DNA from: Zootoca vivipara
Lineage: Eukaryota
DNA: 64,000 nucleotides
Assembly: GCF_963506605.1 (NCBI RefSeq)
Contig: NC_083281.1
Span: 81,220,001 to 81,284,000 of the forward strand
Direction: 5' to 3'
Shown: positions 1 to 64,000 of the stretch, piece after piece
Layout of the letters: each line of letters starts with the position of its first letter
Position numbering within the stretch: position 1 is the first letter of the stretch
The notes under the pieces: generated by a model
Databases searched by the model: none
Told to the model about the DNA's origin: nothing
The model's input: the letters and a program-made list of their open reading frames with translations, nothing else
Made by a program: the position numbers and the translations under genes

Positions 1-1119
1 AGAGGATTTCTCCTTTGCATGCTCGCCCTTACAAAGACTGTGATTCTTCCTCTCCCTGATGCATGTCCGCAGAGGGCTCAGCAGTTCCAGATTTCTTGGA
101 TTCTGGGATACGGGATGTTTGGGGTGGGGCGGAGTGGGACAGGGTGGGGTGGGGTGGGGTGGGGAGGGTTAGGTTATTTATTATGCTTTTTTCTGGAGCA
201 GGACCTGTTCTTACTCTCCCAAGTAACTCTTGGGTTGGTGGTGTTTTTTTTTTTTAATGGTCTCTGTCAGGAGACAGACCGGGATTTTACTTTAGGCTTA
301 GGAGTAGGATAACTTCTCTTGACGGTCATGTGTAAAATATGAAGCAGCGGCTGGCCCAGGCACTGCCTTGGGGCGGTAGGGGAAGTTGTCCTCCCCAAAG
401 CGAAAGAATCCTACCATGTTCCCAGTGTCATTACCTCCTGTTCAAGGGTTAGGTGGCTTGCGGGGGAGCGAGCAAATTGTGCTGGTTGTCTCTCTCTCTC
501 CATCCTCTCCATTGGTGCATCAGGTACATCTCCCATCCCATCTCCTGCCTAGATGGCCCTCCTCCCTGCCAACCTCATATACACCTGCTTAAGGAGCTGA
601 GGCAGATAATTTTGCATCTGCTAACACTTTCCCAGTGGTCTCCACTGAGAGACCAGTCTCTTGGGGTGGTGCAAAAGGCTACAGATGCATGCAATTCTCA
701 CTCGAGAGTTTTTTGGGAAGATTTGGGGCAGGGGAGGCGAAAGTGTAAGCTTTGAAGCTTGGAGTGAGGGGAGAGAAATCCGAATGGACTATGTCCTGGA
801 AGGTGACTCCCACTAAATTTGAACCGAAACACAGCCATGCTTTGAAATTTGCACTTCTACAAACTAGGCAGGGCAGTTTCCCACAGTGCATACATTGAGG
901 TGGAACTGCATGCAAGGATGTGTATTTTAGGAGAAAATCACACTTTTAAGGCTGGCAATTTTTCATTAGGGCTTTAAGAAAGTAGGGAGGGCAAGTACAT
1001 GTTCCCAGTTTTTCCACCAGGCCTGGCCATTCCTGAGATATTCTGTTACCTTCCACAAGGGCTGATGTTCAAATACAGTACCAAGCTTGCACCCAAATCC
1101 TCTCACGCACGCTCTAAAG

Positions 1120-1255
1120 CAGGCATCCCCAAACCTCGGCCCTCCAGATGTTTTGGACTGCAATTCCCATCATCCCTGACCACTGGTCCTGTTAGCTAGG
1201 GATGATGGGAGTTGTAGGCCAAAACATTTGGAGGGCCGCAGTTTGGGGATGCCTG
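1120..1255. mobile_element. 136-bp palindromic hAT (Charlie-like) MITE
   Basis: TIR CAGGCATCCCCAAAC; 8-bp TSD ctcYaaag. Confidence 0.88.
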
Positions 1256-1396
1256 CTCCAAAGCCACCAGGGTTCCTGGATGCCAATTGCTCTCTGCGGT
1301 TCTGGCCCCTACAGCCTAACCTAGGAAGCTGCTTTGTACTGCATCAGACAGGCAAAGACTCTCTAGGAGTTCAGAAAGGGCTCCCTTTCACCTTAA

Positions 1397-1610
1397 ATAA
1401 TAATAATAATAATAATAATTTATTTATACCCAGCATAATGAAAACATAGCATAACATCAACTATTTAAAATTTCCCAATACAGGACTGTCTTCCGATGCC
1501 TTTGGCAAGTTGTGCAGTTGTTTATTTGTTTGACATCTGATGGGAGGAAGTTCCACAGGGCAGGCACCACTATGGAGAAGGCCCTCTGCCTGGTTCCCTG
1601 TAACTTCTTG
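1397..1610 (-). mobile_element. L2-type LINE 3' fragment with (AAT)n tail
   Basis: TRQRAFSIVVPALWNFLPSDVKQ peptide. Confidence 0.75.
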
Positions 1611-2259
1611 CCCTTCACTTCTCCTTTACCTGGAGATGGCAGGGATTGAACCTGGGACCTCCTGCACACAAGGCAGATTCTCTGCGACTGAGCCACAGCC
1701 CTTCCCCTAGGACAGGGGAACAAAGGAATAACATGGCCAGATGCATTGACACTGAGCTACAGCCCTTCCTCTCTGACAGCCTTGTGACTCTCCCAGAAGC
1801 CCCACCCTCTTCCTCATGCCCCAGACCTCGGCACAACATTCCTGCTCAGGTCGGCCCCATGGTTCTCCTGCCTTTTGCCTCACCTTCTGTGACCTCAGGT
1901 CAGCCTGGGTGATGCAGTTCATCTGCTTAGCTGCCTCTCTCTGCCGTGAGGCAACCCCTGGTGACTGATGTGACGAAGAATACATCAAATACTCTCTCTT
2001 TTTCTCTTTCCTTCATTCTTCCCCCACCCTCCTCCTCCTCAAGCCAGCTCCCTCTGCTGAATCACACATCCCACAATATTGACTCAGATGCTGTGCTTGC
2101 AATGCACTTCTCTGAGCAACCTCTGAGTAAAACCTATAGTAATGGGCACATGGGAATTAGGGAGCCCATTCTTCTCATTTTCTTACCCATTCCGCCCCCA
2201 GCAGAAATGAGTCATTCTCATTTCTGGCAGAAAGAGCTGTTCAACAGTGGAATTGACTC

Positions 2260-2418
2260 CCTCGGCAGGTGGCAGACTCTCATTCCTTAGAGGTTTGCAA
2301 ACAGGAGTTGAGTGACCATCTGTCAGGGATTCTTTCGATGTGATTCCTGCATTGCAGGGGCTGGACTAGATGACCCGTTGGGTCCCTTCCAGCTCTACAT
2401 TTCTACGGTTCTATGATT
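2260..2418 (+). mobile_element. Older CR1 3' end
   Basis: ggactagatgacc...gtcccttccagctctac...ttctatgattc CR1 terminus. Confidence 0.7.
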
Positions 2419-2501
2419 CCCTCACTCCTCTTAAAGGAATAGCAAGTTCCATCCTTCTCTTCTATATCTTGGTAAAAGCCAGGAAGCCAACTTGCCCTGA
2501 G

Positions 2502-2909
2502 CATACCTGCCAAGTCTCCGGCTGAAAAATGCAGGATCAGCAGCGGCGCGGCACCGGAAGTTGCGTAGAAGCAACTTCCGGGGCCGCTCTTCCCATGTGT
2601 GGGCATCATAAATCGGGCACAGCGGCACCGGAAGTTGCTTCTACGTATGCCCGGTGGCCATCTTGGTGGTGGCTGTATGGCGACGGCCATGACTGCCGCT
2701 GCCATGCAGCCACCACCAAGATGGCTGCCGGGCATGCGTAGAAGCGACTTCTGGTGCCACTCTGCCTGATTTCTGGTGCCCACACATGGGCACCCAAAAT
2801 GGTAGGAAATCCAGGGGATTTCCGGGATTTTTCTCCATTCAAGAGAACAGCGGGAAACGGATTAAAATCTGGGGGTTTCCCGCGAAAAACGGGATACTTG
2901 GCAGCTAAG
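2502..2909. mobile_element. hAT MITE, CATAGCTGCCAAG-TIR family, 408 bp, with an internal hairpin of about 200 bp
   Basis: TIRs catacctgccaag / cttggcagctaag; perfect TSD gccctgag. Confidence 0.85.
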
Positions 2910-3709
2910 GCCCTGAGCATTATCAGCCAGTCATTTTTGGATCCCATCTTTGCACTCAGAAATTCAAGTCGGCATACCTTGGAATCGAGTGAGTCATCCT
3001 GTTCTTATCCTCACCACAACTACCCTGTGAGGGAGGTTAAACCAAGATAAAATACAGTCGGCCACAAGCGTTTTGTCCCTGAGCTTCATGGCTGGAGCAG
3101 TGAGTCAGACCCAAAATTTTCATTGTACCATCCGACGGTGGTGACTACCAACTTGGATGGCTATCACAGACATAGATTCGTGCTATCGCTGGCTACTGGC
3201 TATAATGGCTATGCTGAACCTCCATTGTTGAAGACAGTATACCTGTGCATAATGCCAGTTGCTTTGATCTTAGGTGGAGGAAGTGTTGTTGCAATCAGAT
3301 CCTGCTTGGGGGCTTCTTAGAGGCATCTGGTTGGCCACTGTGAGAGCAGCATGCTGGATTAGATGGGCCCCTGGCCTTCTTAGGTCTTTATCTACAACCC
3401 TACCACACTACTGCCCCCAACTATTAGATCAGAGATGAAAAGAACTCTGTGGACATTACAGTAGTTCAAAAGAATTTGTCTAAGTCATCCAGGCTGGTGG
3501 CCATCACTACTTCTTGTGGGAGCGAACCACATTGAAATCCCCCCAGAAACATCTGTTTGTGTCAATTAATTTCATGATTGCATGAACTGCCCCAGGAAAG
3601 GTGTGTGTTCAGCTATCGTCAGACCTTTTCAGACCTGCCTGTATACCAAACATGCATTGGGGGAATCATTTCTTATATAACCATATATTTGTATGGAGGT
3701 GCGGCAACT

Positions 3710-4190
3710 TGGGACGGGAGCGAAATTTGATTTTGCTTGCGTTTGACATTTGAAGTCAGTCCTACCTGATTCCCCCGCTTTCCGAAACAATATGCAAACT
3801 GAAACGCAGCCATTGAAATCTGTGCTTTTGCAATGCAGTTCTCCAACCATGTAATGTGTACTCCCTCCCCCCCCAAAAAAAGCATATACAGTACTTAAGG
3901 GTGCTTAATAATGCACATACTGTATTAGTGATAACTTACCAAAAAATTGCATTCTATTTGGGAAAATCGCTTTGCAAAAACGTGTATATTAGGCGAGATG
4001 GCGTTTTATCTGTTTGGAATGCATTAGTATACCTACAATTTTTCCACACTGAAAAATTGCACTGAAATAATGATAGATTTTCACGGGGACCATTTTCTTT
4101 AATTGCAAACTGATGTGGAAATGTGGAAAACGTAACTGAAAGCTTGGGAAATGGAGAGAAACTGAAAGTGACAAATTCACCCCTCCTTAG
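3710..4190 (+). repeat. Abundant AT-rich squamate dispersed repeat; further copies near 5645-6055, 10180-10640, 13505-13800, 28200-28690(-), 31280-31680, 44960-45215(-), 59800-60190, 62100-62490(-), 63760-64000(-)
   Basis: Recurring ttttgcaatgcagttctcc...tatattaggagaaa...cccatccctag motifs. Confidence 0.7.
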
Positions 4191-5943
4191 CTGCTGGACA
4201 CCATGACCCCATGGAGGCGCCCCAACCCACCCATTGAAGTGGAGTACAGATTTTTTTCCCCTTCCCTCTCCTTGCCACCAGCCCTCTAGGCCGCTGCCAT
4301 ATTTTTAAATTGTGGATGCAGACAAGAAAGCCACGGTTTAAATCCTGAGGTAGTGGCGGTCGTAGGGGCTTGCAAAGGGTTGCATGCCTGACAAGGTGTT
4401 TTATCTATTTATGATGCATTAGTACCTACATTTAAGATTCAATGTATAAAATCAGCTATGTGCACTTTTCCTACTTAGCAGTATTGGGTTCTTTTTTTTA
4501 AAAAAAAAGAAAGATGTTAATGTTCTTTTTGTTATGGAATACTGTGCTGTCTTTTTAAAATGGGTGACATTGTTTAAGTATTTAATTTATTACTGAGGAA
4601 GCCCCCAAGGGCGTGTGCAATTACTTTCTCCCTGCCCCCTTACCTTCATTCAATACAGTTTGGCTGTATTTCAACGTCAGATTTTTCCTTTCTTTTGTAC
4701 AGTTGCTAGGGAGTTGTTGTTTTTTTAAAAAAAGAAAATCCAGCAAATTTGCCTTTCCACACCACCTGCTCAGATCGCTTTCTATCGACCCTCTTTGCTC
4801 TGTTTTTGGAAGATGGCTCTCAAAGCATCAGAAGCCTGGTAGTTTTCGAAGACCTCTAAAGCAAGTTTCTGGGCTGGATCTGGGCAAAGGTTGCAATCCT
4901 AGACCCGCTTGCCTGGGAGTAAGCTCCATTTAACATAGTGGGCCCTACTTCTGCGTAAGCATGCATAGGATTGCAGCTGTAAGTTAGATGAACTTTGTTC
5001 TCATTGAAAGCAATGGGGCTTGAGGTGTTACAGCTAAGTTGCCCCACTTGATTTCAGTGGCATCTGAGCTCAACTCGTTTAGTCTGAATCCGGCCCTCTT
5101 ATATGCTTTCATTAGGATGAACGTTGGACTTTCACAAATCTCTTCCATTGGTTGATGGGGATTCTGGAACAGCATGGACGAGATGTGTGTGTTCGGAGCT
5201 GGAAGAGAGGGACGTTAGGGGGGAAGTGTACATAATTCCCGGTTACTTTGCAACAAAGAACTAGGTATAACATTGCAAGGTTTGGCTTGTATGGCCTTTC
5301 CCTTCCAATATGGAAATATTTTTATTGTATTCTCTATAACCCTATTTGAAATGCGTCAGATCTCCTTCGCTCCCCACTCTTTTAAAGTGTTGAATCGCAC
5401 ACTGGATTACAAAATCCAATTGCAACTGCAAAGTTGCCTTTGTGAAGAAAGTAGCACCCCTTTCCCACTCAAAGCAAAACTCTCCTTCACAGCCATATTC
5501 CCTCCCCAGCTGACTATTGTTCCCTGGGAGAGGGTAGAAATAAGGCAGAGGCAGAGAGTGCATCAGCACTGTAATATTGCATCAATTTAATTCCTCTTTA
5601 ATGGTCCTGGCTTCCTGCAAAGACTCCTGGGAAGTGAGTAGAGATAAGGGAGAAATTAGGTTCAGCTCATGCTTGAATACGGCAACTCCCTAATTCACAC
5701 ACACCAAAACAATGGGCAAACCAAAACGCAGCTATCCTTTGCAATTCACACTTCTTTGAATCTTGTGGTGCTGTTCTCCAACGAAAAAATGTGAATATTA
5801 GGAGAAAGTGCGCTAAAAATGCATCAACGAAAATAAAATACAAAAATGCATTATATATTAGGAAAAATCACATACAAAAAGTGTGTATGTCAGGAGAAAT
5901 TTGCACTAAAATGCTGGCAAATTTTGGGGAGGGTTATTTTTTA

Positions 5944-5987
<44 letters not shown>

Positions 5988-8225
5988 AAACCGATGAGCA
6001 AACCGGATTTAAGATTGGGAAAATGAGAAAGAGAGAGAAGCCACCCATTCCTAGCAGCGAGCTTCAGGGGAGGATGCTAAGCTTTCTCCATTAGAGGCCT
6101 TCTTCCCTTCCTTAGAGAACTACAACTCCCAGGATTCTTTGCAGTCTGTCATGTGACTGTTACAGCCCGGTTCACATTTCTATATGTTGCTTTCCCGGTG
6201 TCGGGATTTGCCAACTGGGTTCACTATTAGAGGGGCTGACTCATTGGGCGAATGAGACGAGTAGTTGATATTAAGGTGGAAGACAAGAAATGTGAACAAG
6301 TAGTGGGCAGGGAAAAGAGACCAAAATGGAGCGTCGTTGCTGCAGTCCAAAGGCAAATTGGATTTATGGTTAGCAATTGCTTAGCTTGGCAGCTGCCAAT
6401 ATACCCTCCGGATGTGGACTACAACTCTCATCCTTGACCCCTAGCCGTGATAGGTGGGGGCTGGTAAGAGTGGTAGCCCACCACATCTGGAGACGTCCTT
6501 GTTGGCGAACACTCATGACAAACGCATGTGGCTTGGCGTTCAGTGGATGGCGTGCAGAGGTGTTTGGAGTAGCTGGGGGAAAGGTGTGTGCTGCGAACTG
6601 GGGAAAAGATTTGTGGAGCATTGCAGGGAAAGGAGAAACACAAATATTGGACGAGAACGTAAAATACCGAGTGCTGTTTCCTTAGGAATGTGATGTGCTG
6701 ATGAGCATTGAGCCAGAAGAGCCCTTTTAGGGTGTAAGAGGTCCACCGCAGCTCCCAGTGGAGAAACTCCAACTACCGTAACGTTCCGGCGAACGTTAAT
6801 TTTCCGTGCTCGAAATATGTGTGTTTACCACATGGGGGTGCTCTTTGACAACCACTATCAATGGAAGAACTAGAAGGTTAGAAAGCTCAGCGCCATTGGC
6901 AAGAAAAGAACGTCAATTCCCCCTAGTACAAAGGCAAGCTGTGAAAGAGAGCACAGCCCAGATTGTTCACCTTCACAATGCAAACTGCCAATCATTGGAA
7001 GCTGAAAAGCCATAGGCATATCGCATATGCCCACAAGAATCCTGGGAATTGTAGTTTGTTAAGGATGCTGAGAGTTGTTAGGAGACACACACCCCCTCCA
7101 GCGCAGACCCCCATCTGTTTTGACCTTATATGACCCTGGTCTTTCTAGGACTCCACATATACCCAGAAAGCACACAGGGTGCTTCTGTGCAATGCTGGAC
7201 CCCTCCTTCCTTCAGAAGAAACTTTTGTTTTATAAAATTAGGACCCACATTCAAATCAAGACATCTGGGGCTTTAATCACTTCCTATTTAAATAGCATTG
7301 GAGAAGGTTGAAACCGCTGTTGCTTTGCTGTGCCAGGTCTGAACCGTGTGATCAGCAAAATCATGGGGTGGCATCCTTCTTGGATCTCACCATTTCAGAG
7401 ATGTGGGTGGGAGATGAGATCTGCAAAACCTTTCACTCTGTATTGAGAACAGCTTGAAGTTGCTAGTTGAAGCTCTAATATCAACAGGAAACAATGGGGG
7501 GGGGGAGGAAGTAGTCATCTGGGACATGAAACACTCTCTGTAAATAACGTTTCAGCACATTAACCATTCCTCTTATCACTTCAACTTGCTTTTCAGTACA
7601 ATCTTTGTAACACTGGCTTGTTTGTTTGTTTTTTAATTAAAAAAATTACCTCTTCCTGTTTTTTCTCACTTTTGCCTGCTCGGCCTCGACTGAGTCTACC
7701 TATGGAAAAATCCCAACACTTCTGTATGTTATTTATCTTTATATGGTTTTAACCAGGAAAGAAAAAAAAAACATCAACACACACATGCACACACACAACT
7801 GAGAATACCCCACAGAAATTCTGCTGCTCTGGTGTCTTATTGACCCCCCCTCTCTACCCCTTCCTTCTCCCGTCTCTTGAAACACTGTTAATAAAAATCT
7901 AGAGTAAAATCTTTTACCTCTTCTTCCTTCGCCTCTTGTTATTTATGTTGTCTTGCTTCTGTTTTCTATATTAACTCTATGAGCTTTGGGACCCCCACCC
8001 CCCCACCCCTGCCAAAATCTAGGGCACTATATTCACACACAAACACAACCCCTCTTGCTACTCTTTAAGTGGGGTGGTAAAGAAGACCCCCTTGAATTAG
8101 CCCCATTAGTGATGAGTTCACGTCACCTGCCTCCCTCTCCTTGTTAATTTAGGATGGTCAACATAACGATCGTAGGAACACAGAAAGCTGCCTTATACTG
8201 AACCAGATCATTGGTCTGCCTACAC

Positions 8226-8361
8226 CAGGCATCCCCAAACTGCGGCCCTCCAGATGTTTTGGCCTACAACTCCCATGATCCCTAGCTAACAGGACCAGTG
8301 GTCGGGGAAGATGGGAATTGTAGTCCAAAACATCTGGAGGGCCGAAGTTTGGGGATGCCTG
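8226..8361. mobile_element. 136-bp palindromic hAT MITE inserted in a tRNA-derived SINE
   Basis: Perfect TSD gcctacac. Confidence 0.9.
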
Positions 8362-8950
8362 GCCTACACTGACCAGCAATGGCTCCCCAGGGTGTCAGGC
8401 AAGGAACATTCCCGGCCCTTAATTGAAGATGCCATTGGGAGTTGAACCTGGGTGAAGCAAGATGCTGTACCACTGAGCTACAGATAAATCCCGACAGGAT
8501 GGAGAACTGAGCTAAAACATAACGAAATGAGTTTCATTATGGATAAATGGGTAAAGTTCTGCATTTAGGGAGGGGGGAAATCAGATGCACAAACATAGGA
8601 AGAACGATGCCTGGCTTCGCAGCAGCTCATGTGGAAATTATTTAAGCCAGGGGTGGAGAACCAGTCGCCCTGCAAACATTGCTGGACTTGCCCCAGCCAG
8701 CATGGCCAAGAGTCAAGGGTGATGTATTTCCACGGCACCCACAGGGCAATTGTTCCCCATCTGTTCTCTAAATATTTTGGACTACAGTTCCCATCAACCC
8801 AGGCAGCATAGCCAATGGTCAGTGGTGATGCGGGGCTAGGAGAACAAGTGGAAGGCCACAGGTTGCTCATCCCTGGTCTAGTGGTTTTTAGTAGACCACA
8901 CATTAGACATCAGTCACAATTGTTGACGCTACTCTGCATCAAGTATAGAG

Positions 8951-9086
8951 CAGGCATAGGCAAACTCGGCCCTCCAGATGTTTGGGGACTACAACTCCCA
9001 CCATCCCTGACCGCTGGTCCTGTTAGCTAGGGATGATGGGAGTTGTAGTCCCAAGACACCTGGAGGGCCGAGTTTGCCTATGCCTG
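8951..9086. mobile_element. 136-bp palindromic hAT MITE (CAGGCATAGGC variant)
   Basis: TSD Statagag. Confidence 0.88.
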
Positions 9087-9183
9087 CTATAGAGTTATAG
9101 CCCACTAAGTCCTATTCAGAGATGACCCATTCAAATTAATGGACTGAAGTCATGGACACTCATTTCAATGAGTCTTCTCTGAG

Positions 9184-9273
9184 CATAGCTGCCAAGTTAT
9201 CCCTTTTTTACAGGGATTTTCCCTTATGCTGAATAGGCTTCCTCGCGAGAAAAGCGAAAACTTGGCAGCTATG
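9184..9273. mobile_element. 90-bp hAT MITE, CATAGCTGCCAAG-TIR family
   Basis: Perfect TSD tctctgag. Confidence 0.9.
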
Positions 9274-10989
9274 TCTCTGAGGTGGGTAGCAACTAAGTCT
9301 CACTCAGAGTAGATCCACAGAAATTAATGAAGGAGACAACTAAATTACGCCAATTAATTTCAATGGGTCTTCTGTGAGTAAAACTTAGTTGGCTATCACC
9401 CACCATGTCCATATCATAAGAAGTAATTAAATCATCCTGTTTGGTCAGAATAAGATGTCCACTTCTGGTCTAAGGAGGCTATTGACAAGCTAAGAATGTG
9501 AGCAGGGCAACAAATTAGTGACTGGGGCTGATGGGGTTTGTAGTCCCCAACACCAGCATTGGCTGCCCCTATTCTACACTTGATCAGCAGCAGTTTATTG
9601 GAGTTTCAGGCAGAGGGCATTCCCTGCCCCACCAGGAGATGCCAGGGATTGAACCTGAGACTTCCTGCATGCAAAGCAGATGTGCTACCAATGAACTACT
9701 GCCCATCCCTTGAGACATGGGACCATAGGAAGCTGCCTTATACTGCGAGTCAGACCACCAACCCATCTTGCTGAATGGCAGCAGCCCTACCTGGAGATAC
9801 AAGGGATCAAACTTGGGACTTTCTGCATGCAAAGTTGAGCTTCTGCACCTTCTGCCACTGAGCTACAGCTCCTCCTTATGTCATGTTGGCTCCCAATGTT
9901 CAGGTTTAGGAACCCAAATCATGAGTTCAGGGGTTTAGATCAGAGACTAGATTTGTCTGCTTGTGTCACCCTAGTGGCATAACAACTGCAGTTCACTCCT
10001 TCTTCGGCAGTTCCGTTAATTCTAACTCACCATGGAGTACAGGGGCTGCCCAAAATGTTATTTTTTTTAAAAAAATAATAATTTCCCTCCCTGCATTTTT
10101 CATCCAAAGGACTGCAGAGTTGGCATTATTCTGTTGCTTTTGGAAGATACGTAATCAAAACTTGGCTGTAACTGTTCAATGGGGATGGGGGAAGAAGCCT
10201 AGTTCATTTTGCATCTGAAGGTCAGCACACCTGATTTGCACTTTCGCAAAGAATATGTGAACCAGAACACAACCATCCTTCAAAATTTGCTTGTCTCTGA
10301 ATTTTGCAATGTACCGTAGTTCTTCAGCCAAGTCCTATGTACACAAAGGCATATACTAAGGTAAAGTGTGCATTGAAAGAAACCATATATATTAGTAAAA
10401 ACAGTTCATGAAAGTGCATCAGGTTAGAGGAAGCTCTTTTGCAAAAATGCGTATGTTCTGCAAAATTGCACACAAAAGTATGTGTATTAGGAGACGTTCG
10501 CTCAAAACTGCTGACAAATTTCCATGAAGACATTATGTAATGCAATACCAATGACACACCAATGTAGAAATATGAATAACTGAACTTGGAAACGAGACGC
10601 AGAGAGAAACGCAAAAGGATAGATTTGCCAATCCCTACCAGTTGTTCTTGTTAGGCTGATACCGGCTGTCCACCAGAATTTTTGCACAGGTGTGCTTGAA
10701 CTTGGCAAGGGAAAATACTTGGCTACAGATAGCCATGTACTAAGTCAAATGTGTGCATGTATTACTTATTATCCAGTTGATGTCTTTGTAGGGTGCGATC
10801 AAGATACAAAGTGCTTTGCAGGGTAACAAGGCAGACTCTTGCATCACAGAGCTTAGAGTTTTAGTTTTGGCAGAAGCAGAGAAATGATGCTATAGGTACT
10901 CGTAATTACCAGGTGCGGAGTACAACTTCATTGCATTCATAATGCTTACAAGTATGCTGAATCCAGCACAATTATTCTCTATTAAAGTA

Positions 10990-11067
10990 TTTTAATCTTT
11001 GTTGGAAGCCGCCCAGAGTGGCTGGGGAAACCCAGCCGGATGGGTGCAGTACAAATAAATATTATTA

Positions 11068-11105
<38 letters not shown>

Positions 11106-11117
11106 CATCATCATCAT
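10990..11117 (+). mobile_element. L2-type 3' end with (ATT)n tail; another copy at 14535-14646
   Basis: ggaagccgcccagagtggctgg...aaataaat(att)n. Confidence 0.7.
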
Positions 11118-11127
11118 CTCTGGCTCA

Positions 11128-12288
11128 GATTGCATTCCTGAGAAATAGCATTTCAGGAGCCAGGGGCCCTGGGAAGCATAATGTTCCCACAAAACCTGAG
11201 CCCATAGAAACTCAGGTATTCAGGGAAAAACCACATGCCTCAGATTCTCTGGCAGCTGGGATATGAATATTGCAGTGATTCCAACATCAGAGAGGGAGGG
11301 AGAGAAGCCTAATTACTGACTTCTTAGAGGGTTACACATCCGACACAATTCTTCTCCAACTCTCCAACTTGGATTGCATTCATGGGAAACAGCATTTCAG
11401 GAGCCAGGGGCCCTGGGAAACATAATGTTCCCACAGAACCAGAGTCCATAGAAACTCAGGTATTCAGGAAAAAAACCACATGCCTCAGATTCTCTGGCAG
11501 CTAGGATATGAATATTGCAGTGATTCCAACATCAGAGAGGGAGGGAGAGAAGCCTAATTACTGACTTCTTAAAGGGTTACACATCTGACACAATTCTTCT
11601 CCAGCTTGGATTGCATTCCTGGGAAATGTAATAGTCCCTGGGAAATGTAATAGTCCCAAGAATCATAGAATCATAGAGTTGGAAGAAACCACAAGGGCCA
11701 GTCCAACCCCCTGCCAAGCAGGAAACACCATCAAAGCATTCTTGACATATGCCTGTCAAGCCTCTGCTTAAAGACCTCCAAAGAAGGAGACTCATTGGTA
11801 GCAAATTCCACTGCCGAACAGCTCTTACTGTCAGGAAGTTCTTCCTAATGTTTAGGTGGAATCTTCTTTCTTGTAGTTTGAATCCATTGCTCCATGTCTG
11901 CTTCTCTGGAGCAGCAGAAAACAACCTTTCTCCCTCCTCTTTATGACATCCTTTTATATATTTGAACATGGCTATCATATCACCCCTTAACCTTCTCTTC
12001 TCCAGGCTAAACATACCGAGCTCCCTAAGCCGTTCCTCATAAGGCATCGTTTCCAGGCCTTTGACCATTTTGGTTGCCCTCATCTGGACACGTTCCAGCT
12101 TGCCAGTATCCTTCCTGAACTGTGGTGCCCAGAACTGGACACAGTACTCCAGGGGAGGTCTGGCCTATAGGAATTCAGGTGTCTTGGGTCCTTGGGCATC
12201 TGGGATGTGAATATTCCAACTCCAGGGAGGAAGGGAGAGATACCTAACGGCTGACACTTTAAACTTGGGTTATACACCCACAGCACAG
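11128..12288. repeat. Tandem repeat of about 240 bp, three units, the third split by CR1
   Basis: Units start at 11128, 11372 and 11609; the diverged third unit resumes near 12163. Confidence 0.8.
11660..12162 (-). mobile_element. CR1 LINE 3' fragment
   Basis: RT C-terminus ...YEERLRELGMFSLEKRRLRGDMIAMFKY...; (ATTCTATG)n tail. Confidence 0.92.
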
Positions 12289-15200
12289 AAAAGTGACCAG
12301 TTGGTAAATGTTGGCTTATAGTTTGGAGAGGAGCCTGGATGTGACCTGCATCAACCAGCAGCTTCCAGTTCTCTGCACATTTGGGCTGGCTCTTTGACAT
12401 CAGTTTCTGTCGCCAGAAGATCTCCCTCCCTGTGTTCTTCCAAGCAGTTTCCTAGAAAAAAAGGACACTGGGTCAAAGGCTGGCAGCTTGCTGAAAATAA
12501 CACCCTGGAAGAATCTTTTGAAAAGTACATACCAAGTTTATCCACTGGGTGATCAGCTGTGTGCTCAGTAGCCCTGAGAGGATCAGAATGTGAGGAAACA
12601 AAAGAAAACAAAACAAAAACCCTCCATCGTTTCCCAAGCTAAAGCTTCCATTTCCTCCTGCTTCTTGCCACTCTGCTTATTGAATGGCAGGAAGTTTTGG
12701 GAGGAAGGCAACTTTTGCCCGGAGAACAACACTGATAGGCCTGCCATACGTCCAGGAAAACCCGGACATGTCCTCTTTTGAGGGGCCAACATGCCCACCT
12801 GGGCAGATTTTTACATTTTAAAGGAAATGTCTGGGTTTGGGGGTTCAGGCTGCTCTGCACACTGTGGTGGCTGCCAGCCCGAGCTGGGAAAAGAGGCGCC
12901 TCTTTTCCTGGCTTGGACTGGCTGCTGTCCGAGCTGTCCCCAAAGGGGACTAGGCCAGAATCTCAAAAGATGCCCCAGAAGATGCTCTAAATTTCAGTGC
13001 ACAGCTGGATCACACGTGGGATAACCACGCACAGTTTCTAACGCAGGGGTCAGTTTTGGTTCAATTCAGATTTCAGCGCAAACCTACCTAACTCATACCA
13101 CCCAACAGACAAGCCAGAACACAGCTCTCCTTTGAAATCTGCACACACACACACCCCAAATTTTATACTCTAATTTTATTGGCTTCTTTTATCCCATTTA
13201 TATCCCTCCAAGGTGCTCAAGGTGGCACGCACACTTCTACCCCGCCCCTCGGTTTATCCTCACAACAGCCCTGTGAGGTAGGTCAGCCGAAATACAGTGA
13301 TTGCTCCCTGGTCTCCAGGGTTTTAGTCTGACACGCTTAACCACTACACCACACAAGCAGAGGCCCCTGTCTGTCCACTAATGGAAATACTGGTATAGTT
13401 GACCTTTGACCCGATCCAGTGGTGTGGGCCGTGTACCTTACCGCACATGTGATGTGACAGCTCGCTCATATACACCATCAAGAAGACCAAGGGGTGATCT
13501 GATCTTCTGACCCAATTCACACTTTGCAGAGCAAAATGCAAACCGAAGCACAGCTATCCTTCGACGTTCCCAAATTTCCCTGAGCTTTCTGCTGCAGTTT
13601 GGCAACCAAATGATGTGAACAAAAATGTGTAAAAAAATTTGGGGGGTGTGTGTGCGTGTGTGTGAAAATGCACACATTTGTGAAGATGATATATAAAAAT
13701 GAATTGTATTCAGGAAACCGGCTTACAAAAATGCGTGCGTCAAGCAAAATGGCAAAAAAGGCAATAAAAGAAAAGAAGTCCTGGCCACAGCAATCAGGGC
13801 TCCAAATGAATCCCAAATGAATTTATGATTTGTACCAAATGGGGAGAGAGAGAGAGAGAGAGAGAGGAAGAGGGAGAGAGGGAGAGGAGAGAGGGAGAGA
13901 AACTTGTCCTCTTAAGTGGTAGTAAAAATAAAGGTACAGGGTACTATTTGTTTCAATCCCCCCCCCTTTCATTCTAGACTAGAGCAAATGCACACCCATA
14001 ATTATCTTTTAAATGTTCACTAAACATCTGGCCAGAAATACAGGAATGTCCTTAAGGGTGTACGTGCAGCAAGACAGATCCTGAAACTGATTTTTTCTTT
14101 CTTTCTTTGTCTACATCCTGGTATATTCCATGCATTTGTCGTCCCCCCCCCCTTTGTACCGGTAGTATCCTTTGTTTTTAATACATCTTGTGCACTGCCA
14201 ATTGATGTGTGACTGCCGATGTGCGGGTCCTTTTGGACCAGGAAGAGGGCAGAACGGGGGCGGAAGGGGGCAGCGCAGAATCAGGGCGTAATGGGGCAGG
14301 GTGGGGTGAGCTTATGCATGCTCCACCGATGCAGATGGGGGCCAGGAACAGAGCCCCCCTGCAAAATAGCCACCTTGTAATTATTTGGAAATCTGCAGCC
14401 AACATATTTACATTGTATCACTCCCTCTATTTCCGATGTTCAGCGCTGAGTGCCGTTGCTTATGTACCACCCACATACAAGGGTAAAGCATCAGTGCAAT
14501 TGCAGGGACCCCTAAGTCAGGGGTGGGGGGCAGTATAGGGAAGTTTTTCAATGTTTGATGTTTTAGAATCTGATGGAAGCCGCCCAGAGTGGCTGGAGCG
14601 ATCCAGTCAGATGGGTGGGGTACGAATAAAAAAAATATTATTATTAGCCACATTCCCCTCTGGGCAATCTTTCAAGGGCCACATGCCAGAGGTGGGAGGG
14701 GCCAGAGACAAAAGTGGGTGGAGCAGCACAGCTAAAGGTTACCTCTGTACTTCAGACTTGTTTCTACACACACGAACACAACACTTTTTATTCTCCAACC
14801 AGGCAAGCAAGCAAGAGGCATTATCTACACACACCAGCTGGACATCAATACAGACGTACCTTGGAAGTCAAATGGAATCAGGAACCCAGGCACAGCTTCC
14901 GATTGGCTTCAGGGAGTTCCTGCAGCCAATCAGAAACCATGCAAGTTGCGTTGGACGTTTGGGTTCCAAATAACGTTCAAAAACTGGAACAATCACTTCT
15001 GGTTTTCAATCGTTCAGAAGCCAAAATGTTTGACTCCCAAGGCGTTTGAAAAGCAAGGTACGACTGTATTTGCAGTGTGAAGCAGGAACTGTGAGGGGTG
15101 TGGCCTCTGAGGAGCGTCCCAAGGGCCAGACAGAGAAGTCTGAGGGGCTGCATTTGCTCTCTGTGCCTGAGGTTCTCCAACCCAGCACTAAGGAAAAGGT

Positions 15201-15939
15201 GGTTAACCTGTGACCCTCCTGATGCTGCTAAAACGACAACGCCCATTGGCCGCAGACAGCAACTTCAAGGGAGAGCGGTGTTTTAGTTCAGCAACATCTG
15301 GAGGGCCACAACTTAGCTGCTCCAGCCCCAGGGGGAGGAGCAGCCCCCAAATACCTCAGTGAGTCTGAGCAAGCTCAGTGAGCACCTAATGCTATCCAAC
15401 AATTGGAGGAAAAGCTGAAAACAGAATGGAATGGAGTATTCAGAAAGGGAGATGGAATGGAGTATCCTGAAAGGGGCATGGCTGGTAGTCTTGAACCCTG
15501 AACAGGAGCATTCTAATGTGCCACAACACCTTGTTGCCATTCCCACTTGTAAAATGCGTAAAAATGCTTGCTGTTTTCTTTTTTAAAATGTAATGGAAGA
15601 AACGTTTAGAAAATTGTTGGGCCAATAAGCCTTTAGAGAAAGCACATTAAAGACACAGGGCTTCCCTCAAAGGTTGCTGGGAGCTGTAGTTTGAGGGAGC
15701 TGGGAGTGGTAGCTCTGTGCTATTTTTCTAGAAAAAGAGGTGCCAGAACTCGCCTCGTTCTCTTAGAATATGGAAAAAAACAAGCCCTAGTTTGCAGGAT
15801 TCTTTGGACGAAGCCATGTGCCTTAAATGTGCGGAAGTCAGCGCTCCCTGCCTCTTTTCTTGTCTCCCTGTTAACGCTGATTTCGCTGAAGAGAAAGGGT
15901 AATCAGCTCATCCTTGGTATCTATGTCTGTCTTCTACAG

Positions 15940-16046
15940 GAGATGCCACCTATCTCGACATCTTCCGCGAGTTTTCTCACATGGCATCTAACAACCCGGA
16001 AAAACTCAACCGCCGCAGCCTGTACTTCAGCCACTCCTACAGATAG
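15940..16046 (+). CDS. ACAP3: Terminal coding exon of an ACAP (centaurin-beta Arf-GAP) gene, most likely ACAP3: (G)DATYLDIFREFSHMASNNPEKLNRRSLYFSHSYR*
   Basis: Acceptor tgtctgtcttctacag|. The peptide matches the recalled C-termini of ACAP1 (GDETYLDIFRDFSLMASDDPEKL) and ACAP2 (GDETYQDIFRDFSQMASNNPEKLNR). ACAP3 is the tail-to-tail neighbour of SCNN1D in human. The upstream exons lie outside the window. Confidence 0.8.
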
Positions 16047-17273
16047 CCCTCAAAACCACCACGGACACCATCTGAGAACGCTGGTTCCTTCCAACTCCAG
16101 AGGGAGAGTCGAGATTACGTGCCGCGGATGAAGCCGAAGGGACAGGGGCGTCCGGTGGCTGAATCGGGTCCATCCAGAACGGGAGCAGTTCGACCCAATG
16201 TCTCTGGTCACCCCACACAGCTTTGCGTTGATCGCAACATCTCCCCATGGTCACCATCCCACTACCAAATGGCTTTCCCCCTACATCCCCTTCCCCCAAA
16301 AAAACTTCCAAAGAGGATATCACAGCCTAAGAGTAACCAGCCCATGTTTACAGCCTGGAATGAAATTGTTTGGATTTCTTTTTAAAGTAGGGATCGAGAA
16401 CTTGTAGATATTTCGGACCTCGCTGAACTCCAGCTCCCATCAGCCAATAAATAGTCAAGGATGATGTGGTGAATTTGCGGCCTTCGCGTTATTGGTGGGT
16501 TGCAACTCCCATCATCCCTGCTTGTGCTGGCTGAGGCTGATGGGAGTTGTAGTCCATCAACATCAGGCAGGCCACGGGTTGCTCACCTATGTCCTGCTTC
16601 TGCCCCGCTATTGCCTTGGAGGTTTGATCTCACTAGCCTTAGGTGTCTTGGCAAACTGGTTTTTACAGCCTTGGGGCAGGATGGAAAGTATCAATTTTGC
16701 TCACTGTGAAAATTAGATCACTCTATAGCATCATTCAGGAGCACTGCGGGGAACTAAAAATGGAGAGTGGGCTTCCTGGCTCACCGCCAACTGCACTCCA
16801 TCAATCCACCAAAGACACCCCCCCCCTCCCGCCCTCAATATACTTCATAAAAGCACAGAATTGTAGAGCTGGAAAGCACCCAAAGGGCCATCTATTCCCA
16901 CCCCTGCCATTACTTGCCATTTTCTGTGATTTCCCTTGCCTTAAGGCCTAAAATAAGTCCCCTGTTCCTGTTTTTAAAGCATGGCTTCTTCTTCTTGCTG
17001 TTGTTATTTCAAAAAATCATGTTCTGTTGTTTTCATAGATAACGGACTTGTCAGAGAGCCTGTACTGGTACAGCCTCTGCCGCCCAAACTGCCTCTTGTT
17101 GAGCGTGTATAGAAATGTGTGTTTATATGCTGGAAATGTAATATATCTCTGGGCAAAAAAGAAACGTATTTTTTAAAAATGCTTGCGGCGGGAGGGAAGG
17201 GGAGTGCATTGCAAGGGAGGGAAGAGGGAAGTCCAAACAGGAAGGACGGATGGACCTTATTTACAAGATTATA

Positions 17274-17279
17274 AATAAA
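17274..17279 (+). terminator. Candidate ACAP3 polyadenylation signal (AATAAA)
   Basis: AATAAA at the end of a UTR-like tract about 1.2 kb after the stop. Confidence 0.4.
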
Positions 17280-17776
17280 GACAGGCGACATTTTTCTCCC
17301 GGGACATTAGGCATGACTTCCTTGTCAGCTTCTCGGATCTAGGCCTCTTTGAACAGGTGAGAAAATTATGTCATGGGCCTTGCTATAAAGTGATATTTAT
17401 TGGGTACACGTTTATAGCTTTGGGGCCAGCTGCCAAATCAGATATAGTACAGTAGTTGGTTCCTGAGAAACGGCAAAGCAGAGCCGAGGTATTTATATGC
17501 AGAGAAAGAAATAGGCACACAGTCTGCAGTAGGATCAGGCGGAGACTTATCGGACCTCCAGTTGGCTGTGTCACTGTGGCTTTCTGGGAGGTAGAGAGGG
17601 AGGCATGAGGGGGGCCACCAATTGACCCAATCTGGTCCTCCCACTAGTGCAACTGCACCAACATCGCAGCTGCGACATCGCACTCCAACATTGCAGTTAC
17701 GACTGTGCCGCTCCCCCCAAATAATCAGCCATGACTCTGCTGCTCAGAAGTCAGGGGAACATTGCTGCCCAACCAT

Positions 17777-18123
17777 CATAGCTGCCAAGTCTCCCACTGA
17801 AAAATGCAGGCTCAGCAATGGCACGGCACTGGAAGTTGTTTCTACGCATGTCCAGATATGCGTAGAAGCAACTTCTGGTGCCGCTCTGCCCGATTTTCGG
17901 TGCCCAAGCATGGACGGAGCAGCACCGGAAGTTGTGACTTCCGGTGCCGCGCTATTCATGTTTGGGCACCGGAAATTGGGCGGCGCCGGCACCCAAACTG
18001 GAGTCTCCCCTGCAGATAGGAAATCCGGGGGATTTACGGGATTTTTTCCAATCCGGGCTGCCAGCGGGAAACGGTTTAAAATAAGCGGGTTTCCAGTGGA
18101 AAACGGGAGACTTGGCAGCTATG
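17777..18123. mobile_element. hAT MITE, CATAGCTGCCAAG-TIR family, 347 bp
   Basis: TSD ccMaccat; homologous to 2502-2909. Confidence 0.85.
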
Positions 18124-18471
18124 CCCACCATGCTGCCTGCGCAGAAGGTCCCAGGTTCAATCCCCGACATCTCCTGGTAGGGTTGGGAATGAAAAGCCCT
18201 TCAAAAACAAAAATCCACCAAACTCCACCACAATTGTTCGCTCCAAACCTCAACTCTCCACAGGCCTCAAATGTCATTGCAAAAGCTTTCATGGTTGCGC
18301 TTGCAAAGGCTCATGGGATTGCTAGACGCTATTTTTGCACCATTTTTGCCATTTGTGTACTCTTTTAGGGCCGTTTCCCTCCCTTTTTGTGCCACATCTG
18401 GGTTCACTGTGCTGCTCATGCACACGGTTGCGAGTCCACACAAGCAAACAACATGGAGATACCGATAATAT

Positions 18472-18477
18472 TTTATT
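18472..18477 (-). terminator. Candidate PLA2 polyadenylation signal (AATAAA)
   Basis: First canonical tttatt I found downstream of the stop, about 830 nt away. Confidence 0.35.
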
Positions 18478-18744
18478 TGACTCAAATGCATATTATTACT
18501 ATTGCAGTTTCGAAAGGGTTTTATGACATCCAGTCAGGAAAATGGTCTGTGTTTCCACTTGGTAGGTAAATTCTTGCGGGGGAAAGCAGACCAGGGATGC
18601 AGTTCTAGTGCAAAAAGAAGAGCACCCTAAGATATGAGGCACAATCTCCATCAGGATTAAGCACCCGGGCTATGAGACAAGTCAAGCAAAATAGAGAACA
18701 AAAACAGCCTGGCGGTAGTCTCTTCAATGGAGTACAGAGGGAGA

Positions 18745-18980
18745 TATTGTATCCAATGCTGGTCCTACTCAGAGCAGACCTATTGAAAACAATGTATATA
18801 GCTAATTTAGGTTTGCTAATTTCTGTGGGTCTACTCCAAATACAACCCAACAGATTTACCTTAGGTTGTGCCCAATGTCTGCCCTACTCAGAGTAGACCC
18901 ACTGAAGTTTACTGGGCATGACTAACCAAGATCCATTAATTTCAGTGGGTCTGCTCTGAGTAGGGCTTAGATACAACCCA
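18745..18980. repeat. Two adjacent palindromic repeats of about 115 bp (ctactcagagtagaccc...gggtctactctgagta); other copies near 9095-9400, 29520-29635, 37200-37290, 39940-40030, 50420-50500
   Basis: Self-complementary arms. Confidence 0.65.
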
Positions 18981-19185
18981 CGAACCTTTGCTTCAACTAA
19001 AATAGAGGGAACATAAACTGCAACTTAATTTTCTACATGCTTCTGTTGCTTTCAATTAACCTAACACAATGCTAAGAACCCCAAAATAATAATATAGGCT
19101 GAGCCAACCCTTTATAATAACCAGGTGGGCCAGGCTCCCCCTTGAATCTAACCCCCTACATGCCGCTGAGAGGGATATCCTCCGG

Positions 19186-19275
19186 CATAGCTGCCAAGTT
19201 TTCCCTTTTCTCACGAGGAAGCCTATTCAGCATAAGGGAAAATCCCTTAAAAAAAGGGATAACTTGGCAGCTATG
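19186..19275. mobile_element. 90-bp hAT MITE in the PLA2 3' UTR
   Basis: Perfect TSD tcctccgg; near-identical inverted copy of 9184-9273. Confidence 0.9.
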
Positions 19276-19308
19276 TCCTCCGGTTCTGCTTCCCGTTAAA
19301 AATGCGGC

Positions 19309-19454
19309 TCAACAAAATGGCCGCTGTGCCCTGCAGTTGCCCGCTGGGTGATTCTTGAACTGGAGGTTATAGGCAAAGAGATGCTTCCGGAAGCAGCTGG
19401 CCGCTTTTTGGTCACATTCGCATACGAGCTTCTCGCACCGGTCCCGAGACTTGA
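19309..19454 (-). CDS. PLA2 exon 4 (Asp99 helix, C-terminal Cys extension)
   Basis: ctgcag|TC AAG...TTT TGT TGA, 146 nt. Confidence 0.93.
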
Positions 19455-20749
19455 CTGCAGAGAGAGGAGAAAGGTGGTACCTCAGCATCGTTTTCCGCAA
19501 AGAGGGGTGCTCTGAGCCAGGGGAACGGAAATAGAAAATATTTGAACCAGCTCTTCTGGCTTGATGCTGGACCAACTCACCACATTTAATTTTATCCCTC
19601 TGGGCGTAGAACCTGTATGAGTGGGTGCTTGGGCTGCAACCGAACATCTCGGCCTTGTTGTAGCAGCAGTCGTGGCTGTGGCAGCACCTGGGTGTGACGT
19701 GAAAACGAAAGAGCAAGGAATTGCTATGAATCGGGCCCATTCTGACGCCATCTTAGTTTTTTCAGAACTCAACATCCTGGGACTTCTTTTGTTCTGGAGC
19801 ACTGTGGATTGTTGTTGTTGTTAAAGTGCATCTGATATTTAAAAATGGTAACTGCCGTGTATTTTATTTTTTTAATTTTTTTGCCCACAATGGGCTTAGT
19901 TTGGAAAAACTAAGATGGCGGCCACAACCATGGTCTCCGGCGGCCCATGATATTTCCCCAGTATCACACAGCATGTTTATGATGACAGCACATTCAAGCA
20001 GGAGTCTCCCTCAGCCCTACCTGAAGATGCCGGGGATCGATCCTGGCACCTTCTGCATGCAAAGCAGATGCTCTACCACTGAAAGTGTCTGTGGTAAAGA
20101 CCTGCTGGGACTGGTTCATATCATAATGCAGGTGGAGGCAGTTTATTTGAATTATCCTCCTCATGAAACAAGCTCCTTGTCTGTAGAAAGCAAGCATCTC
20201 AGAGAGGCTAAGCAAGACACTTCCTCCCAGATATGTTAGTTTGGTGCATGCAAGGATTTCTTTGTATGGGAAAGACACTCAAATATGGAGGTCCCCCATC
20301 CCTGTTCTTGAGACTCCCGTGACTTGTAAAACCCCTGAACTGTAAGAGAATGATGACAGCCCAAGAGGTGAGCAATGACTGGCAATCTCAGGTGAGCCTC
20401 ACCTGTCGATGGCGTCCACGGGGAAGCCTTGAGTCCCTGCCCCACAGTGGCAGCCGTAGTTGGTGAAGTTGGCCAGGCTGTAGGTGACGGTGCTCATCTG
20501 AATCATCTCATTAAACTGGGAGGCAAGGCCGGTCACCAGAGTGGCTCCTGAAAGAGCAACAGGGTCTTGTTTGGAGGGAAGAGCAAAGAGACAGGGAGCA
20601 GGGGGCACGGATCGAAAAAAGGCAAGGGAGTTGATGTGGGATACCTTTCCCCCTGCTGCCACCTTCCCTCAGAGGTAAACCATTCTCAGCCACTTGTTGG
20701 CAGTAGGTAGGGCCAAAGCCACCTCCTTTTCCTCCCTTTGCCACCCCTT

Positions 20750-20833
<84 letters not shown>

Positions 20834-21419
20834 AGTCCTAAGGCTGCTGCTTGCCCAGGCCTGAACTGAGAGTTGAGCCTGTCCATGAAAGAACTGGGAA
20901 TTAGATCAAGCATGCTGTGGCATGAGCAGTCAAAGCGTTTGGACTGGTGAGCCTGCCTGGAGGCCAGAAGTAACCTAGTGGCAAAAGAAGATGGCTTTAA
21001 ACTCCTGCCTAGGGGTATTAGCCATGAACACCCAGATTCAGTGGCAGTATATCCCTGAATACCAATTGCCAGATTTTTTTCCCCTTCTTCCTCTTCCCAC
21101 ATTTGGCAGCAAAATGCACTGCCCTCAAGCTGGTTTCTTGATGGCAATGCCATAGGATGATGTTGCATCGCCATGAAGCCAAATCAGAGTGAGGCCACTC
21201 TGAGGGCTTGTTGGGGTGTGTGCGTGTGCTTGCCATCAGTTGCCACCATCCCAAGGGACCACAGTGGAAGCAAAGAGACCCCATCCCAGAGACCCCTCTT
21301 TCGAAGAACAACAACAACAGTTCTGGAAAGAACTCTCAGCTCTACTGAGGACAGAACTATAGCACAAAAGTAGGCTTACCGCAAGCCAGAACCAGTAGGA
21401 AGATTGTAACGTTCTGCAT
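19309..21419 (-). CDS. Secreted phospholipase A2, otoconin-22-like with group II-type architecture, 145 aa: join of 21380-21419, 20403-20547, 19581-19687, 19309-19454
   Basis: Exons of 40/145/107/146 nt, all GT-AG, 438 nt in total. Signal peptide MQNVTIFLLVLACGATLVTG; mature LASQFNEMI...YGCHCGAGTQG...CCHSHDCCY...CECDQKAASCF...CRAQRPFC with 14 Cys. It closely resembles Xenopus otoconin-22 as recalled (ANF-YGCHCG, CCYNKAEM-GC, YRFY, C-terminal RPFC). Confidence 0.93.
19581..19687 (-). CDS. PLA2 exon 3 (His-Asp active site)
   Basis: cccag|G TGC TGC CAC AGC CAC GAC...TGT G|gtgagt, 107 nt. Confidence 0.93.
20403..20547 (-). CDS. PLA2 exon 2 (N-terminal helix, Ca2+-binding loop)
   Basis: tttcag|GAGCC...GACAG|gtgagg, 145 nt. 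Confidence 0.93.
20755..20831. repeat. Compound (CT)n(CA)n microsatellite in PLA2 intron 1; other microsatellites at 5944-5986, 24582-24620, 34057-34097, 44310-44378, 55112-55163, 59864-59937, 63194-63229, 63811-63896
   Basis: Direct reading. Confidence 0.95.
21380..21419 (-). CDS. PLA2 exon 1 (signal peptide)
   Basis: ATG CAG AAC...GCT TGC G|gtaagc, 40 nt, hydrophobic; TATA box 74 nt upstream. Confidence 0.88.
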
Positions 21420-21492
21420 GGGTGCAGCTGAATGGAAGCAGGCCAGCTGACAAAAGAAGGGCTCTGTGCAATCGCTTGGGTGTCTGTGTCAG

Positions 21493-21500
21493 TTTATATA
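21493..21500 (-). promoter_or_regulatory. TATA box (TATATAAA) of the PLA2 gene
   Basis: tttatata on the + strand, 74 nt upstream of the ATG. Confidence 0.65.
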
Positions 21501-21728
21501 AGCAAGCCCAACCAGATATTTTGGGACAAATGATGTCCCCATCACCACCGCCCCCAGTCCTGGCTCATAATAATTATACTCGAGGACAGAAGCAAAACAA
21601 GGCTAGGGACCATAATTATCTAAGAAGGGGGATTAACAACATCAGGATATATATATAAGCGGTGGCAATCTGAGGCTACAGCCATACTATACATTTAAAT
21701 TGCTATGATACCACTTTAAGCTCCCATA

Positions 21729-22074
21729 AGGTAAAGGTAAAGGGAACCCTTGACCGTTAGGTCCAGTCGCGGACGACTCTGGGGTTGCAGCGCTCATCTC
21801 ACTTTACTGGCCGAGGGAGCTGGCGTACTGTTTCCGGTCATGTGGCCATCATGACTAAGCCGCTTCTGGCGAACCAGAGCAGCGCACGGAAACGCCGTTC
21901 ACCTTCCCGCTGTAGCGGTACCTATTTATCTCCTTGCACTTTGACGTGCTTTCAAACTGCTAGGTTGGCAGGAACAGGGACCGTGCAATGGGAGCTCACC
22001 GCATCGTGGGGATTCGAACCGCCGACCTTCTGATCGACAACCGGTGGTTTAGACCACAGCGCCTCCCGTGTCCC
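21729..22074 (-). mobile_element. Sauria SINE, near full length
   Basis: GGGACRCGGG 5' end, (ACCTTT)n tail, TSD about ttaagcWcccata; sits about 230 bp upstream of the PLA2 TATA box. Confidence 0.9.
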
Positions 22075-23255
22075 ATTAAGCACCCATAGCTTGCCACAAA
22101 GAATCATGGCACCTATAGCTTGTTAAGGGCACTGAGAGCTGTTAGGAGACACCTCTCGCTATTCCCCTGGCAGAGCTACTATTTCCAGAGGTTCTTTTTT
22201 GTGAAGATAGATTGGTTGTTAAACCACTCTGGGAACTGTGCATAAGAACACCAGAAGAGCCATACTGGATCAAGTCAAAGACCCACCTAACACTTATTTA
22301 TACATCTGTCACATTTATATCTCACCTTTCCCCCCACCCCCAAGGACCTCAAGGCTCTCCCCTTCCTCATTTAAATTCCACAACAACCCTGCAAGGTAGG
22401 CTAGTCTGAGAGGGACAGTGACTGGCCAAAGGCTACCCAGTGGAGAGCTTCAAGGCCCAGTGGGGGATTTGAACCCTGGTCTCCCAGGCCTTGGTCTGAC
22501 ACTCAAACCACGCCCCCACGGCAGCTTTCGGCCCAGTTTTCTTTTCTCACAGCGATAGCACCATGTTGCACTTAAAGAAATAAATAAATGATGGATGCGT
22601 GGCCCAGTACATCACAAGTGCAATATTCCTTCATCGCTGACATGTGGCAGAATACATCCTCAAGATACCCCAGTCTCAAGCAGCTGTGAGCCCAGTTTAA
22701 AGATGAAGTTTCATGAGAGGTTTTGGCATTGCCCATCAGTAGGACCTGGGCAACAGATTGAACAAGTACACAGAATAAATGATCCATAATGAATTGAAAA
22801 AATGTTTAAAAGTACCTTCCTCCAAATAACCCAGAGTCTGATGCCGTGCCGAAATACAGGCCCCACCCCGCCGACGACTCAACCACCACCAAATACATGA
22901 GAGGTGGCCCAGCCACCCCAACACCGACAGTAGTGCCATCAGAGGCACGCTGCGCCGCGCCATCGCCGCCACTGCCCAAATCCCACACAAGGCTCTGAAT
23001 CCACTGCCGCCGGGTCCAGCCGCCACAACTAGAGGCAGTGGGGGCCGCACCACCGCCGCAGCCGCCTTGATAGCCACGCAAGGCCCCGCATACATGAAGC
23101 AAACTGTATGTTTGCTTAGGGGGCCAAGGTATGGAGATACAGGGGGGAGGGGCCAACACTCCTGGGGACAACAGAGGGAAGGGTATCCTACCGTCCTTCA
23201 CTGGGGTACAGGGGCCCTAACTGAGCCACAGCAACGCGTGGCCGGGTCCCTCTAG

Positions 23256-23490
23256 TATAGAATAAGAGAACAAGAAGAATATACGTTTAGAGAAGATTGG
23301 AAAACATTTATTGAACAGATGGGGGGAAGTTGTGTACACTTGAAAACGCTGGTAGCATTAAGATAAATTCAACAGTGTAAATAAGTTTTGATGGATGTAA
23401 TAATGGAATACTGAATGGTTTAGTTTATGTATAGTATGCAGGGATTTGTGGTATGAACCATGGAAAGAGAAGAAGGGAAGTCATTGATGT
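23256..23490 (+). mobile_element. L1-like LINE 3' fragment
   Basis: RIREQEEYTFREDWKTFIE-type ORF2 end followed by an AT-rich UTR. Confidence 0.5.
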
Positions 23491-24008
23491 AAACAAAGGC
23501 TGATGTAGAATGAGCAGCCCATTGTGTATCTATCAGCTGAGATCATGGCTTTGTTTGGCCCGGAGGTCTTGAGAAGTGGAAACATCTCTGAAAAGATGAC
23601 AGTTTTGGAAATGGAAAGGAAGCATTTAGCTGGAAGGAGGAATCTGAATCCTGTAGAAAAGGAGAACCGGGAGGTGCAGGGAGTCAGCAATGTATCCCAG
23701 TGGTAAATTAAGAACTCAAGATGAGCCTTGCTGAATCAGGCTGATGGTCCATCCATGGAGTTCCTGCTTCTGGGCTTCCCATTGAGGCATCTGGTTTGGC
23801 CACTGTGAGAACAGGATGCCAGACTAGTTGGGCCAATGGCCTGATCCTGCAGTAGACAGGCTCTCCTTATGTGATGCTTGGGACCTGTTTTAAGGAGAAG
23901 GGAAAGACGTCTGTCCACAAATCTGCAGTTTTTCTATTGGGCGAACCATATATGGTATATTTAGAACTGTGAAGGTGGCACATTGTTCTTCCTGCAGGAA
24001 CTGGGGAG

Positions 24009-24034
24009 AGGGTTAGGGTTAGGGTTAGGGTTAG
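24009..24034 (+). repeat. Short interstitial telomere-type repeat (TTAGGG)4
   Basis: agggttagggttagggttagggttag. Confidence 0.85.
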
Positions 24035-24158
24035 TATGCCAGGTCAAGGAGATTTGTGATTTCAAGTTCCTTTTAGGCTTTTTAGTCATTTAGTTTGCAT
24101 ATCAGTTTATTCAGATTTTTGTAACATTTCTTTAAATGTTTCCTTTTAATATTTATTT

Positions 24159-24361
24159 NNNNNNNNNNNNNNNNNNNNNNNNNNNNNNNNNNNNNNNNNN
24201 NNNNNNNNNNNNNNNNNNNNNNNNNNNNNNNNNNNNNNNNNNNNNNNNNNNNNNNNNNNNNNNNNNNNNNNNNNNNNNNNNNNNNNNNNNNNNNNNNNNN
24301 NNNNNNNNNNNNNNNNNNNNNNNNNNNNNNNNNNNNNNNNNNNNNNNNNNNNNNNNNNNNN
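24159..24361. other. Assembly gap (203 N)
   Basis: N run. Confidence 1.
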
Positions 24362-24577
24362 GGAAATTCATCATTTTTAGATTGTTTATGTTGCAAACAG
24401 TTTTATTTGGGTCTGAGTTAACTTCCATTGATGCAATCCTTTGTTAATTGCCTACAATTAAACCTTTGTTTTGTGATGGTCTGATGACCAGATACAAATA
24501 AACCTGATCTGACATCATCTCTTCCACTCTGTAATAAGTGGCTGCACTTTATCTTTCCCCTATTCCACTGATGCAAT

Positions 24578-24623
<46 letters not shown>

Positions 24624-24877
24624 TTTAGCAACTGCGGTCACAGAGGTCACAGAAGTCGAGGTCAAAGGCCAGAGGAGCAGTCACAGAGGAGAAGATGTTG
24701 CAATGTTGTGGACGATCCTCAGGAGCTAGCGCAATGGGGTTGCATCACACACACACACACAAGTTCTACATTGCACCGCTGTTATGGCGGCCAGCTGTTT
24801 CAAAGACTTAGCAATGCTACAGGGAAATATTAGCCAGCATTATTTATTTGTTTCTTCACAGCACCTCCAACCCTTTT

Positions 24878-25251
24878 TGAAATATACTCAAAGTCCTGTA
24901 GTGATTTCATGCTCTTTATTGCAGCTTGTAAAACAGTGAATGAAACTTCCCCCAACTTCTGCTATATATACATTATTTACACAATGGGTCCCGCGTGATT
25001 GGCTAATTCCGGGCTGCTCCTGTATGCCAATCTGGTTGCGGATTCACTTCCTCCAGAAGCCTGATTGGCTGCTCCTGCAGGCCAATCAGGTTGCTGATTC
25101 GCTTCATCCAGGAGCCTGATTGGCTGCTCCTGCAGGCCAATCAGGTCGCTGATTCACTTCCATCTGGAGCTGTATTGGGTGGCTCCTGCAGACCAATCAG
25201 ACTGCTGCATTCTGGATCCTGTTGTTCTAGGATTCAGCTCAGTACATAACA
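24878..25251 (-). mobile_element. Solo LTR (374 bp, Gypsy-like)
   Basis: TG...CA ends (TGTTATGTACT / AGTATATTTCA); 5-bp TSD CTTTT at 24873-24877 and 25252-25256; CCAAT repeats, TATA at 24962-24970 and AATAAA at 24915-24920 in U3-R order. Confidence 0.8.
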
Positions 25252-25460
25252 CTTTTCATTAGAAAGCTTCTCAGAGAGGTTTTGCGAAAATCCCTTTCCT
25301 AACCTTTGCCCTCAGGTGCACAATCTCAAGAAGTCATGACACATGAGGAAAGAAGGAAGAGGAGGGAAGAGGGGAAAGGAAAGGAAAGTTACAGCCAATG
25401 TCAGTAGCGATTCTGGTGGCTTTGCCCTTGATAAAGAGGACACCCTTTTCACTCCCTCTT

Positions 25461-25603
25461 NNNNNNNNNNNNNNNNNNNNNNNNNNNNNNNNNNNNNNNN
25501 NNNNNNNNNNNNNNNNNNNNNNNNNNNNNNNNNNNNNNNNNNNNNNNNNNNNNNNNNNNNNNNNNNNNNNNNNNNNNNNNNNNNNNNNNNNNNNNNNNNN
25601 NNN
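25461..25603. other. Assembly gap (143 N)
   Basis: N run. Confidence 1.
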
Positions 25604-26461
25604 AGATTTCCCACTATTTGCCAACCACATGCAAATAAGGCAAGGGCTGCCTGAAATTAAGCTGAGGGCAATACAGGCCTAGGGCTGCAGCTTGTAGCCT
25701 GGGTACATCTGCCCCCAATTTGAGAGATTTAGCTTCTCAGGGTCCAAAGGAAGGGGAAGGGAATGCCAACAACTCATGTTTGCGGCATTTCCGAAAGGTG
25801 TCCTCCGAACCCTTCCAAAAGGCAAACAAGGAACAGCGATTCAGACCGTTCCAGAAAACTGGGCCTGTCTCTGGTTAACAGGAATTGGGCGGTTTTTTTG
25901 GGTTTTTTTATGCCACTGTTTCCTCATTGATTGTCTTCCCAAGAAGCCACAGCTGTGCGTTCGACTCTGCTGTGCCATGATGTACGTGCAAAATCCAGTT
26001 TGGGCTCGCTCGATGGTGATTTATGCAGGCTCGAAATCGGTTGTGGGTTTAAGCCAAAATGCAGGATGGGCTGATGGGGATCGGCCGGGTGATCCACCAG
26101 CAGCACCTAGCCCTTCAGGAATCTGGTGCCTTTCCAAATGCCCAACTCCCTTCCTGGTTATATAACATTCCGGAACTCTGCTGAGCAGATGGGTCAAGGG
26201 TAGGGAATGGAGGAGGAGAAATTTGATTTGGTTGGGACCATGTGGTAGGGCTGTCTTGGCACACACAAGCTCCCAGGTGCAATCTTTGTCATCTCCAGAT
26301 TGGACGGGAGAGACCTCCTGCAAGTCAGTGATCATTGGTCTTGGCCAATGGTCTGACTCCCCATATAAGGCAGCTGCTTCTATTCCTATGTCTTTAGGGA
26401 ACGCCCATAACCCAGTGGCCAGAGAATCTGGTTTGTATTGTTATAGATCCCCCTGAACCCT

Positions 26462-27082
26462 TGTTGTTGTTGTTTAGTCGTTTAGTCGTGTCCGACTCTT
26501 CGTGACCCCATGGACCAGAGCACGCCAAGCACTCCTGTCTTGCACTGCCTCCCGCAGTTTGGTCAAACTCATGTTCGTAGCTTCGAGAACACTGTCCAAC
26601 CATCTCGTCCTCTGTCAGCCCCTTCTCCTAGTGCCCTCAATCTTTCCCAACATCAGGGTCTTTTCCAAGGATTCTTCTCTTCTCATGAGGTGGCCAAAGT
26701 ATTGGAGCCTCAGCTTCACGATCTGTCCTTCCAGTGAGCACTCAGGGCTGATTTCCTTAAGAATGGAGAGGTTTGATCTTCTTGCAGTCCATGGGACTCT
26801 CAAGAGTCTCCTCCAGCACCATAATTCAAAAGCATCAATTCTTCGGCGATCAGCCTTCTTTATGGTCCAGCTCTCACTTCCATACATCACTACTGGGAAA
26901 ACCATAGCTTTAACTATACGGACCTTTGTAGGCAAGGTGATGTCTCTGCTTTTTAAGATGCTGTCTAGGTTTGTCATTGCTTTTCTCCCAAGAAGCAGGC
27001 GTCTTTTAATTTCGTGACTGCTGTCACCATCTGCAGTGATCAAGGAGCCCAAGAAAGTAAAATCTCTCACTGCCTCCATTTC
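26462..27082 (-). mobile_element. RTE-BovB LINE, 5'-truncated 3' end
   Basis: ORF ...HEIKRRLLLGRKAMTNLDSILKSRDITLPTKVRIVKAMVFPVVMYG...; (CAA)n tail; TSD AACCCT. Confidence 0.93.
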
Positions 27083-28684
27083 AACCCTAGAAATTAATAA
27101 ATGGCAGGGTTTTGATTAATTGGGATATTCCGGGAATTCCTGGGCAGGGTTATGCAAACCAGCCTGGCTGGCTGAGTGAAGAGTAAGCCTGTGTTAACAT
27201 GAGACAACGTGTTGATGGGCCATTGGGGAGGGTGATGTTACCAAGATGATGGGGTGTATGTTTGAGGGGACAGGAAAAGGGGTTTGTTGGAAGAAGAAGC
27301 AAGAGGAAGAGTTGAGATCCATCTTGGGAAGGCAGGGAGAAGATTGCCTGTGCTTGTGCCTCTTGAAATGACCATGCTGTAAGATCTGGACCCGCTCCAT
27401 ACAGGTGTAAATAGGTGAAGAAACCATATTTCTTAAAGCACAGCAGTCTCCGCCAAGTCTTCCGTTCTCCAAAGGGACACAGACCCTGTGTGAGACCCTG
27501 TGGGCTCTTGCCATCACTTGTCAGAGAGAGGGGGCAGGCACCCGACTTTTGTAACAGTATGCAGGCTCTGGGTTCAATCCCCTGGTAGGGCTGAAAGAGT
27601 CTCCTGTGTGGAGAGCTGCTGCCAGTCAGTGTAAACAATACTGATGTAGATGGAACAAAGGTCTGACTTGGTGTAAAATAGTTTCTTACCACCCTTGTCC
27701 CTCAACCGTAGCTTGGTGGTAAACGGGCTTCCTGTGTTCCTATATAAGGCAACTGATTCCGTTGACATTGTCAAGCCGCTCTACAAGATGCCTCCTAAGT
27801 TCCTATACAGCTCAGGGCAATGGGCCTTCCCTTTTGACCTGCGGCTGCTCCCTTTTGCCAATCCCTTTTCAATTTCTCCACCGCCCTTCCCCAAGTATTG
27901 GCAAGGCAGCTCATCGTCAGCTCGTCCCAAACCTGCTCTTCCCGGCTCCTGCAAGAACTCGGCGGTTCTGCCACGCTAGAAACTCGTGGAACGCTTTGCT
28001 GGCTCCTCTCGCAGCCAGCTCATATCTAAGGGTGCCTTCGGCTCCCTAACGGAGACAGTAAATTACAGCCTTGCACAATGTGTGGTTGTGCAAGCCTTTG
28101 GGAAAAAATAAATAAAAGAACAAGGTGACCCATATTTAGCTTCTCTTGTGGCCTAATCCAGAGATCTTCGAAAGCTGAACCTCCGCAGAAACAGGTGCAT
28201 GAAAGGGGGGAAACCAATTGGTCCATTGCAGATGCTGTCCATTTCTCATTTTTCCATTTTTTAAAATTTCACTACACACCATTTCCACATCAGTTCTCAA
28301 TCACGACTCAGAGAAAGAGTTTGCTGTTAGCATTGTATGAAGACTAGGGGAGGGCAGGTTTCAGCTTTTCATTCCCCCCCCCCCCAAAATTTAAGCCCAG
28401 TTCTCCAGATGTCCACATCAGCTTGTGATGTTTCCTCCCAGTCTTCCAGTCTCCCAGTCTTCATGAAAATTCATAAGGTTATATCCTTAATAGGCACATT
28501 TTTGTAATGCAATTTGCCCTAAAATGCAGATTTTTTTGCCAAGCAATTCCCCTTATTATAATGCACCTGAGTGCATTATTTTCACTAATGTTGTATGTGC
28601 ATTTATAATGGAGAATTTACCACAGTAGATGCATTGCTGTACACATTACTCTGCTGGACACAGAGAAGTGCAAATTTCAAAGGA

Positions 28685-29225
28685 TCATTGGGGGTGTATG
28701 GGGGTGGCTGAACCAGGTGAAGGTCTCAAACAAAGGGTCTCAAACCCTTGGTGAGTTAGGGACTTCCCCTGCATGCGAAGAGAGGCTCCGACAGATTGAG
28801 CAGATGTAGTAATAGTAAGTCCAATGGTCAAAAAGGAGGCTTCTGCATGTGCGGGAGAAGGAATTGAAAGGCAGGTGGGCTTGTCAACCTGGGAAGGTAG
28901 CCCATCCAGGAGAAGGAAAACTCTCATCCTGAACCTCTGCTGCCTTGCAGGATATCTTTGGTAGAAGAAAAGGCTAAGGAGTAAACCCTACACAAATCTG
29001 GAGTGGAGTCCCTAAGATGGTTGGATGGTGCCTTGCATGCCTTCTTTCCAGCAACTCCTGCAGCCAGGCTGGTGCCAAATGTATTGCTCTGCTTTCCTTT
29101 GGACCACAGCAACAAGACAGAGACCCTCTGTCTTGTCATCTGGGCAGCCCAGGACCTCCACACACACTGCCCAGGCTTGTGCCCTGGGAAGGTCAACTTG
29201 GTGCCGCAAACTTTGACTTCGCCCC
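28685..29225 (+). mobile_element. Probable RTE-clade LINE 5' region
   Basis: ggtagcccatccaggagaaggaaaactctcatcctgaacc resembles the RTE 5' UTR motif as recalled. Confidence 0.45.
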
Positions 29226-29843
29226 CCCCCCCCCGAGGCTCACTCTACTGTCTCTCGAGACAGACAGGTAACAGCCGCAGCAGTGTTTCAGTCTGTGCAC
29301 TGCTTTGGGAAGAAAGAATTGATAGCTCAGGGTGATGGATCTTCTGTTGGGAGCTGCTCCACCACCCGCCTTGCCCAAAGCACTGTCAACGCAGCTTCTT
29401 GTTGGCTTGGACCAAACCAGCTCTTCTAGGCTCCAATGAGACCTGATGTTTCTGTAGTAGCGTTTGAACTCAGGCAGTATGAGGTTCTAAAGACAAACTG
29501 AATCGCATTTCTTCCTCTAGCCTTAGGTGGTATCCAACAATAGTGATATTCAGAGTAGACCCACTGAAATGAACAGACATGACTAACTTGGTTCCAATGA
29601 ATCTCCTCTGAGTAGAAAGTTGGATGCAACCTTAGAATGCTGCAATGCAGCTCCCATCACCTCTGATTCCATTGGCTGAGGATGATGGGAAATGGAGTCC
29701 CACAACATCTGGAAGGCCATAGATTTCCTATTCATGATGTAGACAGTACTGAATTAGGCGGACACATAGTCTGGCCTGTCATTGGATTCTACTCAATATT
29801 GATCCAGAATAGATTCCAATGTACAGTATGTACAACTTAAACA

Positions 29844-30517
29844 TGTTGCAGGATTCCCCAAAAATAGACCAAAGGGAATTAATATTTCATCTAGCAGAGC
29901 TTTACTGCTACTGAAGGCAAATGAGCATAATGGTCACAAATCCAATACAGTGGTACCTCGGTTTATGAACACAATTGGTTCCGGAAGTCTGTTCATAAAC
30001 TGAAGCGTTCATAAACTGAAGCGAACTTTCGCATTGAAAGTAATGGAAAGTGAATTAATCCGTTCCAGATGGGTCCGCGGCGTTCGTAAACCGAAAATTC
30101 GTAAACCGAGGTGTTCATAAACCGAGGTTCCACTGTACATTCAGGATTGGCACTATCCATAAGAAATCCAGTTGCAGCAGACTTAACTTACGCTTACAAT
30201 AAGTTTAAACCTTAACACTATATACAGAACACCACATCAGAAGGAAGAGCGAGAGAAAGAAAGTGAAACTCAGGCTCCTTCTGGCCTTACTGTACTTTTA
30301 TAGTCAGCATGACCTTGACAGAAAAGAGATACCAGCAAGAGAAGCAGTTTAAGCCAGCTGAACTCAGCTTCTCTGAAGGGACAACTCAAACATCATGAAC
30401 CTTCTGCTTGTTTCTTTCACACGGAGAAGCTTCCAGAACCCTCTTGAATTAAGTAGAATAGGAAAGATCTCTACACAGCAGATCAATACTTTCTGCACTA
30501 AGAAATGCAAACTAACA
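29844..30517 (-). mobile_element. LTR-like dispersed repeat, copy A, interrupted by the Tc1 MITE
   Basis: Colinear inverted homolog of 46310-46800; TATA-like CTATAA and AGTAAA; boundaries and TSD unclear. Confidence 0.55.
29948..30135. mobile_element. Tc1/mariner (Tigger-like) MITE
   Basis: TIR CAGTGGWACCTCGGTTTATGAACAC; TA TSD. Confidence 0.9.
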
Positions 30518-30583
30518 TGGCCTGGTCCCATATGGGCTGAGGTGGTGAGAAATGACTCTTTAACTCTCTACCCGCTGTGTTAA

Positions 30584-31148
30584 AAAAGTAAAGGATCCCT
30601 GACAGTTAAGTCCAGTCACGAACGACTCTGGGGTTGCGGCGCTCATCTCACTTTACTGGCCGAGGGAGCAGACATTTGTCCGCAGACAGTTTTTCCGGGT
30701 CATGTGGCCAGCATGACCAAGCCGCTTCTGGCGAAACCAGAGCAGCACATGGAAACGCCGTTTACCTTCCTGCCGGAGCAGTACCAATTTATCTACTTGC
30801 ACATTGACGTGCTTTCGAACTGCTGTGTTTTCCTCCCTCATGGCCTGGATTTATGGACCACTTGAAATGAGGCTGCATTTTAAATTTTGATACTGTATTT
30901 CAATCTGTATTTTAATTAATTGTTTTTATGTTTTATTGTGGTTTTGTTGGCATGAGCCGCCCTGAGCCCGGTTTTTGATTGGGGAGGGCGGGGTATAAAT
31001 AAAATTTTTTTTTATTATTATTATTAGGTTAGGCAGGAGCAGGGACCGAGCAACGGGAGCTAACCCCGTCACGGGGATTCGAACTGCCGACCTTCCAATC
31101 GGCAAGCCCTAGGCTCAGTGGTTTACACCACAGCGCCACCCGCATCCC
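30584..31148 (-). mobile_element. Sauria SINE interrupted by an L2 fragment
   Basis: The two halves (to 30824 and from 31026) are colinear with the other Sauria copies; degenerate TSD ctaccc.ct.tgttaa. Confidence 0.88.
30825..31025 (+). mobile_element. L2-type LINE 3' end nested in a Sauria SINE
   Basis: gagccgccctgagc...gggcggggtataaataaa(TTA)n terminus; no TSD. Confidence 0.7.
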
Positions 31149-32036
31149 TGCTACCCCCTATGTTAATCACATGCAAAAGAAGAGTCTTGGTGGATGAGTT
31201 CAAAAGCCCAAATTCATTTCAATGGGACTACTCTGAGTATAACTTAATTGACACAGCCCTAAGAAATGTTCTCCTGGCATGAAGGATGGGGGGGGGGGGA
31301 GAATTCGGTTTTCCCATTTTTTTCTACCTGATTTGTGCTTCCCATAACAATATGCAAACTGAAACACTGTCCTAAATTTTGGCAAACATTTTGCAGTTTT
31401 CCAACCAATACCATGTACAAAAGAGTGTTACTGAGATGCATGCATTAGTGAAAATAACAGGCAAATGTGTGTTATCGTCAGAAAAACTGCATGCAGAAAT
31501 TTGTGCGCATGGCAAAATTACCGGTATGTACAAAAACATGAGTATGAGTCGAAATCCTTACTAGAATCCAGATTTTCATGATTTAAAAAAATAAAATAAA
31601 TAAACTGATGCCTGAAGGAGAACTGAATTGAAGGTTGACTGAAGGAGAAATTGAGAAAAAACCAAAATTGACAGGATGTAAGGAACTGTGGCAGTGAACA
31701 TCAGTTGCTGTGGTTTCCCATTGGTGTCCGATGTATTCTGATGTATTTTGCTAGTTTATGATCAAAGCAGTAGTATTTGGTTAGCTTGCTTCTTTAGGGG
31801 AGGGGGGATCTGGAGCTTTCGCAACCAGCCCAGTATCATCGATAGCAAACCTTGAGCAGCAAGAATTCCACTCATACCCAGTGATGTGAAAGGAATTTCG
31901 CTTAGCTTACACTCTCAGGAATGCTGTGTCATGTTTCTGAATGGATAAATAAAACAAGCACAGTTGATTCCAGCCAATAGAGGGCAGTAGGTGCCATCTG
32001 GAGCCCATCTTCATGTAGGCTCTGGCTATTGACATA

Positions 32037-32262
32037 CAGTGGTACCTCTGGTTAAGAACTTAATTCGTTCTGGAGGCCCGTTCTTAACCTGAAAATGTTC
32101 TTAACCTGAAGCACCATTTTAGCTAAAGGGGCCTCCTGCTGCCGCCGCAACGCCAGAGCACGATTTCTGTTCTCATCCTGAAGCAAAGTTCTTAACCTGA
32201 GGTACTATTTCTGGGTTAGCGGAGTCTGTAACCGGAAGCATTTGTAACCTGAGGTACCACTG
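32037..32262. mobile_element. Tc1/mariner (Tigger-like) MITE
   Basis: TIR CAGTGGTACCTC; TA TSD. Confidence 0.9.
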
Positions 32263-32898
32263 TACCAGCTTACGATTTGCTCTTATGGAGCTGCCTTAGG
32301 CTGAGTCAGGCTACTGGTCTCTCTTGCCCAGCATTGCTTATCCTCTGAGCTTATTCCCAAAGCTGCAATCCTTCTGCCCACCTCATTTCAGCCAGAGAAA
32401 GCAAGGATCGGAACTTGCCAAGCCTGTGCTCTGTTGTTGAGTTACGGCCGTTCTCCCCTAACACACCCGTGAGCCAGGGGGAATTCCTCCATGCTCAAAC
32501 CACGGGCGAGTCACACGACTTGTCAGCCTGGCTGGGTGAGCTGATTTTGATCAGCATGGCTATGCTGAATTTCTTCCCACTTGGGTGGGACTGAGGCCTC
32601 ATCCACGCTATCTTCCCTATATACATAAAAATGTAAGGTGGTCATCACGCAGCCCCCATTGAAGGATTTGTAGTGCCTCTTCAGAATGCCTCCACTTGAG
32701 GAGGGTCCATCCCTTCCCAAAGCAGACTGTTGTACTGTCAAAACAGCCAGTACTGTTGGGAAATGTCTCTCCTGAGTTTGAGGTTTGAGCCTGATTCTGC
32801 TTCCATCTCATGGAGGAGAAGGCTACCACTGCTTACCAGCTGAGTGCTGGTGTGCTCAGCTCCTGCTTGAAGGTTTCCCAGTGGTTGGCCACTGTGAG

Positions 32899-33260
32899 CA
32901 GAGCCGTCTTTCCCATAGGGCTTAGTGGTGCGTTGCGCCAGGGCGCCGGACTCTCAGGGACGTCCCAGCAAGTGGGGGAGCTGTACAACTTTGCCGATGG
33001 CCTCCTCTTTCCTTATACGCCTGCCAGCTGCGCCCCACCAACCATAAGGCTAGCGGGCGTGCAGCTTCCCTCCCAAGCCTCCCAAGCCTCTGTGGGGATC
33101 GCTCTCCTCCCATGGAGGCTTGGGAGGGGCGCAACTTCACTCCCAAGCCTCTGCTTGGCTGGCAGTGTGCAGCTACGGCCACGCCAACACTATCCGTGGT
33201 AATTTGGAGGCTGCTGGGCGGATATTTGCACCCCGGTGCCACATTTGCTAAAGGCCCCAG
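32899..33260. mobile_element. GC-rich hAT-like element inserted in a CR1-tail repeat
   Basis: Perfect 8-bp TSD actgtgag; imperfect TIRs. Confidence 0.7.
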
Positions 33261-36200
33261 ACTGTGAGAACAGGGTGCTGGACTAGACAGGCCATTGGAC
33301 TTAAATCTAAGCAACAGCATAAGGGTTGGTAAACCCTTCTAGCCTGGGTTTCACTGACAATTACCTGGAATTAGCAGCTGTCAGCAGTGTCTGAGGAACA
33401 ATTAAGACTAATTCACTGTTATCTGAAGTACTGGATGGGATAATGCAGTTAATCAGTTAATCTCCTAACTCGTCGCCACCCATCTCTAATATCATTTATT
33501 CTCCACCCACTTCCATCTGACAGATGTCCCACCTACTTACCAGTCTTTCCCTGCGACTTTCAGCTTCCCTTTCCAGTTAACTTAACACCCAAGAAGTTTC
33601 CTTCCCTCCTCCAAACACAACCACCCAACCCTGGCTCAAGCTGGTATTTTGAGCTTGGAGTGGGGGAACCTGTAGAACCTAAGAAGCGCTCTGCTGGGTC
33701 TGGCCAATGGCCTGTCTAGTCCAGCATCTGGTTCTGACAGTGGCCAATCAGATGCCTCCAGGAAACTAGCGGACAGGTGTCAGGTGGCACAGGAAGCAAC
33801 TCTCGCGGCTGGTTGCCAGGAACATATAAGTCAAGGAAAAGCTCTTACCACCTGCTTTTTATTCAATATTTACAGAGAGAAAGGTTTGGAATGCAGCCTC
33901 TTGGGCTAATGGCGTTGTCCCGAGTGAAAACTGCCCTCTGCCTTTGAGCTCTTTGCTCTCCTACTTTCAAGGCTCGCTTGGTTCTGGGAGAGAGGGGGGC
34001 TGGTCTGGAATGATTTTTAAAGACACCATGTCTGTCAGCTGTTGCCCCCTGGTGCTTCCTCCTTCCTCCTCCTCCTCCTCCTCCTCCTCCTCCTCCTCTC
34101 CCATTATTTCCCAGCTTTCCCCTTATCTGCCTCTGAGCTGTGACCTCCCTCAATCCCCTGTTGTAATTCTGAACTGTCTTCTTCTTCTCTGGAAGGCTCA
34201 GGCTGGGGAGACGGTCTCCACCATTCCTCCTCTGCCCAGTCCCTGACAACAGGGCATGAAGGCAACAGGCCTCCCTCTCTGTTACTCACAAGAACCCAAG
34301 AAGAACCCTGAAAAATTTGGACAAAGACCTATCTAGTCCAGCTCAATGTTCTCTCATGCCTCTGGGAAGCCAACTCCTCTTTAGTGTCCTTCCCCTGTGC
34401 CTTCTCCAGAGTGACCCTAGGAGCCAATCCTCAGTGGCTGACTCACCTGATTGGTTCAAATCAGCAGAAAAGTGAGAAGGCCTCTTCTCAGTGGATAGAA
34501 AACTCCCCTTTCCTGCTGATTGGTTGGCTCTAAGGAACTGGGAACAGGGACCAGGCCACAGTAATCAGAATGGGTCCTCAGCCCCTAGACTACTGCACCT
34601 CTGCCTTCCATTCTAAACAGCCACTAGCCACCTACTGGAAACCTCTGAACCTTCAGTGGTGAGAAGCAGCTGGATTTCCACCATGACTGTTTAACCCACT
34701 GTGAGTCATCTGCTCACAGGATGACTGCCATTGCCATAACCTTGGCTGTATCAAGCCTGTCAATCTGCAGGTTGGGGGGGAGGGTATGTCATAATTTGGG
34801 GAAGCCCAATATCCTCCCCTTTCATTGCGGTGTTTCTTGGACAACATTCCTGCAGGCTTTCACGCTTACTTATATAAGCCTGGTAATTGGAATGACTCTG
34901 TTTTGCGGGGGTGGCCAAGGGGGTGAGTGAATTCAGTTGCCTGTGAAATGCTTGCTGCAATTTGTGATGTTGTTTTTCAACCAACAGGCTAAGAACAACA
35001 ACCACGAAATAACTCAGCGAGGATTTGCAGGGCTTGGCATCGCTGGGGAGGACGGGGCATGTTTCCTACTGGCCTTTTTTGATCCTGCTCTGGATGACTT
35101 CTTGGCTGAGGGAGTTGCCTAAATTGGCAAGATGAGTAAGGCAGGCAACGCCCCATGGCAATGGAAGAAAACAACCATCCAGTTGAACGACATGGGAACT
35201 TGGGAAGCAGCCGTATTCCGAGTGAGACCATTGGTCCATCTAGCTCAGTGTTGTGTACACTGAATGGCAGAATTTCTGCAGTGTTTCAGACAGGCACATG
35301 AAGATTCTGAGGGTTGAATTTAGGACCTTCCCCATGAATGGAGAACTTCAGACCCCCAGATGTTGCTGAGCTACAACTCTTCTTACCCTTGACCATACTT
35401 CTTGGGGCTGATGGGAATGAGGAACATCTGGAGGGCCACGGGTACCCCATGCCTAACCATCTTTGGACCACAACTCCCATAATCTCTGACCATGGACTAA
35501 GCTGTCTGAGGATAAAAGGAATTATAATTTAACTACAACCTATGGTCGAAGAATTCACTAGTCTACACTGACTGTGGGTCTCGAGGATTTCAGAGTGGTC
35601 CTGCTGGCTTTTTTACTGGGAATTTTAGGGATCAAATCTGAGATTTTAAGCATGCAAATCATGTGATTTCCAAGGCTTGGAATGAAGTTCCCTGAACTAG
35701 TTATAAAACACACACACCTTAAATTAGACCCCAAAGTGGTTTTCATAATTCCCTGCTGAAGTAAATGTGAATTAAGTTTATTTTGGGGTAGAACTTGAAA
35801 CAATTTCTAGTTCATCTTCATCTCTCCCCACTCTGCCCCACAATGCAGGAGGCCCAGAATATTTGCTTGCTTGTTTTTTTAAGGAAAAACTGGGTATTTA
35901 TAAAGAAAGTAAGAAAGCAAATGGTGGAGGCAATGTTCTATGGTTTTTTAGGCAGATACAATGGCATTGCCGCTGCTAAGGATACTTAGTCATTTAACCG
36001 CTTTTGCCAAGTAACTAAAAGGAAGGAATGTGAGGCATTTCCTGTGTTTTCTTGGTTGAAGAGATTTTCTCCTTCCCAACAGGAGCAGCTTGCAGCGAGA
36101 AGCACAAAAACAAAGTGAAAGATGCCCTGGGTGGCATAAATTCATTCGGGTAAGGCTTTTCTTGTATGGAAATACAATAATGGGGAAAACATCAGTGGAT

Positions 36201-36866
36201 GACTTTCTGTCAGCCATCTTATTACTTATTTGTGGGTCCAATTTTGGACCGTCTACTGTAATGTTCTGGGTTATCATTATTCTTTCATTTGGATGAGTTT
36301 GGATGGAAACCCGTTTGTTTTGTGAAAGAATGAACGTGAACTGGAGCCAGTGGCTTTTCCGACAGGGGGAAGTTGAACTAGTTGCTTTTAAATCTGAATA
36401 ACCCAAGCTCTGGTGATTTCCAATTGAGTGATAATTATATATCCAAGCCCATCATGGTTCTTCCAGGCTGTAGGAGCAGGTCCATTAAAGTAAATGGGCC
36501 ACTGCCCCATCAAACTCAACCTGGATTCCTCCAACTCCACCTGACTTCTTATTTTCATCCAGTCTACGGTGAGGCCCTGACTGTCAGCTGCCTCCACCTG
36601 AGTCTCAGGTGTTGTCCCTTGTAGAACTCGGCAGGAAGGAGGATGGGGACAATAGTACAACAAGCTGGTGCTGCCTGATTGGCTCTTACTCAGCCAATCA
36701 TTGGCTCTGGCTCCACCTACTTTTTGGGCTCCCGCCCCACCAGGGAACAATCAGCAATGGGGACAAACTGCGCCGTGCTCCCCTTAGCGTGATGAGCTTC
36801 ATCTCGTTCACCCCAAGAAATTTCAAACCCCGAATAAAAGATGCTAGTCGGTATGAAAATATGCAT

Positions 36867-36872
36867 TTTATT
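36867..36872 (-). terminator. Candidate SCNN1D polyadenylation signal (AATAAA), giving a 3' UTR of about 2.3 kb
   Basis: tttatt on the + strand, at the end of an AT-rich UTR-like tract downstream of the stop. Confidence 0.35.
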
Positions 36873-39123
36873 ACAGGACGGTTACAAAATAACCAGTGCA
36901 GTTTGCATAGTTTTGTTCTTTTTAACCTTCAAGAAGGCGAAGGGGTAGGGGGTGGGGGCAAAATAGGAGCACAATAAATTATTAAGTTACAGCCACAAAA
37001 AAACAGGTCACTTTCCATAATTCTGCCCCCTCTCCCTCTCATTCATGCACACACTCAAAATAAATTACAGTCAAATGTTCTCCTTCAAAATGCATCTGCA
37101 TCCAACCATCAATAGAATTCAACAGCAAGGCAGATGGATATACATTACATATTTCATTCACAGAAAATAATAGATAATAATATAGATAGATATCTACAGG
37201 ATTCTATCCAACACTAGCCATACCACTGAGGTTAATGGACACGACTAATTTAGAGTCATTAAATTCAATGGGTCTTAGTTGGACACCACCCACAGTGATC
37301 CCAGCAGTGTGGGGATAGATTCCCAACTCCCCCTTGCTGAAACAATGCTACTTGGAGTTATTCAGGGAGACATGTTTATCACTTGAGGACTAACACAAGG
37401 CATAGTGTTGACCCCTGGTTAGATTACTCTGTGTGCATGCAGCAGGGGCGTAGGAAGCTGGGGTGTTGGGGACAGTGCGCCCCAAGCGACGCGATCCCAG
37501 GGGCGCCTTCGCCGCGCCACGTCACTGGGGGCAGCGTGCCTGTTCTCCGCCCCTGGTGGCGGAACATGAAGCTCCACCGCTGGCATGCAGTCAAGTTTCT
37601 CCCTCAGGAAGGCTCAAGCAGGTAAATTGCCACTTGGCATGGCAAACTTCAAGTAATGAACAGGGATGACTGAATGAGGCCTGAATGCGTAAAGTGTGGC
37701 ACAGCCCTGAGCTCTGGTGATCTGGTACATCCAGACATCTATTTTCTGTATAAAACTAAATATTTCATAGTTCAGGATTTCCGGATGTCCATTATAGCAA
37801 AGCAATCTTCTGAATACAGTTGGAACATTTCTTTTTCTTTTTCTTTTGATCAAGAAACTATTATGCAAAGGGGAAATCTGGCACATTTTGTGTAAAGCAA
37901 AAGTTCAATGTGCTTGCGAGAATATATCCGTTTACTTTAAAAAGAACAGCAGCCAATATGAACACTGTTGGATTTCGAGGTCTGAAGAGGGGAAATAGGT
38001 AAATAAATCCATTCGAAAAGTTGATATTGGCTTCCAAATTCACCAATAAAATGTAATATTTAAAAGTGCCTTGTAACTAATTTCCTGAGTGAAGAACGGC
38101 CAGTCAGAAGCTGTTGCACTGCCAGCCACTCAAAAGAGCTGACTTTGCATAGTGCTGCTCCCTTGCCACCTGAAGGGGGCGCTGTAACCTGAGTACAGGC
38201 AGTTGCGAGGCTAGACACTGGGGGTTCTCGGGCACCTATCCTGCTCCATGCAAGCTACTGTTTTTCCTCTTCACGTTTGAGAACCCAGCTTATAAACCCT
38301 GAACTTCACATTTTAACAGAGGTAGCACACAATCATAATTAAAAACACTTTCCTTGCCATGGATTTCAGAGCTCAAACAGGAAAGCACTACCTGTCAAAC
38401 AGAAGAGGTATCATGGGCATTACAATCAGCACGGTCAAGTATTCATTGCATCCCTCTGGGATCCCAGAGGCACTGTTAACACAGGCAGAAGAGAACATAG
38501 CCTCGTAAAAAATGTTCGCTAGACACATTTTTTAATGTGTGGGCGGATTAACATTTAACTCAGAGACACCTGTGAAATGTTGACGCTCCCGCCTCTTTGC
38601 CCAGGGACGCCCAGTTGGATCTGGTTCCCTCAGGAGAGCTTCGGCGGGAAGCTACGGTTGCGGCTTTTTATAGGGAACTGGATAACCGCCAGTCACTCTC
38701 TGGCTTTCCTCTTCCCTCAAACGAAAAAAAGGAGGGAAAAAAGGCTTCTCTCATAAGGAGGCCACAGGTCAGTCATCTCTGAAAATACCACCGCGGAACC
38801 AATAACGTGAGGGGGGAAAGGGTCTTCAAGTCGATCCCAGTCCTGAAACGGGTTGCAAATCTGATCCCAAGTTGCGGGGTGGGAAACCTCGCTTCCCTGG
38901 GCTCCATCTTGTTTGCCACTGAACTGTCCGAGGAGGTTCAGAAAAGTCACAAACTCAGTCTCCTGTTGGAGGCCCGGCCCCATCAGTCCAGCACTTCTGA
39001 GCCAGCATTTGTGGGTCAGCAGTCACAACTGTACTGGCCCCACAATTCCCCACAAAACAGCTCTTCTTCAAGGGTATGAAGGTAGGTTTGTAGTTCTCCG
39101 AGATCCGTTCTCTTCGGACGCCA

Positions 39124-39519
39124 TTAGCTGCTGAGGCGCATATCTATGCTATGCTCTTTCCTGCGCTTGAATCCACTCAGCACCACACTTGGGTAGAGCT
39201 CAGGCATCTGGCATGTGCTATACTTTGTGTCTTGGCATGGGATGCCAGTGCCATCGCTGGCGTAAGGTTTTGCCATGTCCTGGGTGCTGGCCAGGCCTTC
39301 CTCCACATAGCGGTACTTCTCCAATGTCAAGCTTATGCTCGGGATGTTTGGGGGTCGAGACACCTTATGCGTCCTCTTGGCCGTGAACTGGCGGTAGAGG
39401 AAGATGAGAGACAAGATGGCGGCATCCACGAGGAACTCCAGCAGCTCCACCACTGACAGCACCGACGACCCAAACCAGAGACTCCAGTTGCTTCCCATGT
39501 TGGACATCATCTGGGTTTC
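39124..39519 (-). CDS. SCNN1D: SCNN1D last coding exon (DEG site, TM2, GSS filter, C-terminal tail)
   Basis: tag|[32 protein letters not shown]...DMRLSS*. Confidence 0.93.
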   Translation of the reverse strand, partial: ETQMMSNMGSNWSLWFGSSVLSVVELLEFLVDAAILSLIFLYRQFTAKRTHKVSRPPNIPSISLTLEKYRYVEEGLASTQDMAKPYASDGTGIPCQDTKYSTCQMPELYPSVVLSGFKRRKEHSIDMRLSS

Positions 39520-42500
39520 CTAGGGAAAACAGACCACCTGATTAGACCAGAGGCGGGGAGTCCTTTGCAGATCGAGGGCCACATAGCCTTCCAGGGAACC
39601 ACATGCCAGTGGTGGGAGGACCAGAAGCATAAATGGGTGTAGCAACAAACGTCAATTTTATCCTTTGTACAAGTAGACTAGTTTCTACACACACTGGTAC
39701 AGTACCTCTCTCAATCCTCCATCCAGGAAAGCAAGAGGTGTGATCAGAGATCAAGGACACATTCCAGCCAGGCCAAAGCACTCGGGGAGGGTGTGAAGTA
39801 GGGCTGGGGAAGAGTTCCTAGGGCCAGATGGAGAGGCCTGGGAGGGCCACACTTGGCCCCTGGACTTTAGCTGCCCAAGCCCCAGGTTAGACATTGCTGT
39901 GACCCTATACGTTGCAGCCAACATTAAAGTCCCACATGGAGTCAACCCATAAACATTTATGGATCTAACTTAGTCATGGCGATTAATTTTTGTGCATCTA
40001 CTCTGAGTATGACTTAGTTGGATACAATGTTTCTCTTCTGCAAATATCTTCGTTTACCTGCCGAGTTGTCCTTTCTTTCTGTTCCTAGTTTTATTTCATT
40101 TCTAATTGCTGCTTGTCTTCCTTAGCCTACGGATTTGTTTGCGGAAGGGCAACTTTATGTGGCCTCTGCTATCAGTTTCAAAGAACTTATAAAGGCTAAG
40201 AACATTATGTGTGTTCTTTCTCTCCTCCTTCCTAATCTCATTTCCCCTTCTGTTGTAATTTTAAGATTCTAAGACAGGGGAGTGGCGTCTGATTCCTGAT
40301 CATTCTAAGCTGCTCCGGGAGAATTTTTTTCAGCCAAAGAACAAGATGCAAAAGGAAATGAATTCCTTTCTTTGGTAATAGTTGTTTCTAACTGCTGTTT
40401 AAGTTGGGCTGGATCCAAGTTGACAGCATAATTCTCTGCATGCTTGCTCACAAGCACAGCAATTGGGTTCAATGGGACTTACTTCCAGGTAAGCATGAAT
40501 ACTATGGGTGCCTATTGTTAGCTGCAGCTGGTTGCCATGGAAACCAGTGGTCCTTAACTCAGTGTTTCCCAACCTTGTGCCTCCAGATGTTTTGGGACTA
40601 CAACTCCCATCATCCCTAGCTAGCAAGACCAGTGGTCAGGAATGATGGGAATTGTAGTCCGAAAACAGCTGGAGGCACAAGGTTGGGAAACACTGCCTTG
40701 ACTCATGACGAAGGTGGTGATCCTAACCCCACTTACCTGGGAATGAATTCAAGAGGACTTACTTCTGAGTAGATACTGGGTTGCAGTCACTTAGCTATAC
40801 TCAGAGTAGACCCATTTCAAGTGAATGAACATGACTAACTAAAGTTAATGTGGGCCGAATAAACACACATATAAAAGCAGAGCAACCTTCAACTTACTGT
40901 ATATTCAGGAGATTCATCCCAAGAATTGTAGTTTAGTCGCTCGTAGTAAATGTTCACCTTGGCAATATCTTTCCTGGCACTGAGGGAAAAGAGTGTCGAG
41001 ATCAAGTTAGTCCAGTGTAAATTTCCCCCCCAACCCATACATTCTATTACAGTTTGAAAGAAAATACATGAAGGTTAATATCAAATATACAGTATCTTTT
41101 TATCAAAGATTTTTTTTAAAAAAAACCTAAATCTAAATAAAAACAAACCAAAATGAAGAAAAGAAAAAAGGGGAAACAACAAAGCAAGAGGAGAAGGGGG
41201 GGGAAGAGAACTTCAAATTCTTCATCTGTCTGCTACATATAAAAAAATTATCCAAAACATCCACTCCATGGTAACTGTCCAGTGTAAATTTGATTGAGGG
41301 AACTTTTGACAAAATTGCGGAGAGACACTGCCAGTCAGTGTAGGCAACACTGAGTTGGATGGACCAAACAACCTCACTCTGTGTGTTCCTTTGCTTCAGG
41401 TGGCTGAGGACCTTTTGTTAAAATGCAAACTGAACTGGTACAGTCAGAAGCGAAGACCAGTGAATGCCAGTGCATCCTCCGCAGCTAACTACATACAGGC
41501 CTGCAGTTGGACTGATCAAAATAAATTTGCTATAGGTAAAGGTAAAGGGACCCCTGACCATTAGGTCCAGTCACGAACGACTCTGGGGTTGCGGCGCTCA
41601 TTTCGCTTTACTGGCCGAGGGAGCCGGCGTACAGCTTCCAGGTCATGTGGCCAGCAGGACTAAGCCGCTTCTGGCGAACCAGAGCAGCGCACGGAAACGC
41701 CGTTTACCTTCCCGCCGGAGTGGTACCTATTTATCTACTTGCACTTTGACGTGCTTTCAAACTGCTAGGTTGGCAGGAGCTGGGACTGAGCAATGGGAGC
41801 TCACTCGGTTGCGGGGATTCCAACCGCCGACCTTCCGATTGGCAAGCCCAAGAGGATCAGTGGTTTAGACCACAGCGCCACCCGCGTCCCACAAATTTGC
41901 TATAGTGCCATGGAAGTGGACTTTCTTTGAGGCTACAGCTCCTACACTTCAAAATTTAGCACCGCACCATAGATGCCAGTTCTGAAGACAGTTGCCAAAT
42001 AATCTTGCATTTATGGTGATAGAGGAGGACTTGACAGCAGCAGCAGCACACCACCCCAAGTAGAAAAAACAACTTGTGACTAACCTGTCGCCGGTGACAT
42101 TGTAGCTGTTCTGGGCTTCCAAAGCTTTGTGAATCCATTTCTAAAAAGGAAGACACAGGAAATGGGTTCAAAATCTGGAATCAGACGCAGCAGATTGTTC
42201 AAGTGGCAATGTGCCAGGGATGGCATAGGGGAGCTGCCAGCTGTCCAAAATATCAGCTGGGCTTGCTCTTGGGCTCTTAAAAGAAGCTTGCTTTGCAGTG
42301 AAGCTTAAAATGCCATTGGGAAAAAGATGACCACCTATGAAGGCCTTTGGGTCAAGCTGCTGTTAAAGGCGGGGTAGCACTGTGCAGTAGAGTAGTTGGC
42401 AATTTGCAATACTAAAAATGGATACATACAAGCAAGGCAGAAGTTGTGTGACTATCGAGTTTTTTAAAAATATGTTGAATATTCAAAACTTTTTGTTTGC

Positions 42501-44308
42501 ACTTAGAAGTTTCATCGATATGTTTAATATATTTTCTTTGCTCTCGTTTTTTAAAAAAGGGAATTTGACACCACTATGGAGGACCTGTTGCACCCTATCA
42601 GATGTTTAAAGAGGCAGAAGGAACAGTTAAATTCTCCTCCTTATAGGAGCACACACCATAGCTGACTGGCTCCTTGATTGGTTGTCTGTTCACTGCAGCA
42701 GGCTCTCTGATTGGTAAGTAACTATCATTAGCCAGCTTAGGAGAACATTGAAAATTTAGCATCCTCCCCCACTCTGAACTCCGCATAGTTTATACTTTAC
42801 CTCCGATTTGGTCGAGGGCCACTTTGCATATCCTGCTGAAAGTTTGTACCAAGTCTCTCTGCCAAGAAGACAAGAATGTAAAAAGGTTACGGGGAACTGT
42901 GCTGCATCAGAACAAAAGCTACAGTGAACTTTTTTATGGTCTCGTCTCCTTTTCTATACTTTGAGATGTGGCGGTCTTTTTATGTTATGTCACACCCCCA
43001 TGGCAGCCAGTTGGTGACTGGAACCCACAGTACGTGCTCAACATTCCCAAAGTGTCCACTAGCCTGAAATGGCCGTATGCATCCTTGGGTGATCTACATG
43101 CAGGTCGCACTTACCGAACACAGCGTGTTCCCTGGAAATTGTTTGTTAGGCGACCAATCAGCTAACAAGATGACAGTTTCCATTATTTCCTATGTGAACA
43201 TTTCTGATCCATGATTCCCCCCCCCCCCACTCTCTTGCAGCCAACCAGCAAGAGAGAGGCAAAGGAAAATCTGGTTTGTTCAAACTCTCCTGCTCCCTGA
43301 TTTATCCAATCTCTCTACCCCCCATTCCTTTTCTCCATGGTTTCTGCCTGAAAACGGTTGCCGCTGACCAGCAAAGCATAAACAAGTATGGAAGTGGGCA
43401 GATTCTGGCTGTTTGGATATCTGAATGAGCTGAGCATGTAACAAGGTTTGGGCCTTTTTTGTGTGTGTGTTTGGATAAGTGAATCTTTGCATAACAAGCA
43501 GACCAATAGTGGGACCTGCATGTGTGACTCAAAAGAGAATGAGATGAGGTAGATATCTAGTGGGCCAGTCGATGAAAAGGCACATATCTGGTCCATGCTA
43601 AGCTTGACCCTGCTACCATTCAAATGTGTCAAAAGCCTTTTCTACTCACTTGCATGGTCTGTGGCATTTGTCAAAACAGGATTCGCTATGAGTGGCATCC
43701 TGATTGTACACACGATTGTACAGGCGATAGAAGCAATGACCTACAAGGGGGGGGGTGGTGGAAATAAAAGGAACAAGTTAAATAGATTGCAGCTGCCACA
43801 GGGAAAATTGAGGATGGCCCTGTTCTGCCATCATCAAGGGTCCTTGTCCAAACCAACCCCCAACATGGTCTGATCAACATTTCCTGTTTCCAGCTGAACT
43901 TAGTTTGAGTGCTTCTTCCTGCTTCAAATTGAACCCACTTTGATTACCACGTCCTGTTTCCAATTTAGCAGTTTGGCTGTCACTTCCTGTTTTCAGCTGA
44001 ATACAGATTGATCAGCACTTCCATCTAACTCAGGCATCCCCAAACTGCGGCCCTCCAGATGTTTTGGCCTACAACTCCCATGATCCCTAGCTAACAGGAC
44101 CAGTGCTCATGGATGATGGGGATTGTAGTCCAAAACATCTGGAGGGCCGAAGTTTGGGGGTGCCTGTTCTAACTGAACATGCTTTGCTTGAATGATGTAG
44201 GGAGAATCCCAAGGACCAGACTGTGAAAGGCTGCATCCAGACCCTGGGCCTGAGATTCCCCACCCCTGAGTCAGCTCATACAAAGTATTCACATTATGGG
44301 TCCTCTTT

Positions 44309-44378
<70 letters not shown>

Positions 44379-47300
44379 GTTGTTTAAGTATCCACCCTAG
44401 TTCAGGTGTGCCAGGAGGTAGCCAACATAGTGCCTTCCAAATTTTGTTGGAACTCTAACTCCCATCAGCCCCAGCCAACATGGCCAATGGACAAGAATGA
44501 TGGGAGTTGGAGTCTAGCAACATTTACAGGCACCACATTGGCTCTCATGGGGGAAACAGCTGGCCAGGCTACATATAGACTCTGTGCCATTGGCCAAATC
44601 AAGTCATTCTGAACACATTTAACCGTGTTTGTGTGTGTGTGTATGTGGCTTCTCCTTACCCCAATTAGGATGCTTGTTATAGTTGCAGTACTCCGTTCTT
44701 GGAGGCAGTGGGTAGTAATAGTACCCACAACCACATTCTTCAATCATTTTCCTCTGGAAGCATGAATGCAAGCAAGCCTGTGGGGCAGTGAAATGGGGTG
44801 GGAGACAGAACAAAACAGAAAGTGCTGTAAGTCCAATTTCTCTGGTGCCTCAAGCCTTTCGCTTCAGATCCGCTAGTGGGGTAGATAGGTGTTAACTTAA
44901 TGGGAAGGGCTATCCCAATGCATTTTGCCACCCGAAGCAGAAGAGCCAAACCCACAACTGCAAAGCAATTTTCCCCAATAGAATGCATGCTTGCTTGGTA
45001 TTTGCAATAATACAGGCGTTCTTATGGAAACTTTGCCTCTGTACATACATCTTTGCACACATTACTTGGCTGGAGAATTGCACTGCACAATTTGGAATGG
45101 GGCAGATTCTGAAGGATGCCTGCCTTTCCAGCTTACCTCGTCAGTTTGAAAACTGCAAAAAACTAGGTAGGTTTGCCTTAAGATCGAAACTGGATCAAAT
45201 TTCTCCCCTCTTCCTTAGCCTGAATTTCACACCCTGATGTGAATTAACTGGGCAGATCTTTGACAGTGAGCCGCTTGCTCTAATTATTTGAGTGATCCAG
45301 CACATGGAAAGGGGCAGGATCTTAAAAAGGCAGAAATGAACAAAGTGGGAAAACAAAGCCTCTGTTTTAGCTGTACCTGCTGCGTATATGTGCTGTTGTA
45401 TATGAGCTTGACAGCCACATCATCTCCGTCCTTTGTACATGTTCCGTAATTTCCGCCTAAGCGAGTCACCTCGTCCTGCGTAGTTGGAGGGAGGAAAGAG
45501 CATATCACTTGGAGTTTAGCATACAGGCCAGAATCAATTCAAAATAAAGAAGCTAAACCTGACAGAGTCCCTCCCCTCTCCACCACTAAAGCAACATCAA
45601 TCCCACAGGGGAGACCATTGCAAACTGTCTGTCGCCAGTTACTGAAAGTCAACTGTCTGGTGGTAGCTGGTGCCCAGCAGGTTTGGTGGGGTGGAACTCA
45701 GAGAGCCCAAAGATTTTGACATTCCCCCAAACTGGGATTACAAAAAAAAACAACCCAATTTGGAATGCCAGTTCAAAAACATCAGGGAGGGGAGGGGAGG
45801 ACCTTTTTTCAGAGCGACGGCTGCATTTACTCTAGGCCAGGCATCCCCAAACTGTGGCCCTCCAGATGTTTTGGCCTGCAACTCCCATGATCCCTAGCTA
45901 AGAGGATCAGTGGTCAGGGATGATGGGAATTGTAGTCCAAAACATCTGGAGGGCCGAAGTTTGGGGATGCCTGCTCTAGGCAAACTTCCGGGGGGGGGGA
46001 GACACAGAACCAAAAGGGGGCGTGGCATTGTATGTAAGGTTTACCCTAGTTTATATCCACATTTACACAAACCCCACTCTATGCGCCATCCAGGCGAGTC
46101 AGAGACACTACCAGAGTTCAAGGGTGCATTTAGCCAGGTAAAAGCAGGGATGCGAATCAGGGTAAGGGATGTGTGGCCTGGGAAGAGAGTGTCAAGGGCC
46201 AGATCAGAAGGAATTTGGCTGCCGGGCCCGAAGTTCCCAATCGCTGATTAAAACACTTTTACCCTGCTCTGCCTCCCAGACACCCCACCACCCCACATCC
46301 CGACCACCCTGTCAGTTTGCATTCCTTAGTACAGAAAGTATTGATCTGATGTTTAGAGTTCTTTCCTGTTCTGCTTAGTTCAAGAGGGTTCTGGAAGGTT
46401 TCTTTCTATGTGAAAGAAACAGGCAGAAGGTCCTTGTTTGGGTTATTCCTTCTGAGAAACTGAGTACTGTACAGCTGGTTTAAACTGGTTCTGTTATCCT
46501 TTCTGTCAATGTCATGCTGACTATAATAGTCAGCCCAGGAGGAGCCTTGGTTTCACTTACTTTCTCTTTCTATCTCTTTGTTCTTGTGTGGTGTTCTGTA
46601 CGTTTAGTGTTGAGGTTCAGTCTTATTATAAGTTCTTGTTAAGGTTAAGTTAAGTTTGCTGTAACTGGATTTCTTATGGACAGTGCCAATTCTGAATGTA
46701 TTGAATTTGTGACCATTATGCTCATTTGCCTTCTGGAGCAGTAAAGCTATGTTGGATGAAGTACAATCGCCTCTGGTCTATTTTTGGGAACTCTGCAACG
46801 TGTTTAGGTTTTTTCCTCTTCCACACACGACACATGTCAAGGTTTTTCCTGTTGCCCATTCAGACACACACACACACCCCCCGATGCTCACCTGTGTGAT
46901 CCCGATGGTGGTTTGAATCCCCGGCCGAATATCAAACCCCTCGTGCTCTAAGAACGCGGTCTGGTTGTGGCTGTGGATCATCACCCTCACACCCGCCTTG
47001 GTGGACAGCAGCGGGATGTGGTCCTTTTGTTCCACTTTGAGGATAAGGGAGAGACCTGGCACCAAAGAAACACAGGAAGGTAAGAAGAACCTGCTGGATT
47101 GGGCCAATGGCCCGTCGAGGAAAAAGCAGAGGGATTCGTCGTCAAAGCACAGCTCTGTCCAAGCAGGAAGTGACATCAGTCTGTTGCTAAACAGGAAGTG
47201 GCATCACCGTGTGGCCAAAGCTCTTTTTATTGCACATGCCCCTCTCTGATGGGAGAGAACGCTGCTCAAAATTTCCACCTACATAGTTGGCCCCTGAGGT

Positions 47301-50300
47301 CACAATGAGCAGCTGTGAAAGCAACGGCTCCTCACACGAGAGAGGGATCGCTTCTGTGTTGCTCACTATGATGTCAGAGACACCCTCATGGGCACAAGAT
47401 CTCACATATATCATCATCGCTAGTGTGTAGGAATGATTCAGGGCCAGCCAAGGACATCTTGCCATCTGAGGCAAGGATAAGATGATGCACTCCAAATGCA
47501 GAAGACCGCTGGGCTAGCAGTTGAAGTTGACCTTGGTGATGTCAGGAAAGCTTTCCCCAACACACCTGAAGGCAGTTACATAAGAAGCTGCTTTATACTG
47601 AGTCAGACCTTTGGTCTATCTAGCTCAGTATCGTCTTACTAGCTTAAGCGCTCCAGAGACCATTTGTTTCAGTGTGCTTTTAAATTGCTGGTGTTTTCTC
47701 ACCCTGCCCTTCAAATCATACATTTACATTGTTTTACAGTTGGCATTGTGTATTGTTTTATAGTGCTAAAACCATCGATTTATGATAGCTCAGTTGCCTT
47801 TGTATATTCAGCTTATCCTACAGGGTGATGGCACAGTTAAACTATGGAAATCTTTGAAGGAGTGATGGGCACGAACTTGGATGTTATCAAAAGAGGATTG
47901 GAGAGATTCGTGGGGGAAAAGACTATCAAAGGTTATTAGCCACGATGGCTACGCTCTGCCTCCACAGTTAGATGGGCCACTGGTCTGATCCAGAAGGCTC
48001 TTAGTATGTTATAGGGTGACCCCACTCCTCCTCACTCTGCCCCCTGAGCTGGCATTCTGGGCCTAGATCCATTGGGTGTACTTTGCCCTAGCAGCGAAAA
48101 TCAAAGTAGGCAGCTTGAAGCCTGCCTGCCTGCCTGCCATCTTAAAATTTGGTATTGCACCTCTGTTGAGAAAGCTATAACAGTGAAAACCAGAAAAGAG
48201 TTTTGCTGTTTTACAAATATCTCTTCCTCTAGCTCCCCTCAGGGTCATCTGTTGTTTGACCCTTCCCGCTTTCCCTCCCTGACCTTTCACCTTAGGAACA
48301 GCACATCATGGGAGAGAGGTTAAGCTTTTCTACCCGGGTCATTTTCTTGATAAAAATCACTTCTCAGATCTTCTATTTGCAGCAATTTTGTGGGGAGGGG
48401 GCATAAAGGTGCCCATATGATACCCGTATATTGTCCCTCTGCTGGGCAAATAGCAGCTTCAAAGGTTATTTTAATCAGGCAAATGACCCTACTGGAAAGG
48501 GTTAACCCACCCATTTTTCCAGTGTCACAGCCCTGATCTGATCTGGGACATAACTGGACCTGTTTTCACTCTAAGGACACACTCTGAAGACAGTAATAAA
48601 ATGGCAGGTTATGTATGCTGGAAAGCAAATGGACATCCAGCCAAACTGACAGCTACCCCTTCCCTCACAGAAACTGCTGGACTGTGAACATTCCGTTTCT
48701 GATAATTTTGCCCTCTTGGTTCACAGCATGTACTTTGACTGATACACCAGCTGAACCAAACTGTGTCTGACCTTCATTGCCTCAAGGGGGGGGGAACACA
48801 ACATCTAGATTTATCTCTGTAGTTTAAAGCAACACGTCTGTGGAACATGATGCGCACTGTACACAGCCTAACTCTTGCAAGCGACCAATAGTCACACTTA
48901 TCTGCCTGCACATTCTTTTTCTCCGTTCTTACCGTAAACGATTCCAGGCTTCAAAGCTTTCCAGAACTCATCTGTCCCGCCTTTATTAAAAGTGTAACAA
49001 CTTCCATAGGCGGGGTGATGAAAGTGCACCGTTTCACTGTAGGGAAGGAAGGAAAGGGGGGGTCAAAATAGGAGCATTTTTTGTTGTTCTCCCTTTTCCA
49101 GCGTTTGTTCACTGGACTTCATTCTCCAGTTCCTCAGCCCTCCAGATGTTTTGGGACTACAACTCCCATCATCCCTGACCACTGGTCCTGTTAGCTAGGG
49201 ATGATGGGAGTTGTAGTCCCAAAACACTTGGAGGGCCGAGTTTGCCTATGCCTGTTCTACAGCCTTCCTTCACCAACGTCCTCGAAAAAGATATGGAACA
49301 GAATGGAGTCTCCTGGAAAGGGCATGGCTGGCTGGATCCCTGAACGGGAGCACGCCACACTGAAATGTTTTGCTGTGGGCGCCCATTAAGTGTTCACAGC
49401 CCCGGGGAGATATGGTGAGATGGAGAGATAACCATCTCGTTCCATGTGACCATGCTGAAACATTTCATCACAAAAGCCATCTCAGAGAAAGGGGGACTTT
49501 TGTGAATAGTATCAGCCTCAGATGATAAGCACACACACCCCACCAGCGGTATTTTGGATTTGGCGGTGGGGGCAGCTAGTGCTTAAGAACAGGGATAAAA
49601 TATAAGGAATATAAATAAAGACACCATAAGAACTTAAGAACATAAGAACAGCCTTTTAGATCAGGCCAATGACTCATAGTCCAGCATCCTGTTCTCACAG
49701 TGGCCAACCAGATGCTCCAATGGGAAGCTCCAAAGCAGAACTGCTCCTGCGGCTTCCAGTAACTGGCATTTATGGGCATTATGTCTCCAGCCTCGAAGGT
49801 GTGGATGTTTAAACATGGCCCTACATGACACCTGCATTCCAAAGCTGACCGTTACTTTTACGAGTGAGGTCATCTCGACTTGGGACGAGAGAGCAGCCCG
49901 AGAGAGGCTCCACCTTCTGGAAGTTTGCTTAAAACTTACAGGAGTTCTGCCAATTACCCTCAATTTGTCCCGGCCGATAACGCTTAAGCAAATGTTTGCT
50001 TGGGTTCATTATCGGCGACACATTTTGATGGGCCCTTGCGGTTAGCTCCGCCGGCTTCTTGTTCCAACAACGGACCCAGGGCGGTGGTGGTAGGGACCGG
50101 TTTGGCTCCACCGAGGGAACAACTGGTACAGTCACACCTTGTACTGTACAGAGAAGAGATAAGGCCAGGCAACGGGATAGCCGGCAACTGCACAACAGCA
50201 CCATGGTTAAAAGTCACTCATGGCAGCACATCCCAAGCCATGTGGGGACCGGCAGGTGATACAAAGGGAAGGGTGTCTCCAGAAGTGAGACTTCTTACAG

Positions 50301-53300
50301 GTAAAAGGTCTTGTAAGGCCACCAGAAGCCTTCCTGCCTGTTCCACAAAACTGATGCCCTCTTTACACCCAACTGCCTGCTTGTGTCTTGAGATCTCTCC
50401 CATCTTAGCCCCTCTTGGAGGAAACTCATTGAAAGTAACGGCATGGCTGGCTGAGGTCAATTAATTTCAATGGGTATACTCTGAGTGGGGCTAAGAGTGG
50501 AGGCAATCCCTTCCATAGAAGTTCTGCTCCCACAAAGGAGAGGGCCTTTTCTTGCTGGAGTGCCCTGCTTCTGAAGTTGCCTCGCCAAGGAGGAACATCT
50601 AGCACCATGATGAACTTTATGGTGCAAGGAGAAGGTGAAGACCTTCCTACTGCCCAAGACTTTTTAGGTTCAGCTACTTTAGTCACCTGCCACTGAATAC
50701 CAGTGGCTGGGAACTGCAGGAGGGGAGAGTTGCTTTTGTGCTCTGGTCCTGCTTGTGGGCATTCCAGAGACATCTGGTTGGCCACTTTGAGAAGAGAGGG
50801 TTGCTTCCAACTCAATTCAACTCAGAACAGGCCCAATGAAAGGAGCAAACCTAAGTTAGGGCTTATCCATGCTTACCTTTCACCTGCTTTCTCCAGGCAC
50901 TGTCCATGATTTAAACCTCTGGGCCTGAGCTCCCATTTGCCCCCCTCGGAGTTTTCGCCATGAAAATCAGCTCTTTAAAGCTCAGTAGCAGCAAACGTCA
51001 ATCTGTGGGGAAATCTGAATTGATGTTTGCACCGATTTGACTTTAAAGAATGGGTTTTCATGGGAAAAGCTTGGAGCAAAATAGCCCCACGGAAACCTCT
51101 TGGACACGGATCGTTATAGCATGGACCTCTGGCTGGAAAGAGCAGGGCAAACGCTAAGTGTGGATAAACCCTCAGTTATGGCCAAGAACATCAATGGTTC
51201 TGCCCATGAGCAGGACGAACACCAGCACAGCCAATAGAATCTGGGGGGATGGGAGTTTGCCATTCAAGATTCTAGGGGTTGGGCTCAACTTCATGGCCAA
51301 GTGGGGATCTGAACCTTGCTCTCCCAGGCCCCAATCCGGCACTCTAACCACTGCACCACACTGTCTCTCCCATTTGGCCAAGGCAATAGCAACAGAGTTC
51401 ACCCCCCCTGCCCTCTTCACCCTCTGCCTTGCTCCTTTCGCAAAGCACCTGCAATGGCCCTGAGGACAACGCTGCTGCTGTTGTTGCTGTTGCTGCCTGT
51501 CTTCCGAAACAGGCAGCATTTCAGTGGGTGTGTGCAGGTTTGCTTTGGCTTAATCAGATTGTTCTCCTTGCTGCGCCGTATGCAAACAGAAGCCGGGGAG
51601 GACCGGGTGCCAACCTGCCCTTCACCTCGAGAGAGACAGGGAGAGTCTGAGGCAATTCCAGGGAACTTCCCCACCCGCAGCCTGAAATTATCCCAAAAGG
51701 AGATGAGCCGCCAACGCCCTGTTGTGCACCTGAAGGAACCAGCTCCTCTCTGTGAGGGATCTGGGAATAGAAATAGGCAGGGTGGCTTGGGAGAATAATG
51801 TAGGGCGGTTCCGGAGAAAGGGGCTGGGGAATGAAAGGTTTGCAGAAAGAGCAATCGATGGGATAGAGGGGAATTGAGCAATTCCCCTATCTATGAAGGG
51901 TGCATGGGATCTGCAGTGGTTGGACCTTGGAAGAGTAGAGCTCAAAACCTGGTCAGGAAGCTGCCTCGAAGGGTTGTTGTGAGGATAATGCGGAGAGGGG
52001 CACCCATACTGCCTCGAGCTCCTCAGAGGAAAAATAAGAACTACCGGTAGTGTGGTCTAGTGGTTAAGAGTGTTGGACAAGGACCTGGGGGACCAGGAGA
52101 CAAATTCCCAGCAACTGCCCTAGGCATCTGAATTACAGTCATTTCAATGGGTCTAGTCTGAGCATTGGATGCAACCCTACATTCTTCTTTTGCAGGAGCA
52201 ATGCTTCCATCGATGGCCACCAGCTGCTGTCTGTGAGCTCCCTCTCTGGAGTGATTCTCGGAATGCTATGGTTCTACAACTGTGCAGGCCAGCAGGCCGG
52301 GGGGGGGGGGGGCTGCGTGAGTTACCTAGCTTTGCAAGGCAATCCGTCATACTGGCAAGCGTAGACCAGGTCGTTGATGTGGTCGGCATCCTTGGAGATG
52401 TCAATGATGGGTGGCACCTGGGACATGATGTTCATGTAGTGGAAACGGTACCATTCCTGGAAAGCGTCGACCCCGGAGGAGTAAACCTTGATGTAGCAGT
52501 CTCCGCCCGTTTGGTTACACTGAGGAAGGAAGAGAATTAGGGGAGTGAGATGTTCGGCTCCGAAGAAACAACTGTGCAGTGGGTCAAGAAACTGGAGAGA
52601 GAGAGCAGAAGAGGGAGCTCTGCGGAGCAAAGCCAAAGGTCTGTCTTGGTAGCCTGAAAATAGAACAGGAAGCCAAGTGTCCTCTCCAGCTGCTCCTCCC
52701 CAGCATACTGCCTCTGACCACACAGCCACCATGACCTCAGAGGCGCAGTGTGTAAGAGAGGGCCTTCCCTGTGGCAGCCCCTGAGCTGTGGAATTCCTTC
52801 CCCACAGAGGTGGTATCTTCATTATACAGCTTTTGGTGAATGCTGAAGACGCATCTCTTAACCATGGCTTTTGATTCCAAAGGCGTATATTTTAGGACCT
52901 GTCTTGTTTCTGTAATTCTAAGTTGTTTTCAACTGTTTTCAATATTGTATATTAATGTACAGTGGTACATTGGTTCTCGAACGGCTTGGCTCCCAAACAA
53001 ATCGGCTCCTGAAACACCACAAACCTGGAAGTGAGTGTTCTGGTTTGTGAACGTTTTTTGGAAGCCGATTGTCTGACGCGGCTTCCGCGGCTTCTGATTG
53101 AGTGCAGGAAGCTCCAACGATTCCAGGAGTCAAATGGACTCCCGGAACAGATTAAGTTCGACAACCAAGCTACCACTGTATCTTAATAATGATAATGATG
53201 ATGATGATGATGGTAATTTATTTCTTACCCATCTTTCCTTCTAAGATCTGAGGGCGGGTTACAGCATTAAAAGCAATATTAAAAACAATTAAAAACAACT

Positions 53301-54899
53301 TGGAACCATCGAAATAAGGTGGGTCCTAAAACATACACCCCAAATGTTAAAATTAATGTTGTGTTTTAATTGTTGCCCTGGGACCTTGGGGTGAAGGGCA
53401 ATTGAGAAATTGTAACGACAACGACAACAACAACGACAACCGGGTCATGATAGCCTCCCTGTCATTCTGCGATCCCTGAGTGGCTGGGCTCAGCCTGCAA
53501 CCAGTCCAGGAAGACCAATTGTCAATGGCAGATGGCCACTGGAAATGGCCATTGAAATCCCCGTTCAACTTACCAGCCGGAAGCCCACTTTGCCGTCGCC
53601 CATTCTCACTAGAGCAACGCTGTGATCTAGCTTGAAGCTGGAGCTGTTGACCGCACTGCTTGTCCAGTTCTCCACACTGACGCTGGAGTTGTCTTCCAGA
53701 GTGCTCGCCGGGATGGTGAAGGGGTATAGGTTGTGTAGGGTTTCCCTGGCCAGATTATCCAGCTCGGCCATATTTTTGCTGACTATATTGACCCTGGGGA
53801 AATGAGAGAAATGACCAAGGGCTCTGAATATCAACATGAACCAAGCCGTGCAAAGGAATCAGCAGGGACAGCCTGATCAAAGAGACCACTCTGGGAAACC
53901 CTGAAGGCGAAACACAGAACCTTAAGAAAACTTGGAGTGTGTCTCCCCAATGTATTGCTCCATTTACTTTTACAAGGGGAGAAATACATGCCTGGCAATA
54001 GAGGTATGCCTGCCAATAGGCTCAGGTGTGGTCTGTAGCTCTGGCCAAGAATAGACTTGCCAGATCTGGGTGTTCAAAGGCAATATGAGTCCTTTATCCT
54101 TCGACAACACCAAGCATCCATTCATCTCCCATATGAGATGCAGCAGTCAACTTCCCAAACTACTGGAGAGACTTTTTGGACTAGAGACTTTAATATGCTT
54201 CATATTTATGCTTCATAAATTTGTTCTAAGTAGCAGTTCTAACATTAAGTTGCTGCTACATTTTTTTCCAAGAAAGGAGAGACCTGGCTCTTATTGTTGT
54301 TGTCTACTGTATTATAGATTTTGCTTGTCCCAGGTGACAAAGCAATAAAATACTATCTATCTATGTTGTGAAAGACTGAAAACAGGAAGCCTAAGAAAAG
54401 GGGAGGGGAACGGAATTTGACAAATTCGCCCCTCCCTGCAAACAAGTGATCCCCTAAACTCCAGTCCCTCTCAACCCGCAAGTGAAGTTTTTCAATGTGC
54501 CTCTCCCTCCCCCATGATTTGAAAGGAAGCCCCTTGAAAATACAAAACACAAAAACACCCGTACCTGTATGGATTCAAATTGCAGAGGGTGATGGCAGGA
54601 AACATCGTTTGCTGTGATTTGACAGAAATTGACAAGACCACTGGGTATTGCCAGTACTGGTTGAAGAGGAGCCCAAATTGCCAATACAGCATGGCAAAGC
54701 TGGCGAGGAAGAGGAGGGTCCAGAAGGCCGTCTTCATCTTGTTCCGACTCGAGCAGACCAGCCGGATGGTGCCATGGATGGTGGTGTTCAAGCAAAAGAA
54801 CTCAAAGAGGTCCTTGAAGGAGCTGTAGAAAGCAATGAGGGCAGCATCCTCCTCCCTTCTCGTTTCCACCTCTTTCTCTTTATGTGTTTCTTCTTCCAT
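39124..54899 (-). CDS. SCNN1D: Amiloride-sensitive epithelial sodium channel subunit delta, 12 coding exons, 636 aa: join of 54565-54899, 53574-53793, 52326-52519, 48933-49036, 46892-47055, 45377-45475, 44660-44777, 43650-43740, 42801-42858, 42085-42140, 40898-40973, 39124-39519
   Basis: All introns are GT-AG and the phases chain without a frameshift (1911 nt = 636 aa + TAA). ENaC motifs present: NTTIHG gating motif, TM1, [20 protein letters not shown], Cys-rich thumb, [11 protein letters not shown] pore. Delta rather than alpha because there is no C-terminal PPxY and no furin RxxR in the finger exon, and it lies tail-to-tail with an ACAP-family exon. Confidence 0.93.
40560..40695. mobile_element. 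136-bp palindromic hAT MITE (CAGTGTTTCCC variant)
   Basis: TSD ccttRact. Confidence 0.88.
40898..40973 (-). CDS. SCNN1D: SCNN1D coding exon 11 (an alternative acceptor gives a start at 40979)
   Basis: [25 protein letters not shown], 76 nt, cag/gtaagt. Confidence 0.9.
41536..41890 (-). mobile_element. Sauria SINE, full length, in an SCNN1D intron
   Basis: 15-bp TSD aYaaatttgctatag at 41521-41535 and 41891-41905. Confidence 0.92.
42085..42140 (-). CDS. SCNN1D: SCNN1D coding exon 10
   Basis: [18 protein letters not shown], 56 nt, tttttag/gttagt; phases fit both neighbours. Confidence 0.88.
42801..42858 (-). CDS. SCNN1D: SCNN1D coding exon 9
   Basis: [19 protein letters not shown], 58 nt, cag/gtaaag. 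Confidence 0.92.
43650..43740 (-). CDS. SCNN1D: SCNN1D coding exon 8
   Basis: [30 protein letters not shown], 91 nt, tag/gtgagt. Confidence 0.9.
44031..44166. mobile_element. 136-bp palindromic hAT MITE
   Basis: TSD Wtctaact. Confidence 0.88.
44660..44777 (-). CDS. SCNN1D: SCNN1D coding exon 7
   Basis: [25 protein letters not shown]...CNYNKHPNW, 118 nt, cag/gtaag. Confidence 0.93.
45377..45475 (-). CDS. SCNN1D: SCNN1D coding exon 6
   Basis: [17 protein letters not shown]...YTQQ, 99 nt, cag/gtac. Confidence 0.93.
45838..45973. mobile_element. 136-bp palindromic hAT MITE nested in a longer hAT-like element (about 45780-46250)
   Basis: Perfect TSD ctctaggc. Confidence 0.88.
46310..46800 (+). 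mobile_element. LTR-like dispersed repeat, copy B, in an SCNN1D intron
   Basis: About 490 bp homologous to copy A once the MITE is removed. Confidence 0.55.
46892..47055 (-). CDS. SCNN1D: SCNN1D coding exon 5
   Basis: [28 protein letters not shown]...[12 protein letters not shown], 164 nt, cag/gtgag. Confidence 0.93.
48933..49036 (-). CDS. SCNN1D: SCNN1D coding exon 4
   Basis: [20 protein letters not shown]...PGIVY, 104 nt, tacag/gtaag. Confidence 0.93.
49135..49254. mobile_element. Palindromic hAT MITE with one end lost
   Basis: Same core as the 8951 copy. Confidence 0.8.
52326..52519 (-). CDS. SCNN1D: SCNN1D coding exon 3
   Basis: [32 protein letters not shown]...CQYDGLPC, 194 nt, cag/gtaac. 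Confidence 0.93.
52960..53178. mobile_element. Tc1/mariner (Tigger-like) MITE
   Basis: TIR CAGTGGTA..TTGGTT; TA TSD. Confidence 0.85.
53574..53793 (-). CDS. SCNN1D: SCNN1D coding exon 2 (finger domain)
   Basis: cag|GGTCAAT...CGGCTG|gtaagt, 220 nt; [15 protein letters not shown]...KVGFRL. Confidence 0.9.
54565..54899 (-). CDS. SCNN1D: SCNN1D coding exon 1 (N-terminus, HG motif, TM1)
   Basis: MEEETHK...[17 protein letters not shown]...[12 protein letters not shown]; donor AG|gtacgg. A tttag acceptor lies 3 nt before the ATG, which implies an upstream exon. Confidence 0.93.
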
Positions 54900-55108
54900 T
54901 CTCTAAACAGATAAAAAGTTTTGAAATTCAGAGTTAGGATGGGCAAGGGAGACCCAGGCTCCCCTTAAGCAATTAGTTGATCTCCCCAACTCCAAGGCAC
55001 TTTATTTTAGCCGAAAAGGTGCTCCACATTCTGCCATTTTCAAATAGGGTGGCTAAATGTGGGTGACGGGGAGGGCATTTCAGCCCAGGCTGAATACAGG
55101 TAGGAGTT

Positions 55109-55166
<58 letters not shown>

Positions 55167-55490
55167 AAACTTATTTAAGTATAAGATATATGAAAAGTTG
55201 ATAGTGCCTCAAAGCAGGTTCAACTCGATTGAACCAGAACTGTATGGAACTAAAGTTCCAAGGCAGCTCTGAGGATGTTCAGAGTCAAAATGTAATAATG
55301 TAAGAAACTGAGGAGGACCCTGCAGTGCAGGATCAGGCCAATGGGCTCATCTAGTCCAGCATCTGCTTCTCACAGTGACCAACCAGTTGTCCATTGTGGA
55401 CCTGAAAGTCACAGCACACTCCTCACTTGTAATTCTCAACGACAGCTGCCACCCAGAGAACATTTGGTTGTAGTCAATGTTAGTTCTACT

Positions 55491-55783
55491 TAAAGGTAAT
55501 GACCCCTGGCCATTAGGTCCAGTCGTGTATGACTCTGGGGTTGCGGCGCTCATCTCGCGTTATTGGCCAAGGGAGCCAGCATACAGTTTCCAGGTCATGT
55601 GGCTAGCATGACTAAGCTGCTTCTGGCGAACCAGAGCAGCGCACAGAAACTCCGTTTACCTTCCCTCCGGAGTGGTACCTATTTATCTACTTGCACTTTG
55701 ATGTGCTTTCGAACTGCTAGGTTGGCAGGAGCAGGGACCGAGCAACGGGAGCTCACCCTATTGCAGTGATTCGAACCACCAAC
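55491..55783 (-). mobile_element. Sauria SINE, 5'-truncated
   Basis: Colinear with the 41536 copy. Confidence 0.85.
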
Positions 55784-56327
55784 TGGTGTAAATTAACTGA
55801 TTTGACTAACTGGCACCCATTTATTTCAATGTGTCTACTCTCAGTAGGACTTTGCTGCTGACAACTTAGTGCCTCTGACAACAGGGTTAGAACATACCAC
55901 TCTATGGGACCAAGATTTAGAGACATTTCATTGGGACTGTGGCAGAGTCTCCTCTTTCCTTCCTATGCCTTCCTGGAAACAGCATCTCTTATACCCTTAG
56001 CTCCAAATGGGGATGTTGACCCAACATCTCCAAAAGGAATGAGTAGCAAGCAGCATCTGATTCACAAGGGATCACTTCCTGGAGCGCCTCCCATGCCATG
56101 TGCCAGGTTTCAACAACAGGCCTGAATCACAACCCGATTCAGCAGGGACATTCATCCATTGCAAGACCCAATACCTGATTTTGATTTCAGCCCTGAGCTG
56201 GTCAATGGATATGGTATTTCTGGTGTGTCTCAGATCTACGAAACCTAGAGGGTGAGTAGCAGGAACCTTAAGCAAGGATCTTTTGGAGAGCTGGCGGAAG
56301 GGCGGCGGGGTCATCATGCAGCAATAG

Positions 56328-56698
56328 AATCATAGAATCATAGAGTTGGAAGAGACCACAAGGGCCATCCAGTCCAACCCCCTGCCAAGCAGGAAACACC
56401 ATCAAAGCATTCTTGACATATGCCTGTCAAGCCTCTGCTTAAAGACCTCCAGAGAAGGAGACTCCACCACACTCCTTGGTAGCAAATTCCACTGCCGAAC
56501 AGCTCTTACTGTCAGGAAGTTCTTCCTAATGTTTAGGTGGAATCTTCTTTCTTGAAGTTTGAATCCATTGCTCCGTGTCCGCTTCTCTGGAGCAGCAGAA
56601 AACAATCTTTCTCCCTCCTCCATATGACATCCTTTCATATATTTGAACATGGCTATCATATCACCCCTTAACCTTCTCTTCTCCAGGCTAAACATACC
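56328..56698 (-). mobile_element. CR1 LINE 3' fragment, same young subfamily as 11660-12162
   Basis: GMFSLEKRRLRGDMIAMFKYMKG...; (ATTCTATG)n tail; flanking CAATAG duplication. Confidence 0.92.
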
Positions 56699-57556
56699 CA
56701 ATAGCAGTTTGCGGAAATGTATAGGGATGTATGGCTCAATGTCAGGTGCCAAGTGCTATCTGCATTGGAGGCTGGCCCTTTAGGGTACTGCCTCACAAAC
56801 CACAGTCAGTCTTACAGGACCACTGCTACGATATTGTGGCTGGCAGCCTAGGCTTGTTATCTGTGGGAATTAAACTCCAGATTTGCAGAGTTGCCCTGGT
56901 TGTTCGACCCTTCCCCCGCCTATAAAAGCTACACTCTCTTTTAAATTTTAAATAACAAGATAACTTTTATTTTGTGGGCTTGCAGTTGCAAATTAAATGC
57001 ATAGTGCGCAATTGACCAACAGCCTAAGGGGCAGTTCAAGACAAGAGTTTGCACAAAGATGGGATAAATATAAGAGATAGGTATAAAAATATACCAGTGG
57101 TTTTTCGTCTATGGCACCATTTGATTGACCTTGGGTAAAGAAATACGGCATATGAGAAATAAGAGCAGCGGTACAAATTGCTGTAAGAATGTATTAGAGA
57201 ATATATAAAGAATACCGTATCATACAACGGGAATTGACAGGAAGTCCAAAGTCTTTATGATATCTTTTGTTAATAATCTTTGCTAATAATTTTTGTTAAT
57301 AATCATATTAAAAATAGCATAAATACAGTTGAAGCTTAAGGCTCATAATTATGTAAGAAAAGATAAGTATATGGTTCCCCCCCTTTTGTGTACATGATTG
57401 AAATTTCAATTTGCTTTAAGAGATGTACTATATATATGTAATGTATTGTAAGACTATTAATAAAGCTTGTTACAAGGGTTGTTGTTGTTGTTGTTGTTGT
57501 TGTTTTTTAAAAAATGTATAGTGCAGGTAGATAGATGATAGCTTAAGCTTCTAAAA

Positions 57557-57691
57557 CAGGCACCCCAAACTTCAGCCCTCCAGATGTTTTGGACTACAAT
57601 TCCCATCATCCCTGACCACTGGTCCTGTTAGCTAGGGATCGTGGGAGTTGTAGGCCAAAACATCTGGAGGGCCGCAGTTTGGGGATGCCTG
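57557..57691. mobile_element. 135-bp palindromic hAT MITE
   Basis: Perfect TSD ttctaaaa. Confidence 0.9.
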
Positions 57692-58434
57692 TTCTAAAAC
57701 ATCTCACATAGATTCAACTGTTACAGACTATCTCTGACTCTGAAGCAGACAGCAGTCTCCCTGTTAGGAGGGTTCATAACTGCCACAACCACAGCTCTTG
57801 AAATTAACCCTTTACATATGCATTTTGCATGCTAACACCCCCCAAGATCCAACTAAGTTCTAGTTGGAAATGAATGGAGCCACACTCACTTTACCTCCGC
57901 TGCTTCCAGGCGCGGCCTGTGCTTTTAACTCTGTGTCTGAGCACCTTTCTCATTTGCTCTGGAGCTTTTCTTGGGATAACCCAAATCGACGTTTGCTCCG
58001 ACCGAGCGGGTTTTCGCAGGGAAAACTCCAGGTCGGGGTGGGTGGGTGGGGGGAAACCAACAATGCGCGGAGCTTTAAAGCTCAGGCCTGTGCCTGGAAA
58101 GAGCGATGCAAAAGATAAGTGTGGATAAACCCTTAGTCATGTCCCTCAACTCCAATGAGCCTACTCTGAGTAGTACTGGCATGGATTCAACCCTGACCTT
58201 TTTTAAGCAGGCAGGAATGCACTGTTTCGTTTTAAATAAAGGAAGATTTGTTTTAATATGTCTTTTTTTTTAGTACTGTGTACATCAATTAAAGAACTTA
58301 ATAATATATTGTATACTCAAGATACGCCCATTGCAGAAGTGTTGGCTCTGCAGAGGAGTCATGGCCTTGCAAGTTGGTGCCCTCTGCTGGTTGCGTCTGA
58401 ATGGTGTTGAACGTTCAGCAGTTTCTTACAGAGA

Positions 58435-58800
58435 AATGTGGGAAGGTGCCTTTTGCTGAGTCAGATCCCTGATGCATCTAGCTCAGTATTGCCTACACTG
58501 GCTGGCAGCAGCTCCCCAAGGGCTCAGACAGGCCATCCTTCCCAATGCTACTTAGAAATGCTGAGGATCAAACCTGGGACTTGCAGAGAGGAAGCGAAAC
58601 CCCTGAGCTGTGACTAAGGGAGAAGGGTGGTAGGAAATTATACTGAGTCAGACCATTGGTCCCTCTAGCTCAATACTGTCTGCACAGACTGGCAGTGGCT
58701 CTCTAAGGTTTCAGAGTGAGAATCGTTTGCAGCCCCTACCTGCGATTGAATCTGGGACCTTCTGCATTCAAAACAGATGCTCTGCTGCTAAACTACACAA
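58435..58800 (-). mobile_element. Two tandem tRNA-derived SINEs with CR1-like tail; other copies near 1620-1710, 8170-8480, 9570-9875, 20000-20085, 27540-27690
   Basis: A-box/B-box-like head (gtagctcagtggtagagca...ggttcaatccc) joined to a ctagatggaccaatggtctgactcagtataagg tail. Confidence 0.7.
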
Positions 58801-59859
58801 GCCACATCCATGGACTCTGGTCTAAATGTGGGTTTGGCCAAATGATCCTTGTGGTCCATTCCAACTCTAAAATTCTACTTCTTTCTTAAAATGCTCTTTT
58901 TAGAGTCTTGAGAAGAATGAAGGATTGACATCAGAATGTATTAAGGGAATTATTGTAATATTTTGAAATGCAGTAGAAATATGACATGATTAGGATTCCC
59001 TCTGATCTCCAAGCATGGGAAGTCAGCTAAAAGATGATAATAATTTATAATTGGGCATAACATTGGGATTTGTTTGATTATTGGATAATTTGTATAATTT
59101 GGAATATATAATTTGGTTTGATTGGAATTTTTAAAATAAATATTATTTAAAAATAAAATACGGTAGAGTCTTGAGAAGAAGACTAGCTTTCCTTTAAAAG
59201 CAGGAAAGGGTTCTAGTCCCTATGGTTGCAGAGATAATTTTGAGAGAAGCTCGGCTTCCTTCAAAGCTTGCCTGAGTTATTTTGCTCTCAGAGCAGTTAA
59301 AGCATTTCCTATTCCACTCATAGCACTAGTGCATTAAATGCTCCACAGTTGAGCACGATACTCTTTCCTCATTTTCATTTTTTAAATGTCACTAATGTTA
59401 ATTGCCGCGCTCTTGGGCTTCACAAGACTTAATCGAGGTACAGGTGGACCTACAGGATTCCTGAGCCCCATTACCAAGGGCTCAGCTATCCCAAGTTGGT
59501 TCCATGCAACTAGCAACTGAGAAACAAATTTATTGCTTAATCAAGGGACATCGCAATAATATAACAAGTGTCACGCCACTCAGAATATGACTGGAAAGCA
59601 AACTTACAGCCAGATCCTTTGCAATCTCTGCTATATCATGCAGCAATAGCAACCAGTCATAACAATAAATGGTCCTATCCATTTACTATTTAATGCAACA
59701 CTTTAACAACAGTGTAGACATGAGAGATGGAGGATATAAAAATGGTGCAGTTAGTATTTTAATCCAAACCTAACACATTCACACTTAAACAATCCACCTA
59801 TCTTTTAAAATGTGCGCTTCTGACTTTGCAATGAGGTTCTCCAATTAAATAAAGCATAT

Positions 59860-59939
<80 letters not shown>

Positions 59940-60936
59940 GGTTTGGTGCATAAAAATACATATAGTGATTAAGATAAATGTACATAAATGCTTTCTCTTA
60001 TGGGAGGTGGCTTGTAGTAATGTGTATGGGAAGCAGAACAGGCTAGAAGAGCAGCTACAGGGTAAGAATTTTGCACAGAAAGGCCGACAAATTTTCACGA
60101 GGAACTTTTAAGATAAATAAATAATCACTGCAGAGCTTTGGAGATTCGAACACAAGACTCAGAGAATGAGAAACGGAGAGAGGGGCTGGCATGGATGGAG
60201 GGTAGAAAGGGGAGTGTGGGGAAAACCAATGTCATAAAGTACATTTTTTAAACTCTCAAAAATGTTGCAGTGTTTCAAAACCGTGCAACATTTAATGTAT
60301 GGCTTTCCTAGTTCACCAATGATGATTTCTTGCCTTCCCCTCCTCCATCCTATTACCATCTCTTTCCTGCCTGTTTTACTTCCCACGAATTCAAGAGTTT
60401 TGCTGCCAAAGGAATGTATAGTTCTCAGATTATGCTTCTCTCCATTTGGCCCTTGCTTAGACTCCCAGTTGAGCCTGAATTCAAAGGAACAAAGAAGTTA
60501 CCAAGGCTGTGTGTGCACAACATAGATTTAAATCACCTGCCAAAAGAAAAAGAAGAAAAAAGAATCCTGGGAACTGTAGTTCATTAAGGGTGCTGGAAAT
60601 CATAACCCCACGTGGGGTAAACTACAGCTCTCATGATTCTTTATGGGGGTGTGGAATGTGTTTTACATGCATAATGTGTGCACAGCCTAAGTGATGCAAG
60701 CTTCCGAGTCGCACAGATGTCCACGTCAGGAAAACCCCCGATGCTTCACTCTTCTCTGTGACAATAACATGCAAAGTTTACTGGTCATGCTAGCATGTTT
60801 ACTTGTGGCAGGATAGGCTGTTGCTCAATTGGCATAGCATCCCACATGCTGCATTGCCTGTAATCTCCTTTCCATATCCAGTCATCGCAGGTTATGATGA
60901 AATCAGCAAAAAATGCTTTGGCAAATGGGTGTACGG

Positions 60937-61142
60937 CATAGCTGTCAACTTTCGGATTTGAAAAGAAGGGATCAGCAGCCTCACCTGTCCCGGGGACAGT
61001 CTACGGTATATCTAACAATCCGGGATAGCAGCGGGAAATGGCACTGGGATAAGGGAATTTCCAGCAAAAAAAGGGAAAGTTGACAGCTGTGGCTTGGAAT
61101 AAGGGAGTTTCCCGCAAAAAAAAGGGAGGGTTGGCAGCTATG
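60937..61142. mobile_element. hAT MITE, CATAGCTG-TIR family, 206 bp
   Basis: Perfect TSD gtgtacgg; partially duplicated right end. Confidence 0.88.
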
Positions 61143-63189
61143 GTGTACGGCTGTACGCTCTTCTGATACAGTACAACACACACCCTGCGGCTGTCCTTAT
61201 CTACCAGGGATCTACAAGCCTGGAGCTGGTGCAGCAAGAGGAAGAAATAAAGTAAAACAAAACCCACCAGAACTTTCCATCGTGGCCGGCAAAAGCCAGC
61301 AGGGCTTCGGAAGTGAATCATTTGCTTTGCACCTCCCTGGTCCCTTATTGGGAGTTGCTCTCAAAGTTCCCGGAGTTACTAGTCCACATTTTTCACTAGC
61401 CAGTTTGGTTAACAATTGTCATCTTTTTTATTGCTGATATCTTCCTCTTCTGCTAAAATGTACCCAGAAGAATCGTAAAACCATCCAATAGAACGACCAA
61501 TGAACGAGCCGATTTTCCCGAAGCCGTAACAAAAGCCTTACAACCGACATGTTTTAATTGAAACAAAAACTGAAGAGCTTCAAAAGCCAAATATGTCAAA
61601 ACGGGCAGCAATAAAACCTGCCGTCGCACGTTTCTGACGAGCAAAACAAACCTCATTGAATTTAATGTGTGGTTAGAAATCTACACTAAGAACATAAGGA
61701 GAGTGTGGCAGGATCAGGCCAATGGCCCCTCTGTTCCAGCATCCTGTTCTCTCAGTGGTCATTCAGGTGCCTGTGAGGAAGCAGCAATCAGGTGGGGGGC
61801 GGGGGAGAAATTCACACTAAGATGCTGGTGAATTTTCATGAGGTATTCACAAACCAATGCAAGATTTGTGGAGAACCAAATTGAAGATTGGAAAAAAGAG
61901 ACATGGAAAGAATTGTAGAACAGAATTGTAGAGTTGGAGTTGGAAGAGACCCCAAGCGTCCAACGCCCTGCAAGAGGAGGAGGGGAGGCACCCATTCCAG
62001 CAGGGTGGTCTTACGACATTAACAATGCAGGCCTAACCACTTCTACTCAGAAGCAGGTCCTGTTGAACTCAAGGGGACTTACACTCAGGCTGGAATGCAG
62101 ACAAATCTATGGGTTTTCCCCACTCTTAAATTGAGTTCCCCTTATATCTGCACATGTGCATGATTTTTTTAAAAAATTGTATGCATTTCCCCCCCCTTCC
62201 CCCTTTAAGGTATGCCTTTTTGAACACAACTTTACTTGTATGCACTTCCCCCCAAGCAATTCAGCCCCAACGTCTTTGTGATTTTCTCTGACATATGCAT
62301 TTCCTTCCTTGCCTTACCTTGGAGGGGGGGGTTTCCCATGCATTCTTTGGTATGGGGAGGGCATTGTAAAAACTGAGATGCTTGAATAGCTGTGCTTTGG
62401 TTTGCTGATTAGTTTGGGGAATGCAGATATGGTAGCTTTGCATTAAAATGTGACTTGAGCACACCTTTCTTCCCCTAACTTTCATCTCCAGCTAAGTGGG
62501 TTTAGGATTGCAGCCTAAGGGATCTAAAAGAGCCTTCACCCCCCCTATAGTTAGACCATTAAATCTAGAGTACAAAATTCCCTTTGCCACTTATCTAAAG
62601 CATTTGATGTTGTGAGGACAGGTTATCTTTTTCAAAAACGATTTGCTTCTCAACTAGAGTTGTTGCCGCGGGTGGGTGGGAGGGCTGTGTTTCAACTCAC
62701 AGGTTTGATGCAGAGATACCAGATTCCATTCTTTGCAAGCTGTTAAAAGACTTGACACTACACTTTTTGCAGAAAACATTACACGAATTCAGTCTGAGGA
62801 CCCTGCCAGCATGATGTTCTCAGAATCAAATCCTACTGAGCTCAATCCAATTTACTCCTAGTGAAGCATTTCTAGGACTGACAATTTTTTCCACGTGACT
62901 TTGATTTATGTGAAGTTACATTCGCCAAGGATGAGCCAAGGATGAGTGAAGGAAACCCAGAGGAATTCAGCTTGCAAACATACACGTTATGCCATCGTTG
63001 TTTGGAAAATAAAGACGTGTGCAGAGGGACAGTAAGCATGTTTACTCAGAAGTGAGTCTCACTCAATGCAATGGCACTTGCTCCCTGGTAAAGTGCTGAG
63101 AATCTCTGCTTTAATGACCTCCCCTTGCAGATTCCCTACCATCTTGCTCAGCAAAACTTTTCTGGATGATCAACTGCATAGCAGCTATG

Positions 63190-63231
<42 letters not shown>

Positions 63232-63806
63232 CAAAGGATGCAATTAGCAAGAACTAAAACAGAAATGTCAGCTGCGGCAAGGAAAACCATCGGATGAGCC
63301 ATTTTGTGAGCAAGTGGCTAGTTCTCATGAGGCAGAAGGGAACATTCTGCTACAGATGATTGTTCTAATTATGGAGAGTAGTTGAATGCATGAACAAAAG
63401 GAGAGGGGGGGGATGAGAATATGAGATCATGGATGTATGCCTATGCAGACTTACTTGGCAGTAAGTTAAATTGAATGCAGTCATCCTACTTCTAAATAGA
63501 AATGTATAGGAATGCACCACACAGATGTGCTGCAGGAATAGTTTCCTGCAGATGTTTGAAAACATATGCTCTTGTATAAAGAAAATTCTTCTTCTCCTTC
63601 TTTGCAAACAGTGGCACTGGTCCGTAGGACAAGACTTTGGGGTAGAGGTCTGGGGCTCCAGGCCAGCAGAATGAACAGGAGGGTTCTCAAAGCAGCAGGG
63701 TCTGACTTAATCCATTTTGATGCTGAGTGAAATAATCCCCATGTATGTCTACAGTCCAAAATCAGCTAACTGCTTCACTGTTTGCAAACCCTTCTTTGTG
63801 CATACT

Positions 63807-63900
<94 letters not shown>

Positions 63901-64000
63901 GTGCCCATCCATGGATAAAGATGGAGGAGAACTTACGTTTGCACTTCCCAAAGCAACACACACTGAACTACTGATATCCTTTGAAATGTGCCCTTCCCTG

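What the first reader, a model, noticed from the sequence alone, without database searches (positions are those of the whole stretch)
19309..21419. Otoconin-22-like sPLA2 that keeps a full catalytic apparatus and is basic
Seen: the mature 125-aa protein has Q4/F5/I9, the Ca-loop YGCHCGAG (Gly30 and Gly32 kept), His48-Asp49 (CCHSHDCCY), Tyr52 and Asp99 (CECD). It has 14 Cys with a group-II-type C-terminal Cys and no Cys11, an NFT sequon, and 16 K/R against 10 D/E (net about +6). Recalled knowledge: Xenopus otoconin-22 is a non-enzymatic aragonite-matrix protein with Gln at position 48 (CCHSQDCCY), and the 40/145/107-nt exons match PLA2G2A. Inference: this reptile gene may be an active, or dual-role enzyme/biomineral, PLA2 close to the root of the group II family that yielded viper venom PLA2s. 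I know of no equivalent at the human SCNN1D-ACAP3 locus.
Basis: partly seen in the sequence, partly recalled or inferred. Interest (0 to 1): 0.72.

Follow-up and report, generated by a model that had tools for sequence, protein, structure and literature searches.

The report
Lizard otoconin-22 with intact lipase site
This lizard gene is the already annotated counterpart of the frog ear-stone protein otoconin-22; unlike the frog protein it keeps the core lipid-cutting residues, as do its relatives in snakes, crocodiles and marsupials, so it likely works as a weak enzyme as well as a likely ear-crystal protein, though neither role is tested here.

Summary
Observation confirmed: four GT-AG exons give a 145-aa secreted PLA2 with His48, Asp49, Tyr52, Asp99, Gly30, Gly32, 14 Cys and net +6; spliced contigs exist. 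The product is identical to a protein already named 'PLA2 homolog otoconin-22', and a 2020 preprint already calls this single-copy gene the closest relative of PLA2G2. It groups with Xenopus Oc22 at 100/99, outside the PLA2G2 paralogs. His48+Asp49+Gly32 are not special to this lizard: 42 of 42 amniote orthologs keep them; frogs lost His48 (0 of 24), salamanders lost Asp49 (0 of 3), caecilians keep the dyad. So the dyad is likely ancestral. 'Full catalytic apparatus' overstates: Thr33 (Gly in 94 of 98 other dyad-bearing sPLA2 domains), Ser69, Ala2 and an Asn20 sequon (0 of 86 others) all depart from ordinary enzymes. Best reading: a likely inner-ear matrix glycoprotein with a selected, probably weak, lipase site. 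I found no paper on the residue pattern, but key Oc22 papers were not held.

The parts
21380..21419 (-). Coding exon 1 (40 nt): start codon and first half of the signal peptide
   Evidence: spliced to exon 2 in X1, X3, X5
20403..20547 (-). Coding exon 2 (145 nt): end of signal peptide, helix 1, Asn20 sequon, Ca2+ loop
20462..20470 (-). N-glycosylation sequon at mature position 20, kept in 71 of 72 Oc22-family proteins and in 0 of 86 other dyad-bearing sPLA2 domains that cover the site
20426..20458 (-). Ca2+-binding loop: His28, Gly30 and Gly32 kept, Thr33 in place of the usual Gly33
19581..19687 (-). Coding exon 3 (107 nt): catalytic helix, Ser69, Tyr73, beta-wing
19669..19674 (-). His48-Asp49 codons
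   Evidence: 42 of 42 amniote orthologs
19309..19454 (-). Coding exon 4 (146 nt with stop): Asp99 (19411-19413), helix 3, group-II-type C-terminal extension ending in Cys
18462..19308 (-). 3' UTR; AATAAA at 18477-18472, and a spliced contig of a related lizard ends at 18462
   Evidence: run X3, record 9
21495..21500 (-). TATA-like box about 80 nt upstream of the start codon; contigs reach 21445-21449 in X3 and X1, and 21561 in X5
39127..54902 (-). Upstream neighbour: ENaC/ASC-family channel gene (SCNN1D by position; first and last coding frames given)
   Evidence: a Dromiciops model named SCNN1D ends in an Oc22-like domain

Best explanation
The gene is the single-copy lizard ortholog of frog otoconin-22; it encodes a 14-cysteine phospholipase A2-fold protein with a signal peptide and a glycosylation sequon that keeps His48, Asp49, Asp99, Gly30 and Gly32, and it likely serves as a calcium-binding matrix protein of inner-ear crystals with a likely weak lipase activity. 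Shown: gene, splicing, orthology, fold prediction, residue states. Inferred: the His48/Asp49 dyad is ancestral for tetrapod Oc22, kept in amniotes and caecilians and lost in frogs (His48) and salamanders (Asp49). Inferred mechanism: secreted into endolymph, the protein binds Ca2+ through Asp49 and the loop carbonyls and docks on the lipid vesicles of the otoconial precursor; slow hydrolysis would open them, and the protein would then stay as crystal matrix through the family-specific surface that it shares with frog Oc22. Thr33, Ser69, Ala2 and the Asn20 glycan would keep turnover on membranes low.
For: Identity to P0026, named otoconin-22 homolog. Oc22 clade with Xenopus at 98/98 and 100/99, amphibians and amniotes each on their own branch. 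One match of this kind in the genome. Sixteen positions are kept in at least 90% of 72 Oc22 proteins, frogs included, but in under 25% of 98 other sPLA2 domains: a shared non-catalytic surface. His48, Asp49 and Gly32 unchanged in 42 of 42 amniotes over a tree length of 2.65, while 24 frogs (length 1.55) show Gln/Lys/Arg48 and Asp/Ala49. Only 3 amniote-invariant sites are wholly lost in frogs, two of them Gly32 and His48. Frog Oc22 is the main otoconial scaffold (PMC3038909, passages); reptile otoliths may be aragonite or calcite (PMC8941411, passages); the otoconial precursor is proposed to sit in lipid vesicles that must open (PMC10886416, passages).
Against: No tissue, protein or activity data. 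The enrichment of catalytic sites is marginal and post hoc (p 0.045 or 0.066 by threshold). Salamanders keep His48 with Ala49, so His48 alone shows nothing. Amniote forms are basic (+3 to +8) and the window protein lacks the second sequon of the acidic amphibian forms (-1 to -5), whereas Oc90 is strongly acidic (PMC3105080), which fits a mineral role less well. Marsupials keep the gene although mammalian otoconia are said to be calcite. Spliced contigs occur in runs of four lizard species whose tissue is not given, which may mean expression outside the ear.
Confidence: 0.47

Rival explanations
1. A catalytically dead matrix protein, like frog Oc22: His48 and Asp49 are kept for structure or Ca2+ binding only, and the other changes have already shut off lipolysis.
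For: No Oc22-family protein has Gly33 (0 of 72) against 94 of 98 other dyad-bearing domains; Ser69 in 2 of 98; sequon at 20 in 0 of 86. Position 69 drifts freely among amniotes (seven residues). His48 persists beside Ala49 in salamanders. Databases name it a PLA2 'homolog'.
Against: Frogs show that the fold needs neither His48 nor Asp49, yet 42 of 42 amniotes keep both and Gly32. Two of 98 other dyad-bearing domains also have Thr33 and 34 of 98 lack Lys/Tyr69, so these changes need not kill activity.
Confidence: 0.27
2. An active, ordinary-type secreted lipase working outside the ear; the otoconial role is an amphibian invention that came with acidification and loss of the active site.
For: Charge, Gly32 and the second sequon split amniotes from amphibians. 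Marsupials keep it. Spliced contigs in 4 of 8 runs of unknown tissue.
Against: The 16-residue family signature and the Asn20 sequon are shared with frog Oc22. Thr33 is fixed in 41 of 42 amniotes. Exons had no reads in three deep raw-read runs (about 6% of each read) and in X21, so expression is not broad.
Confidence: 0.22
3. A diverged member of the PLA2G2 cluster (for example a IIA-like antibacterial enzyme) that was mislabelled.
For: Best solved-structure matches are group IIE and IIA; group-II cysteine pattern and exon sizes.
Against: Only 34-39% identical to the lizard's four PLA2G2 genes against 58-66% to amphibian and marsupial Oc22; lies about 9 Mb from that cluster; falls outside the g2+g10 branch (96/94); net +6 is unremarkable.
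Confidence: 0.03

Closest known systems
Otoconin-22 of Xenopus and bullfrog (P0044, P0045, P0041)
   Same: Same clade (100/99), about 60% identity in the mature part, 14 Cys, Asn20 sequon, His28, His46 and the same four C-terminal residues.
   Different: Frogs have Gln/Lys/Arg48, often Ala49, always Asn32, a second sequon and net negative charge; the lizard protein has His48, Asp49, Gly32, one sequon and net +6.
'Otoconin-22-like' Pla2 of Koludarov et al. (bioRxiv 10.1101/583344)
   Same: This is that gene family: single copy, outside the OTUD3-UBXN10 cluster, called the closest relative of Pla2g2, under purifying selection.
   Different: The parts read (parts 1-2 of 5 and keyword passages over the whole text) say nothing on its catalytic residues, charge or function; supplements could not be seen.
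Human group IIE and IIA sPLA2 (PDB 5wzm, 5wzo, 1n28, 1bbc)
   Same: Same predicted fold (rmsd 1.2-1.5 A), His48/Asp49/Tyr52/Tyr73/Asp99, C-terminal extension with terminal Cys.
   Different: 39-42% identity; IIE has Gly33 and Lys69 where this has Thr and Ser, and no sequon at 20.
Otoconin-90 (two sPLA2-like domains)
   Same: sPLA2 fold used as otoconial matrix (PMC3105080).
   Different: Two domains, strongly acidic, catalytically inactive; separate branch in the tree, with no supported link to Oc22 (OC90 rows labelled by me from their motifs).

Membership tests
Otoconin-22 family | One clade with Xenopus Oc22 | tested here: met
   98/98 and 100/99
Otoconin-22 family | Single copy, outside the PLA2G2 cluster | tested here: met
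   One three-exon match at 81-92% identity; PLA2G2 exons lie at C6:71.99-72.03 Mb, the window at 81.2 Mb
Otoconin-22 family | Family sequence signature (Asn20 sequon, His28, His46, C-terminal motif) | tested here: met
Otoconin-22 family | Protein present in otoconia or endolymphatic crystals | not testable with these tools
   Runs carry coded samples and no tissue
Otoconin-22 family | Catalytic His48 replaced, acidic (as in the characterised frog proteins) | tested here: not met
   His48 and net +6; this feature holds for frogs only, not for the clade
Active group I/II/V/X sPLA2 | His48, Asp49, Tyr52, Tyr73, Asp99 | tested here: met
Active group I/II/V/X sPLA2 | Ca2+ loop with Gly30, Gly32, Gly33 | tested here: inconclusive
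   Gly30 and Gly32 kept; Thr33 against Gly in 94 of 98 other dyad-bearing domains; effect on activity unknown (paper search found nothing)
Active group I/II/V/X sPLA2 | Lys or Tyr at 69 (phosphate contact, role recalled) and an unglycosylated docking face | tested here: not met
   Ser69 (Lys/Tyr in 64 of 98 others, so not strict) and a sequon at 20 (0 of 86 others)
Active group I/II/V/X sPLA2 | Ca2+-dependent sn-2 hydrolysis | not testable with these tools
   needs an assay
Group II sPLA2 (PLA2G2 cluster) | Cys50 to C-terminal Cys pattern, no Cys11, no pancreatic loop | tested here: met
Group II sPLA2 (PLA2G2 cluster) | Nested among PLA2G2 genes and located in their cluster | tested here: not met
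   Free tree puts group X-like rows inside g2 and leaves Oc22 unplaced; Oc22+g2 as one clade not rejected, p-AU 0.29
Otoconin-90 | Two inactive sPLA2-like domains, strongly acidic | tested here: not met
   One domain, basic, dyad intact

The most novel reading that the evidence does not exclude
Amniote otoconin-22 is an overlooked, working sPLA2 of reptiles and marsupials that opens otoconial precursor vesicles and then becomes crystal matrix; frogs and salamanders each turned it into a dead scaffold by a different route. The family would then hold every step of an enzyme-to-biomineral conversion in living animals.
Probability: 0.25. Interest if true: 0.6.

Novelty: new variant of a known kind. 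Interest (0 to 1): 0.36.

Why it matters
The gene and its family are known, but the only characterised members are the dead frog proteins. If the amniote form is active, the name 'PLA2 homolog' is wrong for reptiles and marsupials, and there is a natural series (amniote His/Asp/Gly32, caecilian His/Asp/Asn32, salamander His/Ala, frog Gln/Asp or Gln/Ala) on which to test how a lipase became an ear-stone scaffold, and whether lipolysis has a part in otoconia formation. It says little new about viper venom origins.

Tried and rejected
First AlphaFold run on the 50-row ortholog alignment failed (pLDDT 49.6) and was replaced by a 91-row alignment. The profile search of 50%-identity representatives found no fish, lungfish or coelacanth Oc22 among the best 150 rows; the lungfish and coelacanth rows named there group with g2/g10, so no outgroup for position 32 was found. 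No bird, turtle, monotreme or placental name appeared among listed cluster members, but 2 of 17 and 16 of 31 members of two clusters were not listed and the word search is insensitive: absence is not shown. The ESM Atlas gave only generic PLA2 clusters. The paper search on Oc22 abbreviations returned mostly unrelated papers; the Gly33 search returned none; four primary otoconin papers were not held. Rejected: PLA2G2A-specific exon sizes; unusual basicity; lizard-specific retention of His48; canonical PLA2G2 paralog. No complex was predicted, as no protein partner is claimed.

Full report
The gene. The minus strand holds four coding exons of 40, 145, 107 and 146 nt with GT-AG introns. They give a 145-residue protein; with a 20-residue signal peptide the mature part has 125 residues, 14 cysteines, one sequon, 16 Lys/Arg and 10 Asp/Glu, pI 8.7. 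Contigs joined at the predicted sites were found in 4 of 8 runs laid: X1 (same organism label as the full DNA holders) introns 1 and 3, X2 intron 3, X3 and X5 all three; the X3 contig ends at 18462, just past an AATAAA. X18, X19, X20 (about 6% of each run read) and X21 had no depth on the exons.

What it is. The product is identical to P0026, which its source names 'phospholipase A2 homolog otoconin-22' of Zootoca vivipara. The genome has one such gene; the PLA2G2 exons lie about 9 Mb away on the same contig. A marsupial model named SCNN1D ends in an Oc22-like domain, which points to the same order in marsupials. The human locus was not examined. In a 31-row tree the Oc22 proteins form one branch at 98/98. 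In a 54-row tree they form one branch at 100/99, outside a g2+g10 branch at 96/94; their nearest kin is unresolved and the bootstrap had not fully settled. Of the 38 representative rows in that tree, 8 were named and the rest were labelled by me from motifs. Holding Oc22 and g2 together is not rejected (p-AU 0.29). The second AlphaFold model (pLDDT 87.9) matches human group IIE best, rmsd 1.3 A.

Survey of catalytic residues. I used 72 of 94 Oc22-family proteins fetched; the 22 left out were second models or isoforms, partial or mis-spliced models, and a few further snake and marsupial species. His48+Asp49+Gly32: 28 of 28 squamates, 4 of 4 crocodilians, 10 of 10 marsupials. Caecilians (3 of 3) have His48+Asp49 with Asn32; salamanders (3 of 3) His48+Ala49; frogs have no His48 (Gln 18, Lys 3, Arg 3 of 24), Asp49 in 12 of 24 and His52 in 6 of 24. 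Net charge is +3 to +8 in amniotes and -1 to -5 in amphibians. Since all other sPLA2 groups carry the dyad, the simplest history is an ancestral dyad with losses in frogs and salamanders (inference). Of 36 non-cysteine sites invariant in amniotes, 3 of 6 catalytic and 3 of 30 other sites are changed in at least half of the frogs (one-sided p 0.045; 2 of 6 against 1 of 30 at a 90% threshold, p 0.066; both post hoc). This is modest evidence that the site is under selection in amniotes and relaxed in frogs.

Against a 'full' apparatus. Among 151 non-Oc22 domains with at least 80 aligned columns, 98 have His48, Asp49 and Asp99. Of these, 94 have Gly33 and 2 have Thr; 64 have Lys or Tyr at 69 and 2 have Ser; 0 of the 86 that cover position 20 have a sequon there. 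The window protein has Thr33, Ser69 and the sequon; no Oc22 protein has Gly33 and 71 of 72 have the sequon. Position 2 is Ala, where Leu is usual (recalled; the profile alignment covered that column in only 2 of 98 rows). That positions 2, 20 and 69 lie on the membrane-docking face is recalled and was not measured. Net +6 is reached by 20 of 58 near-complete other domains. The 145-nt exon fits all four lizard PLA2G2 genes, and the 107-nt exon three of them and both group X-like loci. Sixteen positions are kept across Oc22 proteins, frogs included, but rare elsewhere, which suggests a shared function that does not need catalysis.

Mechanism. Frog Oc22 is the main otoconial scaffold (PMC3038909, passages); Oc90 is an inactive, acidic two-domain counterpart (PMC3105080, passages); reptile otoliths may be aragonite or calcite (PMC8941411, passages); the precursor 'globular substance' is proposed to lie in lipid vesicles that must open (PMC10886416, passages). 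I take as most likely (0.47) an ear matrix glycoprotein that still binds Ca2+ at Asp49 and hydrolyses lipid slowly. A dead scaffold (0.27) and an active enzyme outside the ear (0.22) remain open. The basic charge and retention in marsupials count against a pure aragonite-matrix role.

What is known. Koludarov et al. (bioRxiv 10.1101/583344; parts 1-2 of 5 read, keyword passages over the whole text; supplements closed and may show these residues) describe the gene as single-copy, under purifying selection and the closest relative of Pla2g2. Nine searches found no paper on catalytic residues of amniote Oc22; only 5 held papers contain 'otoconin-22', and four primary papers were not held, so this is weak. 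Passages of PMC8073766 note that His at 28 is normal in mammalian group II enzymes. PMC3991680 and PMC7618414 (passages) and PMC13621992 (only a short text held) had nothing on Oc22. The scan's own notes held nothing on this protein.

Verdict. A real, known gene. Interest 0.36.

Noticed in passing
L004 (G000:C1:83721146-83721436, minus): An intronless sPLA2 with His48/Asp49/Asp99, a basic pro-peptide and 16 Cys in the stretch examined, on a long branch.
   Followed up: no
window 19186-19275; also 9184-9273 and one arm at 18100: A 90-nt element with 24-nt terminal inverted repeats sits in the 3' UTR, 33 nt after the stop; a related lizard's transcript has 61 other letters over 19113-19281; reads show it is a common transcribed repeat.
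   Followed up: partly
P0238 (Dromiciops model): A database model named SCNN1D carries a whole Oc22-like domain at its C-terminus: probably two neighbouring genes merged by annotation, though read-through was not excluded.
   Followed up: partly
L006 (C4:71.56 Mb) and L009 (C14:45.33 Mb): Two separate group X-like PLA2 loci in this genome, each with a 107-nt catalytic exon; labels are mine, from motifs.
   Followed up: no
L014-L017 (C6:71.99-72.03 Mb): The lizard's PLA2G2 cluster shows four genes, all with His48/Asp49 and Gly33, on the same chromosome as the Oc22 gene, about 9 Mb away.
   Followed up: partly
window 18747-18966: Several imperfect direct and inverted copies of a short repeat in the 3' UTR.
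   Followed up: no
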